DNA of 64,000 nucleotides from Myxococcales bacterium (lineage in GTDB: Bacteria > Myxococcota_A > Polyangia > Polyangiales > DASUME01). The stretch covers positions 8,864,001 through 8,928,000 of the forward strand of contig JASGJH010000001.1 of assembly GCA_047601445.1 (NCBI GenBank). Direction: 5' to 3'. This document shows positions 1 to 64,000 of this stretch, piece after piece (positions within the stretch are counted from its first letter, which is position 1; each line of letters begins with the position of its first letter). A program made the position numbers and the translations under genes. The notes beneath the pieces are model-generated. The model worked only from the letters and a program-made list of their open reading frames with translations. It was not told the origin of the DNA and ran no database searches.

Positions 1-2
1 AG

Positions 3-1265
3 TCGCTCATTCTATGGTCCAGTGCTGCCCTGCTCTCGCTCGCGGCCTGCAACGATGAGGCCCAAGAGGGCATCCCGCTGCTCAGCGGCAAGCCGGCGTT
101 CGCAGTGCAGCTCTCGAACTTCAACGACTCCGCCGGCGTCGCCCTGATCGATGGCGAAGGCAAGCTGCTCGAGGCGAAGTATCTCTCGTCGGGCAGCGCC
201 CTGCCTGGCTTGAACGCCGCGATCCCGAGCGACATCGCGTTGCCCTCCACGCCCTGCGGCGAGGGCGACACCCTGACGTTGCTCGCGCGCTTGATGGGCG
301 ACTTCGTGCTGCAGGTGAACCTCGACGACAGCTCCGTGATCGACCAGTTCCGTACCCAGACGTCCACTGGCGACACGGCCTACTCCAGCAACCCTCAGGA
401 TCTCTTGTGCCTTGGCGACGGCCGCGCCGTCGTCAGCCGCCTCGGACACAACGAGGGCGCGGCGCCCACCGACCTCGACCGCGGCGACGACCTCGTGGTG
501 GTGGACCTCGCGAAGGGCCAGCTCCTCTCGCGCATCGACCTCGGCGCCTACCAGGGCCAGGTCACCGCGACCGACTACGACACCAACGCCGAAGTCGTCG
601 AGACCACCTTCGCCAGCCCCGGCAGCATCGTCGCGGTCGGACCCAAGCACGCCATCGTCGGTCTCTCGCGCCTCAGCGCCAACTTCAACGCCAACACCGT
701 GGGCCAGGTGGCGCTGCTCGATCTCGACGCGCTGACCACCAAGCCGTTCGCGATCGACGGCCTCGCGAACTGCGGCTCCGTGTATCGCGTGCCGGGTCGC
801 GACGACGCCGCAATCGTGCAGTGCGCCGGCGCCTACTACGGTAACCCCGACAACTCCGGCCTGGCCCTGGTCTCGGTGACCAATGGCGAAGCCAAGGTCG
901 AGAACGTGTTCAAGGTGGCCCTCGAAGGCGTGTCGTTGAGCAGCTCGCCCACGCCCCTCGGCGGCACCCGCGTGATCGCCACCACCGCCAACTTCGCCAA
1001 GAAGCCCGACGGCACGCGTACCGCCGACAAGGCCTACGTGGTCGACCTCAAGGACGGCAGCTACCAGGAGCTCTTCACCGCTTCCACCGCGGGCGACATC
1101 GGTTCTGGATCCGTTCGCGCCGATACGGGCCTCGTGCTGGTGCCCGATCTCAGCGCCGGTATCCGCGTGTTCGAGCTCAAGGATGACCAGCTGACGGCGA
1201 AGGACTCGCTGCCCATCGATCCGGTCGTGCCGGCCCGCAACATCCGCCCGCTGTACGCGTTCTGA
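3..1265 (+). CDS. Lipoprotein, probable beta-propeller (5'-truncated by window edge)
   Basis: Frame of ORF 105..1265 is open back to nt 3 and reads SLILWSSAALLSLAAC-NDE (lipobox LAAC). Repeated short beta-strand motifs (LVVVDL, VALLDL, AYVVDL, NPQDL). Confidence 0.7.
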   Translation, partial: SLILWSSAALLSLAACNDEAQEGIPLLSGKPAFAVQLSNFNDSAGVALIDGEGKLLEAKYLSSGSALPGLNAAIPSDIALPSTPCGEGDTLTLLARLMGDFVLQVNLDDSSVIDQFRTQTSTGDTAYSSNPQDLLCLGDGRAVVSRLGHNEGAAPTDLDRGDDLVVVDLAKGQLLSRIDLGAYQGQVTATDYDTNAEVVETTFASPGSIVAVGPKHAIVGLSRLSANFNANTVGQVALLDLDALTTKPFAIDGLANCGSVYRVPGRDDAAIVQCAGAYYGNPDNSGLALVSVTNGEAKVENVFKVALEGVSLSSSPTPLGGTRVIATTANFAKKPDGTRTADKAYVVDLKDGSYQELFTASTAGDIGSGSVRADTGLVLVPDLSAGIRVFELKDDQLTAKDSLPIDPVVPARNIRPLYAF

Positions 1266-1300
1266 GCGCCCCTCGCGGCGGCGGTCTCGAGCAGCGCGGC

Positions 1301-2785
1301 TCAGAACGCGAAGTCGAGATAGCCGCCGAGCGCGAGGATGCGCAGGTTGTAGGTACCGTTGCCGAGGTCGTAGTCCGAGCTCGCCACGCGCCGCTCGAGG
1401 ATGGTCTGTAGCTGTCCGTCGAGCAGAATGCGCACGTTGTCCGTGAGACGTTGCGATAGGCCGAGCGCCGCGTGCACACGCGTGCCGTCGGGCGACGCCA
1501 TGTCGATGGTGCTATCGGGACTGGCTCCGGTCTCGATGCCGAGCATCCCCCAGACCGCCAGCTCCTCCGAGACCAGGTAGCGCAATCGTGTACGCACGCC
1601 GTAGGTGTCGCGCCAGGCGCGCGCCAGCTTGAGGCCAGTCGACGAGGGCAAACCGAGCATGGGCTGCGCCAGCGAGGGCGACTTGATGCGAACGTCGAAG
1701 TTGTCCACCGAGGACCAGCCCGTGTAGCTGCCTTCGAGGCTCACGTTGACCTGCCGCTCATCGCCCATCTGCTCGCCGAACCCGTAGCGAATGCCGTAGC
1801 GCACCGTGCGCGGCAGCGTGAAGGCAAGCGACGCTTTGCCCTTCACCAGAGCCGGATACTTGAGGCCCTGGCTCTGCAGATCCTGGGTGAAGAATGGATC
1901 GTCCATGTCGAGCGTGAAGTCGCCCCGGAACGTCATCTTGGTGGTGTGCTCGTAGCTCGCCGCCAGCCACAAATCCTTGAGTGGCTGAGCGGTGATACCC
2001 GCGCTGAACGTGAAGCCGTTCGCCACGCCGTTCTTGAAGTGGAAGGGCCGCGCCATGGTGTCGAGCTCGCGTACACCGGGATCGGCGTTGGGACCGAAGC
2101 TGTTGCTCTGGCCGATGGGCGGGCGGGCGAGCGCGTCACCCAGGTCGCTCAAGGTCGCCAGGTCCTGGGTCTTGGCCAGGTCCGCATATCCCATCACGTA
2201 GGAGACGCCGAGACCGATGGAGAGCTCTTCGATAGGCTGATAAGCGATGGTCGGCGTGAACTGGCCTGCCGCGATGAAGGCGTCGGTGAGCTGGAAGCGC
2301 TGCGGACCGTTCTTGGGCAAGTGCAGCATTGCCGCGTAGGGTACGTAGATGCCCAGGCCCACGACCAGCGGCAGATCCCCGAGCTGGGTCGATCCGAAGA
2401 TGCTCGGCACGAGTCCCACGGGTCGATCGCTCACCTCGCGCTCTTTGCCGCGCTTCTTGGGATCCACCAGGCTCGGGTCGATGGGCAGGGCGAAGTCGAG
2501 GGAGTCGCTGTACTGGTAGGTTGCGAAGCGCTCGCGCTGATAGCTCAGTTTGCCGATCAGGATGTTGCCACCGCCGATCACGCGGGTGCCCTTCACGAAG
2601 CCGATGCCCGCCGGGTTCTGTGCGAGTACCGAGGGATCCGTGGTGGTCGTGACGCCGGTGCTGCTCGGCCCCACGCTCGGCGCGGCAAAGCCCGAGGCTT
2701 GGACCTTTTGGAGCGGGCCCGTGAGTGTGAACGCACCCACGGAGAGGGCCGCCAAAATGCTCTTGAGTGAACGCAAACGAACCAC
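1301..2785 (-). CDS. OmpP1/FadL-family outer-membrane channel for hydrophobic compounds
   Basis: Signal peptide, N-terminal NPAG motif (AQNPAGI), GLGIYVPY, amphipathic beta-strands, C-terminal YLDFAF beta-signal. Confidence 0.85.
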   Translation of the reverse strand: MVRLRSLKSILAALSVGAFTLTGPLQKVQASGFAAPSVGPSSTGVTTTTDPSVLAQNPAGIGFVKGTRVIGGGNILIGKLSYQRERFATYQYSDSLDFALPIDPSLVDPKKRGKEREVSDRPVGLVPSIFGSTQLGDLPLVVGLGIYVPYAAMLHLPKNGPQRFQLTDAFIAAGQFTPTIAYQPIEELSIGLGVSYVMGYADLAKTQDLATLSDLGDALARPPIGQSNSFGPNADPGVRELDTMARPFHFKNGVANGFTFSAGITAQPLKDLWLAASYEHTTKMTFRGDFTLDMDDPFFTQDLQSQGLKYPALVKGKASLAFTLPRTVRYGIRYGFGEQMGDERQVNVSLEGSYTGWSSVDNFDVRIKSPSLAQPMLGLPSSTGLKLARAWRDTYGVRTRLRYLVSEELAVWGMLGIETGASPDSTIDMASPDGTRVHAALGLSQRLTDNVRILLDGQLQTILERRVASSDYDLGNGTYNLRILALGGYLDFAF

Positions 2786-2788
2786 CCT

Positions 2789-4531
2789 TCAGCGCACGCG
2801 TGTGATGGTGAGATGCCTTCGATTGGGGCTCGGCTTGCCACCGGCCGTCAGCTTGAACACGGCGCCGGCATCGTCGCTCATGTAGAGCTCCGGATGGTCG
2901 TCGAGCCGCACTTTCTCGTGGTCGGTGTCGCCGTCGAGCGGCAACAGCGAGCTCACCTTGTTGGTGAGCGCGGCGTCGCTGAAGAAGCCGATCTGCGTGT
3001 AGTTGTAGGGGCGCACGGGTTGCCCCTGGTCGTCCACGGCGATGTCGTCCTGATTCACGAAGAACAACCAATCCCCCTGGAGGCTCGCCAGATTGCTGGG
3101 GCTGCTACGGTAGTAGTAGAAGTCCGCCGCGCCCTCGGTGGTGTCGATGATCTCCTCGGCGATATCGAGCAGCGAGTACGGGTTCTGCTGCAGGTTTTGT
3201 CGCATGAGCTGCTCGAGCGTGGCGGTGTCGGTGCCCACCGGGATGTTCTCGAGCTTGAACTCGACGTTGGCAGTGCCTTCGGGCAGGTTGCCGTCGTGCA
3301 AACGCACCTGAGCGATCTCGAGCAGCATGTCCCAGACGTACGAGGACGGCGGCGGCGAACCGAGACCACCTTGCACGGAGATGGTCTGCCATCCCTTCTC
3401 GACCACGGCTTTGAAGATGGGATCGTTCTTGCCGGGCGACGTGTAGCTGACCTCGCTAGAAAGGTCCGAGAAGGCGCGCTGCGCGGCACCGATGAGTACG
3501 CGCTCCAGGGTCCAGGGCGGGAGCTCCCAGGCAGGGGAAGAGCCGATGCCGGTGGGGACGGGCGTGCGACCGCCCTCTACGAAGCCGTCCGACTCCACGA
3601 TGCGGAACGAGAGCTGGTCGATCTTCGGGATGCCCTCCACCAGGCCCTCCACGCGCAACCAGTTGGGATCGTCGAAGTCGAACAGTGCCTTGATCTGACT
3701 GCGCACCGAGTTGACGCTCGTGTCGGAGCCGTTGGTCAGGTCGATGCCCTTGTAGGGCAAGGCGTTCGCGTTGGCGCGCACCGTGATCGCAAAATCGTCG
3801 GTGAGTACGCTGGCACGGGTCTGACCCGCCACGAAGCCCGGATGGGTGACGCCGTTCTTTTCATACGGTCCGAAGCGCTCCCCGAGGCTCACGAAGTCGC
3901 TGGCGACGTCACCCAAGGTGACCGGGATGGCGCCCTGGGCGACCGGGTACATGCCGTCGGGATGCTCCTCGGTGATGGGGCCGGCACGCATGCGCGTGTT
4001 CGGGTGCGTCATGATCACTTGGTCGAGCACCGTCTGAGCCACGATGCGGTCGGACAGGAAGGGATCTTCCACGTTGATATGGAACAGATCCGCCAACACC
4101 TGTTCGGGGGCCACGCCGAGTAGCGGCGCCAGATCGATCAAGCGTTCGATGTCGGTTCCCGTGAGCACCGCGGTGTCGGGTGTCATCGTGAGCAAGGCCT
4201 GCATATTCCGCTCCGCTTGGCCGAGCGTGTTGGGATCGAGGGCGCGGATCGCAGCCAGCGAGTTGTCGAGCAGCTGCGGTGAGCTAGCGCCGCTCGAGAG
4301 ATCCAGATCGAGCAGCCACAGGCGCTCCTGGGCGTCCTTGGGTAGCGCCAAGATGTCGGCGCGGGTCAGGCGCTTCTCGAAGTTGCTCACGTCGAAGCGC
4401 AAGAAGCGCAGCTCCACCTCGCGCGTCTCGCTGACGCCGATCTTGGTAGGCTCGGGGCTCAGCACTGGATCGGGACCTGAGCAAGCACTCAGACCCAACA
4501 CGAACCAGCTCACGGTCAGGGCGCGTCTCAC
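2789..4531 (-). CDS. Lipoprotein of unknown function, paralogue 3 (shared domain only, 580 aa)
   Basis: Lipobox LSAC. Motifs MTPD, THPN, HPGF, WDMLLEIAQVRLHD, ADFYY, HEKV are shared with the two upstream genes. GTGA overlap with the upstream stop. Confidence 0.8.
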   Translation of the reverse strand: MRRALTVSWFVLGLSACSGPDPVLSPEPTKIGVSETREVELRFLRFDVSNFEKRLTRADILALPKDAQERLWLLDLDLSSGASSPQLLDNSLAAIRALDPNTLGQAERNMQALLTMTPDTAVLTGTDIERLIDLAPLLGVAPEQVLADLFHINVEDPFLSDRIVAQTVLDQVIMTHPNTRMRAGPITEEHPDGMYPVAQGAIPVTLGDVASDFVSLGERFGPYEKNGVTHPGFVAGQTRASVLTDDFAITVRANANALPYKGIDLTNGSDTSVNSVRSQIKALFDFDDPNWLRVEGLVEGIPKIDQLSFRIVESDGFVEGGRTPVPTGIGSSPAWELPPWTLERVLIGAAQRAFSDLSSEVSYTSPGKNDPIFKAVVEKGWQTISVQGGLGSPPPSSYVWDMLLEIAQVRLHDGNLPEGTANVEFKLENIPVGTDTATLEQLMRQNLQQNPYSLLDIAEEIIDTTEGAADFYYYRSSPSNLASLQGDWLFFVNQDDIAVDDQGQPVRPYNYTQIGFFSDAALTNKVSSLLPLDGDTDHEKVRLDDHPELYMSDDAGAVFKLTAGGKPSPNRRHLTITRVR

Positions 4532-7164
4532 TGCAACACTCCCGCGGGACTCACCTGCACACCGACGCGGTTGCCGTCGCGCTGCACGATCTCAATCTGG
4601 AACGGTTCACCCTTTTCGTCCGCCGCGTAGTACTTGGCCCCCACGGTGGCGGGCACCTTCTCGTGCGTGGAGTCGTTTGCGCCGCCCAGCGGAGCGAGCG
4701 TGGAGACCTTCTGCGTGAGCGCGGCATCGCCGAAGAAGCCCGGCGTGGGGTAGGCGTAGGCGCCTTCGCTGTCGCCCGCGGCGCGGAACAGGAGCACACC
4801 GTCTGCGCCATCCACCGGCTCGTAGAAGAAGTCTGCGCTCGACGCGGCCAAGCCGAGATCGCCCACGAACAGCTCGGAGAGCTTGGTCTCCTGCTCGGCC
4901 AATCGTGGGCGAAGCTTCTCCACGAGCTGGTCGGCCGTGAGGCCGATCGACAGGTCGTTGAGCGTGAAGGCCATGTCGGCCATGCCCTCGGCCACACCAT
5001 TATCGTGCAGGCGCACCTGGGCGACCTCCATCAGCAGATCCCACGCGTAGATATCGGGCGGCACGTTGCCGATGTTGCCCGCAGTCTCCACGTGCACCCA
5101 ACCGTGGTCCCAGCCGATCACCGCAGCGTCCTTAATGGAGCCCGCGTCGTAGTGGAGCTCGTGCTTGTAGCTGGTGTTGGCATAGGCATCGAAGAACATG
5201 CGGTAGCCGATTTCCACCGTGGCGTGCTCGAAGAACCAGGGACTCACGGCGTAGCCCTGGCTATTGCCGCGATAGAACCCTGGATGCGCCGCGTCCGGAC
5301 TCGCGTACCGGTTGGTGCCGCCTTTGAGCATGGCGCCTGGCGCTTCCTTGAGGCGGATGCGCAGGTTGACCGTGGGCTCGTCCTTCAGGCCCACCACGGA
5401 GAACTGGTCCTCGAGCACGTTGAAGTCCAGCACGCGATCGCCGTTGAGCAGGAAGAAGAAGTCCTTGCTCGAGCGACTCAAGTCGACCGCATCGTACTGC
5501 ACCAGGTTCGAGTGCACGGGCAGCGAGAGCAAGAAGCCCGACTCGAGCACCTCCGAGTAGCTCTGGCCGTCCAAGAAGCCCGGGTGCGCACCAGCGGGGC
5601 CGAAGCGCGGGGCCAGCGTGGTCAGGTTCTGCAGCACGTCGTACAGGCTGATGTCGATGACGTAGGCGCCGTTCGCGTCCTGCTGGATGTTCGGATGGGT
5701 GCCGATCAACTTCTCGGTCAGCACGTCTGCCGCGACGTCCGGGTCGACGATGAAATCCGTGATACCCCTGCCGAGCAGCTGCGAGAGGATGCGCGGCGAG
5801 GGCAGACCGACCGCATTGGCCACGTTGAGGAGATCCTCGATGGACGTGCCGCTCAAGTCCGCCGTGTCGGGCGTCATGTTCAGGATGCGCTGCAAGTTCT
5901 TCTCGGCGCTGCCCCAAGCGGAGGTGTCCACGCCGAAGCGCTCGGGCTCGCGAATGCGCTCCAGCGCCTGTTTGATCGACGGCTTGAGGTCCACCTGCAC
6001 CACCGACAGGCTCTTCTGGTCCGCTTCGTCGAGCAGGTCCTCCAGGTTGAAGCGATCCATCTCGATCTGGGTCTCGCCGGCGTTGCGGCGCGGCTCACCC
6101 AGCCACAGCATGCGCTGGCGAGTCAGCGAGAGATCCACACGGTTCTCGTTGCCCGCTCGATCGCGCGCTACCACCTCGAAGGCGTTGATGCCCTGGGCCA
6201 GGAGCAAGTTGGCCTTCCACGGAGAGAGCGCACCCAGCTCGAGCAGCGCGCCATCGGCCGCCTGGATCTCGACCTGTTCGATGCCACTCGGATCACTGGC
6301 CGTGCCCTCGACCTCCAAAGAAGCGGCGGTCGTCTCGCGCGCACTGGAGGTGACTTCGAGCAGGGGCGGGGTGCTGTCCTGGGTTACCACGAACTGCGCC
6401 ATCGTGCTGCGCTGGTCGGGGTCGCGCGCCTCCACCTCGATGGTGTTCTCCACGTTCTCGGCCAGCGTGAGCGGCAGCGCGAAGGCTCCGTTGGCATCGA
6501 GTTGGGGCGACATGCGAGGGCCGTCCGCGAGGCCCAGAAACACCTCGGCGCCCGCGATCTTGCCGCTGCTGGTGGAGACTTGTCCCGTGACGCAGACCTG
6601 CTTCACCGAGGTGACCGCATCGCGCAGCTCGCTGGTCTCGCTACAGGGATTGCCGCGGTCCACCGCCGCCTGGGAGGGCCTGCGCACGCTGATCCTCAGG
6701 CCCGGCGCCTCACCGCGGTACTCGAGGGCGTAGACGAGCCGGCGCACCCGGGTCTGGTCCTCGGTCTCGACGCGGATCAAGAGGCGGTTGGTGCCATGCG
6801 TGAGCGGGACCTTGAGCCGGAAACGCTGGTCGGGTCCGGGTTCGCCTTCCGAGGCTGCGGGCCGCATGTCCACCGCTTGATCCACGCCGGTGGCGTCCTT
6901 CTCGAGGCGTCCGATGAACACACGCAGCGGCAACCGCGGCTCGGCTTCGGAGTAGGCCGCCACCACGAACTCCGGCACCGCGCCCTCGAAGGTCTCGGAC
7001 AGCTTCGGATGCTCCACCCAGGCATAGAGCCCACCTTCTTCGGTGGGGGTAGAGAGCGAAGTCGGATCACCGTAGTCCCGCGGTGTGAACTCCGAGGCAC
7101 AACCTTGAACTCCCGACACCAGATACGCGCCGAGGAGCAGACGCCACCAAGCCGAACCCATCAC
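4528..7164 (-). CDS. Lipoprotein with Ig-like repeats plus shared domain, paralogue 2 (878 aa)
   Basis: Lipobox VQGC. Ig-like segments (LTLAENVENTIEVEARD, DSTPP, GTASDPSGI, GINAFEVVARDRAGN), then the shared C-terminal domain. Confidence 0.8.
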   Translation of the reverse strand: MMGSAWWRLLLGAYLVSGVQGCASEFTPRDYGDPTSLSTPTEEGGLYAWVEHPKLSETFEGAVPEFVVAAYSEAEPRLPLRVFIGRLEKDATGVDQAVDMRPAASEGEPGPDQRFRLKVPLTHGTNRLLIRVETEDQTRVRRLVYALEYRGEAPGLRISVRRPSQAAVDRGNPCSETSELRDAVTSVKQVCVTGQVSTSSGKIAGAEVFLGLADGPRMSPQLDANGAFALPLTLAENVENTIEVEARDPDQRSTMAQFVVTQDSTPPLLEVTSSARETTAASLEVEGTASDPSGIEQVEIQAADGALLELGALSPWKANLLLAQGINAFEVVARDRAGNENRVDLSLTRQRMLWLGEPRRNAGETQIEMDRFNLEDLLDEADQKSLSVVQVDLKPSIKQALERIREPERFGVDTSAWGSAEKNLQRILNMTPDTADLSGTSIEDLLNVANAVGLPSPRILSQLLGRGITDFIVDPDVAADVLTEKLIGTHPNIQQDANGAYVIDISLYDVLQNLTTLAPRFGPAGAHPGFLDGQSYSEVLESGFLLSLPVHSNLVQYDAVDLSRSSKDFFFLLNGDRVLDFNVLEDQFSVVGLKDEPTVNLRIRLKEAPGAMLKGGTNRYASPDAAHPGFYRGNSQGYAVSPWFFEHATVEIGYRMFFDAYANTSYKHELHYDAGSIKDAAVIGWDHGWVHVETAGNIGNVPPDIYAWDLLMEVAQVRLHDNGVAEGMADMAFTLNDLSIGLTADQLVEKLRPRLAEQETKLSELFVGDLGLAASSADFFYEPVDGADGVLLFRAAGDSEGAYAYPTPGFFGDAALTQKVSTLAPLGGANDSTHEKVPATVGAKYYAADEKGEPFQIEIVQRDGNRVGVQVSPAGVLQ

Positions 7165-9924
7165 TGCACCTTCTTGGACGCGTAGACGCGGATCTCGGTG
7201 GGATCGGCCTCGGCTACGAAGCGCAATCGGTACACCTGGTTGAGATCGTCACGCATGTAGACCGTGGTTTCGCCGGTGGCCAGGCTGAGCTTCTCGTGCG
7301 CGCTGTCGCCGGAGGTCCCGGCGGCGGTGTTGCTGAGCTTGGTGCCCAGGGTTTCGTCGGCGAAGAAGCCGGGCTTCGTGTAGTTGTAGACGCCGCTCGG
7401 CAGCGGATCACCGGCCGCGGCGAAGAACAAGTACGGCTTACTGTCCGCGCCGCGCTTGTAGTAGAAGTCCACCGCGCCGTTGTTCTTCTTGTAGTCGCCG
7501 AGCAGCTTGTCGCTGAGCACGTTGCGCTGCTTCTGCAGCTCGTCGGCGGTGGCGTCGCGGATTTGCGCGGCGGTGAGGCCGACCGGGATGTTGTAGAGCG
7601 TGAAGGCCACGTCGGCAGCACCTTCGGCGATGGTGGTGTTGCCGATATGGTGCAGCGCGTTCTGACCGATACCGAGGATCAGCTCCCAGACGTACTGAGG
7701 GTCGGGCGGATTGCCCAGGCCGGCAACGGAGTAGAACTTGGTCCAGCCCGCTGGATCGGTGCCTTGTCCCACGCTGATGTCAGCCGCCCTGTCGATAAGG
7801 AGCCACGAGTACTTGTTGTAGGTCCGCAGGTTCGCGTACTCGACGAGGGCGGCGCCCGTCAGCAGGTACTCGAGCTGCCACTTGGGCGTGCTCCACACGT
7901 AGGGGAGCGGCTTGGGCTGGCTCGGAGAGTTGTTGGTCATGCACGCGTTGCCCTCGCAGGACGGCACGAGCGCGTCGTTCTCGAGGACCTTCATCTTGAG
8001 GTTGACGGTGGGCGCGGCGGTGAGGCCCTGGATGTCGAACTTGCTGGCGTTCTTGAAGTCGAACTCGAGCACGTCATCGCGGGTCGCACCCGTGGTGTCC
8101 ACCACCAGCGCGATGTAGTCCTTGCCCGGTCGCGTGCCGTCGCCCGACAGGTCGATGCCGTCGAACCACTTGAGGTTGGAGGTCGCTACCAGGGTCATCT
8201 TGAAGTTGGGACCGAACACCACCGAGGTGGTCTGGAAGCTCGGGTCCAGGACGCCGGGGTGCCCACCGGAAGGGCCCAAGAGCGCTGGCAATGTCTTTAG
8301 ATCGTTCATCGCATCGTAGAGCGTGATCGGGATCTTGGCGCCGGGGAGGATCGCAGGATGACTCTGCATCCAGTACTGCTGCAGGGACGAGACCACCGAG
8401 TTGGTGGTGATGATCTCGCGCGTCTTGGGGATCGCAAGCACATCGGCCAGGATCTGGTTGAAGCCGCCGCCGAGGCCCAGCAGGTTCGCGAGCCCTTCGA
8501 GCTCGCCCACGCTGCTGCCCGCCACCATCGCGTTGGCAGGGGTCATGGTCAACAGACGCACGAAGCTGTACTCAGGCGTGTTCTTCCAGTTCGAGCCGTA
8601 GCTCTGGCCCAGAGAAGTGACGGTGCAGTCGTGTTGAGGATCCTTGTTGTCCTGCGTCCACTTCGTGCCACAGCTGGCCTTGATGTTGTTCACCGAGGTT
8701 TGAAGCAAGGTCGTCGTGTCGAGCTGCAATACGCGGATGTCCTTCTGCACGTCGGCCGCGATCACCTCGTTGACGCCCTCCTTGTCGAGGTCGAAGTGCA
8801 GCGTGGGCGGCGCGGTGTCTTCGCGCAGGCGCAGCGGGATGGCGACCTCGTCCGTCCAGGCCGGCTGGAAGGTGTTGAGTACGTGCACGTCGACGCCCGT
8901 GGCGAGGCCGCTCAGGTCGATGGCGCGCACCTCGATTCTGAAGTGGGCCCGGCTTGATCGGTAGGTCCACGTGCCAGGTTTGAAAGCCGTCGTCCGTCTC
9001 GGCGACCACGTACTCGCTCCAGGTGAGCTCGCCCGTGGCGTCCTTGGGGATGCCCACGCGCGCCTTCACCTCGCGCAAGCCCACCGCGTCCGATGCCGTG
9101 CCGGTCACCGTGACGACCGCGGTCGCGATCGTGCTGGCTTCGGCCGGAGCGCTCACGCTCAGCATGGGCGGATCGCGATCGACCTCCGCACGACCGGTCA
9201 GAGTGATGCTGGCCTGGCCCTCGTGTCCGGCGGCGTCGCGCGCGATGAAGGTCAGGACGTTGCTCTCACCAGGCAACAGCGGCACCAGACGCGACCAGCT
9301 GGCGAAGAAGTTGTCCGTCTCGACGAAGCGCTCCTTGAGCAGCTCTCCGTTGCGCAGCACGTCCATCGAGATCACGGCGCGATCGTCCGTCGCCGTACCG
9401 CTCACCAGCACCAGCGCGTGCAAGGGCGCGCTGCCGTCGGGCGGAGCCAACACTTGGACCACGGGCGTGGCATCGTCGGCGCTGTTGCCGGGACCAATCA
9501 AAGCGATGCGATCAGGGTTGCTCTTCTGCTGCGCGACGTCGCGTGCTTCGGCCTCCACGAAGAACATGCCGCCCGGGACCTGACTCTCGATCCACCAGTG
9601 CCGGAAGTTGTCGTCAGTGTTCGCGAGGAGTGCCACGTTGGGGCCCACCTTCACGAACACGCTCGCCACGCCGAGGTCGTCGCTGCTGGTGCCCTCGATG
9701 CGCAGCGGGCTGGTCACGGAGGCACCGGTAGTCGGCGTGGTGATGTGGACCGTCGGCAATGCGTCCTGCGGGCCGGTTGCCGCATCGCTGTGCGGGCCGG
9801 CATCGGAAATCCCGATTCCACCGTCTGGCCGTAGTACCGGCCCTTCCAATTCGACGGCTGCGCACCCGCCAGCGAGGACAAGGGCGGCAAGAGCGGGTGA
9901 AAAGGGGGGGCGCGAGCGGGTCAC
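7161..9924 (-). pseudogene. Lipoprotein with Ig-like repeats plus shared domain, paralogue 1; split by one extra base at ~8936-8945 (possibly a sequencing error; ~920 aa if repaired)
   Basis: ORF 8572..9924 (lipobox AGGC; three repeats of the GT(S/A)xDD..V type) degenerates after KPGPLQ. Removing one base from ccactt-cagaatcgag gives ...GPLQIEVRAIDL, joining ORF 7161..8930. Confidence 0.75.
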
Positions 9925-10049
9925 GTGACGCTCCGGTGGCTAAGGACAAGCAACGGAAGGTTTCGGGCCCACTATATCCAAGCTCTTGCGCCGGCGGAAA
10001 GCACGGCTGCGTGTGAACAAGGCGCGCACAAGTAATGGTCGGAGGGCGT

Positions 10050-10135
10050 TTCGTGAGCGTAGCGAACCTCGTGGTGGGGTGGGTCCCCGCGCGGCTTTGC
10101 CGCGCGGGGCGGGGAGGGCGCGTGCCCTCCCCGTG
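10050..10135. repeat. Intergenic two-hairpin repeat element, copy A
   Basis: tcgtgagcg..agcgaacctcg.ggtggggtggg leader, then hairpins ccccgcgcggc-ttt-gccgcgcgggg and cggggagggc-gcgt-gccctccccg. Homologous to 20225-20308. Confidence 0.8.
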
Positions 10136-10293
10136 AAGTCAAAGCGGGCCGAGCCCTGCTTTCGCTATCGAGCCTGCGGCGGAAAGGTGCTATCCCCTGC
10201 GCCAGCACCTTCGGGCCCAGGGCCCTGGGTCAGGTCGCAGGGGTCGCAAGCACAGAGCTCAGGGCCCATCTGAATCGGAAGAAGGAGACGGCA

Positions 10294-10680
10294 ATGGCGA
10301 AGTTTCTGTCGGACGAGTGGTTTGCCAAAGTGCAGCAGATCACCGAAGAGATGGGCGATATCGAGATCCCCGGACCCCTCAAGGATTTGACCCTCAATCT
10401 CACCGTCACGCTGGCCGACGGTACCGAGAAGAAGGTCAACATGAGCGGCGGTCAGTTCGGCCAGGGCCACAAGGCCGGGGCCCCTGTAACCGTGCTTCTA
10501 CCTGCCGATATCGCGAAGAAGATCTTTGTGGATGCCGATCAGCAGGCCGGTATGCAGGCCTTCATGAGCGGTCAGATGCGCGTCGAGGGCGACGTGACGA
10601 AGCTCATGGTCCTGCAGACCGTGCAGCCCAGCGACGACCTCAAGGACCTGATGGCGGACATCCGCGATCAGACCGACTGA
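10294..10680 (+). CDS. SCP2 (sterol carrier protein-2) lipid-binding domain protein
   Basis: FLSDEW N-terminus, MQAFMSGQMRVEGDVTKLM motif, AAGGAG RBS. Confidence 0.85.
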   Translation: MAKFLSDEWFAKVQQITEEMGDIEIPGPLKDLTLNLTVTLADGTEKKVNMSGGQFGQGHKAGAPVTVLLPADIAKKIFVDADQQAGMQAFMSGQMRVEGDVTKLMVLQTVQPSDDLKDLMADIRDQTD

Positions 10681-10698
10681 GCCGACGCACCCCAGGCC

Positions 10699-10737
10699 CA
10701 CGAGCGACGCCCACCCTAGCGGTGGGCGTTCGTGTTT
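10699..10737 (+). terminator. Putative intrinsic terminator after the SCP2 gene
   Basis: Stem acgcccacc-ctagc-ggtgggcgt followed by tcgtgttt. Confidence 0.45.
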
Positions 10738-10856
10738 AAGCCTCCTCTGGGCTTGCAGCTCGTGAGCGCTCGCCCACGGACGCAGGGCAACGCGGCTGCA
10801 TGGGGCACCACCCACGGCGGTCGTGCGGGCGGCTATGCTGGGCGCAGGAGGCTGCG

Positions 10857-11912
10857 ATGGACCTGGAACCACAAGCGTTGGCCGATCGACTTGGCGTGTC
10901 GCGCGCCGCCGTCGAGCTCTATCTCGACAGCCAGGTCGTCGACCTGCACATCGACACGTTCATCTGGCAGCGCTTGTTCGGCTACGACCTCACCAAGCAG
11001 CACGGCACGGGCCCTCTCGGAGCGCGCTTCTTCGGTCAGGCCGATCTGCCGCGCGTATTGGAAGCTGGTCTGGCCGGGGCGCTCTGGATCGTCACGACCA
11101 ATCCTCTGCGAGGGCGGCTCGGCAAGCGTGACGCTGCGCTCGCCAACATCGCGCGTCTGCGCGCCTTGTTGGACCAATCTCCACGGGCAGCCGTGGTCGC
11201 GGGGCTGGCCGAATATCGGGCCGCACGGGCGGCGGGCAAACACGCCGCGTTCATCGGTATCCAGGGCGGGAACGCGCTCGAGTTCGAGCTCGAGGACTTC
11301 GACCGGCCAGAGCTCGCGCAGCTGAGCCTGATCACGCTGCTTCACTTCACGCGCTCCCGCATCGGTGCGCCGGCCTTGCCGCGTGCGCTGGCCTGGGGCG
11401 ATCAGCGCCTTACCGCCTTCGGCCGTGACTACGTTCGCAAGCTCAATCAGCGCCGCATCCTGGTGGACCTTGCACATTTGAGCCGGGATGGTTTCTGGGA
11501 CGCCCTCGAAATCCACGACAAGACCCTGCCGCCCACGGTGAGTCATGCCGGCTGCGATGCCGTGTACCCGCATTTTCGTAACCTCACGGATCCACAGCTC
11601 AAGGCCATCGCGGATCACGGAGGCGTCATCGGCATCATGTTCCAGGCGCAGTTTCTCGGGCCTTCCACCTGGGCGGGCAAGATCGAATGGGTTGCCGACC
11701 ACATCCTGCACGCGGTGCGCGTCGTGGGCGCGGAGCACGTCGCGCTCGGTAGCGACTTCGACGGAGCCATCGTGCCGCCGCCTGCGCTCTCCACCGTCTT
11801 GCACCTGCCACGTCTGGTGGACTTGCTGCTCTCTCGCGGGCTCCCTGAGCCAGCGGTGCGGCAAATCCTCGGGCTCAGCTTTCTGCAGATGCTGGAGCGG
11901 ATCCGGCCCTGA
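10857..11912 (+). CDS. Membrane dipeptidase family (peptidase M19)
   Basis: DLHID, VDLAH, SHAG, RNLTD and GSDFDG motifs. ATG 10857 follows AGGAG. Confidence 0.85.
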   Translation: MDLEPQALADRLGVSRAAVELYLDSQVVDLHIDTFIWQRLFGYDLTKQHGTGPLGARFFGQADLPRVLEAGLAGALWIVTTNPLRGRLGKRDAALANIARLRALLDQSPRAAVVAGLAEYRAARAAGKHAAFIGIQGGNALEFELEDFDRPELAQLSLITLLHFTRSRIGAPALPRALAWGDQRLTAFGRDYVRKLNQRRILVDLAHLSRDGFWDALEIHDKTLPPTVSHAGCDAVYPHFRNLTDPQLKAIADHGGVIGIMFQAQFLGPSTWAGKIEWVADHILHAVRVVGAEHVALGSDFDGAIVPPPALSTVLHLPRLVDLLLSRGLPEPAVRQILGLSFLQMLERIRP

Positions 11913-11926
11913 GGCGAGGCACGTCT

Positions 11927-13123
11927 CTAAGGCGTCGCGGCCAGTGCCGCACAACGGCCCGCCACGTGTTGCGCGTGCACCCCGTCCGGATAGCGCGCCA
12001 GGTAGCGATTGCGCGCGCTCTCGCACGCCCGGCGATCCCCGAGCGCCTCGTGAGCCAGAACCAGGCGCGCCAGCGCGTCCTCGGCGAAGGCCCGGCGCGC
12101 ATCGAGTCTGAGCGCGCGCTCGAGGGCCTCGGCGCCACCCCTGAGGTCGCCCAGCGAGTCCATGCGGATGCGGCCGAGCTCGAACGAGGAGAAGGCAGCG
12201 CGTCGGTCCTTGGGGTAGTCGTTCACCAGCTCGGCGTAGATCTCCGCGGCTTCGCGCAGTCGACCCAGTCGGCGCGCGGCGTTGCCCTGCTCGAAGAGGA
12301 GCAGCGCCGCAGCCTCCTGTTGAGCCCGCGCCTGCTCGCGCTCGCGCGCTTCGGCGGCGCGTGCACGCCGCCGCGCGCGCTTGCTCAGCTTGCGCGCGCC
12401 CGTCCCGCTCCCCTCCCGCGCGCTGTCGACCGCGTCGCCTTCGTCCGCGTTCACATCGCCGTCCACATCGCCCGCGAGCTGGCCCACGTGGTCGTCGAGT
12501 TGCTCGAGCACCGGCTCGGCAGCCACCTGCGGCTCCGCCACGAACGTCGACCAGTGTTCGCCCTCCGAGAGCTGCACCGCCGTGGCGCCCCTGCGATGCA
12601 CCTCGACCGAGCCCTCTTCCACGTCGACGCGGATCTTCTCGCCCCCGGCGCTCGGGCTGCGACGCACGCGGAACTGCGTGCCTGTCACCCGCACCTCCAC
12701 CTCACCGAGCTCCACGCTGAAGCGACGCGACCGTCGCTTGGCCACGTCGAAGCGCGCGCTGCCGGTGCGGATGCTGAGCTTCACCGCCCCCGGCTGGCTG
12801 CTCAAGAGCTCCACTTCCGAGCGCGGCTCGAGCTCGATCAGCGTGCCCTCGGCGAGGCTAAAGTTCACCGGCGCATCGTCGCTCGTGACGAGCGCACCGG
12901 CCCACACGGACGGCGTCTCGGTGCGGGCGCTCGGCCACAGCCACAGACCGGCCACGGCGCACGCGGCGAGCACGACGCCTCCCCAACGCAGCGCGCGCAG
13001 GGCCTGGGCGCGTCGCGCTCCGTGCAGCCCCTCGGCGATGCGATCCCACTGGGCATCCAGGCGGCCCTTGCGCTGTTCGGGAACCACGTAGCTGGCGTGG
13101 TTCTTGGGGACCTCGTGGTTCAT
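11927..13123 (-). CDS. FecR-domain anti-sigma-like membrane protein with C-terminal TPR-like region
   Basis: TM helix, then GSARFDV and VRVTGTQFRV...VEEGSVEV (FecR), then TPR-like helices ending YLARYPDG. ATGA overlap with the sigma gene. Confidence 0.8.
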   Translation of the reverse strand: MNHEVPKNHASYVVPEQRKGRLDAQWDRIAEGLHGARRAQALRALRWGGVVLAACAVAGLWLWPSARTETPSVWAGALVTSDDAPVNFSLAEGTLIELEPRSEVELLSSQPGAVKLSIRTGSARFDVAKRRSRRFSVELGEVEVRVTGTQFRVRRSPSAGGEKIRVDVEEGSVEVHRRGATAVQLSEGEHWSTFVAEPQVAAEPVLEQLDDHVGQLAGDVDGDVNADEGDAVDSAREGSGTGARKLSKRARRRARAAEAREREQARAQQEAAALLLFEQGNAARRLGRLREAAEIYAELVNDYPKDRRAAFSSFELGRIRMDSLGDLRGGAEALERALRLDARRAFAEDALARLVLAHEALGDRRACESARNRYLARYPDGVHAQHVAGRCAALAATP

Positions 13124-13761
13124 GGGCCCGGCTCCCGCGCGCTCGGCGTCGCCACCGCGAGCACGCGCTCGGCGGCCGCCAGGCGCCGCTTCACGGTCGA
13201 GAGCGAGATGCCCAGGGTCTCGGCCGTCTCCGGCAGGCTCATGCCTTCCACACGGTGGAGCACGAGCGAGAGCCGCACCTCGTGGTGCATCGCATCGAGA
13301 CACGAATAGATGCGGGAGAGCTCGGCGCGCGCGTCCGGTGGCGCATCGCTCGAGAGCACCACATCGGGATCGATGGGGGTGCTGCGCCGGATTCCGAGCC
13401 GATTGAGCAGGGCCCGCCGGCGCAGGCGCTTGCTCGCCGTACGCACCACGATGGAACCCAGCCAGGACGCGAAGGCTTGCGGGTTCTCCAGGCGATGCAG
13501 GTTCTTGAGGGCCTCGAGGAAGCTATCCTGGACCAGATCGTCGACCTCGGAGTCGCGCCCCAGCACCCGGAAGGCCAACCCGTTGACCATGCGGGCATAG
13601 CGCCGGAACAGCGCTTCCTGAGCCCACGCTTCGCCTTGCCGAGCTGCGCCCACCAAGGCGGCGTCGGTTGGACCGGGGTTGCCTCCGGGCAAGCTCTTGA
13701 GGGCGCGCACCACGTGAGTTTGTACCACTGGCGGCCGGCGCCGGTTCACGGAGGGCCCCAA
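13120..13761 (-). CDS. ECF RNA polymerase sigma factor (true start may be slightly downstream)
   Basis: DDLVQDSF, FASWL and region-4 HTH (EGMSLPETAETLGISLSTVKRRL). Confidence 0.9.
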   Translation of the reverse strand: MGPSVNRRRPPVVQTHVVRALKSLPGGNPGPTDAALVGAARQGEAWAQEALFRRYARMVNGLAFRVLGRDSEVDDLVQDSFLEALKNLHRLENPQAFASWLGSIVVRTASKRLRRRALLNRLGIRRSTPIDPDVVLSSDAPPDARAELSRIYSCLDAMHHEVRLSLVLHRVEGMSLPETAETLGISLSTVKRRLAAAERVLAVATPSAREPGP

Positions 13762-13859
13762 AGCGAGCGCTTTCGAGCCCCCTTGCGCGCAGGATGTAGG
13801 AGGAATGTCTGCTTTTCACGCCCGAGGCGAGCGCAGCGCTCACGCTGTAACCCGGCGGC

Positions 13860-14402
13860 CTACTTGGACAAAGCCACCGGCTGAATCTCGACGTCGCAGT
13901 TGAGCTCGTCGCACAGCACTTCGAGCTCGGTGCGCAGTCGCTTGACCTGCACGGTCGCCGGCACCGTCATCAGCAGGTCCATGCTGAACAGGGGCGCACC
14001 GGTCTCGGGACGCGGATGGGAGCGCGTCTCGAGCTCCTCCACGTTGATCGCGTGTCGCTGCAACAGGTCCGTGATGCGGTGCACCAAGCCCGGTTGGTCC
14101 ATGGCGTAGGTGCGCAGGCGATAGGGCACGCCCACGGTGGTCGGCCACTTGTCCTCTTGCGCGGTGTTGCCGCGGAAGGTGAGGGCGAGCCCCAGGCTCT
14201 CGGCCACGTTGAGCAGCTTTTCCTGCACGACCTCGACGGTACGCTCCGGGACCTCGGCCAGAAGAATGACCGCGAATTGACCGCGCAGGTTGACCATGCG
14301 CGAGTCGGCCACGTTGACGCCTGCCTCGAACAGCGGTGCTGTCAGTTTTCCGATGAGACCGGGGCGATCGGGCCCCACAGCGGTGATCACGAGCTCTTGC
14401 AT
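13860..14402 (-). CDS. Tandem ACT-domain protein, GcvR-like
   Basis: LVITAVGPDRPGL and YAMDQPGLV ACT motifs. Confidence 0.8.
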   Translation of the reverse strand: MQELVITAVGPDRPGLIGKLTAPLFEAGVNVADSRMVNLRGQFAVILLAEVPERTVEVVQEKLLNVAESLGLALTFRGNTAQEDKWPTTVGVPYRLRTYAMDQPGLVHRITDLLQRHAINVEELETRSHPRPETGAPLFSMDLLMTVPATVQVKRLRTELEVLCDELNCDVEIQPVALSK

Positions 14403-14444
14403 CGGTCCCACTATAACAACCCGTGCGCTAGCGGGCTGAGCAAC

Positions 14445-14948
14445 CTACGGGTCCGGCAACATCTTGGGCACCTTGGGTCTACGCGCCCCCGAGTCCTGCG
14501 CGTCGAGTGGGGTCCAGCTCTGGTCGCTTTCCAGCCGGTAGCTGCCGAGGAATCGATGCGGGGGCTGCCCGCCCCAATCCGCGGGGGCCAGCAAGGACCA
14601 GTACCGCACCTCGTCTCCATCGACATGAGGGCGCGCGTAGAGGTGGTAGGTCTTGCCCGGGTGCCGCACGAAGCGGGCCTCCGCACGGTGCAGCTCGGCG
14701 TTGACGCGTGCCTGCTCGAGCAAGCGCTCGGCCTGACTTCGCAGCGCGGCCATCTGCTCGGCGATCAGTCGGAGCTGAGCGTCCGTGGTGGAAGCAATGA
14801 AGGCATCTGCGTGTTCGATCTCGCGCGCCACATCGACCAGTGACACGGGGCCAGCCAGTCGGCTCAAAGCGTAGGGCGCCGCGCGACCGGGGCCCGCGAA
14901 GGGCCGCTGCTGCGTACCCCGTTCGGGGGCCTGTTCGTCATCGCTCAT
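14445..14948 (-). CDS. DUF2452-like protein
   Basis: Coiled-coil followed by GKTYHLY, SLLAPADWG and GSYRLESDQSW. ATG 14948 chosen because the longer ORF overlaps the opposite-strand gene. Confidence 0.65.
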   Translation of the reverse strand: MSDDEQAPERGTQQRPFAGPGRAAPYALSRLAGPVSLVDVAREIEHADAFIASTTDAQLRLIAEQMAALRSQAERLLEQARVNAELHRAEARFVRHPGKTYHLYARPHVDGDEVRYWSLLAPADWGGQPPHRFLGSYRLESDQSWTPLDAQDSGARRPKVPKMLPDP

Positions 14949-15032
14949 GGGGCTCGATCTGTAGCAGAATCTGGGGTGTCTCCTCGCTACCCCCCCTCTT
15001 GCGTCGCCCAGGCCACGGCTTAAGTTCCAACC

Positions 15033-15731
15033 ATGTACTTCGACCCGATGTATCTCCTGTTCCTGGCCCCCGGCATGCTGCTGAGCCTGTGGGCTAGCTT
15101 CAAGGTGAAGTCCGCGTTCCGCCACTACAGCCAGGTGCCGGCGCAGAGCGGGCTTTCTGGCGCCCAGGCGGCCCGCGAGCTGCTGCGTCAGAAGGGCATC
15201 AACGACGTGACCGTCGAAGAGGTGCAGGGCTTTCTGTCGGATCACTACGATCCCTGGCACAAGGTGCTGAGGCTCTCGCCGGATGTCTTTCACGGTCGCT
15301 CGCTCGCTGCGCTTGGTGTCGCGGCTCATGAGGCCGGTCACGCCATCCAGCACGCCACGGACTATGCGGCGCTCAAGTTCCGCTCCCTGATCGTGAAGCC
15401 TGCGCAGATCGGCTCCAACATCGGCGGCTACTTGTGCATGTTCGGCATCATGCTGGCTTCCACCAAGATGGTCTGGGCAGGCGTCATCCTGTTCAGCGCC
15501 TTCGTGATCTTCACGCTCATCACGCTGCCGGTGGAGTTCAACGCCAGTAGTCGCGCCGTGCAGGTGCTGGAGTCCAGTGGGATGATCACGCGCTCCGAAG
15601 TCGACGGCACGCGCGCCGTGTTGAACGCCGCCGCCATGACCTACGTGGCGGGCGCCATCGCCGCCATCATGCAGCTGCTCTACTTCTTGATCCGCGCGGG
15701 CATCATCGGCGGTGGCCGCCGCGACGACTGA
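15033..15731 (+). CDS. Membrane zinc metallopeptidase, YugP-like
   Basis: SDHYDP, AAHEAGHAIQH (HExxH), TLPVEFNASSRA, AAAMTYVA. Confidence 0.9.
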   Translation: MYFDPMYLLFLAPGMLLSLWASFKVKSAFRHYSQVPAQSGLSGAQAARELLRQKGINDVTVEEVQGFLSDHYDPWHKVLRLSPDVFHGRSLAALGVAAHEAGHAIQHATDYAALKFRSLIVKPAQIGSNIGGYLCMFGIMLASTKMVWAGVILFSAFVIFTLITLPVEFNASSRAVQVLESSGMITRSEVDGTRAVLNAAAMTYVAGAIAAIMQLLYFLIRAGIIGGGRRDD

Positions 15732-15733
15732 AG

Positions 15734-15774
15734 GCGAACCTCGCGACGGGCGGGGAGGTCCCGTGACCTCCCCG
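15734..15774. repeat. Two-hairpin repeat element, internally deleted copy B, between convergent genes
   Basis: gcgaacctcgcgacgggcggggaggtc-ccgt-gacctccccg. Confidence 0.75.
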
Positions 15775-15779
15775 AGAAT

Positions 15780-16625
15780 TCACCGCGGTTCGAGCTCGAT
15801 TTCCATGCCCTCATAGGCGGCACGGGCGCTCGGGAACAGCTTGCGGGTACGGTCGGTCTTGTCCGCCACGTCCTGGTCGTTCTGATCGGGATCGTGGTGG
15901 AAGAGCAAGAGCTCGCCGACGCCAGCGTCACGCGCCAGGGCGGCGCCCACCTCGAAGGTGGAGTGGCCCCAACCGACGCGCGGGACTCCGTCCTTTTTGC
16001 CCGTGTACTCCTCGGGCGTGTACATGCAGTCGTAGATCAGCAGATCTGCACCGCGGGTGAGCTCGAGGATGGCCGGCGGCTGCGGGCCGTCGGGCTCGTG
16101 GTCGGTCAGGTACACGACGGCGCGGCCTCCGTGCTCGACCCGGTAGGCCAGCACGCCGCCAGGATGGTTGCCCGAGGCACAGCGCACCCGGATGCCAGGG
16201 CCGGGCTCGACCACCGCGCCGGAGCTCAGGTCGTGGAACCGAAGGCTGGCCGGGAGCTGGTCCAGTCGCACCGGAAAGCTTGGGCTCTCCATTTGCCCGA
16301 CCATGGCGCTCTCCACGCGGCCGGCGACCTGATCGCCACCGTACATGTGGATCGTGTTGCCTGGCACGAAGGCGGGCCCGAAGAAGGGGAACCCCTGGAT
16401 GTGGTCCCAGTGGACGTGGCTGAAGAACAGGTGGAGCTCGAGCGGCATCTCCTTGGCAATGGCCTTGCCCAGAAGACGCAGACCCGTGCCGCCGTCGAAC
16501 ACCAGCAGGGACTTGCCGCAGCGGATCTCGACACAGCTCGTGTTGCCGCCGATGCCCGCGGTAGAGGTACCCGGCACAGGGACGCTCCCCCGTACTCCCC
16601 AGAACTTGACGCGGATGCCCGCCAA
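15780..16625 (-). CDS. Metallo-beta-lactamase-fold hydrolase (RNase Z/phosphodiesterase-like)
   Basis: FWGVRGS, GGNTSC, DGGTG, SHVHWDHIQG, WGHST, FHHDP. Confidence 0.88.
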   Translation of the reverse strand: MAGIRVKFWGVRGSVPVPGTSTAGIGGNTSCVEIRCGKSLLVFDGGTGLRLLGKAIAKEMPLELHLFFSHVHWDHIQGFPFFGPAFVPGNTIHMYGGDQVAGRVESAMVGQMESPSFPVRLDQLPASLRFHDLSSGAVVEPGPGIRVRCASGNHPGGVLAYRVEHGGRAVVYLTDHEPDGPQPPAILELTRGADLLIYDCMYTPEEYTGKKDGVPRVGWGHSTFEVGAALARDAGVGELLLFHHDPDQNDQDVADKTDRTRKLFPSARAAYEGMEIELEPR

Positions 16626-16763
16626 CCCAAGCCTCCCTAATCAGCCTGCTCGGAAATACGGTACAGGGGTTTGCCCAAGTTCGTCAAACGAACCGCCCCT
16701 TCCCGAGGGGCTCGGGCGCACCGACCGGTGCTCGACCCTCGCTCACCCACCTGCCGGCGCAGG

Positions 16764-17096
16764 TCATTCGGAGCGGACGTCCATGACGCAGCGCTCGAGC
16801 AGTTTGGCTTGCCCTTCGTCGAGGGCGAGGAACTCGAGACCCGCCTCGAACTGGGCGAAGTCGTCCTGGAGGGGACGCACCCAGGCCACCCGCACCGGGA
16901 CGGTCAGCGAGCCGCCATCGGGCAGGAAGAGCTCGATCTCGAGGCGCTTGCCCACCGTGAGTGAGTCATCGGTCAGGATGCGTACCCCGCCCAGGCTGAG
17001 GTCGCGGGCGGGGCTGCGTGGTCCGAACAGGCGCGCGGGGCGGTAGTACACCGGCACACTGAGGCGCGGAAAGCGTCTGCGTTCGTCGGCCCCCAT
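16764..17096 (-). CDS. Stand-alone PilZ-domain protein
   Basis: ERRRFPR (RxxxR) and DLSLGG (D/NxSxxG) motifs. Confidence 0.88.
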   Translation of the reverse strand: MGADERRRFPRLSVPVYYRPARLFGPRSPARDLSLGGVRILTDDSLTVGKRLEIELFLPDGGSLTVPVRVAWVRPLQDDFAQFEAGLEFLALDEGQAKLLERCVMDVRSE

Positions 17097-17132
17097 GTTT
17101 CCAGAAGTAGAACACGAGACAAGCTGCGTTCG

Positions 17133-18935
17133 CTACCAGCGTCGTCCCGAGCGCAAGAGGACCTCTGCGCTGTCTGCGTCTACGGGTGGGGAAAACAGGT
17201 ACCCCTGCGCGCCTTCGCAGCCGAGCTCTCGCAAGCGCGCTAGCTGCGCTTCGGTTTCCACGCCCTCGGCGATGGCGGGTAGCCCGAGTGCCTTCGACAG
17301 GGTGAGGATGGTGCGCACGATCTCGGCTTGCTGCGAGTCGTCCGTAAGGTGCCGCACGAACGTGAGATCGATCTTCAGGCCGTCGACGCGCGCGCGATGC
17401 AAGTAGCTCAACGACGAGTAACCCGTGCCGAAGTCGTCCAGGCAAACACCCACCCCGCGATCGCGCAGCTCGGTCACCAGGCGCCTTCCGTCTTCGGCCT
17501 CGTCGAGCAACAACGACTCGGTGACTTCGAGCGCCAGACACTGGGGCGCTACGCCGGTGCGATCGAGCGCTTGCACGATGCGCTGAAGGAGCTCTTTGTC
17601 CTCGCGTAGCTGCCGGGTGGAGAGGTTCACGTTGATGCGCAGGGGGCGCTCGCTGGGGACCTGATCCTGCCACTTCTTGAGCTGCGTCAGCGACTCGAAC
17701 AGGATCCAAGCACCGAGCTCGCTGATCAGCCCCGTGTCTTCCGCGAGTGGGATGAAGCTGAGCGGCGACACGAAGCCCAGGGTGGGATGGCGCCAGCGCG
17801 CCAGGGCCTCGAAGCCGGTGATGCTGCCCGTCGCGAGGTCGATCATCGGCTGGTAGTGCACCGTGAGTTGGCCGCGCTCCACGGCCCCGCGCAGGGAGCG
17901 CTCCATGGACGTGCGCTCCACGGCCTTGTCATGCATGTCCGGGTCGAACAGCACCGGCCGGCCCTGGCTCTCCGACTTGCTTTCTCGCGCCGCTTCGCGT
18001 GCTCGGCGCAGGATCTCGTGCGCATCGAACAGGGAGCCATCGCCCAGCACCAGGCCGATGCTTGGGCCCTTCATGAGCTCGCTCCCGCTGGTGGGCATGG
18101 GCGCGAGCAGAGCGCGGCGGATGCGTTCACCCACCGCGAGCGCGTCGGCACTTGCATCGGCGTCCTCCAGCAGGAGCGCGAACTCGTCACTGCCAACTCG
18201 CGCGACGGTGTCGCCCGGGCGCACCGAGCTCTCGAGTCGCGTCGCCACCGACAGCAGCAGCTGGTCGCCGATGCTGCGGCCCAGGCGCTGATTGATGGCC
18301 GTGAAGTCGGCCAAATCCACGAACATCACCGCGAAGCGACGGCTCGGGTTGCGGCCTGCGCGGGCCACCGCGTGGATCACACGGTCGAGGAATAGTCTGG
18401 CGTTGGGGAGGCCGGTCAGGGCGTCGCGGAAAGCCGGCTGCAGGCCACTCTCCACGGGTCCTGGCTGGCTGCTCAGATCGGTCCACCACCCCAGCACCCG
18501 GCCGGCCGGCGAGCTATCGACCGTGTCCCGCCGCGCGTGCACCGACACCCAGCGAAACGAGCCGTCCTCGTGCCTCAAGCGATGCACGCATTCCACCCGC
18601 TCCGTGCGCCCCGCCAAATGGGTATCGAGCAGCTCTCTCAGCGCCCCCAAGTCCTCCTGGTGAACGCGTGCGAACCACGCCTCGGAGGGGCACGGGTTGG
18701 GCGCGCCAGCCAGCAACGGCTGGCTGGCGGGGGTGTAGCGCAGGCGGTCGTTCTCGAGCTCCCACACCCAGGGTCCACTGCCCTCGCGCTGCAGGGGATG
18801 CCGCAGATGCTCTTCGAGGGCGAGCTCCGCCCGGGCCGTGCGGCGGGCGAACAGGCTGGCCAGGATGCCCAGTAGGATTAGCGCCAGCCCGCCACAAGCG
18901 ACCCAGATCACTCCGCCCCCATCGCCCATTCCCAC
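17133..18935 (-). CDS. TM-PAS-GGDEF(GSDEF)-EAL c-di-GMP enzyme, probably a phosphodiesterase
   Basis: PAS3 (VHQED...DGSFRW), DALTGLPN, ARVGSDEF, EALARW, LEVTE, DDFGTGYSS, AEGVET. Confidence 0.9.
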   Translation of the reverse strand: MGMGDGGGVIWVACGGLALILLGILASLFARRTARAELALEEHLRHPLQREGSGPWVWELENDRLRYTPASQPLLAGAPNPCPSEAWFARVHQEDLGALRELLDTHLAGRTERVECVHRLRHEDGSFRWVSVHARRDTVDSSPAGRVLGWWTDLSSQPGPVESGLQPAFRDALTGLPNARLFLDRVIHAVARAGRNPSRRFAVMFVDLADFTAINQRLGRSIGDQLLLSVATRLESSVRPGDTVARVGSDEFALLLEDADASADALAVGERIRRALLAPMPTSGSELMKGPSIGLVLGDGSLFDAHEILRRAREAARESKSESQGRPVLFDPDMHDKAVERTSMERSLRGAVERGQLTVHYQPMIDLATGSITGFEALARWRHPTLGFVSPLSFIPLAEDTGLISELGAWILFESLTQLKKWQDQVPSERPLRINVNLSTRQLREDKELLQRIVQALDRTGVAPQCLALEVTESLLLDEAEDGRRLVTELRDRGVGVCLDDFGTGYSSLSYLHRARVDGLKIDLTFVRHLTDDSQQAEIVRTILTLSKALGLPAIAEGVETEAQLARLRELGCEGAQGYLFSPPVDADSAEVLLRSGRRW

Positions 18936-18988
18936 CGATCATACGCCCCCTGGCGCCGGAGGGTAACCGACTTAGATTTGGGAACGGT

Positions 18989-19657
18989 ATGCGGCGTAGC
19001 GAAAAAGCGGAGCGAATCCGCCTCCAGCTCGACGAGCTGTTCCCCGAGGTGCCGATCCCCCTCGATCATCGCGATCCCTTCACGCTGCTCGTGGCGGTGG
19101 TGCTCTCGGCCCAGACCACCGACGCCCGTGTGAACTTGGTTACTCCTGCGCTGTTTGCCCGTGCTCCCACGCCCGAGGCCATGAGCCATCTGAGCGTCGC
19201 GCAGATCCTGGCGTTCATCCGCACCTGCGGGCTGGCCCCATCCAAGGCCAAGAACCTGTTGGCGCTCTCGCAACTCTTGCTGGAGCGTCACGCGGGAGAG
19301 GTGCCGAGGACCTTCGAGGAGCTCGAGGCGTTGCCCGGGGTCGGACACAAGACGGCGAGCGTGGTGATGTCCCAGGCCTTCGGCGTGCCTGCCTTCCCCA
19401 TCGACACGCACATCCATCGGCTCGCCGAGCGCTGGGGGCTCTCGGACGGCAGCAACGTCGTGAAGACGGAGCGGGATCTCAAGGCGCTCTACGCCGCGGA
19501 GCATTGGAACAAGCTGCACCTGCAGTTCATCTACTTCGGGCGCAGCTATTGCCCCGCCCTGCGCCACGACGCGGTCCGCTGTCCTGTCTGCAGCTGGGCC
19601 GCCCCCTCGCGTCGGCGCGGCGCAGCGAGCAAGCGGCGAGTTGCCGACCGCGCGTGA
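18989..19657 (+). CDS. nth: Endonuclease III
   Basis: LVAVVLSAQTTD, HhH LPGVGHKTA, DTHIHR. Atypical C-terminal Cys spacing. Confidence 0.9.
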   Translation: MRRSEKAERIRLQLDELFPEVPIPLDHRDPFTLLVAVVLSAQTTDARVNLVTPALFARAPTPEAMSHLSVAQILAFIRTCGLAPSKAKNLLALSQLLLERHAGEVPRTFEELEALPGVGHKTASVVMSQAFGVPAFPIDTHIHRLAERWGLSDGSNVVKTERDLKALYAAEHWNKLHLQFIYFGRSYCPALRHDAVRCPVCSWAAPSRRRGAASKRRVADRA

Positions 19658-19715
19658 GCCGCGCTACATGGTGCGAAGCCAGCGCGAAGCGCGCGTTGGA
19701 ATTGGAGAGCGACAC

Positions 19716-20156
19716 ATGGCAACGCTACGTGAAATGGTGGCCGACCCCGGCAAGAGGCAGCAGGTCGTGGACGACGCCATCAAGGTCATCGACGCGGAGG
19801 TCTCCGACAAGGGAGGGCTCGGGGGCATGGCCATCAAGGCGGCCTACTCGATGGCGAAGGGAGTCGCGCCCGGCATCATCCAGAAGGTGCTGAACAACAT
19901 GCTCGACGACCTGCTCGGCGCGCTGCAGCCCTACTTCGACGAGTCCAAGGCCAAGAAAGCCGACTTCAAGAATCACGTGGTGGCCAAGGGATCCGACGTC
20001 GCCAACTCGCTCTTGGCGGTCACCGACGCCCGCGCCTCCAGGGCCTCTGGCGGGGCGCTCAAGAAGGGCTATGAGAAGTTGCGCCCGACGGCCCAGAAGC
20101 ACGTGGAGCAGGCCTTGCCGCGGCTGGCCGATCTCGTCACCAAGCACGCCAACTGA
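19716..20156 (+). CDS. Conserved hypothetical helical protein (DUF6918-like)
   Basis: GGAG RBS, host-like codon use, DAEVSDKGGLGG...LLAVTDARA...YEKLRP pattern. Confidence 0.6.
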   Translation: MATLREMVADPGKRQQVVDDAIKVIDAEVSDKGGLGGMAIKAAYSMAKGVAPGIIQKVLNNMLDDLLGALQPYFDESKAKKADFKNHVVAKGSDVANSLLAVTDARASRASGGALKKGYEKLRPTAQKHVEQALPRLADLVTKHAN

Positions 20157-20185
20157 GGCGCTGCCACGAGCCTGCCGGAGTGCAC

Positions 20186-20391
20186 TTCGTGAGCGAAGCG
20201 AAACTCGCGCAGGGACCCGGCGCTGTGAGCGAAAGCGAACCTCGCGGTGGGGTGGGACCCGGCGCAGCTTCGCTGCGACGGGCGGGGAGGTCGCGTGACC
20301 TCCCCGTGCAACAGCTGCGACGGGCGGGGAGGTCGCGTGACCTCCCCGTGCAACAGCTGCGACGGCGGGGAGGTCGCGTGACCTCCCCGTG
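20186..20391. repeat. Two-hairpin repeat cluster: partial copy, full copy and tandem ~42-bp hairpin units
   Basis: Unit gctgcgacgggcggggaggtcgcgtgacctccccgtgcaaca starts at 20272, 20314 and 20356 (third has one G fewer and is 3'-truncated). Lies between convergent genes. Confidence 0.9.
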
Positions 20392-20392
20392 A

Positions 20393-20965
20393 CTAAGTCC
20401 AGTCGAGTACGTAGGTGAGCACGTTGTTGTGCATCCACGGGCGCTCTTCGAGGCGCACGGACGGTGCCTTGCCACCCGCGCTCTCCACCACCTCGAGTGA
20501 CCAGCCCATGATGTTGTGCCCCACGCAGGCCGACATATCCGGGAAGCCCGCCAGGTGAATCCGCGCGCCCTTGCGCTCCGGGTTCGCCTCATCTGCGGGC
20601 AACTCGGTCACGGTGATCTCGCCGAAGTTGAAGAGCTCGCGCCAGCGACTGCCCATGTTGTGCAGGGACTCGAGGGGCTTGCCCGGGAGGAACACGCGCT
20701 CGGGTTGCTCGTTGATCAGCGCGCGCGCCGAGGCGCGTCCCATGTTCTGCGCAGCCGCCTCGCTGCCGTCGAACACATAGCGATGCACGATTTGCAGGAG
20801 GCTCTCGAAGACCTGCAGCGAGTACCAGGTAGTCGGAGACACCCGTTTGCGCATCAGGTCCTGTTCCCAGGGGCCGAACTCCGGCAATTGATGGGTGCGT
20901 CGGTGGGCTCGCAATAGCCGCACCACGCCCACCAGATTCGTCCCCCGGACCAGCCGCTCCTTCAT
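20393..20965 (-). CDS. Hypothetical protein resembling myxobacterial DUF2378/TIGR02265 (V4R-like) proteins
   Basis: VRG...WYSLQVF...MGR...W...FNFG...GW...GGK...W pattern. Confidence 0.55.
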   Translation of the reverse strand: MKERLVRGTNLVGVVRLLRAHRRTHQLPEFGPWEQDLMRKRVSPTTWYSLQVFESLLQIVHRYVFDGSEAAAQNMGRASARALINEQPERVFLPGKPLESLHNMGSRWRELFNFGEITVTELPADEANPERKGARIHLAGFPDMSACVGHNIMGWSLEVVESAGGKAPSVRLEERPWMHNNVLTYVLDWT

Positions 20966-20997
20966 CGTGCGCTCATATCATGCGAAAGGCAGCCTGC

Positions 20998-22254
20998 TCA
21001 ACTCGACGACCCCGCGTGCGCGGGCAGGTTCGGGCCGAGCGAGAAGCGCCGCTCCTCGAGGCCGTAGGCCTTGGGGTTCAGCTCCAGCACCGTGTGCAGC
21101 GGGATGCTCACGTGCGGAATCTCCTCGGGTTCTCGGCCCAGAAGATAGCCGTAGATGGCTCGTAGCACCGCTTGATGGCTGATCACCAGCACTGGGCGTT
21201 GCTGGCGCTCCAGCTCGAGCACGACCGGTTCCACCCGTTGGATCACGTCCATGTAGCTCTCGCCGCGTGGGTAGCGATAGCCGAGCTTGTCGCGCGCGCG
21301 CGCTTTCCAGTCGTCGGGGAAGTGCTCCTTGATCTCCTGGTACGTCATGCCGTCGCAGACGCCCGCTTCGATTTCGTTGAGCGCTCGCCACTGCAAGGTC
21401 TGGCGGCCCAGGATCTCGGCGGTCTCGTGGGTTCGCACCAGCGTGCTCGTCCACACCTCCACGCGGCCGTGGGGCGCGATGCGCTCGTCGTAGAAGAGCT
21501 TGAGGTTCTTGGCGTACTCGCGGCCGAGCTCGGAAAGCTGCGTGTTGCCACCGATGCGTTCCACCACGTTGAACTCGGCTTGACCGTGACGGGTGAGCCA
21601 GATGGGGCGCGGCACGTTGTGCAGGTTCACCAGGAACGACACCAGGCGCGAGGGCAGATAGCCCGTGATCTGGTTGACGATCACCTGTCGGCCCACGTCG
21701 ATCAGTTTGATGTAGCTGCCTTCGCTCTCGTCCACCGGCTGGTAGACCTTGGCGTAGTGCTCGATGCGGGCGCGGAAGTCGGCCACCGCCAGATCCGGAT
21801 CGATGCCGGCGTAGTCGGGCGAGTCGAGCTTGGTGGCGCGCACGTTGGCTTCCACGGTGGCTTCGTCGCACAACGACTCCACGAAGATGACGTTCATGCC
21901 TTCGCGCTCGCAGCGCTCCTGGATCAGGCGTCGGCGCTCGCGCGTGCTGTTGGTGGCGTCGTAGATGGCGACCTCGCCGCCGCGCTGGAACCAGCTCACC
22001 ATGTCGTCGAGGGCCATCAGCGCCACGCGGGTACGCTCGCGCACGCCCTCGGGGTTGAGCGGATCGAAGAAGTCGTGGCTGCGCTGGCTGCCCAGGTGCT
22101 CGCGCCGATAGTTGCCCACGTTGAAGAGGCGGGTCGGGTGCCCGAGCCAGTTGAGGTAGCGCGTGATCTTGCGCGCCACGTAGGTCTTGCCGCGAGCCGG
22201 CAGGCCCACCATCACGATGGCGTGGGTGGGGTTGTCGCCGTGAAGGACTGCCAT
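20998..22254 (-). CDS. Bifunctional 6-phosphofructo-2-kinase/fructose-2,6-bisphosphatase (PFKFB-type)
   Basis: Kinase domain MVGLPARGKT, RYLNW, FNVGNYRR, DATNSTRERR, SPDY, YIKLIDVG. Histidine-phosphatase domain TRHG, RIGG, LNEI, YRYPRGESY, ELERQ, SHQAV, PLHTV, PKAYG. Confidence 0.93.
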   Translation of the reverse strand: MAVLHGDNPTHAIVMVGLPARGKTYVARKITRYLNWLGHPTRLFNVGNYRREHLGSQRSHDFFDPLNPEGVRERTRVALMALDDMVSWFQRGGEVAIYDATNSTRERRRLIQERCEREGMNVIFVESLCDEATVEANVRATKLDSPDYAGIDPDLAVADFRARIEHYAKVYQPVDESEGSYIKLIDVGRQVIVNQITGYLPSRLVSFLVNLHNVPRPIWLTRHGQAEFNVVERIGGNTQLSELGREYAKNLKLFYDERIAPHGRVEVWTSTLVRTHETAEILGRQTLQWRALNEIEAGVCDGMTYQEIKEHFPDDWKARARDKLGYRYPRGESYMDVIQRVEPVVLELERQQRPVLVISHQAVLRAIYGYLLGREPEEIPHVSIPLHTVLELNPKAYGLEERRFSLGPNLPAHAGSSS

Positions 22255-22403
22255 GCTCGAAGGATAGGAGGGAGAAACGCCGCGCGCACCTTGGGGGCGA
22301 GCGGGCGAGGGGGGCGTCGGAGTGAATCGGGTAGGGCGGTGTAACCATCGGCGTGACGCGGAACGGCTGACCTCGCACGATCCACGTCAGACGGCCCCTT
22401 CAA

Positions 22404-23441
22404 TCAAAGCCCTGCATGAGGCCGCTCGAGCGTCGAGAGGTGTTCGATCACGAGCTCGCCCATGCTGCGGCAGCGGCGAAAGCTCGCTAGCCCATAGTGC
22501 TCGGCCATCTCTTCGGCGAGCTGGTTCACATGCTCGGCCGGCGCAATGTCGTCCTGGGCCATCACCGACAGCAGATCCTCGAGCCGCCCGCCCGAGGACT
22601 TCACGCGGCGGCGGATCAAGGAGCGCTCCTCCAGCTGATACTGCCGCACCGTCTCGCGCGACATGCACTTGATGCCGAGGAAGATGATGGGATTGTTCTG
22701 CTTGAAGTACTGGGGCAAGTACACCTGGCGCTTGCCCTCGTAGCTCTGCTGGTCGAAGTCGATGGCCCGCAGGCGATAGGTGGTCTCCTCGAAGTCGGGC
22801 GTGATGTCGATCACGAAGTTGGCCGAGTGCATGTCGCCGAGCAGGCGCAAGAAACAGCGCTCGTTGAACTTCACGAACTCCTTCGCCAGGCGCACTTCGT
22901 CGAGGTGTCGGTCGCTCAAGTAGCTGCGGATGAACATGTTGCCCGGGATGCCCGAGATGTGCTCCTCCACCAGCGTGTCACGGTCGTATAGGAACGTGAT
23001 CACGTTCGGCGACAACATGTGCTCGAGTTCCAAACCATAGAGGCGCGAGGCATCGGCGCGCTTGACGTAAAAGTAGTCGAAGTTGTCGTTGAGCGTGTTG
23101 ACGATGCGGACCCGAAAGGGCTGCGTGTTGCCGTAGGTGCACAGGTCGACTCGATCGACCACCAGGTGCTCGAAAGCGTCGGTCTCGCCGCCCGTCTTCA
23201 TCTGGGCGTAGATCTGCATCAAGCCGTCGCGGACCTCGCGTTGATCTTGTGCCGAGTACAGCACGCTGACCCACAGCGTGTCGCGGCCCGCCTTGTCGTA
23301 GAGGGGGATGGCCTGCTCGTAGCGCAAGAGGTCGTCGTAGCGCACCGGGAGGCGCACGCTGCGGTCGTACTGGGTCAGGTACGCGGCGAAGGCGGGCCGG
23401 GCGGCATAGATGCGTTTCTTACGCGAAATCAGGTGGGGCAT
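22404..23441 (-). CDS. Hypothetical protein with atypical kinase (PI3K/PI4K/HipA-like) catalytic motifs
   Basis: FYVK, LVEEHISG, LLGDMHSANF, RAIDFDQ in kinase order. Confidence 0.6.
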   Translation of the reverse strand: MPHLISRKKRIYAARPAFAAYLTQYDRSVRLPVRYDDLLRYEQAIPLYDKAGRDTLWVSVLYSAQDQREVRDGLMQIYAQMKTGGETDAFEHLVVDRVDLCTYGNTQPFRVRIVNTLNDNFDYFYVKRADASRLYGLELEHMLSPNVITFLYDRDTLVEEHISGIPGNMFIRSYLSDRHLDEVRLAKEFVKFNERCFLRLLGDMHSANFVIDITPDFEETTYRLRAIDFDQQSYEGKRQVYLPQYFKQNNPIIFLGIKCMSRETVRQYQLEERSLIRRRVKSSGGRLEDLLSVMAQDDIAPAEHVNQLAEEMAEHYGLASFRRCRSMGELVIEHLSTLERPHAGL

Positions 23442-23551
23442 GGCCAGCGGCTATGGTCTGATGACACGCGCGAGCGGGCAAGCCCCTCGCGACGGCCTGG
23501 GGCGAGCGGGCAAGCCCCTCGCGCCGCCGCGTGCCGCCCCGGGGGGACCCG

Positions 23552-24154
23552 CTACCAGCTCGTGTAGGGCAACTTGTGCCCCACCGTCTCGGCGGCCTGC
23601 TGTCCCTCGATGAGCTGCGCGATGGGGTCCCATTCGCCGCGCACCAGGGCGTCGCGCGCGCTCTGCTTGATGCTGCACGGGTAGCTCTTGCCGCCCGCAC
23701 GCACCTCGAGCTTCTCGAGATCCACGCTGATCTCGAGCTTGGGATCGCGCTCGATGGCGGCAGCCAACTCGGCGATCTCCGCGCGCTTGAGGCTCACGCA
23801 GGGGATGCCCAGCGTGGTGCTGTTGCCGAAGAAGATCTCGGCGAAGCTCTCCGCGACTACGGCGCGGAAGCCGGCCTTGTGGATCGACTGGGGCGCGTGC
23901 TCGCGCGAGCTGCCGCAGCCGAAGTTGCTGCCACTCAGGAGCACCTTGGCGCCCACGAAGCGGGCGTCGTTGAGCGCGTGCTGCTTGGGGGTTCCGTCAC
24001 GCTCGAAGCGTGCGTCGTAGAACAGCTGGCCGCCGAGCGCGTCGAAGGTGACGCACAACAGGAAGCGCGCGGGGATGATCTGGTCGGTGTCGATGTCGTC
24101 ACCCGCCACGTAGGCGCCGGTGCCGCTGACCTGCTTGATCTGTTCGAGTGCCAT
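23552..24154 (-). CDS. leuD: 3-isopropylmalate dehydratase small subunit
   Basis: DIDTDQIIPARFL, NFGCGSSREHA, SFAEIF. Confidence 0.93.
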   Translation of the reverse strand: MALEQIKQVSGTGAYVAGDDIDTDQIIPARFLLCVTFDALGGQLFYDARFERDGTPKQHALNDARFVGAKVLLSGSNFGCGSSREHAPQSIHKAGFRAVVAESFAEIFFGNSTTLGIPCVSLKRAEIAELAAAIERDPKLEISVDLEKLEVRAGGKSYPCSIKQSARDALVRGEWDPIAQLIEGQQAAETVGHKLPYTSW

Positions 24155-24157
24155 GGC

Positions 24158-25585
24158 TCAGGCCTGTCCCTTCTGTTGCTCGATACCGAAGACCTCGCGG
24201 GCGTCGCTCAACTCTCCCCGGATCGCGGCTGCCGCCACCATCACCGGGCTCATCAACACCGTGCGACCGGTGGGGCTGCCCATGCGCCCCTTGAAGTTGC
24301 GGTTCGAAGAGCTCGCGCAGAGCTGGGTTCCCACCAGGCGGTCGGGGTTCATGCCGAGGCACATCGAGCAGCCAGGCTCGCGCCACTCGAAGCCTGCCGC
24401 CTTGAATACTTCGTGCAGACCCTCCTGCTCCGCGGCGGCCTTGACCACCTGCGAGCCCGGTACCACCAGCGCTTTCACGCCGGCCTTCACCTGCTTGCCC
24501 TTCACGAACTTGGCCACCTCGCGCAGATCGCTCAAGCGGCTGTTGGTGCAGCTGCCGATGAAGGTGACGTCGACCTTGGTGCCCTTGATGGGCGTGCCCG
24601 CGGAGAGCTGCATGTACTTGAGCGCATCCGCGATGCCCGCCCGCTCGTTCTCCGGGAAATGCTCGGGCGTCGGCACGGGCTCCTCGATGCTGATGACCTG
24701 ACCCGGGTTCACGCCCCAGGTGAGGCTCGGAGCGATCTCCTCGGCGCGATAGTGCACGTCGTCGTCGTAGACGGCGTCGGCGTCGGACGCGATGGACTTC
24801 CAGTACGCCACGGCGCGCTCCCAGTCCTTCTCCTTGGGCGCGTACGGACGGCCCTTGAGATAGGCGAACGTGATCTCGTCCGGGTTCACGTAGCCAACGC
24901 GCGCGCCGCCCTCGATGGACATGTTGCAGAGCGTCATGCGCTCGTCCATGGACATGCGCTCGATGGTGTCGCCGGCGTACTCATAGGCGAAACCGGTGCC
25001 GCCGTTCACGCCCAGCGTGCGGATCACGTGCAGGATGACGTCCTTGGCGTAGACGCCCGGTCCGAGCTTGCCGGTGACGCGGATGCGCCGGACCTTGAGC
25101 GGCGCCATGGCCAGCGTCTGCGTGCTGAGCACGTCGCGCACCTGGCTCGTGCCGATGCCGAAGGCCACCGCGCCCAGCGCGCCGTGGGTCGAGGTGTGGG
25201 AGTCGCCGCAGCAGATGGTCATGCCCGGTTGGGTCAAGCCCTGCTCGGGACCCACCACGTGCACGATGCCCTGCACGCCGCTGTGCTCGTCGAAGTACTT
25301 GATGCCGAACTGCTTGCAGCTCTCCGCCAGCGCCACGCTCATCTGCTCCGCCAAGTCGTCCTTGAACGGGCGCAGGCGCGTGTCGGTGGGGATGATGTGA
25401 TCGAGCGTGGCGAAGGTGCGCTCCGGATGGGCCACCTTGAGCCCGAGGTCGCGCATCATGCCGAAGGCCTGGGGCGTGGTGACCTCGTGGATCAGGTGCA
25501 GGCCGATGAAGAGCTGGGTCCGCCCGTCGGGCAGCGTGCGCACCGTGTGCGCGTCCCAAACCTTCTGAAACAGACTCTTGCCCAT
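24158..25585 (-). CDS. leuC: 3-isopropylmalate dehydratase large subunit
   Basis: [45 protein letters not shown]. Confidence 0.95.
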
Positions 25586-25644
25586 CCTTCGCCTCCGACG
25601 TCTCGACCGCTAACTCGGTCTCCGAACTCTTTTAGGTCGCAACG

Positions 25645-25683
25645 ATCCATTTATCCAATGAAAGGTTTTTGTATATTCGATTC
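25645..25683. promoter_or_regulatory. AT-rich divergent promoter region with a possible LysR T-N11-A box
   Basis: ATCCATTTATCCAAT (T25646-N11-A25658) in an AT-rich patch between leuC and the LysR gene. Confidence 0.35.
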
Positions 25684-26613
25684 ATGGGATTGATAACTGC
25701 CGATTTGCGCGACGTTCGTTACTTCGCGGCCGTGGTGGAGCAGGGCTCACTGAGCCGAGCCGCCGATGTCCTCAAGGTCTCCCAGCCCACCTTGAGCCAC
25801 GCCATTGCCCGCCTGGAGGACAGCCTCGGCGGGGCAGTCTGGCGCCGCACGGGCAACCGGCGCGCTGGCGTGGTGCCCACCGAGCTCGGTCAGCGCGTGC
25901 TCGAGCGCGGGGGAAGGGCCCTGGCCGAGCTCGATGCCCTCTCCAAGGATGCGGCCCAGCTGCGCGGACTGGAGGCCGGGGAGCTGCGCGTGGGCTGCGT
26001 GCAGTCTCTGGCCTCCACCGTGTTGCCCGCCTGGGTGTCGCGCTTTTTGGAGGAGCACCCGGCCATCGTGCTCGAGCTGCCCCTGGTCACGTCCGAGTCG
26101 GCAGCGGGCCTGGTTCGGGACGGCAAGCTCGACGCGGCCCTGGTGGTCGGCCCGGCGCCGGCCGAGCCTCACTTGAAGCGGCTGCGCTGCGGCGAGCAAG
26201 AGCTGGTGCTGGTGGTGCGCTCGGACCATGCGCTGGCGCGGGACCGGGAGGTGGCGCTGGCGGAGCTGGCGGAGGAGCCCTTCGTGTTCGTGCCGGCGGG
26301 GACCTTCGCGGCCGTGGCCATCGAGGAGCTGTGCCGACGCGCTGGCTTCACGCCGAGGGTTCGCGCGCGCCTGGCGTCCATCAGTGGTCTGTGCGCGCTG
26401 GTGCGAGCCGGCGTGGGCATCACCATCCTGCCCGAGGGGTCGGTCTCCGCGGGTGAGCGTGACCTGGTGGAGATCAAGTTCGCGCGCGCCCAACCGCGGC
26501 GGGCGGTGCACCTGGTCTGGCGGGCGGACGTGCTCCCCAGCCCTGCTTTGAGCGCCTGGTTGAAGATGGGCAGCGAGCTCGTGGCGCCTGGCAAGCCCGA
26601 GCGGCGACGCTAG
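25684..26613 (+). CDS. LysR-family transcriptional regulator, divergent from leuCD
   Basis: HTH GSLSRAADVLKVSQPTLSHAI and an LTTR substrate-binding domain. Confidence 0.92.
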   Translation: MGLITADLRDVRYFAAVVEQGSLSRAADVLKVSQPTLSHAIARLEDSLGGAVWRRTGNRRAGVVPTELGQRVLERGGRALAELDALSKDAAQLRGLEAGELRVGCVQSLASTVLPAWVSRFLEEHPAIVLELPLVTSESAAGLVRDGKLDAALVVGPAPAEPHLKRLRCGEQELVLVVRSDHALARDREVALAELAEEPFVFVPAGTFAAVAIEELCRRAGFTPRVRARLASISGLCALVRAGVGITILPEGSVSAGERDLVEIKFARAQPRRAVHLVWRADVLPSPALSAWLKMGSELVAPGKPERRR

Positions 26614-26633
26614 GAGCCCGAACTCGAACCGGA

Positions 26634-27629
26634 CTAACCCTTGAGCATGCCGCGCGCGTCGAAGTACGCGATGGCGTCGCTCAACGTCTCGGAGAACGGG
26701 CGGAAGCTCGCGCCAAGTTCGCGCGTCGCCTTGGCGTTGCTGAAGTATCCGGGCTTGAGCGCGTAGCTCATGTACTCACGGGTGACCTCCGGCTCCTTGC
26801 CCGCGCGCGTCGCAGCGAAGTTGATGCCCGAGAGGGCGGCCTGGGCCACGAAGCCGGGCACCCAGTGCGGCTTGGGCAGGTCGCGCCCCGAGGCCGCGAT
26901 GACGGCCTTGCTGAACTCCTCATTGTCCAGGTTGTGCCCGCTCGCCACGTAGACCTGGCCAGGCTTGCCCTTTTCCGCCGCCAGCACGTGCACGCGCGCT
27001 GCGTCCCGCACGTCGACGTAGCAGAAGCCGCCCGGGGTATAGGCGGGCGCGCGCCCTCGGCAGATGTTGATGATGAGCCTGCCCGAGGGAGTCGGCGTGA
27101 GATCTCCAGGGCCGAGCACGATGGCGGGGCACACCACGCGCACGTCGAGGCCCCAGTTCGCGAAATCGAGCGCCGTGAGTAGGCTCAAATGCTTGGTGCG
27201 GCTGTAGTGGAAGTTCAAATCCCAGGCTTCGTAGGGCGTGTTCTCGTCGGCCAGCTCGCCCTCCGCGGGGCGCCCTAACGCCACCACGCTCGCGGTGTAC
27301 ACGACCTTGCTCACGCCGGTGCGGCGCGCGGCCTCGAGCATGTTGAACGTGCCGCGCATGTTGACCTGATACATGGGGCTCGGGTCCGCCATGTAGTCCT
27401 TGTAGATGGCGGCGCAGTGGTACACGACGTCCATGCCCGTGCAGGCGTTCAGAGCGTCCTTGGGCGACAGCACGTTGCCTCGCAGCACCTCCACTTTGGC
27501 GCCTTCGAGATTGTCCAGGTGCTCGTTGGGGAGCGCGAGCACGCGGACCTCCGCCTCACGCGCCAGTAGCTCCTTCACGATGGCGCTGCCGAGAAAGCCA
27601 GCGCCGCCCGTCACCAATGCCTTGAGCAT
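26634..27629 (-). CDS. NAD-dependent epimerase/dehydratase (extended SDR, DFR/HpnA-like)
   Basis: VTGGAGFLG, HCAA, YSRTK (YxxxK), GPGD..PTPSG, VDVRD. Confidence 0.88.
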   Translation of the reverse strand: MLKALVTGGAGFLGSAIVKELLAREAEVRVLALPNEHLDNLEGAKVEVLRGNVLSPKDALNACTGMDVVYHCAAIYKDYMADPSPMYQVNMRGTFNMLEAARRTGVSKVVYTASVVALGRPAEGELADENTPYEAWDLNFHYSRTKHLSLLTALDFANWGLDVRVVCPAIVLGPGDLTPTPSGRLIINICRGRAPAYTPGGFCYVDVRDAARVHVLAAEKGKPGQVYVASGHNLDNEEFSKAVIAASGRDLPKPHWVPGFVAQAALSGINFAATRAGKEPEVTREYMSYALKPGYFSNAKATRELGASFRPFSETLSDAIAYFDARGMLKG

Positions 27630-27836
27630 TCGAATCCCCGTCCTAGCGCGGCACAGCTCTCCGTCTGCGACGCGTCGATGCGACGGGCTCTGCGGACCCG
27701 CCAGGGGACCCATGCTTGGGCATGCCTCGCGGGATGGCAAGCCGAGAAGGCCGCGTTAGCGTGGCGCGTCAGCAAGCGGGTGCGGCGCGTCAGCGGGCTC
27801 TGCCGACGGGCTCGTGCGCCGCGTACGACGGGTTGC

Positions 27837-28592
27837 TCAGTAGGCGCCCCGCCCGGTGACCACGGCCGGGATCGTCTCCATCAAGATCTTGAGCTCCTCC
27901 ACCGGGCGCACCTTGTCGATGTACTCGATGTCGAGCGCGACCTGTTCGTCGAAGCTGAGGTTGCTGCGACCCCGTACCTGCCAGAGGCAGGTGAGACCCG
28001 GCTTGACCTCGAGGCGCCGCAGCGCGCGGTTGTCGTAGAGGGCCACTTCGCGCCACACCGGCGGGCGCGGCCCGATCAGGGTCATGTCCCCCTTGAGCAC
28101 GTTGAAGAGCTGCGGCAGCTCGTCGATAGAGAACTTGCGCAGCACACGTCCGACCGAGGTGATGCGGGGGTCGCGCACCATCTTGAACCGCACACCATCG
28201 ACCGCGTCCTGGTGCTGCTTCACGAGCTGGTCCTTGAGGGCGTCGGCGTTCACCACCATGGTGCGAAACTTCCACATGGTGAAGCGCTGCCCGCCGCGCC
28301 CGATGCGCTCCTGGCCGAAGAACAGGGGCCCCTTGCTGTTGAGGCGGATGGCGACCGCGGCGCACAGCAGCAGCGGCAGCAAGCACAGTAGGCCGAGGCT
28401 AGTGGCGGTCACGTCGACGGCCCTGCGAAGGCGAGGGCCCTGGGCGTCCCGCAGCAAGCCGGCTTCGAGCCGCACGCGCCGGGCCGTGCGCTGCCAGCTA
28501 CGCGGGGCGCGCACCTTTTGGATCGCAGCATCGCTGGGGCCCGTGAGGGCCGCGGGGGTACATGCGGAGGCCAGCAAGCGCTGTTGGGTCAT
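27837..28592 (-). CDS. Bacterial sugar transferase (polyprenyl-phosphate priming phosphoglycosyl transferase); start uncertain
   Basis: KFRTM, DPRIT, RKFSIDELPQLFNVLKGDM, GPRP, KPGLT. Confidence 0.92.
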   Translation of the reverse strand: MTQQRLLASACTPAALTGPSDAAIQKVRAPRSWQRTARRVRLEAGLLRDAQGPRLRRAVDVTATSLGLLCLLPLLLCAAVAIRLNSKGPLFFGQERIGRGGQRFTMWKFRTMVVNADALKDQLVKQHQDAVDGVRFKMVRDPRITSVGRVLRKFSIDELPQLFNVLKGDMTLIGPRPPVWREVALYDNRALRRLEVKPGLTCLWQVRGRSNLSFDEQVALDIEYIDKVRPVEELKILMETIPAVVTGRGAY

Positions 28593-28607
28593 GGTGCAAG
28601 TGCACAA

Positions 28608-28623
28608 AGCAAGCGAAATGCCA
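28608..28623 (-). promoter_or_regulatory. Sigma54 (-24/-12) promoter of the sugar transferase gene
   Basis: Minus strand reads TGGCATTTCGCTTGCT, with GG-N10-GC spacing. Confidence 0.65.
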
Positions 28624-28812
28624 GGCCAAAAAGGCACATCCGCGCACCCTGTGTACCCATACTGTGTGCCCTGGCGCGCAAAATTATCGACTGACGGTGA
28701 CGCCTTCGTTCTCAATCGAGAGTGCGGCTGGCAACCCGCCTAGCCATGGCTGGCAACTCGTGTGGCCGCTCTCACGAACGTGAGCGTAACAACCCCGCAC
28801 TGTGACGAGGTG

Positions 28813-30049
28813 TTACGCCCCAGTGTTGCGCTTTGACGGGCGGTTGGATGTGCTCGCGCTGGAGGTGGTGCTGGCGACGCCGGACGCCATCGAACGTGTG
28901 GTCGAAGGGCCGGCGAGGGGCTCGCGCGCCTCCACGTTCACCATCACCCCACTGCGTTCGAGCTGAGGCGGAATCGAAACGATCACCCGATTACCGCCGG
29001 CGCGCTTGGCCGCGTAGGCCTCGGCATCGGCGCGCCGCAACAACGACGCCACGTCGTCATCGGCGCGAGCCATGGTCAAACCTACGCTCGCGGTGACGGG
29101 GGTTTGCGACCAACGCTCCTTGCCGACCCGTTCCACGGCCTGCACCACGCGCTCGGCCACCGGCAGGAAGCCGTCGACTGCCGAGATCGGGTAGCACTAC
29201 CACGAATTCGTCGCCGCCGTAGCGGGCCACCAGGTCCACGGCTCGCGTCTCATTCGTGAGCGCGTTGGCGATGTCCATCAAGAGCAGGTCGCCTGCATCG
29301 TGACCGAGCTCGTCGTTCACGCGCTTGAACCCGTCCAGGTCGATCATCATCACCCCGCAGCGGGCCCCCCGCGCCACCCGGTCGAGTTGTCGCCGGAGCT
29401 CGTTCAAGAGGTGGCGGCGATTGAACAGGCCAGTTAGCTCGTCCAAGTGGCTGAGCTCCGCGAGCCGCTGGTTCATGCGATCGAGGGCCAACATCTGGCG
29501 CAGAACGATGCTCGTGCTCATCAGCACGCTCATGGCCACCAGGGTGCCGCTGGCCACCAGCTGGGGCAAAGGCGGCAGGGGCTGCGGGCGGGCTGGCGCG
29601 TACTGAAAGAGGTTCAGCGCGCAGAGCAAGAGCAAGCCCACGTAGACCACCGAACCCAGGGCCGCCAGGCGCATCGAGACGCGGGAGCGCGACAGGGAAG
29701 ACGCCGCGTTCACGACCGGGATCAATAGATAGAGGAAGGGCACCACGCTGGAGGCCGCGCCGAGCAGGTACACCACGTAGGTCAGGAAGGCGATGTCGAC
29801 GATTCCCATGAAGAGACTGCGCCGATCGCCCGCGGCCCAGCTCTTGTGGATCATCCACTGAAAGATCAGCGCGATGACCAGGTTCAGGACGAACACCCCG
29901 TGGGTCTGGGTCATCCCCGGGAAGACGCTGTCCGCGAACGTGACCGCGGCCATGGCGAACGCCACGCGCACCAAGCCCGCACGGCGACTCGCGCTATGCC
30001 GGCGATCGATTCGACTGTGGGCGGCGGCAATCACGGCGGACAGGCTCAA
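28813..30049 (-). pseudogene. Membrane diguanylate cyclase (GGDEF), split by one extra base at ~29181 (possibly a sequencing error; ~411 aa if repaired)
   Basis: Several TM helices, DELTGL, RAVD I-site, RYGGDEF. The domain end (VTASVG, RRADAEAYAAKRAGGN) lies in ORF 28813..29160. Deleting one base gives PDLAVDGFLPVAERV. Confidence 0.8.
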
Positions 30050-30231
30050 AACGGTCGAGAGTTCCCGCTGCGGCCAGCGGAGACAGGAGTGTACTTTGCT
30101 TGGCTGAACTACGCCCTAAGTGGCCTGGGCAGCAAGGCTACTGTGCAGTAAGGTTCTTTTTCTGTGCGCTCCTGTACGAGGCACGAGCAGCTGAGGCGCG
30201 TGCGCCGTGATCCAGGTTTCGTGAGCCCAGC

Positions 30232-31596
30232 ATGACCGAGCTTCGTTTCGTTTTGGGGACGTTGGAGTTGCGTGGGCTGTCACGCAATCAGATCGCGCTG
30301 CCCGAAGGGGTCAGCTGGGATCCGCGCTCCGAGTGCTACCGCGCAGAAGCCCGTTTGTACGCCGATTTGCTGCGGGTCCTGGTGCGCTCCGGGACGCCCT
30401 ACGAGGATCTGGCCCGCGCCTATGCGGAGCTGACAACTCCCGTTGTCGTGGCGCGCGAACCGCGGCCCTATCAGCGCGAGGCCCTCACGGCTTGGGAGCA
30501 GGCGCGCAGCGCGGGAATCGTAGTGCTGCCCACAGGTGCCGGAAAGTCGCAGTTGGGCGTGATGGCGATCGAAAAAAAGCGCCGCAGTACCCTCGTCGTG
30601 GCGCCGACCCTCGACCTCGTACGCCAGTGGTACGACCTGCTCAGAACGAGCTTTGGAACCGAGGTCGGTATCGTCGGCGGGGGCGAACACCGGGTCTTGC
30701 CGCTCACCGTAACCACCTACGATTCCGCGTATCTGCACATGGAGAACCTGGGCAACCGGTTCGGCTTCGTGATCTTCGACGAGTGCCACCACTTGCCGAG
30801 CGAGAGCTACGCCATGGCGGCGCGCCAGTGCCTGGCCCCCTTCCGCCTCGGGCTGAGCGCTACCCCCGAGCGCGCCGACGGTCGCGAGGAGCTCCTGCGC
30901 GGCCTGGTGGGCAACACGGTGTACCGCCGAGAGATCGTCGAGATGAGCGGCGAGTATCTGGCCGAGTACGAGACCGAGCGACTGGCAGTTTCCTTCTCGC
31001 CGGAGGAGCGCGCCGAATACGAAGCCGAGCGAGCGATCTACCTGGCCTTCGTGCGGGCCCAGGGCATCCAGATGGGATCACCGCAGGGCTGGGGCGAGTT
31101 CATCATGCGCTCCTCGCGCAGCGAGCAGGGGCGGCGCGCGATGCGGGGCTACCGACGCCAGCGTGAGCTGATGTTCGCGGCGCCGGCCAAGCTCGACTAT
31201 GTGGAGGAGCTGTTGCACCAGCACCGCCGGGAGCGCTCCATCGTGTTCACCCAGGACAACGCCACGGCCTACGCCATCTCGCGACGCCTGCTGATCCCGG
31301 CCATCACGCACCAGACCAAGGTGAGCGAACGCAGCGAGATCCTCACGCGGCTGAACGGCGGGGTGTACTCGGCGGTGGTGACCTCCAAGGTCCTGAACGA
31401 AGGCGTGGACGTGCCCTCGGCCAGCGTGGCCATCGTGGTTTCGGGCAGCGGCTCGGTGCGCGAGCATGTCCAGCGGCTGGGCCGCATCCTGCGCAAGCAG
31501 GGCGACAAGCGCGCCATCCTCTACGAGCTCATCACGGCCAACACCGGGGAAGCCTTCACCAGCGAACGCCGGCGGGAACACAGTGCTTACCGCTGA
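30232..31596 (+). CDS. XPB/Rad25-like SF2 DNA helicase
   Basis: PRPYQ, LPTGAGKS, DECHH, GLSATPER, VLNEGVDVP, QRLGRILR. Confidence 0.9.
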   Translation: MTELRFVLGTLELRGLSRNQIALPEGVSWDPRSECYRAEARLYADLLRVLVRSGTPYEDLARAYAELTTPVVVAREPRPYQREALTAWEQARSAGIVVLPTGAGKSQLGVMAIEKKRRSTLVVAPTLDLVRQWYDLLRTSFGTEVGIVGGGEHRVLPLTVTTYDSAYLHMENLGNRFGFVIFDECHHLPSESYAMAARQCLAPFRLGLSATPERADGREELLRGLVGNTVYRREIVEMSGEYLAEYETERLAVSFSPEERAEYEAERAIYLAFVRAQGIQMGSPQGWGEFIMRSSRSEQGRRAMRGYRRQRELMFAAPAKLDYVEELLHQHRRERSIVFTQDNATAYAISRRLLIPAITHQTKVSERSEILTRLNGGVYSAVVTSKVLNEGVDVPSASVAIVVSGSGSVREHVQRLGRILRKQGDKRAILYELITANTGEAFTSERRREHSAYR

Positions 31597-32794
31597 CCTG
31601 GTGCGCACCCGAAAGAAGGGCGGGGAGCTCTTCGTCACCGAGCTCAGCGACAAGCTGCGGCCGCGCGCGCTCGAGCTCGCGCAGGACTACGTGGCGTTGG
31701 CCGAGGCCCACGTGGGGGCGAGCCGCGCCGAACTCGAGGAGGCCTGGGAGGGGGTCAAGGTCGGCGCCAGTGAGCGGAAGCTGGCGCTCGGACTGTGCAA
31801 GCTGGTGGAAGACCGCGTGCAGTTCGACGTGCAGAGCGAGCTCGATCCGCGCCTTCTGCGCAGCGAGGTGTTCGAAGCGGCCGCCGCCGAGCGCGCGGCC
31901 GTGAGCGACGACGGGAGCTTCGACCGCTCGGCGTTCTTGGCAGGGCAAGCTGCCCAGCGCGGGCTCACGCCAGAGCAGCTGGAGCGCGCGCTCTACGCCG
32001 ACCTGCGTGGCGCCCAGATCTTGACCGGCTTCGACGGCATCAACCCCGAGCACCTGGTTCGCCACTACGATCTGGCGCAGAAGCAGGCCGTTTTCCTGCG
32101 GGCTGTGGCCGTGGTCGCCGAGGTGCGTTGCCGCGACCCCTACGCGTACCGGACGTTGTTCCGCAAGCTCAAGTTCTTCCGCCTCATGCACCGCATCGAG
32201 GCGCGTCCCGACGGCTATCTGATCTCCATCGACGGTCCCTTCAGCCTATTCAGCGCGTCCACCAAGTACGGGCTCGAGCTGGCGCTGGCGCTGCCGGCCC
32301 TCTTGAGCTGCGACGAGTTCGACATTCGGGCCCAGCTGCGTTGGGGCAAGGAGCGCGAGGCCCTCAGCTACAAGCTCACCGGCAAGGGCCGTTCGGACGG
32401 CGCGAAAGAGGTCGCCCTGCCTGACGAAGTCGCAGCGTTCTTGGCGCGCTTTCAGGCACTCGAGTCGGAGTGGGAGGCCGAGGTCTCGAGCGACATCCTG
32501 GAGGTCCGAGGCGTGGGCCTCTGCGTACCCGATCTGCGCTTCGTGAGCCGCGAGACCGGTGAGATTGCCTACCTGGAGGTGCTCGGTTATTGGAGCCGCG
32601 ATGCCGTCTGGAAGCGAGTCGAGCTGGTGGCGAAGGGGCTCAAGGAACGCGTGATTTTCGCGGCCTCGAGCAAGCTGCGCGTGAGCGAGGAAGTCATCGA
32701 CGGGAACGTCCCGAGCCAGCTTTACATGCACAAGGGAACACTCTCGCCCAAGGAAGTTCTGCGGCGCCTTTCGGGGGGGGCCGCGAGCCAGTAG
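31583..32794 (+). CDS. DUF790/Bax1-family endonuclease
   Basis: GTG start overlapping the helicase. ALYADL, IDGPFSLF...KYG, and PD-(D/E)xK-type VPDL...YLEVLGYW. Confidence 0.8.
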   Translation: MLTADLVRTRKKGGELFVTELSDKLRPRALELAQDYVALAEAHVGASRAELEEAWEGVKVGASERKLALGLCKLVEDRVQFDVQSELDPRLLRSEVFEAAAAERAAVSDDGSFDRSAFLAGQAAQRGLTPEQLERALYADLRGAQILTGFDGINPEHLVRHYDLAQKQAVFLRAVAVVAEVRCRDPYAYRTLFRKLKFFRLMHRIEARPDGYLISIDGPFSLFSASTKYGLELALALPALLSCDEFDIRAQLRWGKEREALSYKLTGKGRSDGAKEVALPDEVAAFLARFQALESEWEAEVSSDILEVRGVGLCVPDLRFVSRETGEIAYLEVLGYWSRDAVWKRVELVAKGLKERVIFAASSKLRVSEEVIDGNVPSQLYMHKGTLSPKEVLRRLSGGAASQ

Positions 32795-32803
32795 ACTCGG
32801 GGC

Positions 32804-33577
32804 ATGAGTGACGACATGACTGCACGGGCCCGGGAGATGGTGGCCGAGACCCCCAAGCTCCCCGAGATCGACGTGCGCGAGCGCGCGGGCGACCACACGG
32901 GCAATCCAAGAGCCATCGATCAGCGGCTCTTCATGCAACTTCTGGTGTACCGCATCGACGAGACCCTCGAGCCCGATGGGATCATCGAGCAGCTCGGGGG
33001 CGCGCTCGCCGCGGCGGAGTGTCCCGGGGTGCTCTACCGGGACGCCAACGATCCTCGCAGCCTCGGCATCCTCACCTGGAGCATCGACCCTGCGCACTTC
33101 GTGACCAAGGTGCGTTCGGTGCTGCTGCAGCCTGCGTTCAAGGGGCTCAAGCTGAGGGACGACTTCAGTATGCTCGGGCGCAGCTACGCCACGGGATACG
33201 AAGCGGACCTCAATTTCTGGCTTTTGCAGCGTCCCATCGAGAACGCGGTGAACCCCGAGTATCGCTGGGCGGTCTGGTACCCGCTGCGGCGCTCGGGCGC
33301 GTTCGAGCGCTTGTCCATCAAGGAGCAGGCGGGCATCTTGCGCGAACACGCGGCCATCGGTCGGGCCTATGGGGAACAAGGCTTGGCCACCGACATCCGC
33401 TTGGCCTGTCATGGCCTCGACGCCAAGGACAACGAGTTCGTGATCGGGCTCCTCTCCAAGGACCTGCACCCGCTCTCGCACCTGGTTCAGCGCATGCGCA
33501 AGACCCAGCAGACGTCGGAGTACATCCAGCAAATGGGCCCGTTCTTCGTGGGGTACGCGGTGTGGCAGCGCAGCTGA
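32804..33577 (+). CDS. Chlorite dismutase/coproheme decarboxylase (ChdC/HemQ)-like protein
   Basis: WYPLRR, EHAAIG, GLD..DNEFVIG, MRKT, GPFFVG. Confidence 0.72.
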   Translation: MSDDMTARAREMVAETPKLPEIDVRERAGDHTGNPRAIDQRLFMQLLVYRIDETLEPDGIIEQLGGALAAAECPGVLYRDANDPRSLGILTWSIDPAHFVTKVRSVLLQPAFKGLKLRDDFSMLGRSYATGYEADLNFWLLQRPIENAVNPEYRWAVWYPLRRSGAFERLSIKEQAGILREHAAIGRAYGEQGLATDIRLACHGLDAKDNEFVIGLLSKDLHPLSHLVQRMRKTQQTSEYIQQMGPFFVGYAVWQRS

Positions 33578-35064
33578 GCCAGATTCCGGCGCGCGGCGAC
33601 TTCATCGGAGGGCGCTTCCTGTCCGTCGGCGACGATGCGCTGAGCGGGTGCATCGAGCGGCTGAGTCCGCGTTGCTTCGCGGACGTGGTGGGACGCTTCG
33701 GGTTTCGGCTGGCGGCGGTGGGGGAGGCGGTCGCGAGCGCGCGCGCGGCGTTCCCGGGCTGGGCGCGGCTCAGCCTGGAACAGCGCATGGAGTCGATGCG
33801 GGCCCTCAAGACGGCGCTCGCGGCGCGCGCGGAAGAACTCGCGGTGTTGATCACGCGCGAGGTGGGCAAGCCACTCTGGGAGGCGCGCACCGAGGTCGCG
33901 GCCGCCCTCAACAAGATCGACATCACGTTGTCCGATGGTCTCGCGCTGGTGACTCCGCGCGAGATGGGATCCTCCGCCCAGCGCTATGCGTTCAAGCCGC
34001 ACGGCGTGGCCGCGGTGCTCGGACCGTTCAACTTCCCCATTCACTTGATGCACGGACACGTGGTGCCCGCGCTGGTCACCGGCAACACCGTCGTCGTCAA
34101 GCCGAGCGAGCTTTCGCCCGCGGTGGGGCAGCTCTACGCCGAGTGCTTCGAGGCGGCCGGTTTGCCGCCGGGGGTGTTCAACCTGATCCAAGGCGACGCC
34201 AGCGTTGGCGCGGAGCTCGCCGCTCATCCCGAAGTCGACGCGGTGATGTTGACCGGCAGCTATGGCGCGGGCTTGGCCATCAAGCGGGCTACACTCGAGC
34301 AACCGCACAAACTGCTGGCGCTGGAGCTCGGTGGGCACAACCCGGCCATCGTCTTGGCGGATGCGAACCTCGACAAAGCCGTGCACGACGTGCTGTGGGG
34401 AGCCTTCGTCAGCGCCGGCCAGCGCTGCAGCGGCACCGCGATCGCACTGGTCGAGCACACCATGTTCGAGCGCTTCAGCGAGTTGCTCTCGAGCAAACTG
34501 GACCGCCTGCGCGTGGGCGATCCGTTGGAGGCCGTTTTCATGGGACCGGTCGTCAGCGAGATCGCGCGTGGACGGTTCTGGGAGGCCCTGGAGCGCGCCG
34601 AGCAACAAGGGGCCAGCGCGCTGCGCAAGAGCACGTGGCCCACGTGCGAGCTGCCCGAGGGGGCGTATCTGACTCCGAGCGTCCACCTCATCGAACAGGC
34701 TCGCGGGCTGCCCTACGAGACGGAGGAGCTGTTCGGGCCCGATCTCGCCCTGATGCCGGTGCGCGATCTCGAGCACGCGCTGAGCCAGGCCAACGCAGGG
34801 GCCTACGGCTTGAGCGCAAGCGTCTTCAGCGCAGATCGCGCAGCCTTCGAACACGCGCTGGCAGGGCTGCGCCACGGCTGCGTGAACTGGAACGCACCCA
34901 CCTGCGGTGCCTCCAGCAAGCTACCCTTCGGCGGCACCGGCAAGAGCGGAAACCATCGGCCTGCCGCCTTATTCTCGACCTTGTACTGCACTTATCCCGT
35001 GGCCACGCTCGAGGGGCCCACAGTGCTGGATCCCAAGACCTTGTCACCCGGTCTGACCTGGTAG
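33562..35064 (+). CDS. Aldehyde dehydrogenase, succinylglutamate-semialdehyde dehydrogenase (AstD)-like
   Basis: GPFNFP.HL.HGH, KPSE, TGS, LELGG, SAGQRC, EELFGP, PFGG.GKSGNHRP. GTG 33562 chosen. Confidence 0.8.
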   Translation: MAAQLSQIPARGDFIGGRFLSVGDDALSGCIERLSPRCFADVVGRFGFRLAAVGEAVASARAAFPGWARLSLEQRMESMRALKTALAARAEELAVLITREVGKPLWEARTEVAAALNKIDITLSDGLALVTPREMGSSAQRYAFKPHGVAAVLGPFNFPIHLMHGHVVPALVTGNTVVVKPSELSPAVGQLYAECFEAAGLPPGVFNLIQGDASVGAELAAHPEVDAVMLTGSYGAGLAIKRATLEQPHKLLALELGGHNPAIVLADANLDKAVHDVLWGAFVSAGQRCSGTAIALVEHTMFERFSELLSSKLDRLRVGDPLEAVFMGPVVSEIARGRFWEALERAEQQGASALRKSTWPTCELPEGAYLTPSVHLIEQARGLPYETEELFGPDLALMPVRDLEHALSQANAGAYGLSASVFSADRAAFEHALAGLRHGCVNWNAPTCGASSKLPFGGTGKSGNHRPAALFSTLYCTYPVATLEGPTVLDPKTLSPGLTW

Positions 35065-35139
35065 GACCTTGCCCGCTCGGGCTGAGCCGACGTGAGCGAG
35101 CCTTGCGGCGCCGGCCTTCCACAGTTAGCGTGCCCCATC

Positions 35140-36624
35140 ATGGGTCGCATCGCTCGGCGGTTCCTCGCGCTGTGGTTGCTCGTGGCTGGCTTGGTCGTCC
35201 TGTCCAGCGTCGCCAGGTCCAGCGTGCGCATGGTGGCTGCCCAGGAGCGAGACGCGGGCGCAGCGCGCGCAGAGCCTGCTCCGTACACCCCGCGGCCGAG
35301 CAAGAACGAGGGTGGGAAGCGGGACATCGCGATCAGCGCCAGCCCTGGGGCTCCGGTGGTGGTGCTTCACATCGAAGGCACCATCGACCTCGGCCTCTCG
35401 GCGTACATCGAGCGCGCGCTAGAACAGCACCCCGATGCGGCGGCTTTCCTGCTCGACATCAACACGCTCGGGGGCCGCGTGGACGCGGCGATCCAGATTC
35501 GCGACCGCCTGCTTTCGAGCAAGCGCAAGACCATCGCCTTCGTACACCCGCGTGCCATCAGCGCCGGAGCCCTGATTTCCTTGGCCTGCGACGTGATCGC
35601 CATCTCCAGCGGTGCGAGCATCGGCGCGGCCACGCCGATTCAGCTCGGCGAAGGCGGCGCCGAACCCGTGGAGGAGAAGATGGTCTCCTATTTCCGCACA
35701 GAGATGCGGACCACGGCCGAAGCGCGCGGTCGGCGCGGCGACATCGCCGAGGCGATGGTCGATAGCAGCGTGGAGATCCCGGGCCTCGATCCGGCCGGCA
35801 AGCTGCTCACGCTCGACACCGCGGGCGCCCTCGAAACGGGCATCGCGGACTTTCAGGCCGAGAGTGTGGACGCCGTGCTCGAACGGGTGGGGGTGGCCAA
35901 GGCTCCACGACAGACCCAGGCCGAGAACTGGGCCGAGAAGCTGGTGCGCTTCTTGACCGATCCGGTGGTGAGCGGACTCTTGATGAGCCTCGGTACCCTG
36001 GGCATCTTGATCGAGCTCTACACGCCCGGGCTCGGCTTGCCGGGTGCCCTAGGAGCGCTGTGTCTGTCGCTGTTTTTCGGGGGCCATCTGCTGGTGAACT
36101 TGGCGGGCCTTGAAGAGCTCATTTTGTTCGCGGCAGGTCTGGGGCTACTCGCCCTCGAGGTGATGGTGTTGCCCGGCTTCGGCATCGCTGGCGTACTCGG
36201 CATCGTCTGCATGGTGGCCGCGCTCGTGCTCACGCTGGTGGGCTTGCCGCTCGGGGTTGCCTTCCAGACAGGGGCCTGGGTGGAGCCCCTCGGGCGCGTG
36301 ACGGCCGCCTTGGTCGTGACGGTGGTCTTGATGTTGCTCGCGCTGCGGATCTTGCCCAAGAGTCGCGCCGGGCGCGGTCTCGTGCTTTCGAGCAGCACCG
36401 CCAGCAGCGAGGGCTTCGTGGCGCACGATGCGACGCGCCTGCTCGGGCAGGTCGGCGTGTCCGAGAGCGAGCTGCGGCCGGCGGGCGTGGCGCGTTTCGG
36501 TAGCGAGCGCGTGGACGTCGTGAGCGAGGGCGCCTTCGTGGCGCGCGGGCTCGCGGTGCGCGTCGTGCAAGTCGAAGGCGTGCGTGTGGTGGTGCGGCCG
36601 GAGGAGTCGGGCGAGGCCGGCTGA
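35140..36624 (+). CDS. nfeD: NfeD-family membrane protein (ClpP-like protease, TM and OB domains)
   Basis: INTLGG, AISAGALI, IGAATP, KLLTL, ELRPAG...VDVVSEG. Confidence 0.88.
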   Translation: MGRIARRFLALWLLVAGLVVLSSVARSSVRMVAAQERDAGAARAEPAPYTPRPSKNEGGKRDIAISASPGAPVVVLHIEGTIDLGLSAYIERALEQHPDAAAFLLDINTLGGRVDAAIQIRDRLLSSKRKTIAFVHPRAISAGALISLACDVIAISSGASIGAATPIQLGEGGAEPVEEKMVSYFRTEMRTTAEARGRRGDIAEAMVDSSVEIPGLDPAGKLLTLDTAGALETGIADFQAESVDAVLERVGVAKAPRQTQAENWAEKLVRFLTDPVVSGLLMSLGTLGILIELYTPGLGLPGALGALCLSLFFGGHLLVNLAGLEELILFAAGLGLLALEVMVLPGFGIAGVLGIVCMVAALVLTLVGLPLGVAFQTGAWVEPLGRVTAALVVTVVLMLLALRILPKSRAGRGLVLSSSTASSEGFVAHDATRLLGQVGVSESELRPAGVARFGSERVDVVSEGAFVARGLAVRVVQVEGVRVVVRPEESGEAG

Positions 36625-36727
36625 CAGACAAGCCGAGGATGCGAGGGCGCATGCGGCGCCGGGTCTCAAGGGCGCGCATAGCGCTGGGTATCAAAGGCGC
36701 GCATAGCGCGCGCGGCGGAGCGAACGT

Positions 36728-37717
36728 ATGGGTGATGCCACGACGGTGATCAGTTTCTTCTTGGTGCTGGTGCTGATGGTGATCGGCGGCAGCTTCTTCC
36801 TGTGGCTGATCCCGATTCAGCTCTGGGTCGCCGCCTGGTCCAGCGGCACCTACGTCGGTTTGATGACGCTGGTCGCCATGCGGCTGCGGCGCGTCACACC
36901 CACGGCCATCGTGAACCCGCGCATCACGGCCATGAAGGCGGGCCTCGACATTCCCATCGATCTGCTCGAGTCCCACTACCTGGCAGGCGGCAACGTGACC
37001 CGCGTGGTGAACGCGCTGATCAGCGCCGACAAGGCGGGTATCCAGCTGCAGTTCAAGCAGGCGGCCGCCATCGACCTCGCCGGTCGCGATGTCTTCGAGG
37101 CCGTCCAGATGAGCGTCAACCCGCGCGTCATCAGTACGCCCAAGATCTCCGCCGTGGCCAAGGATGGCATCCAGCTCGTGGTCATCGTGCGCATCACGGT
37201 GCGCTCCAACATCAACCGCCTGGTCGGCGGTGCCACCGAGGAGACCGTGGTAGCCCGCGTCGGTGAGGGCATCGTGTCCACCATCGGTTCCGCACGCACC
37301 TATGAAGAGGTGCTGGAGAACCCCGACCGAATCTCCAAGAACGTGCTCGGTCGCGGCCTCGACAGCGGCACCGCCTTCGAGATCCTCTCCATCGACATCG
37401 CTGACATCGACGTCGGTGCCAACATCGGCGCCAAGCTGCAGACCGAGAAGGCCGAAGCCGACAAGCAGGTGGCCCAAGCCCAAGCCGAGAGTCGACGCGC
37501 CATCGCAGTGGCCGCCGAGCAGGAGATGCGCGCGCGCGTCGAGGAGATGCGCGCCAAGCTGGTGGAATCCGAGTCGCAGATCCCCATGGCCATGGCGGAG
37601 GCCCTCCGCAACGGCCGCCTGGGCGTGCTCGACTACTACCAGATGCGCAACGTCGCCGCGGACACCGAGATGCGGCAGTCGATCGGTAAGCTCAACGATC
37701 CGGGAACCAACAAGTGA
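36728..37717 (+). CDS. floA: Flotillin-like protein FloA (YqfA/UPF0365)
   Basis: [57 protein letters not shown]. Confidence 0.92.
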
Positions 37718-37902
37718 AGGGCCCTGAAGAGAAGCAGGCTACGCCCCCGCTCACGGGTGCCCTCGGCAAGCGGGAGCTCCTGGTGCGCTTGGTCTTGGCC
37801 GAAGTCATCGCCAAACCCGGTGAAGGACCGCTCGCCCCGCGCTTCGCACGGCCGCTGCCACGCCGGGCTACTGGCGAGGGCGGGAAGGGCGAAGCCCCGT
37901 GA
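37714..37902 (+). CDS. Small protein, possibly YqfB-like
   Basis: GTGA overlaps with both neighbours. [10 protein letters not shown] motif. Confidence 0.5.
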
Positions 37903-39233
37903 ACTCTCCGCTCGTCCGCGTGTTGGTGGCGATCCTCAAGTTGCTCTTGAGGTTGGTGATCCTCGCGATGACGGGCGAGTGGGTGGATCTCGACAAGCTC
38001 GGAAAGAAGGCGACGCAGAGCGCTCCCGCGGTTCCTTCGAGCCCCGCCCCCGAGCGCGCAGCATGGCTCCAACGCTTGCAGGCCGCGCAGGCGCGGCAGC
38101 CCGAGCACACGCGTGCCTGGCGTGAGCACCTCGCTGACTTCGCAGGCGACTCCGGCGCGGCCCTCGAACAGCACCTGCGCGACCAGGGGGTGGCCCTCAA
38201 GCAACGTCGCTTCGTGGCGCTCCACGCCGAGCCGGGTGACCTCAGCTGGATGCGCGAGCTGCGTGCCCACACGCGCTATTGGCCGCTTGCGATCCCGCCG
38301 AGCGCCGAGGCCTCCCTCGCGCTCTACGCAACCATCGCGCGCGAGCGTGCCCTGGCCTTCGCCGAAGATGTCCCGGGGCTCCTCGATCGGCTGCGGCGAA
38401 TCCACGGCTGGCCGGCCTTCTTGCCCCTGCCCGCGCTGGTGGAACGCCCGGACCTGGCACGAGGCGCCTTCGGGGTGTGGCTGGCTCCACTGGTGGCGGA
38501 CGTGTTGGCCACGTTGCAACTTGGGCCCGGCTACGCCGAGGCCATGCTGTCGCGCATGCTGCCCCTCGCGCCTGCGAGTGCGCCCGGGAACGCCCTGCTC
38601 GACGAGACACCACCTCAGCTGCTGCGTTTGGCCGTGTCCCTGGGAACGCTGGAGTTCTTGGGCTACTTCGATGAAGGCGAGCGCCTCGAGAAAGAGCTGA
38701 ACAGGAACTTCGGAGCAGAGCCCGAGCTGCAGATTCCGGTGGGGCCCTGGTCTCCGCTCGGGGTGGTCCGCGTGCCCTATCCGGTGTGGCAGGCCGAGCT
38801 CAGCGCGTTACTCGGGTCAATGCTCGAGGACGTGCAGCCCGCGCTCGGTGGCGAAGGCTTGCTGGACGCCCCCGGGGTCGCCTTTCTCCACGCCGAGATG
38901 GCGCGGGCAGGGCGCCTCTCTGGCGCGCTCTCGGGGGATGGCGGACTCGCGGTTGAGGAGGGCAGCGCGCGGGATTGGCTGGCTGCGGCGCTGTTGGTCT
39001 GGAATCAGGGCAACATTCCTGAGCGGGAACTCGTGCGCCGCCTACTTCGGGCTCTCCGGGCCCCGGACCCCAGCGCACCGGCCGGCTCCAGGGCAGCCGG
39101 TTCAGCACCGGGGTCGGCCCCCGGCGTGCGCACGCTTGCAGAGGGGCTGCGGCAACCTAGTGTCATGCGAGACGCCATCGTGCTCGGGGCGCTCTTGGGG
39201 CCCCGTCGGACCTCGCTGCGAAAGCGCCCCTGA
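37899..39233 (+). CDS. Hypothetical membrane-anchored protein (444 aa)
   Basis: N-terminal hydrophobic helix, LVADVLA...LGPGY, C-terminal MRDAIVLGALLGP. Coupled to the floA operon. Confidence 0.6.
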   Translation: MNSPLVRVLVAILKLLLRLVILAMTGEWVDLDKLGKKATQSAPAVPSSPAPERAAWLQRLQAAQARQPEHTRAWREHLADFAGDSGAALEQHLRDQGVALKQRRFVALHAEPGDLSWMRELRAHTRYWPLAIPPSAEASLALYATIARERALAFAEDVPGLLDRLRRIHGWPAFLPLPALVERPDLARGAFGVWLAPLVADVLATLQLGPGYAEAMLSRMLPLAPASAPGNALLDETPPQLLRLAVSLGTLEFLGYFDEGERLEKELNRNFGAEPELQIPVGPWSPLGVVRVPYPVWQAELSALLGSMLEDVQPALGGEGLLDAPGVAFLHAEMARAGRLSGALSGDGGLAVEEGSARDWLAAALLVWNQGNIPERELVRRLLRALRAPDPSAPAGSRAAGSAPGSAPGVRTLAEGLRQPSVMRDAIVLGALLGPRRTSLRKRP

Positions 39234-39413
39234 ATGGCACCCGGAGCCGTCCCGGCGCGACCGGACAAAACGCCGCTGGCCTGGGACCCTTGTCGAAACG
39301 AATTCGGTCTGACAGGATGCGCGGCGCGGCGCCCTGGGTGACGGCATGCGTGATCCGTCACGCGCCAAGAAGCCACGAAGTTACCGCTAGTTGCGCGATG
39401 GAGGCACAGGCAG

Positions 39414-41339
39414 ATGAGCAGGCTGGAGCAGACGAAGTCCACGGTTTATGAGCTTCAGTGTCTGTGGCGGGTCGCGAAGCGACTCGATCGCTTCGCCAAG
39501 AACCGCCCCTGGAGCGCGTCGCGCCTCCTCGATGAGCGCGTCGAACAGGCCCCCAATAACCTCGCCATTGCGTTCCTCGAGGAGCGCTACACGTGGCGTG
39601 ACGTCGATCGCCGCGTGAACCAGTTCGCCCGCTTCTTCCAGAGTCGGGGCATCGGACGCGGGGACGTGGTTGCCATCCTCATGGACAACCGTCCTGAGTA
39701 CCTGTTCGCCGTGGTCGCGCTCAATCGACTGCGCGCTATCGCCTCCTTGATCAACACCAACGCCACGGGCACGCCGCTCACGCATGCGGTCAATGTGTGC
39801 AAGGCGAAGGCCGTGCTGGTTGGCTCCGAGCACGCGGAGGCTCTCGCGGAGGTGCGCTCGAATCTCACCGCGGTAGACGACCGCTTCTGGATGCTGCTCG
39901 ACAAGGCCGCCGAGGCCCCCACCAGCGTGGGCTTCGAGGCTGTCGGCGCCGCCATCGCGGGACAGTCGGACGCGCGGCCCTCGGGCGTTGCGATCCCGAA
40001 TAGCTCCGAGGTGATGTGTTACATCTACACCTCTGGCACCACGGGCTTGCCCAAGGCAGCCATCATCACCAACAAGCGCTATCTGGCGGGTGCTTACATG
40101 TTCGGCGGAGCCTCGATGGAGGCCACGACGCGCGATATCATCTACCTGCCGCTCCCGCTCTATCACTCGAACGGTATCATCATCGGCTTCGGCTCTTCGC
40201 TGGTCAGCGGCGCCGCGGTGGTGTTGCGGCGCAAGTTCTCCTCCTCGCAATTCTGGGACGACGTCCGCAAGTACGACGCCTCGATCTTCGTCTACATCGG
40301 TGAGCTCTGCCGCTATCTGCTGAACGCACCCAAGAGTCCCAACGAGCGCAGCCACCGTCTGCGCGTGGCGGTCGGCAACGGCCTGCGCCCCGACGCCTGG
40401 GAGCCTTTCCAGCGCCGCTTCGGAGTGCCCCTGATCCGCGAGTTCTACGCGGCCACCGAGGGCAACGCCCCGATCGTCAACTTCGAGGGACGCCCCGGCA
40501 TGTTGGGGCGCCTCAAGCCTGGCCAAGTGCTGGTGCGCTGCGATGAAGCGAGCGGCGAGATCCGCCGCAACGCGCAGGGCTTCTGTGATCGCATCGATGT
40601 AGGTGAGAAGGGCATCCTGCTGGGGCATATCAACCCTTTGCTCACCTTCGATGGCTACGTCGACAAGAGCGCCACCGACAAGAAGATCATGCGCAACGTG
40701 TTCCGTCAGGGGGACGCCTACTTCAACACGGGCGATCTGCTGCAGCTGCACGATGACGCCTGGGTCTCCTTCGCCGACCGCGTGGGCGATACCTTCCGCT
40801 GGAAGGGTGAAAACGTGTCCACCAACGAGGTCGCCGAGGTGCTGAACGGCGCCAAGGGTGTGCTCGAAAGCAACGTGTACGGTGTGTCCGTGCCGGGAGC
40901 GGAGGGACGCGCGGGCATGGCCAGCATCAACGCCAACGGCGAACTCGACCTCAGCGAATTCGCCCGCTACGTCGTCAGTCGGCTGCCTGTGTATCAGCGG
41001 CCGTACTTCCTGCGGCTCCAGCAGGAGATGCGTATCACCGGGACCTTCAAGCACCAGAAGACCGGTTACCGCGACGAGGGCTTCGACCCGACCAAGGTGA
41101 GCGATCCGCTCTACTTCCTGGATGGCGACACCTACGTTCCCATCGATCAGTCGCTGTTTCAGCGCATCCAGGCTGGCGAGAATCGGTCCGCGCTGAGCGC
41201 GGTCGCGGCTGCGACACGGGCTAGCGAGCGCCGTGCGCTGTTCGCCGGCGAGCTCCGCGGCCGACGTCGACAACAAGCACTACATGGAGACGATTGGGCC
41301 GCGGCCCAAGTTACGACTCCCAGTTGCGGCGCGTGCTGA
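39414..41339 (+). CDS. Long-chain acyl-CoA synthetase, FATP/FadD6-like (true stop may be 41196)
   Basis: YIYTSGTTGLPKA, YIGELCRYL, GNGLR, EFYAATEG, DRVGDTFRWKGENVST, TGTFK. Confidence 0.92.
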   Translation: MSRLEQTKSTVYELQCLWRVAKRLDRFAKNRPWSASRLLDERVEQAPNNLAIAFLEERYTWRDVDRRVNQFARFFQSRGIGRGDVVAILMDNRPEYLFAVVALNRLRAIASLINTNATGTPLTHAVNVCKAKAVLVGSEHAEALAEVRSNLTAVDDRFWMLLDKAAEAPTSVGFEAVGAAIAGQSDARPSGVAIPNSSEVMCYIYTSGTTGLPKAAIITNKRYLAGAYMFGGASMEATTRDIIYLPLPLYHSNGIIIGFGSSLVSGAAVVLRRKFSSSQFWDDVRKYDASIFVYIGELCRYLLNAPKSPNERSHRLRVAVGNGLRPDAWEPFQRRFGVPLIREFYAATEGNAPIVNFEGRPGMLGRLKPGQVLVRCDEASGEIRRNAQGFCDRIDVGEKGILLGHINPLLTFDGYVDKSATDKKIMRNVFRQGDAYFNTGDLLQLHDDAWVSFADRVGDTFRWKGENVSTNEVAEVLNGAKGVLESNVYGVSVPGAEGRAGMASINANGELDLSEFARYVVSRLPVYQRPYFLRLQQEMRITGTFKHQKTGYRDEGFDPTKVSDPLYFLDGDTYVPIDQSLFQRIQAGENRSALSAVAAATRASERRALFAGELRGRRRQQALHGDDWAAAQVTTPSCGAC

Positions 41340-41416
41340 GATAGAATCGACGGGTCTTTCGGAGTCCTGCCGGCCGCGTTTCAGCGGCCCTTCGCAGCCT
41401 CCACCAGCGGCACGGC

Positions 41417-44400
41417 GTGCCAAGCCCATCGATGCGCGGATCGAAACACTACCTCGACGCCTTTGCGACCCTCCACGAACTTCCCAACGCCGACGAGCTG
41501 AGGGCCACCTGGCGTCAAAGCATGGCCACGCTGGCGGAGGCCACGCTGGAGTCGCGCGGAGTTCCGCTCGAAGGGCTTCACCCCGACCAGCTGCTCGCCG
41601 GCGTGCGCGTTGCCATGGCGTCCAACTTGATGGACGACCTGGGCTTCCTGTCGGCGCCCGCCGCAGCCTGTGCGCTGTATGGTCTTGCATCGGCACTGCC
41701 CCACGGCGCGGAGCGCCGCGAGCTGGGTCGCCGGGTGCTGCTGCGCCTCCATGAGAGCGATGCCGCCACCTTCGTCTCCCTGGCCACCGCCGTAGCGCTG
41801 GGCTCCACGCGCGCCTTCGAGGGTGCGGCCATGCGCGCGCGGGTCGGGCTCTCCCTGGTCTTGCCCATCGGTACGGGCACGCCTGCCGACGCGTTGGCGT
41901 TGGCGCTCATCTCTCGTCGCGAACTGGCGCAGCGCTGGTTGGTGGAGCCGTCCACCGGTTCCCTGCCCGCGCGCCGCATGGCCGCGCGTCTGCTCGAGCG
42001 CGCCGCGCGCGAGGCCGCGCGTCGTGCGGCCCAGGGCGACGACGGCGGGCTCGGCCTGTTCGACTCCCACATGGTGCAGACCGCGTGGAACTACCTGATG
42101 AGCGATCGCGAGCCGCTGGTATGGCGCCACATCGCCACCGGCCGCGGCCTGCTCTCGGCCGTGATGCCCCGCTTCACCGAAGAGGTCGAGCGCGACCTGC
42201 TTGCCACGGCCTCCTTCTCGCGCTGGCGCCGCGGTGCGACCTCGCTCGCTGCCCGCGTGGCCTTGCGTCCCAACGAAGCCGTGGCGCGCGCCCGCGACGT
42301 GCTCGGCGGCAGTCTGCTCGGGCGTGATCCCGGTATGGCAGCGGCCATGATCTACGGCCTGCCGCGCGCGGCCGAGGTCGAGCCCGACGCCGCAGAGGAA
42401 CTCTTGATGGCCGCCACGGAGCGTGGCGGGGTACTCGCTGCGGAGGCGCTGGTCGATCTCCGGCGCGAGTGGTTCGGCTCGAGCTTCGGCCTGAAGGCCG
42501 CCGAAGTCGCGCGCGTGCAGCTGCGGCAGAAGCATGGCGGCGACAGCAGTGACGACGGCCAGGTCGCCTTGATCGATGTACTCTGCGAGGAGCTCGGAGA
42601 ACGCGGCGAAGACCGCGCGCCGAGCTTGCCCGACCGCGTGTTCAAGGCCTTGAGCGCGTTCGGCAACAAGAGCGCGCGCGCCGCCTACGAGCAGGCCCGG
42701 GAGGCCCTCGGGGTCGCCTCGGAGTTGCTCAAGCGCCTCGAGAGCCTCAACGAGTCGGAAGGCACCAAGGCACGTCATGAGAGCTTCCGCCTGATGCACG
42801 AGCTCGACGTGGGATTGCTCGAGTCTTCCATCCTCTCGGATCTGTTGAGCCTCGGGGCGCAGGGCAACGACACCTCCAAGACGGTGGCTCCGTTGACGGC
42901 GCTGATGACTCGCCTCAACACGAACATGATGACGTACGAGACCGCGCCCCACATGGGTGGCGAAACGGTCCCTCACCTCACGCTGCGTATGCGGCGCCTG
43001 CGCACGCTGTTGCATCTGCTCGACTTGGACACGCGGCAGGGTGACGAACGCACGAGTCCAGGTGGCGACCCGCGCGTGCAACGGCTCGACACCATCCGCA
43101 GGTTGTTCGAGCGCGTCCGCGACGATGCCTCGAGTCCCATGGATCGCATCGTCCACGCGTCGGTGGCCCGTGGTTGTGACAGCTTGGTGCGCGACGAAAT
43201 CTTCGAGCTCTCCGACGTGGTGTTGGCCGCTGCCGCCAACGTGCCGACGCCCGAGGGATTCGCGGCGCTTTCCGAAGGCTCGATGCTGCCCGAGGTCAAG
43301 CTCTGCCTGAAGGCGCTGGCCGGCCTCGTGCGCACCTTGTTCAAGGCTGGGCGCGACTCGGGCGGACAGCAGGCCCTGATGGACGCGCTGGTGGAGCTTT
43401 CCCACGCACTCCCTGCCGAGAGCTCTCCGCGCACCGAGGGATTGCGCTCGAACCTGCTTCGGCTGGCCCGCGCGCTCCGCTTCGTGGGCCAGGCGCGGTC
43501 CCTGCGCGAAATCGCGCAGGAGCAGCGCGCCATGGAGCTGCTCGAGATCGCGGTCGACGAGCTGGTCCACCTGGCCGCGGGCGCACGGCGTCGGCTGAAC
43601 TCCAGGGGGCCCATCTCGTCGCCCAACGCAGGAGAAGCGGTTTCCACCCTGGGGCTTGCGGTCGAGCGCGCCGTCCAGGACCAAGACGACTCGCGCGCCG
43701 CCATCGAGGTGGCGCTGGACGCCCTCGACCAGAGCCTGCGCGCCGAGCTTCCGCCCATGTTCGGCGGCCTGATCATGAACATCCTGCGTCCGCTCGCGGA
43801 TCGACCGCTCGAGGCCCCCAAGGTTACGCGCAACTCGGGCGTGCAGGCGCCCGTGCCAGTCGAGGATCGCCCGCTGCCCGCCTGGTTACCACCCGCGCGC
43901 ACGCTCGGTGGCTTCTTCGTGGTGCGCGCGCTCGGCGCCGGTGCGGGTGGCTCGGTGTTCGTGGTCAAGCGCTCGGAGGAACGCAACGAACCGCGCGCCC
44001 CGCAGCTCGCACTCAAGGTCCCCGAGTACGACGGCAGCGCAGCTCGCTCGCTCTCCGAGGAAGAGTTCTTGCGCATGTTCCGCCAGGAGGCGGGCGCGCT
44101 GCTCGCCATTCCGCCCCACGAGAACCTCGCCAGCTTCGTGACCTTCGACGCGGGCGCCAAGCCCAAGCCGGTGTTGGTGATGGAGCTCGTGGAGGGGCCC
44201 ACCCTGGAGCGCGTTCTCGCCAAGGGCGACATGGACTGCACGCGCGGCGTCTCCCTGATCGACGGCATGCTCTCGGGCCTCGAAGCGATGCACGCGGTCG
44301 GCGTTGGACACCTCGACGTGAAGCCTTCCAACGTCATCCTGCGCGAGCGCGAGACTTTGCCCACTCAGCCCGTGCTGGTGGACTTCGGCTTGGCCGGACG

Positions 44401-44791
44401 CCACGTGCGTCCGGGCTGCGCCACCGGCAACTACGGCGCCCCCGAAATCTGGGGACTGGTGCCCGACGGCATCACGCCCTCGCCGATGTCAGCTGACGTC
44501 TACGCTCTCGGTTGCGTCGCCTACGAGGTCATGACGGGCCAAACCTTGTTCAGCGCTGCCAGCGAGATGGCCATGATCGCGGCCCACGTCAGTCACGATG
44601 GACGCCCTGCTCCGGTCGCCGCGCTCGCCGCCGAGAAGGACACGGCGCCCTTTGCCGATTGGCTCGCACGTTGTCTGCGCCAGGATCCGCGCGAGCGCGC
44701 CTCGGTGCGCGAACTGCGTCAGGGCTTGCGCGGGCTCAAGGAGTCCCTCAAGGGCTGTGAGTGGCCGATGCCGCTTCCGGCCGAGGTCTAG
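41417..44791 (+). CDS. Hanks-type Ser/Thr kinase with a large N-terminal helical region
   Basis: C-terminal LGAGAGGSV, ALK, HLDVKPSN, DFG, APE, DVYALG. Confidence 0.88.
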   Translation: MPSPSMRGSKHYLDAFATLHELPNADELRATWRQSMATLAEATLESRGVPLEGLHPDQLLAGVRVAMASNLMDDLGFLSAPAAACALYGLASALPHGAERRELGRRVLLRLHESDAATFVSLATAVALGSTRAFEGAAMRARVGLSLVLPIGTGTPADALALALISRRELAQRWLVEPSTGSLPARRMAARLLERAAREAARRAAQGDDGGLGLFDSHMVQTAWNYLMSDREPLVWRHIATGRGLLSAVMPRFTEEVERDLLATASFSRWRRGATSLAARVALRPNEAVARARDVLGGSLLGRDPGMAAAMIYGLPRAAEVEPDAAEELLMAATERGGVLAAEALVDLRREWFGSSFGLKAAEVARVQLRQKHGGDSSDDGQVALIDVLCEELGERGEDRAPSLPDRVFKALSAFGNKSARAAYEQAREALGVASELLKRLESLNESEGTKARHESFRLMHELDVGLLESSILSDLLSLGAQGNDTSKTVAPLTALMTRLNTNMMTYETAPHMGGETVPHLTLRMRRLRTLLHLLDLDTRQGDERTSPGGDPRVQRLDTIRRLFERVRDDASSPMDRIVHASVARGCDSLVRDEIFELSDVVLAAAANVPTPEGFAALSEGSMLPEVKLCLKALAGLVRTLFKAGRDSGGQQALMDALVELSHALPAESSPRTEGLRSNLLRLARALRFVGQARSLREIAQEQRAMELLEIAVDELVHLAAGARRRLNSRGPISSPNAGEAVSTLGLAVERAVQDQDDSRAAIEVALDALDQSLRAELPPMFGGLIMNILRPLADRPLEAPKVTRNSGVQAPVPVEDRPLPAWLPPARTLGGFFVVRALGAGAGGSVFVVKRSEERNEPRAPQLALKVPEYDGSAARSLSEEEFLRMFRQEAGALLAIPPHENLASFVTFDAGAKPKPVLVMELVEGPTLERVLAKGDMDCTRGVSLIDGMLSGLEAMHAVGVGHLDVKPSNVILRERETLPTQPVLVDFGLAGRHVRPGCATGNYGAPEIWGLVPDGITPSPMSADVYALGCVAYEVMTGQTLFSAASEMAMIAAHVSHDGRPAPVAALAAEKDTAPFADWLARCLRQDPRERASVRELRQGLRGLKESLKGCEWPMPLPAEV

Positions 44792-44839
44792 CAGGCGGCA
44801 GACGAAGTCAGCTACCTGCTCCCGTGCCCGCAGGCTTGC

Positions 44840-45709
44840 CTAGCCGAACACGACCGTCTTGTTGCCGTACACCAACACGCGGTCTTCGATGTGCCACTTC
44901 ACGGCGCGTGCGAGGGCGATCTTCTCCATATCGCGCCCCTTGCGTACGAGGTCGTCCACCGAGTCGCGGTGCGAGGTGCGCATCACGTCCTGCTCGATGA
45001 TCGGTCCCTCGTCGAGATCCGACGTGGCGTAGTGCGCCGTGGCGCCGATCAGCTTGACGCCTCGCTCATGGGCCCGGTGATAGGGCTTGCCGCCCATGAA
45101 CGCGGGCAAGAACGAGTGGTGGATGTTGATGATGCGATTCGGGTAGCGCGCCGTGAATTCCGGGCTCAGCACCTGCATGTAGCGGGCGAGCACGACCAAA
45201 TCCACGCGGGTGTCCTCGAGCAGCTGCCACTGCTTCTGCTCTTGCTCGGCCTTGTTGACCTTGTCGATCGGGAACACGTGGAACGGCACGTTGAACTGCG
45301 CGGCCACCGGCGCGAGGTCCGCGTGATTGCTCACCACCAGGCTGATCTCGCAGGCGAGCTCGCCGGCACGGTGACGCAAGAGCAGGTCGTAGAGGCAGTG
45401 GTCGTACTTGGAGACGAAGATCGCGACCCGCTTCGGTACGCTCTCGTACGCGAGCCGGTACGTCATGTCGAAGCGCTGCGCGACCTCGGCCAAGCCACGC
45501 TCGAGCACGAGCTTGTCGGTGTGGAGCTCGCGCACGTCGAAGCGGATGCGCTGGAAGAACATCGAGGCCACCGCATCGGTGTGCTGGTCGGCGTCGACGA
45601 TGTTGCAACCATATCCGTAGAGAAACTGGGCCAGCGCCGCCACCAGTCCCTTGCGGTCCGGGCAGCTCACCAGCAGCGTCGCCAGGGTTCCCTTGTCGCT
45701 CGTCGCCAT
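44840..45709 (-). CDS. purU: Formyltetrahydrofolate deformylase
   Basis: N-terminal ACT domain, VSKYDHCL, LARYMQ, INIHHSFLPAF, GATAHY, DEGPIIEQ. Confidence 0.95.
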   Translation of the reverse strand: MATSDKGTLATLLVSCPDRKGLVAALAQFLYGYGCNIVDADQHTDAVASMFFQRIRFDVRELHTDKLVLERGLAEVAQRFDMTYRLAYESVPKRVAIFVSKYDHCLYDLLLRHRAGELACEISLVVSNHADLAPVAAQFNVPFHVFPIDKVNKAEQEQKQWQLLEDTRVDLVVLARYMQVLSPEFTARYPNRIINIHHSFLPAFMGGKPYHRAHERGVKLIGATAHYATSDLDEGPIIEQDVMRTSHRDSVDDLVRKGRDMEKIALARAVKWHIEDRVLVYGNKTVVFG

Positions 45710-45716
45710 CTCGAGA

Positions 45717-46787
45717 TCAGCCCTTGTTGAGGCGAGCGCGTCGTGCGCGCACGGCCGCCGCGAGCTCGTCCAGCACGGGCACCGTCTCGCTCCAGCCGAG
45801 ACACGCATCGGTGATGCTCTGTCCGTACACGGCCTGACCGGGCTTGTAGTCCTGGCGACCACCCACGAGGTGGCTCTCCAACATCACGCCGAACACCCGC
45901 GACTCACCCGCCGCCAGCTGTTCGCCGATGGCAGCCAGCACCTTGGGTTGATTGCGGTGATCCTTGCTGCTGTTGCCGTGGCTGGCGTCGATCATGATGC
46001 GAGGCGGTTGCTTGGCCGCCTCCAATGCGCGTGCCGCCTGCTCCACGTGCTCGGCACCGAAGTTCGGGCCCGTGTTGGAGCCGCGCAGGATCACGTGACA
46101 GCGATCGTTGCCCTTGGTGGCCACGATGGCGTGGATGCCCTGCTTGGTGACCGACAGAAAATGATGGGGGTGGCTGGCAGCCCTGATCGCGTCGACCGCG
46201 ATCTGCACGTTGCCGTCGGTGCCGTTCTTGAAGCCCACGGGCATCGACAAGCCGGAGGCCAGCTCGCGGTGCACCTGGCTCTCCGTGGTGCGGGCGCCGA
46301 TCGCTCCCCAGCTCACCAGGTCCGCGATGAACTGCGGCGTGATGGTGTCGAGGAACTCCGTGGCACACGGAACACCCAGGTTGAGCAGCTCCACCAGGAG
46401 TCCGCGCGCCAGCCGCAGTCCCTTGTTGATCGCGAAGCTCCCATCGAGAAGTGGGTCATTGATCAACCCCTTCCAACCCACGGTCGTGCGGGGCTTTTCG
46501 AAGTACACCCGCATCACGATCAACAGATCGTTGCGGAGACGCTTGGCCTCGATGGCGAGCTTCTGCCCGTACTCGATGGCGGCGTTCACGTCGTGGATCG
46601 AACAGGGGCCGACCACCACCAGCATGCGGTCATCGCGCCCGTCCATGACGTCGCGCACCTGCAGTCTGGATTCGGCCACCACCCGCGAGCCTTCTTCGGT
46701 GATCGGGATCTCTTCGATCAGGATTGCCGGAGGAATCAGCGGTCTGATCTTGTCGATGCGCAGGTCGTCGGTCGGATAGAAAGACAT
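45717..46787 (-). CDS. Class I-alpha DAHP synthase (AroF/AroG/AroH type)
   Basis: GPCSIHD, RVYFEKPRTTVGWKG, IGARTTESQ.HRE, DASHGNS, SITDAC. Confidence 0.93.
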   Translation of the reverse strand: MSFYPTDDLRIDKIRPLIPPAILIEEIPITEEGSRVVAESRLQVRDVMDGRDDRMLVVVGPCSIHDVNAAIEYGQKLAIEAKRLRNDLLIVMRVYFEKPRTTVGWKGLINDPLLDGSFAINKGLRLARGLLVELLNLGVPCATEFLDTITPQFIADLVSWGAIGARTTESQVHRELASGLSMPVGFKNGTDGNVQIAVDAIRAASHPHHFLSVTKQGIHAIVATKGNDRCHVILRGSNTGPNFGAEHVEQAARALEAAKQPPRIMIDASHGNSSKDHRNQPKVLAAIGEQLAAGESRVFGVMLESHLVGGRQDYKPGQAVYGQSITDACLGWSETVPVLDELAAAVRARRARLNKG

Positions 46788-46861
46788 GGCGTTGGTTCCG
46801 GGGCAAAAGCGTGGGCTAGCGAAAGCTGAGGGGAGGGCCTTCGGAAGGCGCTTGAATGGCG

Positions 46862-47164
46862 TTAGGGGTCCCTCGGTAGTTCGATCTTGGGCTTGTGAGG
46901 GTGACGCTTGTACAGGACGACGACTCGGCCGATGAGTCCGGCGAGCTCGGCCTTCACCATGTTAGGCAGCCGGTCGGCCAGCTCCTGACGCTCCAGGGGC
47001 GCGGTATCGAGCAAGCGAACCTTGATCAGTTCGTGGGCCAGCAGGGCGTCCTTCACCGCTTCGAGCACGGTCTCCGACAAGCCTTCTTTGCCAACCATGA
47101 CCACCGGATTGAGCGCATGCGCTTCGGCGCGCAGGAACCGGCGCTGTTTTCCCGTCAAACTCAT
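46862..47164 (-). CDS. yhbY: YhbY/CRM-domain RNA-binding protein
   Basis: LTGKQRRFLR.EAH.LNP..VGKEG, HELIKV. Confidence 0.9.
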   Translation of the reverse strand: MSLTGKQRRFLRAEAHALNPVVMVGKEGLSETVLEAVKDALLAHELIKVRLLDTAPLERQELADRLPNMVKAELAGLIGRVVVLYKRHPHKPKIELPRDP

Positions 47165-47251
47165 AGGGGACCAGAGGTTAGCACGGGCTTGGGACACTGC
47201 CCCGGCGACGCGCGCCTGACGCGCGCGTGCGCTCCTTGGAGAGCTCTGCTC

Positions 47252-47716
47252 TCAGCCCATCTTCAAGAGCTGGGTGGCCTCTTGAGGATCGATGGCCCAA
47301 AGCAACCGGCCCCCCTCGATCCAGACGGCCTCGCTAGGAGCAAATGCGACCGAAGCCCCGCCCGTCAGCAGCTGCGCCACGTCGCCCAGGGTGGGCATGT
47401 GGCCGAAGGCCGCGATGTGCCCATCGAGGCTAGCCAGGTCGCGCGCGGCCATGTCGGCTGGGACCGTGTAGGACAGCGAGGGCAGGCTCACCACCGGGCC
47501 GGCGAACCCCAGCACATGGGCGAAAATTTCGGCGGTTTGGACGGCTCGGACGCGTGGGCTCGTCACCATGCGCGTGAACGAAATACCCTTGTCTTTCAAC
47601 GACTCCGCCACTGCGTGGGCTTTGCTGCGACCGCTCGCCGTGAGCCAGCGAGCGGAGTCATCTACCTGGCCAACGGCTTGAGCAGCGTCCGAGTGTCGCA
47701 CCAGCAGAAGCCCCAT
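47252..47716 (-). CDS. SixA-like phosphohistidine phosphatase
   Basis: VRHSDA, LT..G, TSP..RA.QTA, GHMP. Confidence 0.8.
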   Translation of the reverse strand: MGLLLVRHSDAAQAVGQVDDSARWLTASGRSKAHAVAESLKDKGISFTRMVTSPRVRAVQTAEIFAHVLGFAGPVVSLPSLSYTVPADMAARDLASLDGHIAAFGHMPTLGDVAQLLTGGASVAFAPSEAVWIEGGRLLWAIDPQEATQLLKMG

Positions 47717-47782
47717 GGGTCGCCCTCTTGTCCGGACGCGCGGATGCGCGCGCCAGCGAGAAAAGAACCAACGCGGGCTAGT

Positions 47783-48266
47783 TCATGCGCCGCGGTTAAC
47801 GCGACGATACAACGGACGGGGGTCATCTGTCGCTGCCTGGTAAGTCACCGAGAAATCGGCCAGACAGCGCAGCGCGGCATCCAGGTCCTTGCCTTCGACC
47901 AGCTCATAGGCATCGAAGCCGCAGCGATGCATGTAGAACAGCTGATCGCCGAGTACCTCTCCCACGGCCCGCAGCTCGCCCTTGTAGGCGTGCCGCTCGC
48001 GCAGGAGCCGGGCCTTGGAGTAGCCGCGGCCGTCCCCGAACTTCGGGAAGTTGATGGCCACGAGCGCCACCTTGGGGAGCACTGCCACCAGCGCCGCGAG
48101 ATCGTCCTCCGGGTCCACCCGCACGCCGAGCTTGCCCTTGTGGGCGGCCAGTGCGGCGGCGTCGTTCGCGAAACGCGCGAGCCCCACCACCACGTCACCG
48201 GTCTCGGGCACGGGTTGGCCGTCGGGCACGCTCTGCCAGCTGTCGCCCGAGACTACTTGTGTTCCT

Positions 48267-48280
<14 letters not shown>
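47783..48280 (-). CDS. DUF934 protein (sulfite-reductase associated)
   Basis: FPKFGDGRGYS.ARLLR, GELRAVG, RCGFD. Confidence 0.85.
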
Positions 48281-49931
<1,651 letters not shown>

Positions 49932-49985
49932 GGGATTCCTCTCGATCCTCGATTCGGGGTGCGTCGGGCTTGGCCCGCGCGGGGT

Positions 49986-50306
49986 TCAGTCAGGTCGGCG
50001 GACACGCACGGTGGGACCCGTGCTGCGGATGCGTTCGCGGGCGCTCAAGGCATCGATGAAGCCGTCCTTCTTCTCGATCTTGAACGTGTAGGGGTCCGCC
50101 ACGATGGGCTGCTCGGTCTTGCCGCGGGTGGCCGCCTCGGCCTCCCCCTTCTCGGTCGCGAAGACCTCGGCCTCCTGGAGCGCACGGGACCACGTGCCCT
50201 GGGCCGTCAAGTACACGGGGGCGCCGTCGGCCAACCAGTGCGCGGTCACCACCACCAACTCATTCGTATCCGCCATGTGCGCCAATTTCGGGAGGGAATG
50301 AGCCAT
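49986..50306 (-). CDS. DUF2849 protein (start may be 50276)
   Basis: VTAHWLADG.PVY...W, DPY, RERIR..GPT. Upstream of the reductase. Confidence 0.75.
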   Translation of the reverse strand: MAHSLPKLAHMADTNELVVVTAHWLADGAPVYLTAQGTWSRALQEAEVFATEKGEAEAATRGKTEQPIVADPYTFKIEKKDGFIDALSARERIRSTGPTVRVRRPD

Positions 50307-50323
50307 CCGACAACCGGAGAGTT

Positions 50324-50351
50324 GTTATGTTATCCATAACGTTCTGTTATG
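50324..50351. promoter_or_regulatory. LysR operator GTTATG-N5-CATAAC-N5-GTTATG
   Basis: Overlapping inverted repeats containing T-N11-A, between the divergent LysR gene and the reductase operon. Confidence 0.65.
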
Positions 50352-50364
50352 GTTCGGAGACGTC

Positions 50365-51249
50365 ATGGATCTCGATAAATTGCGGGCGTTCGCCGCGGTG
50401 GCCGAGGAGGGCAACATCACGCGGGCGGCACGGCGGCTGCGCACCAGCCAACCGGCCGTGTCCAAGCAGGTCTCGGAGCTCGAGGAGTCGTTGGGAGCGG
50501 TGCTCTTCGACCGGCTCCCGCGGGGGGTCCGGCTCACGGAGGCCGGCCAGGTGCTGATGCGCCATACCCAGCAGATCCTGGCAGCCGAGCGCCTGGCCGA
50601 GAACGAGATCGCGGAATTGAGCGGGCTCACCCGCGGCAAGCTCTCCATCGGGGCCAGCACCACCATCGGCAGCTACCTGCTGCCGGGCGTGTTTGGGGCC
50701 TTCCAGCGCAAGCACCCCCAGGTGCGTCTGGAGCTCGAGATTGCCAACACCACCGTGATCCAGGCGATGGCGCTCGACGGCCGCATCGACCTCGGGTTGA
50801 CCGAGGGCTTCATGCCCACGGACCAGCTCACCGCCGAGGTCGTCTACTACGACGAGATGGTCGCCATCGTGGCGCCCGACCATCCGCTGTCGGCCAAGCC
50901 CAAGGTTCAGCTGCGTGACCTGCGCAAGGTCCCCTTCATCAGCCGCGAGCGCGGCTCCGGCACGCGCGACGTGATCGAGGCGGCACTGGCGGAGCAGCAA
51001 GTTGAACTCGAGCCCGTGATGTCGCTGGGCAGCACGGAGGCGGTCAAGCGCGCGGTGGCAGCGGGTCTCGGCCTGGCCATCGTGTCGCGCCTCACCGTGG
51101 AGCTCGAGGTGCAGGCCAAGAAGCTCGTGGTGTTGGACGTGGCCGACCTCAATGTCCGACGCGGTCTTCACTTGGTGCGCTTGAAGGGAAAGCGCGAGAG
51201 CCGTGCGGTGGCGATGTTCCTCAAGCTGCTGCGCGAGGCCTTGGTCTGA
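50365..51249 (+). CDS. LysR-family regulator (CysL-like)
   Basis: HTH NITRAA...SQPAVS, GASTTIG.Y.LP, RE.GSGTR, STEAVK. Confidence 0.9.
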   Translation: MDLDKLRAFAAVAEEGNITRAARRLRTSQPAVSKQVSELEESLGAVLFDRLPRGVRLTEAGQVLMRHTQQILAAERLAENEIAELSGLTRGKLSIGASTTIGSYLLPGVFGAFQRKHPQVRLELEIANTTVIQAMALDGRIDLGLTEGFMPTDQLTAEVVYYDEMVAIVAPDHPLSAKPKVQLRDLRKVPFISRERGSGTRDVIEAALAEQQVELEPVMSLGSTEAVKRAVAAGLGLAIVSRLTVELEVQAKKLVVLDVADLNVRRGLHLVRLKGKRESRAVAMFLKLLREALV

Positions 51250-51270
51250 GATTCCGGCGCAGCGGCCCGT

Positions 51271-53721
51271 CTAGAACGTTCCGCGCACGCCCATGATGGG
51301 CATCGTGATCGGGAAGCCCACGTACTCCACCTTGCACCTGGACTCGTTGCAGGACCAGGACAAGGGCTCGCGCTGGAACGTGAAGTTCAGCCAGTCGAGG
51401 GTGAAGCGTAGCTCGCCCCAGGGCTTGGCCCAGACGCGAGAGATGTTGAGATCGCCGCGGAAAAACGGGGGAAGGCGAGCCCGCTGACGCGGGTCGATCT
51501 CGGTGGTGGCGCCCAGCGGAAAGCGGCCGCTCTGGGCATAGCCGCGCAGCGAGACGCTCCAGCGTGGAGAGGCGCGCCAGCGGAGTACCAGGTTGGCTAC
51601 GTGACGCACGTCGAAGTTGGGCACCAGGCGCTTTCCATCCTCGGTATGACCATCGGCCTTGGAGAGCGTGTAGGCCAGCCAGCCGGAGAGCTTCTCCTCG
51701 TAGTCGCGACGGATCATCAATTCGTTGCCGTAGGCGCGCGCCGACATGCGGGCCAGCCCGTCGGACTCTCGGCAGGTCTCCGGAGGTTGGACGGGGGGAG
51801 GTTGCTCCGGAGGAACTTCGAGGGCTTGTCCTTGTGCGGGTGGAGCGGGTGCAGGGACCGGAACGCCCTGTGAATCGCTGCTCGTCGTGCAGTTGCTGCC
51901 TTTGATGGCGGTGTCGAAGGTGATCATCTCGCTGTAAAAATGAGCGAACAGCTTGCTTTCGATGCGGAACGAGCCTGGCAAATCGAGTCCGGCGCCCACC
52001 TCCGTCTGCACGGCGCGTTGGAGGCCACGGTCCAACGCCACGTCGGAGATACCCGGCAACGGGATCAAGAACACGGCCGGTTGGTACGCCAGGCCTGCCG
52101 CCGCGTGCACCGTCAATGCGTCGGTCGCGAACCAGCGCACCACACCGCGAGGTTCCAGCGCGCGCTGCATCTTGGAGCCCGTCAGCCAGATGTCACCGCG
52201 CAATCCACCCTCGAACTCAAGCCGAGGCAAGATGGGCATGCGCAGCTCCACGTAGCCGCCGAGCACGTTGCGCCCCGTGGCCGACTGATAGAGCGGGTTG
52301 CGCTTCTGCAGCATCTGTTGGTCGGGGTCGTCGTTGTTGGCGAGAGGGTTCTGGATGCGGCCCGACGTGGCCAGCGTGTCTGCGCCCAGCCGTAGGCGCG
52401 CCTTCGAGATCGGCAGGGCCAGCCAGAGCTTGGAGCCCATGCGATAGGCGCGGACCGCGAACTCCTCGGACATGATGCTGTGCTCGATGCCACCGGTGAC
52501 GGCGGTGCCGATCTCGAGCTCGTCCACGCGTTTGACTAGACGTGCATCCAGGCGATGAAACTGCAGTTCCAAGTCGCGGTGCGTGCGCCCCTCGTAGTGT
52601 TGGCCGACGAAGTCGTAGGAACCGAGCGCCACTAGCTGAGCTTCCGTGGTGGCCGACAGTGGGAGCACCGCGCGCAGCTGATAATCCCAGTACTGCACTC
52701 TCGCTCGCGAGTCGAAGAGCATCGCGACCAGACCTGGATAGCCGTAGCGTCCGCCAATCTCGATGCGCCCGCGCTTGCCGAACGGCTTCGCCAAATAGGC
52801 CTGCATGTCGACCAGGCGAATCTCGAGCTCTCCATGAACCCCAGGCTTGAGCGGTCGAAAGGCCGCCTTGCCCGCCACCACGCCGCCGGTCTTGCGTCCG
52901 TAGCGCAGCGGCGCCACGCCCGGATAGAAGTCGATGGGGCCCACCATCGCGGGGTGCACCACCGCGGGCCCGAGCGCCATGTGGAACAGCGCGGGCATCT
53001 GGATGTCATCGTAGAAGTAGGCGGTCGCGGAGGGTGGAGCGCCGCGCACGTAGACGTAGGGCACCCCCGACATCACGGGCACCACGCCCGGCAAGGCCTC
53101 GATGGCACGAAACGGATCCCCGAACGCGCCGGGTGTTTCTCGTACTTGCTCCAGGCTCAGGCCGTGAGCCGTGGGATTCGGGCGCGAGACGGTGCCCTGC
53201 GCGCCGTACTCGGGGGCGGCGGGTGCAGCCGGCAGGGCAGGAGTCTCCGCCGTCGTCGTCGGGCTGGTCGTGCTGGGGGCTGGTGCCGTACCTACGGGGG
53301 CTTGCGACGTCGGCGCCCGAAGCAGGGGAAAGCGCACGCGCACGCGCGCCGGGCTGGCCCTTCCGTCCACCTGCGCCGGCAAGAACTCGGACTCCACGAG
53401 CGCCGCTGCGATGGCGTCGCAAGCGGCTCCGGGCAACTCGCATGGTTCGAGCTGGGCTCTGCCGTCGCGGCCCACCACGATGCCGACCTCCACGAACTCC
53501 TGCTCAGGGAAGGGCACGTCAGCAGGCCACAGCGCGCCCGCGATGTACACGGCGCGCGGCGGCTGGGGGCCCGACCTCTCACCCTCGTCGCTCTCCGCCG
53601 CAGGGCCTGCGTCGACCCACCCCTCGTCCCCGCGCACGCCCGCGTCGTCCTGCGCACGCACCACGCCCGCCCAGGATAAGGCACACAGCAAAAGAGTTAG
53701 AACCCCGGGGAGGAGAAGCAC
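51271..53721 (-). CDS. TonB-dependent receptor-like protein with an N-terminal TonB-C-like domain
   Basis: Signal peptide, EFLPAQVDG, plug PGAFGDP...LPGV...VRG, YPG...YG..TGG, C-terminal GVRGTF. Confidence 0.8.
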   Translation of the reverse strand: MLLLPGVLTLLLCALSWAGVVRAQDDAGVRGDEGWVDAGPAAESDEGERSGPQPPRAVYIAGALWPADVPFPEQEFVEVGIVVGRDGRAQLEPCELPGAACDAIAAALVESEFLPAQVDGRASPARVRVRFPLLRAPTSQAPVGTAPAPSTTSPTTTAETPALPAAPAAPEYGAQGTVSRPNPTAHGLSLEQVRETPGAFGDPFRAIEALPGVVPVMSGVPYVYVRGAPPSATAYFYDDIQMPALFHMALGPAVVHPAMVGPIDFYPGVAPLRYGRKTGGVVAGKAAFRPLKPGVHGELEIRLVDMQAYLAKPFGKRGRIEIGGRYGYPGLVAMLFDSRARVQYWDYQLRAVLPLSATTEAQLVALGSYDFVGQHYEGRTHRDLELQFHRLDARLVKRVDELEIGTAVTGGIEHSIMSEEFAVRAYRMGSKLWLALPISKARLRLGADTLATSGRIQNPLANNDDPDQQMLQKRNPLYQSATGRNVLGGYVELRMPILPRLEFEGGLRGDIWLTGSKMQRALEPRGVVRWFATDALTVHAAAGLAYQPAVFLIPLPGISDVALDRGLQRAVQTEVGAGLDLPGSFRIESKLFAHFYSEMITFDTAIKGSNCTTSSDSQGVPVPAPAPPAQGQALEVPPEQPPPVQPPETCRESDGLARMSARAYGNELMIRRDYEEKLSGWLAYTLSKADGHTEDGKRLVPNFDVRHVANLVLRWRASPRWSVSLRGYAQSGRFPLGATTEIDPRQRARLPPFFRGDLNISRVWAKPWGELRFTLDWLNFTFQREPLSWSCNESRCKVEYVGFPITMPIMGVRGTF

Positions 53722-53760
53722 GGGTCGCTCGAGGGCGGCATCCTATCAGGCCCCCGCGGA

Positions 53761-54603
53761 TCAGGTAGCGATGGATGCGCAGACATAGTCGGGGATCACC
53801 CCGGAAGCATCGATCAGCAACTGGTAGTTGTCTTTGGCGGTGTTGCCCGAAAGAGTGAGCACCGTATCGATGCCGAACTTGTTGCCCCCCCGAATGTCCG
53901 TCTCGAGCGTGTCGCCCACCATCAGGATGTCCTTGCGCCGCACCCCCGGCGTAATGGCGCTGGCGCGGGCGAAGCTGTACGAGAACATGTAGGCATCGGG
54001 CTTGCCGAACCGCACGAACTGCTTGCCGAGAATGCTCTCGATCAGGTCAGCGATGCCCCCGACGGCCACCGCGACGTCGTTGCCGTGCGTGGGGTAGACC
54101 TTGTCTGCGTTGGCCACGACCACGGGCACCGTGCGATGGCGCAGCAGGTTGATCGCACGGTTGATGTCGGGCTGCCAGTCGAAGCCTTCGTCGTCGAGCA
54201 GGGCCACCGCGCCGATCTGCGTGTTCTCGTCGCAGCGGTTGAGCGGGATGGGGCTCAGGCCTGCCGACTCGATGTAGTAGGCCGAGTCTGCCTTGCCGAG
54301 GTAGGCGACCTGACCGGTCTTCACCTTGGAGCGCAGGAAATCGCGCGCGAGGAGGCCAGAGCTGACCACCCGGTCCTCCGGAAATAGTTCACCGAACTCT
54401 GGGTGCAGGTAGAGCTGGCCCATCTTGCGCGGGGAGCGCGAGGAGTCGTTGGTAACGATGAAGAGCTCCTTGCCCGAGCGCTTGAGGTCGGCGAGCACGT
54501 CCAGCACGCCGTCGATGACGCCCTCGAAGTTCTTGAGCACCCCGTAGGCATCGAAGAAGATGACGGAGTAGTTCTCGGCCAGGGCACGAAACGATTGCAA
54601 CAT
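53761..54603 (-). CDS. HAD-superfamily IIA (NagD-like) phosphatase
   Basis: FDAYGV, VTND, GKPD, MVGDTLETDI.GG. Confidence 0.88.
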   Translation of the reverse strand: MLQSFRALAENYSVIFFDAYGVLKNFEGVIDGVLDVLADLKRSGKELFIVTNDSSRSPRKMGQLYLHPEFGELFPEDRVVSSGLLARDFLRSKVKTGQVAYLGKADSAYYIESAGLSPIPLNRCDENTQIGAVALLDDEGFDWQPDINRAINLLRHRTVPVVVANADKVYPTHGNDVAVAVGGIADLIESILGKQFVRFGKPDAYMFSYSFARASAITPGVRRKDILMVGDTLETDIRGGNKFGIDTVLTLSGNTAKDNYQLLIDASGVIPDYVCASIAT

Positions 54604-54691
54604 GCGGCAAGTGTATGCGCTCTCGCGCCGTGCCGCAGGTTTCGCGGACCGCACGGGTAGGCGCTGCTCGCCGGGCCTCCGGGGGCGGGAC

Positions 54692-55387
54692 TCAGGGACG
54701 AGGCGGCGGGTTCGACAGGTGGCCGACGTGCCGGATGTCCTTGCCCTTGACCATGAAGACCACGAGCTCGGCCAGGTTGGTGCTGTGATCGGCGATGCGC
54801 TCGAGCCACTTGGCCACGGACTGGATGTGGATGCCGCGCTGAATGGCCGATGAGTCGCGCATCATCATCTGCAGGATGTCGCGGAAGATCTGGTGGTAGA
54901 GCTCGTCGACCTCGTCGTCGCGGGCGATGACCTCCTCGGCCTTGCGGTCGTCCGCATGCACGAAGGCGTCGATGGCGTCGCGCACCATGCTCTGCACCAG
55001 GTCGGCGGTGCGAACGATGTCGTCGTAGCTCCGCAGGGGGGGCTCGGCCGAAAGGTCGATGGCGCGCTCGCAGATGTTCACTGCCAAGTCCCCGATGCGC
55101 TCGAGGTCGGTCACCATCTTGAGGGCGAGCGTGATGAAGCGCAGGTCGCTGCCCATGGGCTGGCGCTTGGCGAGGATGACGAGGCAGAGCTCATCCGTCT
55201 CTACTTCGCCCTGATTCACTTTGTGATCGTTCTCGATGGTGCGCCGCGCCAGGTTCACATCGCGCTCGACCATGGCCTTGACCGCGCTCGCAATCATGGC
55301 TTCCACGTGACCGGCCATCAGCAAGAGCTTGTCGCGCACTTGCCGGAGCTGGTTGTCGTATTCGCGATCGATGTGGGCGCGCGTCAT
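54692..55387 (-). CDS. phoU: Phosphate signalling protein PhoU
   Basis: QP.GSDLR, DLERIGD, DDEVD, ERIADH..N.AE. Confidence 0.95.
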   Translation of the reverse strand: MTRAHIDREYDNQLRQVRDKLLLMAGHVEAMIASAVKAMVERDVNLARRTIENDHKVNQGEVETDELCLVILAKRQPMGSDLRFITLALKMVTDLERIGDLAVNICERAIDLSAEPPLRSYDDIVRTADLVQSMVRDAIDAFVHADDRKAEEVIARDDEVDELYHQIFRDILQMMMRDSSAIQRGIHIQSVAKWLERIADHSTNLAELVVFMVKGKDIRHVGHLSNPPPRP

Positions 55388-55462
55388 GACACTTCCCTAA
55401 ACGGACTCGAACCAAATGAGTCTAACAGTTACCCGCTTCGACTGTGCTCTTTTTGCAACGGA

Positions 55463-56251
55463 TCAGCCGAATTTTCCGGTGATGTAGTCCTCGGTTCGGG
55501 TGTCCTTCGGCTTGGTGAAAATGGTGTTCGTGGGCCCGGCTTCAACCAGGTCACCCTGCAGGAAGAACGCGGTCTGGTCCGAGATACGCGCCGCCTGCTG
55601 CATGTTGTGCGTCACGACCACGATGGTGTAGCGCTCCTTGAGCTCATGGATCAGGTCCTCGATGCGGGCCGTCGCGATCGGATCCAGGGCCGAGCAAGGC
55701 TCGTCCATCAAGAGAACGTCGGGTTCCACCGCGAGGGCGCGGGCGATACACAGGCGTTGCTGCTGGCCGCCAGAGAGGCTGGTGCCCGCCGCGCTGAGAC
55801 GATCCTTGACGTCGTCCCAAAGTGCGGCCTGGCGGAGCGCGGACTCGACGATGCGCTCCGCCTCCTCCCGGCGATGGGTGTGGGTCAGGTACTTGCCAGC
55901 CAAGACGTTGTCGCGGATGGACATCGTCGGGAAAGGATTGGGCTTTTGGAACACCATTCCGACGCGGCGCCGCAGCAGCACCGGATCGACGTCGGTTTCG
56001 TAGACATTTTCGCCGTCCAGCTCCACACGCCCTTCGGCGCGGGCAGCGGACACGAGCTCGTGCATGCGGTTGAGGCAGCGCACGAAGGTGGACTTGCCGC
56101 AGCCAGAGGGACCGATGATGGCCGTGACCCCCTTGGCGTGGATATCGATGTCGATCCCGTGCAGGACTTCGTGGTTACCGAACCATGCGCGGAGGGCACG
56201 GATCACATACTTGGGGGCATTGCTCATGGGACTCTCGGGCACGATCATCAT
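55463..56251 (-). CDS. pstB: Phosphate ABC transporter ATPase
   Basis: [45 protein letters not shown]. Confidence 0.95.
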
Positions 56252-56268
56252 GAAACGGCTCAGGCTTC

Positions 56269-57183
56269 TCAGTGGCGGTGGCTCCGTCTAGCCTGCATGC
56301 GGTCGCGCACCACGATGGCGGTCGCGTTGAGGATGAGCATCATGCACAGGAGCACGATGATGCCCGCCGCAGCGTTCACCAGGAACTCCTTCTGGGGCCG
56401 TGATACCCAGTTGAAGATCTGGATGGGGAGCGCCCCGAACGGGGCATCGATACCGTCGGGCAAGAACGTGACGTAGCTGAGGGCACCCACCACCACGAGC
56501 GGCGCGGTCTCTCCCATGGCGCGCGAGAGGGCCAGGATGGAACCGGTCAGGATGCCCGGCAGGGCTTCCGGAAGCACGACCTGGCGGATGGTCTGCCAGC
56601 GCGTGGCACCCAACGCCAGGCACGCCTCGCGCGTGGCCATGGACACCGTGCGCAGCGCCTCGCGCGAAGCGACCACCACGATGGGCAGCACCAGCAGCGC
56701 CAGGGTGGCGGCGCCCGCGATCAAGCTGCGCCCGAGCCCCAGGGTGCGCACGAACAGACCGAGGCCCAAGAGGCCGTAGATCACCGAGGGGACGCCCGCC
56801 AAGTTGGCGATGTTGACCTCGATGAGCAACGCCAGCCGACTCTTCTTGCCGTACTCCTCGAGGTACACGGCGGCGCCCACGCCCACGGGCAGGGCGATCA
56901 GGGCGGTCAGTACGATGAGGTACAGGGTGCCCACCGCGGCCGGCAAGATGCCCGCCAGGGCCGCCTTGCGGGAAGGAAAGCTGACCAAGAAGTCCCAGCC
57001 GAGCCGGGGCAGGCCATCGATGACCATCCGCACCAGCAGGCTCGCCAGCATCAGCACGGGTAGCAGCACCGCCGCCAGGCAGGCGCTCACGAACACGCGT
57101 TCGCGCAGCTTGTAGCCGCCGCGACTTGGGGCCTTGAGGCTCGACTTGCGGGCAAGGGGGGGCGTGGCTTCACGGATGGTCAT
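56269..57183 (-). CDS. pstA: Phosphate ABC permease
   Basis: [25 protein letters not shown]. Confidence 0.93.
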
Positions 57184-57184
57184 G

Positions 57185-58125
<941 letters not shown>

Positions 58126-58129
<4 letters not shown>

Positions 58130-59175
58130 TTTCCCGACAGCAGGTCCGCCACCGTGACGCCCACGCGTGACCCCGACCCTGCAAACACCGAACCAGTCGT
58201 GCGTGCATCGAAGCGACCCGTCGCGAGCTGGTAGGTGTTCGCGGGCAGCGCGATGTAGCCGACCTCGTTGACGAGCTTGGTGCCCTGGCCGAGGTAGTAG
58301 TGCACGAAATCCTGCACTTCCTTGCGATCGGAGTTGCCACGACTCACGTAGATGAAGATCGGGCGCGCGAGGGGCTGATACGTGCCGTCCTCGATGGTCT
58401 TGGGCGACGGCGCGATCGGACCATCGCCGTTCTCCTTGTTGCCATCGTCGATCGACAGCAGTTTGAGCACGTTCTTGTTCTCTTCGTAGTAGGCGAACCC
58501 AAAGAAGCCGAGCGCCAGCTTGTCGGTGGAGATGCCCTTGACCAAGACGTTGTCGTCTTCGCTCGAGGTGTAGTCACCGCGGCTCTTGTGTTCTTCGCCC
58601 ACGACGGCCTTGGTGAAGTAATCGTAGGTGCCCGAGTCGACGCCAGCGCCGAACAGGTGAATCTCTTCTTCCGGCCAGCCCGCACGGATGTCCGCCCAGG
58701 TCTTCACCTTGCCCTGAGCCTCCGGGGCCCAGAGCTTCTTGAGCTCGTCCACCGTCATGGTGGTAGCCCAGGTGTTCTGAGGATTGACCACCACCGCGAT
58801 GCCGTCGTACGCGACTGGCAGTTCGATGTAGTCCACGCCGTTCGCCTTGCAGGCCTCGACTTCGCTCGGCTTGATGGGGCGCGACGCACCGGCGATCGCG
58901 ATCTCCTTGGCGCACAGCTTCTTGAAGCCGCCGCCAGTACCCGAGGCAGCCACCGTGACGCGCGCCGCGTGGGACTTCTGAAACTCCTCGGCCATGGCTT
59001 CGCTGATCGGGAACACCGTGCTCGATCCGTCGATTGCGATGGGGTTGGCAGCCTGGGCCGCGGGGGCCTCGGCGGCCTTGCTGCCGCTGGGTTCCGCCGA
59101 CTGTTCGGCGCGCTTCGAGCACGCGGGCAGAACGAGGCTCAAGGTGGCACCCAACAGGGCTGCGCCAGACTTCAT
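58126..59175 (-). CDS. pstS: Phosphate-binding lipoprotein
   Basis: Lipobox LPAC, DGSSTV.P, SGTGGG, ASR, SGTYDYF. GGAGG RBS. Confidence 0.92.
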
Positions 59176-59279
59176 GTCCACAGAAATTCCTCCAGCAAAG
59201 ATCGGCGATTCGTCGCCTGGCGGGGAGGCCTGGTCGGCACGTATCCACCCGCTTCCGCCCCAGAAGCTGGACGGGCTTT

Positions 59280-59297
59280 GTGACATTTTGATGACGG
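59280..59297 (-). promoter_or_regulatory. Pho box upstream of pstS
   Basis: Minus strand ccGTCATcaaaatGTCAC, an 11-bp direct repeat. Confidence 0.75.
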
Positions 59298-59323
59298 CAC
59301 CGTCACATGTCGCAACGCGGCGT

Positions 59324-59374
59324 TTGTCACACGAATGTCACCGTCGGGCGGCCTTCGCGTCACTTGTGTGACGC
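59324..59374 (+). promoter_or_regulatory. Second, inverted Pho-box-like pair and a GTCAC palindrome
   Basis: Plus strand ttGTCACacgaatGTCAC (59326/59337) and GCGTCAC-ttgt-GTGACGC (59357-59374). Confidence 0.55.
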
Positions 59375-59420
59375 TTGGAAGGCGATTTTGCTTCGTTCGC
59401 GTCGCTTGACGCCCCCGAAG

Positions 59421-60650
59421 CTACTCGGCTGCGGCGGCTTCTTGCGCCACGAACACCTCGAGCAGGCTCTCCTCGGCGGGCACGCCTACTCGGAGGGGGA
59501 AGCCGTAGTGGCCGGTCCCCCGGTGGACGTAGAGCCGGTCCCTGCCCCGGGCCCAAAGCCCATGATCCGGCATGCTGGTGGCGGCGCTTACGATCGTCGA
59601 GGACAGGCCCAGACTCAACAAGCCGAGGTGTCCCCCATGCGTATGGCCACTGAACACCAGGTCCGCGTCACCCTCCGGAATGGCCTGGAAGGCCCCCGGG
59701 TCGTGCAGCAGCCACAGGCGTAGGACCCCCGGCGAACGCGGGTAAGCCAGCGACAGCGCGCGCAGGGCTTCGTTGCGCCCCTGCCAACGATGGTCAGCGC
59801 CGACCAGCTGGACCTTGCCCCAGGCCAGCTCCACCTCCACGGCCCGGTCCTGCAGCAACTCCACCGAGGCGCGGGTCAGGGCTTCTTTAACCAGCTCGGG
59901 GCATTCGTGGTCGTGGTTGCCGAAGCAGGCGAAGACGCGTCCTCGCATGGCGCTCAACGGAGCCAGCGCACGCGCGAGAGGATCGGGGCTGTGCTGGCTC
60001 TCGAAGGTGAGGAAATCGCCCGTGAGTAAGATCAGGTCGGGGGCGTCCTCGACGGCCCGCTCGCAGATGCCTCGGAGGCGCTCCTCGCTCATGAACGGGC
60101 CGAGATGGGGATCGGTGATTTGCACGATGCGCAGCGGGGCTGGGCCTCCCTGCAGCTTGGCCAACCAACCCCGCAGGCGCTGGCGATGCCGCCCCAGTGG
60201 GCCCGCGTCGACGCCGTCGAGCACGATACTTCGCCGCTCCTTGCGCGTGAAAATCGACTGGGCGAAGCCGAAGCCCGCGACCGCGAAGGGCAGCCAGGGG
60301 AGCCAGGGCGAGAAGCCGAGCGCTCGCGTTACGGCCCAGGGCAGCGCCAAGAACACGGCGGCGGAGAACCAAGACGCAGGCCAGGTGACCAGGGTTCGAT
60401 ACCAAGCGCCGGGGGCATAACGGCGCGAGAGCCGCGAAAAATAAAGGTAGGTCGCGAACTGGGAGTACCAAACCAGCCCTTCCACGGGCTTGCCGTAGGC
60501 GCTTAGCAGGGGCTCGAGCAGCGTGGAATTCAGCGTGTGGATGCCCAAAATCACTGCTGAAAACACCGCGATGAAGCGATTCCGGCGAGTCAGGGCCACC
60601 GCCAGGATGGCGCCGTAGGCGGCCAGGGACGCCAGCAGAAAAGGACGCAT
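59421..60650 (-). CDS. Membrane metallophosphoesterase (YkuE-like)
   Basis: TM helices, TDPH, TGDF, GNHD, LHDP, SGHTHGG. Confidence 0.88.
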   Translation of the reverse strand: MRPFLLASLAAYGAILAVALTRRNRFIAVFSAVILGIHTLNSTLLEPLLSAYGKPVEGLVWYSQFATYLYFSRLSRRYAPGAWYRTLVTWPASWFSAAVFLALPWAVTRALGFSPWLPWLPFAVAGFGFAQSIFTRKERRSIVLDGVDAGPLGRHRQRLRGWLAKLQGGPAPLRIVQITDPHLGPFMSEERLRGICERAVEDAPDLILLTGDFLTFESQHSPDPLARALAPLSAMRGRVFACFGNHDHECPELVKEALTRASVELLQDRAVEVELAWGKVQLVGADHRWQGRNEALRALSLAYPRSPGVLRLWLLHDPGAFQAIPEGDADLVFSGHTHGGHLGLLSLGLSSTIVSAATSMPDHGLWARGRDRLYVHRGTGHYGFPLRVGVPAEESLLEVFVAQEAAAAE

Positions 60651-60715
60651 CCGCTCACTCCTAGCCATCGCGGGCCGCATTGCCAAGTCAGCGCCGCTGA
60701 TACTATGTTCAGGCG

Positions 60716-61792
60716 GTGGAAGAGAGGCCGCGCAAGATCATCCACGTCGACATGGACGCCTTCTACGCGTCCGTGGAGCAGCGCGATCGACCCGAGCTGA
60801 GGGGACGCCCAGTGATCGTCGGGGGACGGCCTGGCATGCGCGGAGTCGTCGCAGCCTGCAGCTACGAGGCGCGTGCGTTCGGGGTGCGTTCGGCCATGCC
60901 CACCACGCGGGCCGAGCGGCTGTGCCCGGACGCGGTGTTCGTACGGCCGCGCATGGATCGCTACGTGGGCGTGAGTCGGGAGGTGCGCCAGATCTTCCGG
61001 CAGGTCACCGACCGCGTGGAGCCGTTGTCGCTGGACGAAGCCTACCTGGATGTCACCGAAAACAAGTTGAGCGAACCTTCCGCTGGCAAGCTCGCGCGGC
61101 ACCTCAAGGAAGAGATCAAGCAGCGCACCGGGCTCACCGCGTCAGCTGGGGTCGGCCCGAGCAAGCTGGTGGCCAAGATCGCGAGCGACGTAAACAAGCC
61201 CGACGGCTTCCTGGTGGTTCGGCCCGAGGATGTGGCTGCGTTTTTGGCCCCCTTGCCGGTCAGCCGCCTGTGGGGCGTTGGTCCCAAGACCGCGGAGCGC
61301 CTGGCGGAGCTCAACATCAAGACCGTCGAGGACGTGCGGAGGGCCGACATCGGCACGCTGACGCAGCGTCTGGGCAGATATGGGGCCTATCTCCTGGCGC
61401 AGGCATGGGGTGACGACGATCGCACCGTGGAGTCCGAGCGCGAGGCCAAGAGTCGTGGCAGCGAGACCACGTTCCTGGAAGACGAATGGAGCGTGAGTGC
61501 CCTGTGCCACACGTTGCAGGGCTTGAGCGAGCAGGTCTCGGCCGAGCTCGTCTCCATGGAGACAAGGGCGCGCACGGTGACGCTCAAGCTGCGCTACGCG
61601 GACTTCACCACCATCACGCGCAGTCGCTCCGTGCCGCGCCCACTCCAGGACGCCGCTTCCATCTACGAGATCGCCAAGGATCTCTTGGTCACGGCAACGC
61701 AGGCCGGCAGCCAGGCGGTGCGCTTGATCGGGGTCTCGGTGAGCACGCTGCAGCGCCCCGGAGCGCCCGAGCAACTGTTTCTCCCCTGGTAG
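60716..61792 (+). CDS. dinB: DNA polymerase IV
   Basis: HVDMDAFYASVE, SYEAR, SLDEAYLD, KPDG, little-finger domain. Confidence 0.95.
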   Translation: MEERPRKIIHVDMDAFYASVEQRDRPELRGRPVIVGGRPGMRGVVAACSYEARAFGVRSAMPTTRAERLCPDAVFVRPRMDRYVGVSREVRQIFRQVTDRVEPLSLDEAYLDVTENKLSEPSAGKLARHLKEEIKQRTGLTASAGVGPSKLVAKIASDVNKPDGFLVVRPEDVAAFLAPLPVSRLWGVGPKTAERLAELNIKTVEDVRRADIGTLTQRLGRYGAYLLAQAWGDDDRTVESEREAKSRGSETTFLEDEWSVSALCHTLQGLSEQVSAELVSMETRARTVTLKLRYADFTTITRSRSVPRPLQDAASIYEIAKDLLVTATQAGSQAVRLIGVSVSTLQRPGAPEQLFLPW

Positions 61793-61886
61793 CGGCGCGC
61801 TGGGGAAGAACGCCCCAGCGGCGGAGCGCTGGCCTGCGCGCCGGAAATTTCGTCCGGCGGTCGGAGCAGGGTAGAGGGGGAAGGCA

Positions 61887-62723
61887 GTGCGGTGCCTTGG
61901 CTTAGCTTTCCTCCTCCTTTTGACCGCAGCAGCGTCGACCGCACGGGCGCAGCTCACCACGTTGCGCGAGCACGCGCGGCAAATGGACACCGGCAACTTC
62001 GCGGTTAGTACCGACCTCAACACCTTCATGGGCGAGGTGCACAGCTCCGGGTACGCCTTTTTTCAGCCCACCGTCGGAACCGCCTTCAGGCTCTACGAAG
62101 CGGTATTCGAGGCAGCCCTCCCGTTCGCGTACTTTCACGAGAACAACGATCCGGGCGCCGACCACAACCAGTTTGCCCTCGGCAACCCATGGTTCGCGCT
62201 CTCGTTTCTGCCGGACACCCAGTGTGGCTTGTCGCGGCTGAGCCTGGGCATCGCGCCGGACCTCGTGCGCGCCAAGGATGCCCGCGACCGCATGGCGAAC
62301 ACGTTGGCGCGCGCCGCCACCGGCGATTGGGATGGCTATTTGTGGCTCGACCACACGCTACCGCTCGTGTTCGGCGCGAGCACGCGTAAGGAGCGCGGCA
62401 TGTGGCGCATCGGCTGGGACGCGGACCTGGTACTAGGCCTGCCTGGCAACGGCCGCCAGACGGAGTTCGGCGCGCAGACGGCCGGCGAGTTCGCGCTGCT
62501 GTTCGGTTGGGACGTCTCGCTCGGCACGCGCCTGTCAGCGGCGTACTATCCCACCTTCGATGGCGACACGTTTCAGTCCGCGCTCACCACCTACCTGCGA
62601 TACGCGCGCATCAATGACGCCTTTGGAGCGCGCTTCGTGCTGAATCTCGACGGGCCTGCGGGCTTCTCGTTCAGCGACAACGGTATCTGGGGCGCCGCGC
62701 TGTTTTACTCGACCTCGCTGTGA
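61887..62723 (+). CDS. Exported protein, probable small outer-membrane beta-barrel
   Basis: Signal peptide (ARA-Q), aromatic amphipathic strands, GNP motif. Confidence 0.55.
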   Translation: MRCLGLAFLLLLTAAASTARAQLTTLREHARQMDTGNFAVSTDLNTFMGEVHSSGYAFFQPTVGTAFRLYEAVFEAALPFAYFHENNDPGADHNQFALGNPWFALSFLPDTQCGLSRLSLGIAPDLVRAKDARDRMANTLARAATGDWDGYLWLDHTLPLVFGASTRKERGMWRIGWDADLVLGLPGNGRQTEFGAQTAGEFALLFGWDVSLGTRLSAAYYPTFDGDTFQSALTTYLRYARINDAFGARFVLNLDGPAGFSFSDNGIWGAALFYSTSL

Positions 62724-63871
62724 GCGCATTCACCGGCCAAGAAGCGCAGCAGGGCGTCGGCCTTGAGCGCGAGGCTGTCGATCTCGATCTGCTCGTCGTG
62801 GGTGTGGTACCCGCGTCCGCGCGGCCCCAGGCCGTCGATGGCCGGCAATCCGACGGCACCCACGGTGTTGGCATCGCTGCCGCCGCCCTGACGCGGGGCC
62901 TCGCCCGAGGCCAGCCCTGCCGCCAACTGGCACGCTCCGAAGCGCCGACATAGCGTCGATGAGGCTTGCGTGGCCTCGAGCGGCCGACGCGTCACCGTGA
63001 GCGCGACCTCGAGCCGCACGCCCTCGAGCTCGCCCTCCACGCCGCGTGCAGTGGACTCGAGTAGCTGCGCTACATCTTCTTGTGCGAGCCCATTCACGAA
63101 GCGCAGGTCGAGCTCCGCCTCGGCATTCTCCGCCACCGTATTGCGCGCGCTGCCACCATGGAAAAGCCCGGTGCTGAGGCTCGCACCTTCGAGACGGCTG
63201 GCCGCTACTTGCACCCGGTCCACGAAGCGCGACAGAGCCCACACGGCGTTCCTGCCGTCCGCCAAGTTGTTGCCCGCGTGGGCCGCGCGCCCGAACGCCT
63301 TCACCCGTGCGAACCCGCTGCCGCGACGCGACGTCACGATGGCATCGCCCGAGCGACCCGCTTCGAACACCAGCGCGGCCCGTGCGCTCTTGGCGAAGCC
63401 TTCGAGCATGCCTCGCGAGGTCGGTGAGCCGACCTCTTCGTCGGCCACGCTGATGAAGCGCAGCGGTAGCGCGTCCAGCGCATTCACCTCGTGCAACACG
63501 CGCAACACCACCGCCACGATGGCAAGCCCGCCCTTCATATCGAGCACGCCCGGGCCGTAGGCGCGTGCGCCGTCGCTGCGGAAGCCCTCGAAGGTGCCGG
63601 CCGGGAACACGGTGTCGTGGTGTCCGATCAACAGCACGCTCGGTTCGCGTTCCGCGCGAGATGTCGAGAACGAGAGGTGGGTGCCCCAGGGATCGCCCGC
63701 GTGCTTGGCCACGGTCAGCGGCAGATCCTGCAGCGCCTCGCTGATCAACTCTCCGACTCGATCGACGCCTACCACGTTGCGACTGTGGCTGTTCACGCGC
63801 ACCCAAGCCTCGGTGAGCTGCAGGATCTCCGGTGTTCTCCTCTTCAGAGCGGCCAGTGCGCGTTCCAACAT
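62705..63871 (-). CDS. M20-family metallopeptidase (carboxypeptidase G2-like)
   Basis: GHHDTV, DMKGG, DEEVGS, AHAG, GGSDAN, DGLGP.G..YH. Confidence 0.9.
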   Translation of the reverse strand: MLERALAALKRRTPEILQLTEAWVRVNSHSRNVVGVDRVGELISEALQDLPLTVAKHAGDPWGTHLSFSTSRAEREPSVLLIGHHDTVFPAGTFEGFRSDGARAYGPGVLDMKGGLAIVAVVLRVLHEVNALDALPLRFISVADEEVGSPTSRGMLEGFAKSARAALVFEAGRSGDAIVTSRRGSGFARVKAFGRAAHAGNNLADGRNAVWALSRFVDRVQVAASRLEGASLSTGLFHGGSARNTVAENAEAELDLRFVNGLAQEDVAQLLESTARGVEGELEGVRLEVALTVTRRPLEATQASSTLCRRFGACQLAAGLASGEAPRQGGGSDANTVGAVGLPAIDGLGPRGRGYHTHDEQIEIDSLALKADALLRFLAGECAHSEVE

Positions 63872-63886
63872 GTGGCCCCGTGGTGG

Positions 63887-64000
63887 TTAGCGGGTCGAAC
63901 CCTTGTCAGCCCGTCCTTGGGCGAGCGTCGCCAGCATCTGCGCGAGGAGCGTGGCGGCGAGCAGGCTGGTGTTGCCGGTGGCATCGTGGTCAGGCGATAT
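63887..64000 (-). CDS. C-terminal fragment of a probable arginase/agmatinase-family ureohydrolase (runs off window)
   Basis: Reads ISPDHDATGNTSLLAATLL...*, resembling the SP..D..G.T..LAA ureohydrolase terminus. Confidence 0.55.
   Translation of the reverse strand: MSPDHDATGNTSLLAATLLAQMLATLAQGRADKGSTR

Follow-up and report, generated by a model that had tools for sequence, protein, structure and literature searches.

A myxobacterial lipoprotein family without a Pfam or NCBIfam name is reciprocally tied to one FadL barrel subfamily

FadL channels are usually seen as stand-alone pores, with E. coli FadL acting alone (PMC5989066), and how very insoluble compounds are loaded into them is an open question. 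Given a locus in a Myxococcales bacterium that encodes a FadL-family barrel together with three related lipoproteins, we questioned what such proteins might be doing beside a channel. The window, meaning the whole 64,000-nucleotide stretch of DNA analyzed, carries the cluster as four minus-strand genes at 1301-9924; the gene order, the GTGA overlaps (7161-7164 and 4528-4531) and the 3-bp gap before the barrel gene were all reproduced as originally predicted. Gene A comprises a 5' part (8945-9924), in which a lipoprotein signal (Cys21, encoded at 9862-9864) precedes a stalk of ~315 aa built from about three Ig-like domains (Big_7), and a 3' part (7161-8936) with a type-A core (core match 7164-8927). 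Gene B (4528-7164, 878 aa) has its lipoprotein cysteine at Cys22, an Ig-containing stalk of ~320 aa and a type-B core (4543-6114), while gene C (2789-4531, 580 aa; Cys17) consists of the core only. The last gene (1301-2785, 494 aa) encodes a FadL/OmpP1-family outer-membrane barrel with long conserved extracellular loops.

The original prediction had treated gene A as a single open reading frame and missed a one-base insertion near 8940 that splits it in two. The first ORF (9924-8572, 450 aa) holds the lipobox and Ig-like region followed by an out-of-frame tail, the second (8930-7161, 589 aa) holds the core, and alignment with loci L060 and L033 locates the single frame-shifting base at about 8937-8944. 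In five same-genus genomes the frame that contains the A core stays open for 931-944 aa, this assembly contains three other frame changes among 127 other orthologues, and GC3 is 0.84 on one side of the break and 0.90 on the other. Given the intact copies in close relatives and the further breaks in the assembly, the insertion is probably an assembly or sequencing error, with recent pseudogenization as an alternative that we do not favor; a programmed frameshift was rejected because relatives carry gene A in one continuous frame.

Around the cluster, a divergent plus-strand gene (10294-10680) matches the SCP2 (sterol carrier-like) family at the cut-off (PF02036, E 3.5e-4), but it is present at only 3 of 47 loci (the window, L033 and L060) and is a mere local neighbor outside the conserved module. 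Around the module loci we found no fifth gene kept across lineages and no metabolic genes as recurring neighbors, and flanking lipid genes were sporadic. A promoter search yielded nothing sigma-70-like, and terminator-like sites occurred at chance level. Elsewhere in this genome, many other FadL-like genes also abut lipoprotein-like genes, and such FadL-like genes have a pectinacetylesterase-family gene as a neighbor or share a cluster with one of a glycosidase family. A lipoprotein of ~1200 aa beside another FadL was rejected as a relative of the core (probability 0.3%).

The three lipoproteins share a colinear core of ~530 aa with the motif series originally described, the A and B cores being 32-33% identical to gene C. 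Profile searches likewise bore out Ig-like repeats in two of the genes and a third that is core-only, with Big_7 matched over three stretches in gene A (E 2.7e-18), Glucodextran_B in gene B (E 1.3e-8) and no Ig-like domain in gene C. The core had been described as assignable to no family, and Pfam and NCBIfam returned no family for it at the window genes or, two weak Ig matches aside, in any of 16 homologues. Sequence searches of the PDB gave no meaningful match: polyubiquitin rows were set aside because they add up weak repeat matches at profile positions 767-831, and the remaining profile matches were to the Ig stalks. An ESM Atlas feature search returned no usable match, the Atlas's own models being poor; plasmid sequences held no core match, and we found no published description in a literature that comprised few subscription papers. 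Some homologues are named 'acetyltransferase' at NCBI, with others labeled 'hypothetical' or 'lipoprotein', and the first of these names lacks support: none of the 16 homologues, including five that bear it, matches such a family in NCBIfam or Pfam. By these searches the core represents a family that has no name in Pfam or NCBIfam.

In a tree of 128 cores, types A, B and C form position-specific clades (support of 1.0 for the C clade), with median core identities of 38-44% within types and 30-32% between them, and type C is present in every operon. This supports the view that the three types are ancient, persistent paralogs with different stalks, in line with the three paralogs of differing stalk length that were first noted. 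The emphasis placed earlier on conserved histidines was partly upheld: H176 and H230 are invariant in all three types, whereas H412 (80/100/100% in A/B/C) and H538 (84/86/91%) vary across them.

The lipoboxes named for genes A, B and C (AGGC, VQGC and LSAC) were recovered, and across the family a lipobox was called in 43/50 A, 16/21 B and 39/48 C proteins (98/119 in all) by a strict pattern that overlooked the visible box of window gene B. Among these 98 calls the residue following the cysteine was never Lys and once Asp. In M. xanthus, 8 of 12 lipoproteins of the inner membrane were marked by a Lys at this +2 position (PMC3222651); taken from this distant myxobacterium, the rule is blind to whether a lipoprotein faces the surface or the periplasm. 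A, B and C thus appear to lack an inner-membrane retention signal, and an outer-membrane location is likely.

As anticipated, the fourth gene encodes a FadL-family barrel (PF03349, OmpP1/FadL/TodX; E 6.2e-29, 101.2 bits against a cut-off of 29.7). Its best PDB matches are E. coli and Pseudomonas FadL (E 4e-21 to 1e-17; subfamily profile against P. aeruginosa FadL, 3dwo, E 4.4e-21), and with these it shares homology over the whole barrel, the NPA motif, an unextended N-terminus and a C-terminal Phe, the last residue of the window barrel. N27 and P28 are invariant over 36 rows. With the mature start inferred, NPA lies at mature positions 27-29 as compared to 33-35 in E. coli FadL; placed six residues nearer the mature start, it leaves no BamG-type N-terminal extension, and the barrel appears by sequence to retain a transport-type FadL N-terminus. 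What sets the subfamily apart is a conserved insertion of ~30 aa in loop 1 and the fact that, in the samples searched, it never occurs without the lipoproteins. Conservation over 28 rows, with loop boundaries set by hand, was highest in the outer loops (0.66; 47/186 columns at or above 90%), followed by the hatch (0.56; 4/36), strands (0.50; 16/211) and periplasmic turns (0.31; 0/31). Control FadL families yielded orthologues in 6/200 and 0/200, too few for comparison, and the conserved loops are equivocal, as substrate capture by itself may explain them.

We then turned to linkage in 400 genomes of the phylum Myxococcota, 30 of which were core-positive. The barrel adjoins the core in 28 of these 30, the other two stopping at contig edges, and the barrel subfamily was found in 26/27 core-positive and 0/323 core-negative genomes, with two barrels in each of the two genomes where two operons are linked to a barrel. 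Of 57 loci in an independent set of metagenomes retrieved with the barrel as query, 41 had an adjacent core, 16 lay at contig edges and none was unlinked. In all five tested genomes where an A gene stands alone, the barrel and more cores are present as well. The core and one distinct FadL subfamily are reciprocally tied, so the linkage that had been proposed as a check proved strict in both directions. One barrel with two or three related lipoproteins thus recurs in many myxobacteria, and in several Myxococcota classes one FadL subfamily is coupled to a lipoprotein family of its own, with a patchy distribution (30/400).

A structural check on the predicted core was also carried out. The gene C core model is confident (pLDDT 95) and shows a discontinuous HmuY-like beta-sandwich, a long beta/helix stalk and a helical head that holds the invariant residues H176, D208, H230 and E343. 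In a fold search the HmuY family accounted for six of the top seven rows, a partial resemblance that the original prediction had missed, and the closest known proteins by fold are the lipoproteins HmuY, PinO, BfrB and Tfo together with 4ei0, a DUF4466 protein; the best match (Z 8.1, rmsd 2.8, 114 of 182 residues aligned) has a Z near the level that the tool calls common, and the family's alignments, at Z of 8.1 or less over 108-143 residues, may reflect a common arrangement. Foldseek found no match at E of 0.001 or below in the PDB or viral models, only the partial sandwich resembling known folds, and rows for a class II fusion protein and FHA (Z at or below 5.0) were set aside as common sandwich topology. 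For core piece 200-470 searched alone, which leaves the helical region 85-200 outside, the best Z values were 2.8 and 2.1; co-variation pairs strands 260-265 and 292-304 with the C-terminal domain, so these poor matches are no proof of a new fold. As to TULIP or START/Bet v1 folds in the middle region, Takeout appeared at Z 2.5 and a pair of helix-grip proteins at Z 2.3-2.6 amid noise, the excised piece not being a clean domain. Beyond the HmuY-like sandwich, the modeled fold has no known match, leaving most of a confident model unmatched among solved structures.

The original prediction also proposed a lipoprotein complex that passes a ligand to the channel. When C was co-folded with the barrel, the score was 0.34 as compared to 0.00 for the best control, with runs agreeing in at least 80% of contacts and a partner pLDDT of 81-83, although no interface was given. 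With scores of 0.60 or below, 18 of 157 solved complexes passed the mark, as did the only two mismatches, of 215, to pass at all, and 0.34 lies where the tool's calls are more often wrong than right unless the pairing is likely beforehand. The model therefore weakly supports contact between C and the barrel. Our preferred reading, which we hold tentatively and at somewhat short of an even chance, is that a surface lipoprotein assembly sits on a passive FadL channel and catches a hydrophobic solute. With the barrel placed in the outer membrane, the short-tethered C would dock on its enlarged extracellular loops, and A and B, in which the same core is attached by long tethers (Ig stalks of 300+ aa or flexible linkers of ~50 aa), would combine with C into a mixed assembly of two or three specialized subunits. 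Outside the cell this assembly would catch a hydrophobic compound of poor solubility and deliver it to the barrel, which may release it sideways into the membrane in FadL fashion without TonB energy. The reading draws on the reciprocal linkage, the position-specific paralog types, the lipoprotein signals, the FadL-type N-terminus and conserved loops of the barrel, the weak co-folding score and the HmuY-family fold match, and it has precedents in BamG-BamH and AupA-AupB, FadL-like barrels with partners of their own.

In SusC/SusD, a surface lipoprotein captures solute for an adjacent 22-stranded TonB-dependent barrel. The proteins of the module are unrelated and its barrel is 14-stranded and passive, but the same logic is proposed here, and the module would be a passive, hydrophobic-solute counterpart. 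A more specific version, which we regard as rather unlikely, is a TonB-independent machine in which a mixed trimer of largely new fold (A-B-C, or A-C-C and 2:1 mixtures where B is lost) sits atop the outer loops of a dedicated FadL and funnels lipids inward from membranes, micelles or prey. Myxobacteria might more generally equip FadL barrels with dedicated lipoproteins, and such a trimer would then be one example.

FadL homologues such as BamG and PorV can be pure scaffolds. The main rival, which we judge unlikely while giving it more weight than any other alternative, is that the barrel is a BamG-like scaffold that anchors, displays or helps to export A-B-C (as an adhesin, receptor or canopy) without passing any solute. 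It would accord with PorV and its T9SS cargo, the Ig stalks, the conserved barrel loops, the lipoprotein-like neighbors of other FadL-like genes here and the lack of metabolic neighbors, and the barrel does match the BamG model (NF053685) weakly (E 0.0047, 16 bits against a cut-off of 250). A structural precedent exists in the Bacteroidota BAM complex, where the surface lipoprotein BamH is docked to the extracellular part of BamG (PMC12578637, PMC12611786), likewise pairing a FadL-family barrel with a lipoprotein. However, a 10-12-residue N-terminal extension of BamG runs through the lateral opening (PMC12578637; the opening is also filled in PMC12611786), and its BamH-binding loops are not conserved (PMC12578637). 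The module differs in that the extension is absent, the loops are conserved, the partners are two or three paralogs of another family, and bamA is not among its recurring neighbors. Retention of NPA and best PDB matches to E. coli and Pseudomonas FadL also argue against a scaffold, and presence in 30/400 genomes is unlike a core biogenesis role.

We consider it improbable that the module is a surface enzyme with a channel, in which a metal or catalytic site in the helical head (H176, D208, H230 and E343) frees a hydrophobic product from a larger substrate for import and the 'acetyltransferase' label is a garbled hint of activity. Conservation of these four residues is 98-100% in every type, co-variation sets 171-175 near 233 and 344-348 (z 5.6-7.5), and the pectinacetylesterase- and glycosidase-family neighbors of other FadL-like genes fit an enzyme. 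However, no enzyme family or fold matched, the co-variation signal is close to the noise floor, the label has no family-model backing, the histidines sit in HP and GHPG turns where they may be structural, and all types keep the residues with no active/inactive split.

Inward-facing lipoproteins could instead extract a compound from the outer membrane and pass it along their stalks toward the inner membrane, a bridge that we find quite improbable. In Marinobacter, AupA requires the co-operonic AupB for alkane uptake (PMC5989066), a similar operon in which a FadL-like barrel and a partner whose family is unknown handle a poorly soluble compound. Proteobacterial lipoproteins mostly face the periplasm (PMC12578637), and the tethers on A and B could span it. 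The module differs from AupB, which is single, mainly inner-membrane associated and reported from marine Gammaproteobacteria, in having two or three lipoproteins. The +2 residues, read by the M. xanthus rule with one Asp in 98, give no inner-membrane signal; the periplasmic turns of the barrel are short and unconserved, and the fold relatives are surface lipoproteins.

HmuY acts with TonB-dependent receptors. Passive uptake of haem or porphyrin bound by the HmuY-like domain and conserved histidines is very improbable despite the fold matches: these are short and possibly a common arrangement, the core found no Pfam match to the HmuY profile (PF14064) and gave an HHalign probability of 1.4% against 10 myxobacterial HmuY domains, its invariant histidines lie outside the sandwich within ~400 inserted residues that have no match, and its partner is a FadL barrel.

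As to the ligand, the earlier suggestion of sterols found no support, as co-occurrence across the 400 genomes revealed no tie to sterol synthesis or breakdown. Oxidosqualene-cyclase-like genes were present in 6/30 module genomes versus 43/370 others, using E 1e-100 as a proxy threshold because just one cyclase match exceeded the curated cut-off, and KshA-like genes in 8/30 versus 83/370, the related genomes in these counts not being independent. Solving the structure of the module would tell whether it is a novel architecture for uptake or a second, independent case of a FadL barrel that serves as a scaffold for lipoproteins. The carriers include the cultured Enhygromyxa salina, Sorangium and Nannocystis radixulma, which makes pull-down, structure determination and knockout possible.

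We found that the module, comprising three paralogous lipoprotein genes (A, B and C) followed by a barrel gene of the FadL/OmpP1 family, is a real, self-contained and reciprocally conserved unit that pairs an unnamed lipoprotein family with a dedicated FadL subfamily. A profile search was to test whether homologues of the core, the domain common to A, B and C, adjoin FadL genes, and they do: across an even phylum sample of 400 genomes, strong core matches were observed in 30, a count that leaves out one further weak match (G044), and the barrel lies beside the core in 28 of these. Reciprocally, a profile built from operon barrels recovered the barrel subfamily in 26 of 350 genomes (taken to be G001-G350 of the same sample), all core-positive (26/27 core-positive genomes vs 0/323 others), and of 57 metagenome loci retrieved with the barrel as query, 41 are linked to a core, 16 sit at contig edges and none is unlinked. 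Cores also occur in 8 of 9 other genomes of the same genus. GTDB yielded 46 core loci, titled Polyangiales, Nannocystaceae, Myxococcales, Bradymonadia and similar apart from a few unassigned; among the named carriers are Enhygromyxa salina, Nannocystis radixulma and three strains of Sorangium. The barrel is adjacent in 29, contig ends truncate 9 and the other 8 are unlinked. Five of the unlinked loci, each with a lone A, were checked, and all five genomes hold a barrel and more cores elsewhere, the barrel being adjacent to a core in four and ~8 kb away in one. Two genomes (G106 and G116) carry two barrel-linked operons each, differing in architecture. Locus L065 has three genes of no relation to the module between A and B (pectinacetylesterase, aldehyde dehydrogenase and an unknown) and contains neither C nor a barrel.

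In the window, all genes of the module lie on the minus strand: gene A as a 5' part (9924-8572, 450 aa) and a 3' part (8930-7161, 589 aa), gene B (7164-4528, 878 aa), gene C (4531-2789, 580 aa) and the barrel (2785-1301, 494 aa). The GTGA overlaps and 3-bp gap of the original prediction are present in the sequence, but gene A, read there as uninterrupted, is split: the core is out of frame with the lipobox and Ig repeats. When aligned to two relatives' loci, L060 and L033, gene A shows one extra base at ~8937-8944, and the A core lies inside an open frame of 931-944 aa in five same-genus genomes. Because frame breaks are not rare in this assembly (4/128 orthologues from 20 stretches of G407 plus L060, gene A among the four), assembly error appears the likeliest cause. 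The three other changes (G000:C1 near 5923315, 7907410 and 9033370), as judged against a same-genus genome, likewise suggest residual indel errors.

The three cores, the only copies in this genome, share ~530 aa at 32-33% identity, as anticipated. A tree of 128 cores (FastTree, midpoint root) splits by gene position into types A, B and C, with a support of 1.0 for the C clade. Gene orders observed are A-B-C-barrel, barrel-A-C, A-C-barrel and A-C-C-barrel. Every operon has a C gene, and several lineages have lost B. The mature C protein measures 542-579 aa with the core near its lipid anchor, and A and B carry stalks of ~140-355 aa, for which A in B-less operons may instead have a 28-72-aa linker. 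Operons at L084, L086, L091 and L098 are divergent, with shortened or diverged C-terminal domains in the first two cores and the B gene of L086 in pieces.

We consider it probable that the module's proteins act jointly at the outer membrane. Our best reading, still a tentative one, is that A, B, C and the barrel capture a hydrophobic solute outside the cell and bring it in, for which the alkane-uptake pair AupA-AupB of Marinobacter is a tested precedent of barrel plus partner (PMC5989066). C and barrel co-folding scored 0.34 against 0.00 for the best control, with at least 80% of contacts shared between runs, a partner pLDDT of 81-83 and no interface given; at 0.60 or under, 18 of 157 solved complexes attained this mark, as did both passing mismatches of 215. 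This lends weak support to a predicted physical pairing. Alternatively, the barrel could be a scaffold, as in the Bacteroidota FadL homologue and surface lipoprotein BamG-BamH, a precedent for docking without transport. According to two reports, an N-terminal extension of BamG fills the lateral opening (PMC12578637, PMC12611786); the barrel here is FadL-like over its whole length and, since its NPA motif lies at mature residues 27-29 (33-35 in E. coli FadL), lacks such an extension, and we regard the scaffold as unlikely.

Consistent with the original prediction, Pfam and NCBIfam assigned the core to no known family: their matches in the module genes were limited to Ig domains (A and B) and PF03349 (the barrel), and those in 16 homologues to two weak Ig hits. 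The NCBI name 'acetyltransferase' on five of the 16 is unsupported, as none of the 16 matches an acetyltransferase family. A full HMMER scan with the core returned 288 representatives with an E of 0.001 or lower, and no description of the family was found in the literature searched, although one may exist in supplements or subscription papers. The predicted histidine conservation was borne out for H176 and H230, which, like D208, E313, E343 and W400, are conserved at 96-100% in each core type (D470, 95-100%), but not for H412 and H538, which are not invariant. Such residues could suit an enzyme feeding a channel, a reading that we nonetheless judge improbable.

A lipobox was called in 43/50 A, 16/21 B and 39/48 C genes, with close relatives among these rows; +2 Lys occurs in none and +2 Asp in one. 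In M. xanthus, 8/12 inner-membrane lipoproteins are marked by +2 Lys, according to PMC3222651. Barrel conservation is highest in the outer loops and lowest in the periplasmic turns, with loop boundaries set by hand and no control family. That the module is instead a periplasmic extractor seems improbable.

The mature C model (AlphaFold2, 150 sequences) reached a pLDDT of 94.8 and pTM of 0.88, and Foldseek gave it no significant match. HmuY-family lipoproteins occupied six of the top seven rows in VIA-align (best 3h8t: Z 8.1, rmsd 2.8, 114 aligned), and because these alignments span model residues 17-564, the model indicates a discontinuous beta-sandwich in C. Homology of the core to this family is without support from sequence profiles, and we give a haem reading very little credence. 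Residues 200-470 modelled alone (pLDDT 93.4) had no match above Z 2.8. Across 354 sequences (effective number 247), co-variation links the C-terminal strands to residues 260-265 and 298-304, residue 54 to 248-250, and residues 126-175 to both 233 and 344-409. We infer three lobes: a sandwich base, a long beta/helix stalk and a helical head.

The idea of a sterol ligand gained no support, as the module showed no association with sterol synthesis (6/30 module genomes vs 43/370 others) or aerobic sterol breakdown (8/30 vs 83/370). This genome encodes an oxidosqualene-cyclase-like protein at G000:C1:4800353-4802227 (E 3e-213, below the curated cut-off).

Among the loci compared, no further gene accompanies the module from lineage to lineage; a histidine-kinase cluster just downstream of the barrel recurs most often, at 15 loci (L034, L076, L163-L209; PAS/HisKA in the one scanned). 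An SCP2-family gene (10294-10680, plus strand) lies divergent from gene A, with an M19 dipeptidase gene after it. L033 and L060 retain both genes; the SCP2 gene is a local neighbour only. A GC-rich hairpin-like stretch was seen by eye near 10080-10110. The convergent lipoprotein-like gene at 105-1265 (plus strand), which starts before the window and has no Pfam family, is not kept beside the module at other loci. An ECF sigma factor and FecR/TPR anti-sigma-like pair, ordinary in myxobacteria, lies at 11927-13761 (minus strand).

The genome holds 14 FadL-like loci, with 11 matches over the PF03349 cut-off. By crude gene calls, about eight other FadL-like genes abut exported or lipoprotein-like genes, and barrel-plus-partner operons are therefore a theme in this genome. 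Four of these partners encode ~1200-aa lipoprotein-like proteins without a Pfam family (L099:1665-5306, L100:995-4669, L101:2132-5716 and L102:2192-5878) and constitute a second unnamed FadL-partner family; one compared with the core was unrelated, and the barrels of these loci are 45-82% identical to the first. The four further FadL-like genes with partner neighbours (L103-L106) adjoin a 233-aa lipoprotein, a 555-aa protein followed by a melibiase/GH31-like one, a pectinacetylesterase-family protein and a 342-aa exported protein.

What the first reader, a model, noticed from the sequence alone, without database searches (positions are those of the whole stretch)
20998..22254. Eukaryote-type PFK-2/FBPase-2 in a bacterium: possible fructose-2,6-bisphosphate signalling
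Seen: a 418-aa protein with both PFKFB domains in eukaryotic order and the catalytic motifs intact (P-loop GLPARGKT, DATN, RHG phospho-His, LNEI Glu, SHQA His), without long regulatory tails. Codon usage looks host-like and the neighbours are bacterial, which argues against contamination. Established: Fru-2,6-P2 is the allosteric glycolysis/gluconeogenesis switch of eukaryotes and is generally regarded as absent from prokaryotes. I recall scattered deltaproteobacterial homologues but not a demonstrated role. Inference: this organism may make Fru-2,6-P2, through an old transfer from a eukaryote or as a relative of the ancestral enzyme.
Basis: partly seen in the sequence, partly recalled or inferred. 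Interest (0 to 1): 0.8.

Follow-up and report, generated by a model that had tools for sequence, protein, structure and literature searches.

The report
Myxobacterial fructose-2,6-bisphosphate enzyme gene
A large-genome myxobacterium carries an intact copy of the two-domain enzyme that eukaryotes use to make and destroy the sugar signal fructose-2,6-bisphosphate; the gene is long established in this bacterial phylum and already annotated in relatives, but its role there is untested.

Summary
Window 20998-22254, on the minus strand, encodes a 418-aa protein with a 6PF2K kinase domain followed by a histidine-phosphatase domain.

It is not contamination. The genome is a single 9.5-Mb contig, the gene's GC3 matches its neighbours, and 8 of 10 genomes of the genus have it. 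So do 82 of 401 sampled genomes of the phylum (Myxococcota, judging by relatives' names) and at least 581 prokaryotic species genomes. Catalytic and substrate-binding positions are kept in 33-35 of 35 bacterial copies. dN/dS against near kin is 0.04-0.15.

The enzyme most likely makes and hydrolyses Fru-2,6-P2. Its target is inferred only. This genome has a class-I FBPase and two single-domain ATP-PFKs. In seven genomes of two other families the gene lies back to back with a PPi-type PFK.

The origin is unresolved. The tree backbone is a polytomy, and a single bacterial clade is not rejected (p-AU 0.53).

The family is already named in NCBI records of relatives, a bacterial exception is cited in print, and this scan has noted the family before on another genome. 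It is a new member of a known kind whose bacterial function is unstudied.

The parts
20998..22254 (-). [quoted passage not shown]
   Evidence: Single copy in the genome.
21613..22227 (-). Kinase (6PF2K) domain, residues 10-214
   Evidence: Pfam PF01591, E 5.6e-77.
22183..22206 (-). P-loop GLPARGKT, residues 17-24
   Evidence: G17-K23 are kept in 35 of 35 bacterial rows; T24 in 33, with Ser in 2.
21055..21603 (-). Bisphosphatase (His_Phos_1) domain, residues 218-400
   Evidence: Pfam PF00300, E 1.2e-38. The isolated rat FBPase-2 domain chains 1c7z and 1fbt match at E about 2e-57.
21583..21591 (-). RHG motif, residues 222-224, with the presumed phospho-acceptor His223
   Evidence: Kept in 35 of 35 bacterial and 43 of 43 eukaryotic rows.

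Best explanation
The gene encodes a true, selectively maintained bacterial member of the PFK-2/FBPase-2 (PFKFB) family. It lies in the chromosome of a Polyangiales-type myxobacterium and was inherited within that phylum.

Inferred mechanism: the N-terminal domain transfers the gamma-phosphate of ATP to O-2 of fructose-6-phosphate, giving fructose-2,6-bisphosphate. The C-terminal domain hydrolyses it back through a phospho-His223 intermediate. The protein lacks the N- and C-terminal tails that carry the phosphorylation switches of animal, yeast and plant isoforms. The balance of the two activities would therefore be set by metabolite levels or by expression.

Most likely downstream effect in this genome, and a weaker inference: competitive inhibition of the single class-I fructose-1,6-bisphosphatase. 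In other myxobacterial lineages the partner may be a PPi-dependent phosphofructokinase encoded back to back with the gene.

Shown: domain architecture, motifs, conservation, purifying selection, distribution, and presence of candidate targets. Inferred: the two activities, the product, and any regulatory role.
For: Architecture and full-length similarity to solved PFKFB enzymes. A bird PFKFB3 representative is 50% identical (name).

I mapped residue positions from the PFKFB3 alignment; their roles are recalled from the PFKFB3 and rat testis structure papers. Counts are over 35 bacterial rows. Kinase side: K23, R50, D99, T101, N102, K142, R163 and Y167 in 35 of 35; R107 in 34; R74 and T24 in 33. 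Phosphatase side: R222, H223, G224, N229, R274, E294, Y305, R319, K323, Y334, H360 and R365 in 35 of 35.

dN/dS (NG86) is 0.041, 0.150 and 0.123 against homologues that are 93%, 83% and 81% identical.

Candidate targets: the genome has one class-I FBPase, no GlpX and two PFKs. Fru-2,6-P2 inhibits FBPase competitively at the active site (passage of PMC6400660). 74 of 82 genomes with the gene also have a class-I FBPase, against 138 of 319 without it.

In 7 genomes (3 genera in families f41 and f35) a PPi-type PFK lies divergently within about 50-300 bp of the gene (coordinates; tblastn). It carries GGDD and PKTIDND, and scores 547.3 bits on NCBIfam PFKA_PPi_Ttgales against a cut-off of 550.
Against: No enzyme assay or metabolite measurement exists for any bacterial member that I could find (paper searches).

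Both PFKs of this genome are single-domain bacterial types of 336 and 379 aa. They lack the duplicated half that forms the Fru-2,6-P2 site of eukaryotic PFK-1.

No PPi-type PFK was found in this genome with the L118 query at E <= 1e-60. All bacterial PPi-PFKs characterised so far are reported to be non-allosteric (passage of PMC12203962).

A class-I FBPase was not found in 8 of 82 genomes that have the gene, including 3 of 3 genomes of one genus that are 94-95% complete. Five of those 8 were tested further and also lack GlpX.

PPi-PFK is not enriched among carriers: 19 of 82 against 99 of 319.

Gene neighbours in this window are conserved only in near kin and say nothing about sugar metabolism.
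Confidence: 0.75

Rival explanations
1. The protein keeps the fold but acts on other substrates. It could be a broad sugar-phosphate phosphatase or kinase used for repair or salvage, so Fru-2,6-P2 is not made or has no regulatory role.
For: IMG labels the family 'broad specificity phosphatase PhoE/predicted kinase'. No NCBIfam model reaches its cut-off; the best is ribazole_cobC at 103.8 bits against 162.9. This genome has no known Fru-2,6-P2-responsive type of PFK.
Against: The positions that bind Fru-6-P and the 6-phosphate of Fru-2,6-P2 in solved PFKFBs are kept in 33-35 of 35 bacterial copies. That is at least as strictly as in the 43 eukaryotic rows. The match to PFKFB chains (E 1e-120) is far above the matches to cobC and PspA-type phosphatases (E 1e-12 or weaker).
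Confidence: 0.12
2. The bacterial family is a single ancient acquisition from a eukaryote, and the N-terminal extension was lost afterwards.
For: Eukaryotes of all supergroups sampled carry the gene. Among prokaryotes it is rare: at least 581 of 185,579 species genomes, and 0 of 14 control genomes over the cut-off. In FastTree the Polyangia-type rows sit beside stramenopile and plant forms that carry an N-terminal carbohydrate-binding module (CBM). A single bacterial clade is not rejected.
Against: No supported branch nests the bacteria inside any eukaryotic group in the careful tree. The position of red algae and Rhodelphis relative to bacteria changed with taxon sampling. No root was inferred.
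Confidence: 0.5
3. The bacterial clade is as old as the eukaryotic one or older. Myxococcota were the donor of the eukaryotic enzyme, or both descend from a common ancestor.
For: A tree with all 35 bacterial rows as one clade is 0.84 log-likelihood units better than the free tree, with p-AU 0.531. The gene is spread over many families of the phylum. Red algal enzymes find Myxococcota as their next-best hits, at 52-56% identity; the one plant listed, Tanacetum, is at 45%.
Against: The same unresolved backbone fits the opposite direction equally well. The gene is missing from most families of the phylum: 319 of 401 genomes have no match over the cut-off. I found no close single-domain bacterial relatives of the kinase half; sub-cut-off hits cover only the P-loop region.
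Confidence: 0.2
4. The gene is an assembly chimera or a eukaryotic contaminant.
For: None beyond its eukaryote-like identity. CheckM-type contamination of the genome is 5.43%.
Against: The genome is one contig of 9,502,601 bases. GC and GC3 match the host. The same upstream and downstream genes flank it in three related genomes. 8 of 10 genomes of the genus have it.
Confidence: 0.01

Closest known systems
Animal PFKFB1-4 (solved: 6IBZ, 2AXN and 4D4J human PFKFB3; 1BIF rat testis; 1K6M liver; 5HTK and 5HR5 PFKFB2)
   Same: Same two domains in the same order, aligned over about 394 residues at E 1e-120. About 50% identity to a bird PFKFB3. All catalytic and substrate-binding positions are shared.
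   Different: No N- or C-terminal regulatory tails: 418 aa against 432-531 in the solved chains. The host is a bacterium without a duplicated eukaryote-type PFK-1.
Plant, stramenopile and Rhodelphis F2KP with an N-terminal carbohydrate-binding module
   Same: Same catalytic core. In FastTree these are the nearest non-bacterial groups to the Polyangia-type clade.
   Different: They carry 150-600 extra N-terminal residues with an AMPK1_CBM/CBM20-type module, which the window protein lacks. The grouping is not supported in the careful tree.
Annotated homologues in Sorangium cellulosum, Sandaracinus amylolyticus, Minicystis rosea, Chondromyces, Polyangium and Byssovorax
   Same: Same length class (about 405-452 aa) and architecture, at 56-60% identity. 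NCBI names them '6-phosphofructo-2-kinase/fructose-2,6-bisphosphatase'. They form a clade of 14 rows with the window protein, supported at 99/92.
   Different: Different gene neighbourhoods. None has been characterised biochemically in the papers I could search.
Desulfovibrio desulfuricans exception cited by Rider et al. 2004
   Same: A bacterial occurrence acknowledged in print (passage of PMC9721465).
   Different: I could not read Rider et al. 2004 or Michels and Rigden 2006; neither is held. I did not retrieve that sequence.
Earlier finding of this scan, e1-4790067 (marine myxobacterium)
   Same: Same family, read as an intact bacterial PFK-2/FBPase-2.
   Different: Another genome and another operon context. 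It shares only 3 of 110 short words with this protein.

Membership tests
PFK-2/FBPase-2 (PFKFB) | N-terminal 6PF2K domain over Pfam's gathering score | tested here: met
   PF01591 at residues 10-214, 258.5 bits against a cut-off of 27.
PFK-2/FBPase-2 (PFKFB) | C-terminal histidine-phosphatase (branch 1) domain on the same polypeptide, after the kinase | tested here: met
   PF00300 at residues 218-400, 133.2 bits. FBPase-2 domain chains 1c7z and 1fbt match at E about 2e-57.
PFK-2/FBPase-2 (PFKFB) | Kinase P-loop GLPARGKT and the DATN motif | tested here: met
   Residues 17-24 and 99-102. Kept in 33-35 of 35 bacterial rows.
PFK-2/FBPase-2 (PFKFB) | Fru-6-P-binding and catalytic residues of the kinase site (roles recalled from structure papers) | tested here: met
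   R50, R74, T101, R107, K142, R163 and Y167 are present. They align to the corresponding residues of human PFKFB3 and are kept in 33-35 of 35 rows.
PFK-2/FBPase-2 (PFKFB) | Phosphatase catalytic set (RHG His, Glu, second His) and Fru-2,6-P2-binding residues (roles recalled) | tested here: met
   R222, H223, N229, R274, E294, Y305, R319, K323, Y334, H360 and R365 are kept in 35 of 35 bacterial rows.
PFK-2/FBPase-2 (PFKFB) | Measured 2-kinase and 2-phosphatase activities; Fru-2,6-P2 as product | not testable with these tools
   Needs an enzyme assay.
PFK-2/FBPase-2 (PFKFB) | Head-to-head homodimer through the kinase domains | not tested
   No complex prediction was run. It would pass by likeness to solved structures.
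Eukaryotic Fru-2,6-P2 signalling system | Regulatory N- or C-terminal extensions with phosphorylation sites on the enzyme | tested here: not met
   Only about 10 residues lie before the core and 18 after it.
Eukaryotic Fru-2,6-P2 signalling system | A responsive PFK: duplicated ATP-PFK-1, or a Fru-2,6-P2-activated PPi-PFK | tested here: not met
   The genome's own PFKs are 336 and 379 aa. They match only part of the 744-position eukaryotic PFK-1 model (TIGR02478, 6PF1K_euk), far under its cut-off. No PPi-type PFK was found in G000. A PPi-type PFK does lie beside the gene in 7 genomes of other families.
Eukaryotic Fru-2,6-P2 signalling system | A class-I FBPase, the enzyme type that Fru-2,6-P2 inhibits | tested here: met
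   One class-1 FBPase, NF006778 at 495.4 bits against a cut-off of 368. Its sensitivity is untested.

The most novel reading that the evidence does not exclude
Fru-2,6-P2 is a working metabolic regulator in Myxococcota, acting on class-I FBPase and, in some lineages, on the PPi-PFK encoded next to the gene. The bacterial clade is not a late borrowing. It is as old as the eukaryotic enzyme or is its source, which would fit proposals that myxobacteria-like partners contributed genes to early eukaryotes.
Probability: 0.15. Interest if true: 0.85.

Novelty: new member of a known kind. Interest (0 to 1): 0.5.

Why it matters
Fru-2,6-P2 is taught as a eukaryote-only switch between glycolysis and gluconeogenesis. 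Here an intact, strongly constrained copy of its enzyme sits in a complete bacterial chromosome. It belongs to a family spread through about a fifth of the sampled genomes of one phylum, including culturable strains of Sorangium, Sandaracinus and Chondromyces. That makes the question of whether any bacterium uses this signal directly testable with standard assays. The back-to-back pairing with a PPi-dependent PFK in some lineages points to a concrete first target to try. If the signal is active, it adds one more eukaryote-like regulatory layer to myxobacteria and bears on where the eukaryotic enzyme came from. If it is not, the family is a well-conserved enzyme in search of a substrate.

Tried and rejected
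- Sequencing runs: none was listed for window 20300-23500 and no RNA holder was listed.
- Promoter and terminator scan of 20300-23600: 0 promoter-like sites, and 2 terminator-like sites against 1.3 expected. No clear Shine-Dalgarno sequence lies before the ATG. Not informative.
- Synteny as a clue to function: the order of 345-aa gene, PFKFB, 190-aa gene and DUF6918 recurs only in near kin (L034, L035 and L036; L054 in part). It appears in none of 29 phylum loci. The neighbours have no sugar-metabolism domains.
- A Ser/Thr kinase upstream of the Sorangium gene is orthologous only in 13 Sorangium loci and, 3 kb away, in Chondromyces. The other hits are paralogues.
- Co-occurrence with PPi-PFK: no enrichment, 19 of 82 against 99 of 319.
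- NCBIfam: no model reached its cut-off.
- Phylogeny for the direction of transfer was not decisive. FastTree with 115 rows put the bacteria beside CBM-type eukaryotes. A quick IQ-TREE with 86 rows put red algae and Rhodelphis inside a mostly bacterial clade and left the window row, without its near kin, in a polytomy. A second set of 78 rows moved the red algae away. The careful tree is a polytomy of 71 rows.
  - Rows left out of the 78-row set: long or compositionally odd rows (P0250, P0255, P0264, P0232, P0267, P0223, P0187, P0183 and P0160); further unnamed representatives from the 86-row set (P0132, P0171, P0191, P0198, P0206 and P0207); and the fragmentary or multi-stretch hits.
- Papers: Rider et al. 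2004 is not held, whether asked for by DOI or by PMC id. Michels and Rigden 2006 was seen only as a citation. Seven full-text searches found no study of a bacterial PFK-2/FBPase-2. That covers only the held open-access library.
- The contamination or chimera reading was rejected.

Full report
**Observation.** The stretch 20998-22254 holds an ATG-to-TGA ORF of 418 codons on the minus strand. Pfam finds a 6PF2K domain at residues 10-214 (E 5.6e-77) and directly after it a His_Phos_1 domain at 218-400 (E 1.2e-38). Twelve distinct solved PFKFB sequences match at E 1.3e-120 to 1.2e-118 over about residues 8-405. They include human PFKFB3 and PFKFB2, bovine PFKFB2, rat testis and a liver chimera. 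The isolated rat bisphosphatase domain matches at about 2e-57, and ordinary cobC and PspA-type phosphatases only at 1e-12 or weaker. Homologues of exactly 418 aa cover 100% of the query. This supports the ATG at 22254 over the upstream GTG at 22378.

**Not an artefact.** The window lies in a genome held as one contig of 9,502,601 bases (completeness 98.68, contamination 5.43), with a single copy of the gene. GC over the gene (0.654-0.658) and GC3 (0.87) match the surroundings. The neighbours are ordinary bacterial genes: a leuCD-like aconitase-family pair, a LysR regulator, PAS-GGDEF-EAL, PilZ and an ECF sigma factor. The same upstream 345-aa and downstream 190-aa genes flank the gene in three related genomes, whose copies are 93%, 83% and 81% identical. 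8 of 10 genomes of the genus have the gene. The two without a match are fragmented assemblies, 72% and 94% complete.

**Who else has it.**
- The nearest proteins come from Polyangiales or Polyangiaceae metagenome bins. At 56-60% identity come Sorangium, Sandaracinus, Minicystis, Byssovorax, Polyangium and Chondromyces. Several carry the NCBI name '6-phosphofructo-2-kinase/fructose-2,6-bisphosphatase', whereas IMG calls them 'broad specificity phosphatase PhoE/predicted kinase'.
- In an even sample of the phylum, 82 of 401 genomes have a match over the Pfam cut-off. It is nearly universal in some families (f24 28 of 29). In others nothing reached the cut-off: f3 had 1 sub-cut-off match in 23 genomes, and f21 had 3 in 34.
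The best 80 are all of this Polyangia type. Four of the 80 carry non-myxobacterial bin labels, which I did not check.
- None of 14 well-known control genomes reaches the cut-off.
- This scan had already noted the family in a marine myxobacterium (e1-4790067).

**Is the enzyme likely active, and on what?** I mapped positions from the alignment to human PFKFB3. Their roles are recalled from the PFKFB3 and rat testis structure papers, not from a tool. I then counted them in 35 bacterial and 43 eukaryotic rows.
- Kinase side: K23, R50, D99, T101, N102, K142, R163 and Y167 are kept in 35 of 35 bacterial rows, R107 in 34, and R74 and T24 in 33.
- Phosphatase side: R222, H223, G224, N229, R274, E294, Y305, R319, K323, Y334, H360 and R365 are kept in 35 of 35.
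- The eukaryotic rows vary at least as much, which is expected because some isoforms are monofunctional.
- dN/dS (NG86) against the three near homologues is 0.041, 0.150 and 0.123. For 60%-identical pairs dS is saturated and the ratio means little.

Together these results argue that both sites are under selection for the canonical substrates. No assay supports this yet.

**What could it act on?**
- The genome encodes one class-I FBPase (NF006778, 495 bits), no GlpX, and two PFK-family proteins of 336 and 379 aa that score as bacterial ATP-PFKs. They lack the duplicated half in which eukaryotic PFK-1 binds Fru-2,6-P2 (passage of PMC12203962).
- Fru-2,6-P2 inhibits FBPase competitively at the active site (passage of PMC6400660). 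That review's reference list names a 2007 structure paper on mammalian and bacterial FBPase with this ligand. I saw only its title.
- Class-I FBPase is therefore the most plausible target here. In the phylum sample 74 of 82 carriers also have a class-I FBPase, against 138 of 319 non-carriers. Relatives are not independent, so this is only weak support.
- Against it, 8 carriers show no class-I FBPase, including all three genomes of one genus. Five of the 8 were tested further: they also lack GlpX (0 of 5) but have PFK-family genes (5 of 5).
- That check turned up a second lead. In G238 a PFK gene lies divergently beside the PFKFB gene on the same contig. It has the GGDD and PKTIDND motifs (the PPi-type signature, as I recall it) and scores 547.3 bits on NCBIfam's PPi-PFK model, just under the cut-off of 550.
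- The same back-to-back pair occurs in 7 genomes: G238 (f35), G068 and G128 (f41, one genus), and G093, G148, G173 and G213 (f41, another genus). This follows from the coordinates and was confirmed by tblastn for L114, L118 and L126. These are 7 of the 19 genomes that have both genes.
- PPi-PFK is the plant enzyme that Fru-2,6-P2 activates, so the pairing ties the bacterial gene to the Fru-6-P/Fru-1,6-P2 step.
- It is not general. PPi-PFK is no commoner in carriers (19 of 82) than in non-carriers (99 of 319). The window's own genome gave no match, and none of the 80 Polyangia-type loci (flanks of up to 6 kb) holds a PFK gene.

**Origin.**
- At 50% clustering, the named neighbours of the query are nearly all eukaryotic. 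Names recovered were Phytophthora, Cantina, Rhodelphis, a legume, Volvox, Podila, Sodiomyces, a bird PFKFB3, Drosophila, Bombyx, Acytostelium, Dermamoeba, Pygsuia, Reticulomyxa and Ploeotia, plus one further Myxococcota cluster.
- Several neighbours carry an N-terminal AMPK1_CBM-type module.
- Red algal enzymes, searched in turn, find Myxococcota as their next-best hits at 52-56% identity. The one plant listed (Tanacetum) is at 45% and the one fungus listed (Dimargaris) at 51%.
- The trees disagree with one another on deep branches. The careful IQ-TREE (78 rows, LG+C20+F+G4 PMSF) leaves 71 rows in one polytomy of about nine bacterial and six eukaryotic lineages.
- What is supported is local. 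The window protein sits in a clade of 14 rows with Sandaracinus, Sorangium and Minicystis (99/92). Opisthokonts form their own clade (100/98). No supported branch puts bacteria inside any eukaryotic group.
- Holding all 35 bacterial rows together gives a tree 0.84 log-likelihood units better than the free search, with p-AU 0.531. One bacterial clade, and hence one ancient event in either direction, is compatible with the data but not shown. No root was inferred.

**Comparison and novelty.** By every sequence feature I could test, this is a member of the PFKFB family. It differs from characterised members in lacking regulatory tails and in living in a cell without a eukaryote-type PFK-1. The family's presence in bacteria is already recorded in database names. 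It is also cited in print as an exception for Desulfovibrio desulfuricans (passage of PMC9721465 citing Rider et al. 2004). I could read neither that review nor Michels and Rigden 2006. Seven full-text searches of the held library found no functional study of a bacterial copy. I therefore rate it a new member of a known kind, with moderate interest. The gene itself is not a discovery. The breadth and constraint of the bacterial family, and its pairing with PPi-PFK in some lineages, make bacterial Fru-2,6-P2 signalling a concrete and testable question.

Noticed in passing
window 22404-23441 (-): The 345-aa gene just upstream has no Pfam match even at E 10. It belongs to a very large family that is about 60% identical between Myxococcota (Plesiocystis, Enhygromyxa) and Bacteroidota (Fulvivirga, Marinoscillum), with G202-D203-M204-H205, N208 and I227-S233 (IDFDQQS) invariant in 16 rows. 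An AlphaFold model (pLDDT 76) finds PI3K, PI4K and VPS34 kinase domains as best PDB matches, but weakly (Foldseek E 1e-4, TM 0.35-0.39). It may be an unnamed kinase-like family.
   Followed up: partly
L114 (G128), L118 (G238), L126 (G148); also G068, G093, G173, G213: A PPi-type PFK (GGDD, PKTIDND; 547.3 bits on PFKA_PPi_Ttgales against a cut-off of 550) is transcribed divergently from the PFKFB gene in 7 genomes of families f41 and f35.
   Followed up: partly
G000:C1:5917748-5918755 (-), outside the window (L031/L130): One of the genome's two ATP-PFK homologues has GGNGS where PFKs normally have GGDGS, so the Mg-ATP Asp is replaced by Asn. The same change is in 9 of 9 orthologues that contained the motif region (8 in the genus including this genome, and one in family f4).
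   Followed up: partly
window 20393-20965 (-): The 190-aa gene 32 bp downstream of PFKFB has only a weak DUF2378 hit (E 0.04). It and a DUF6918 gene (19641-20156, +) follow PFKFB in four related loci.
   Followed up: partly
L040-L055 (Sorangium genomes), e.g. L047:3890-5263 (-): In 13 Sorangium loci a eukaryote-like Ser/Thr protein kinase lies divergently about 0.7 kb upstream of the PFKFB gene. In the Sorangium chromosomes listed the gene sits about 50 kb from the start of the record. Outside Sorangium only Chondromyces has the orthologue nearby.
   Followed up: partly
P0127, P0336, P0366, P0368, P0159 (red algae): After other red algae, red algal PFKFBs find Myxococcota proteins as next-best hits (52-56% identity). 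The one plant listed is at 45%. Their position relative to the bacteria changes between trees.
   Followed up: partly
window 30232-31596 (+) and 31466-32794 (+): An XPB/RAD25-type helicase with a damage-recognition domain is followed by a DUF790 protein. The ORFs as called overlap by about 130 bases.
   Followed up: no
window 16764-18935 (-) and 29057-30049 (-): A PilZ protein lies next to a PAS-GGDEF-EAL protein, and a second, membrane-bound GGDEF protein lies further on. This is c-di-GMP signalling near the gene.
   Followed up: no
L013, L020, L122: In three phylum loci the open frame holding the PFKFB core runs 400-725 residues further upstream. These could be N-terminal fusions or just stop-free high-GC sequence.
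   Followed up: no
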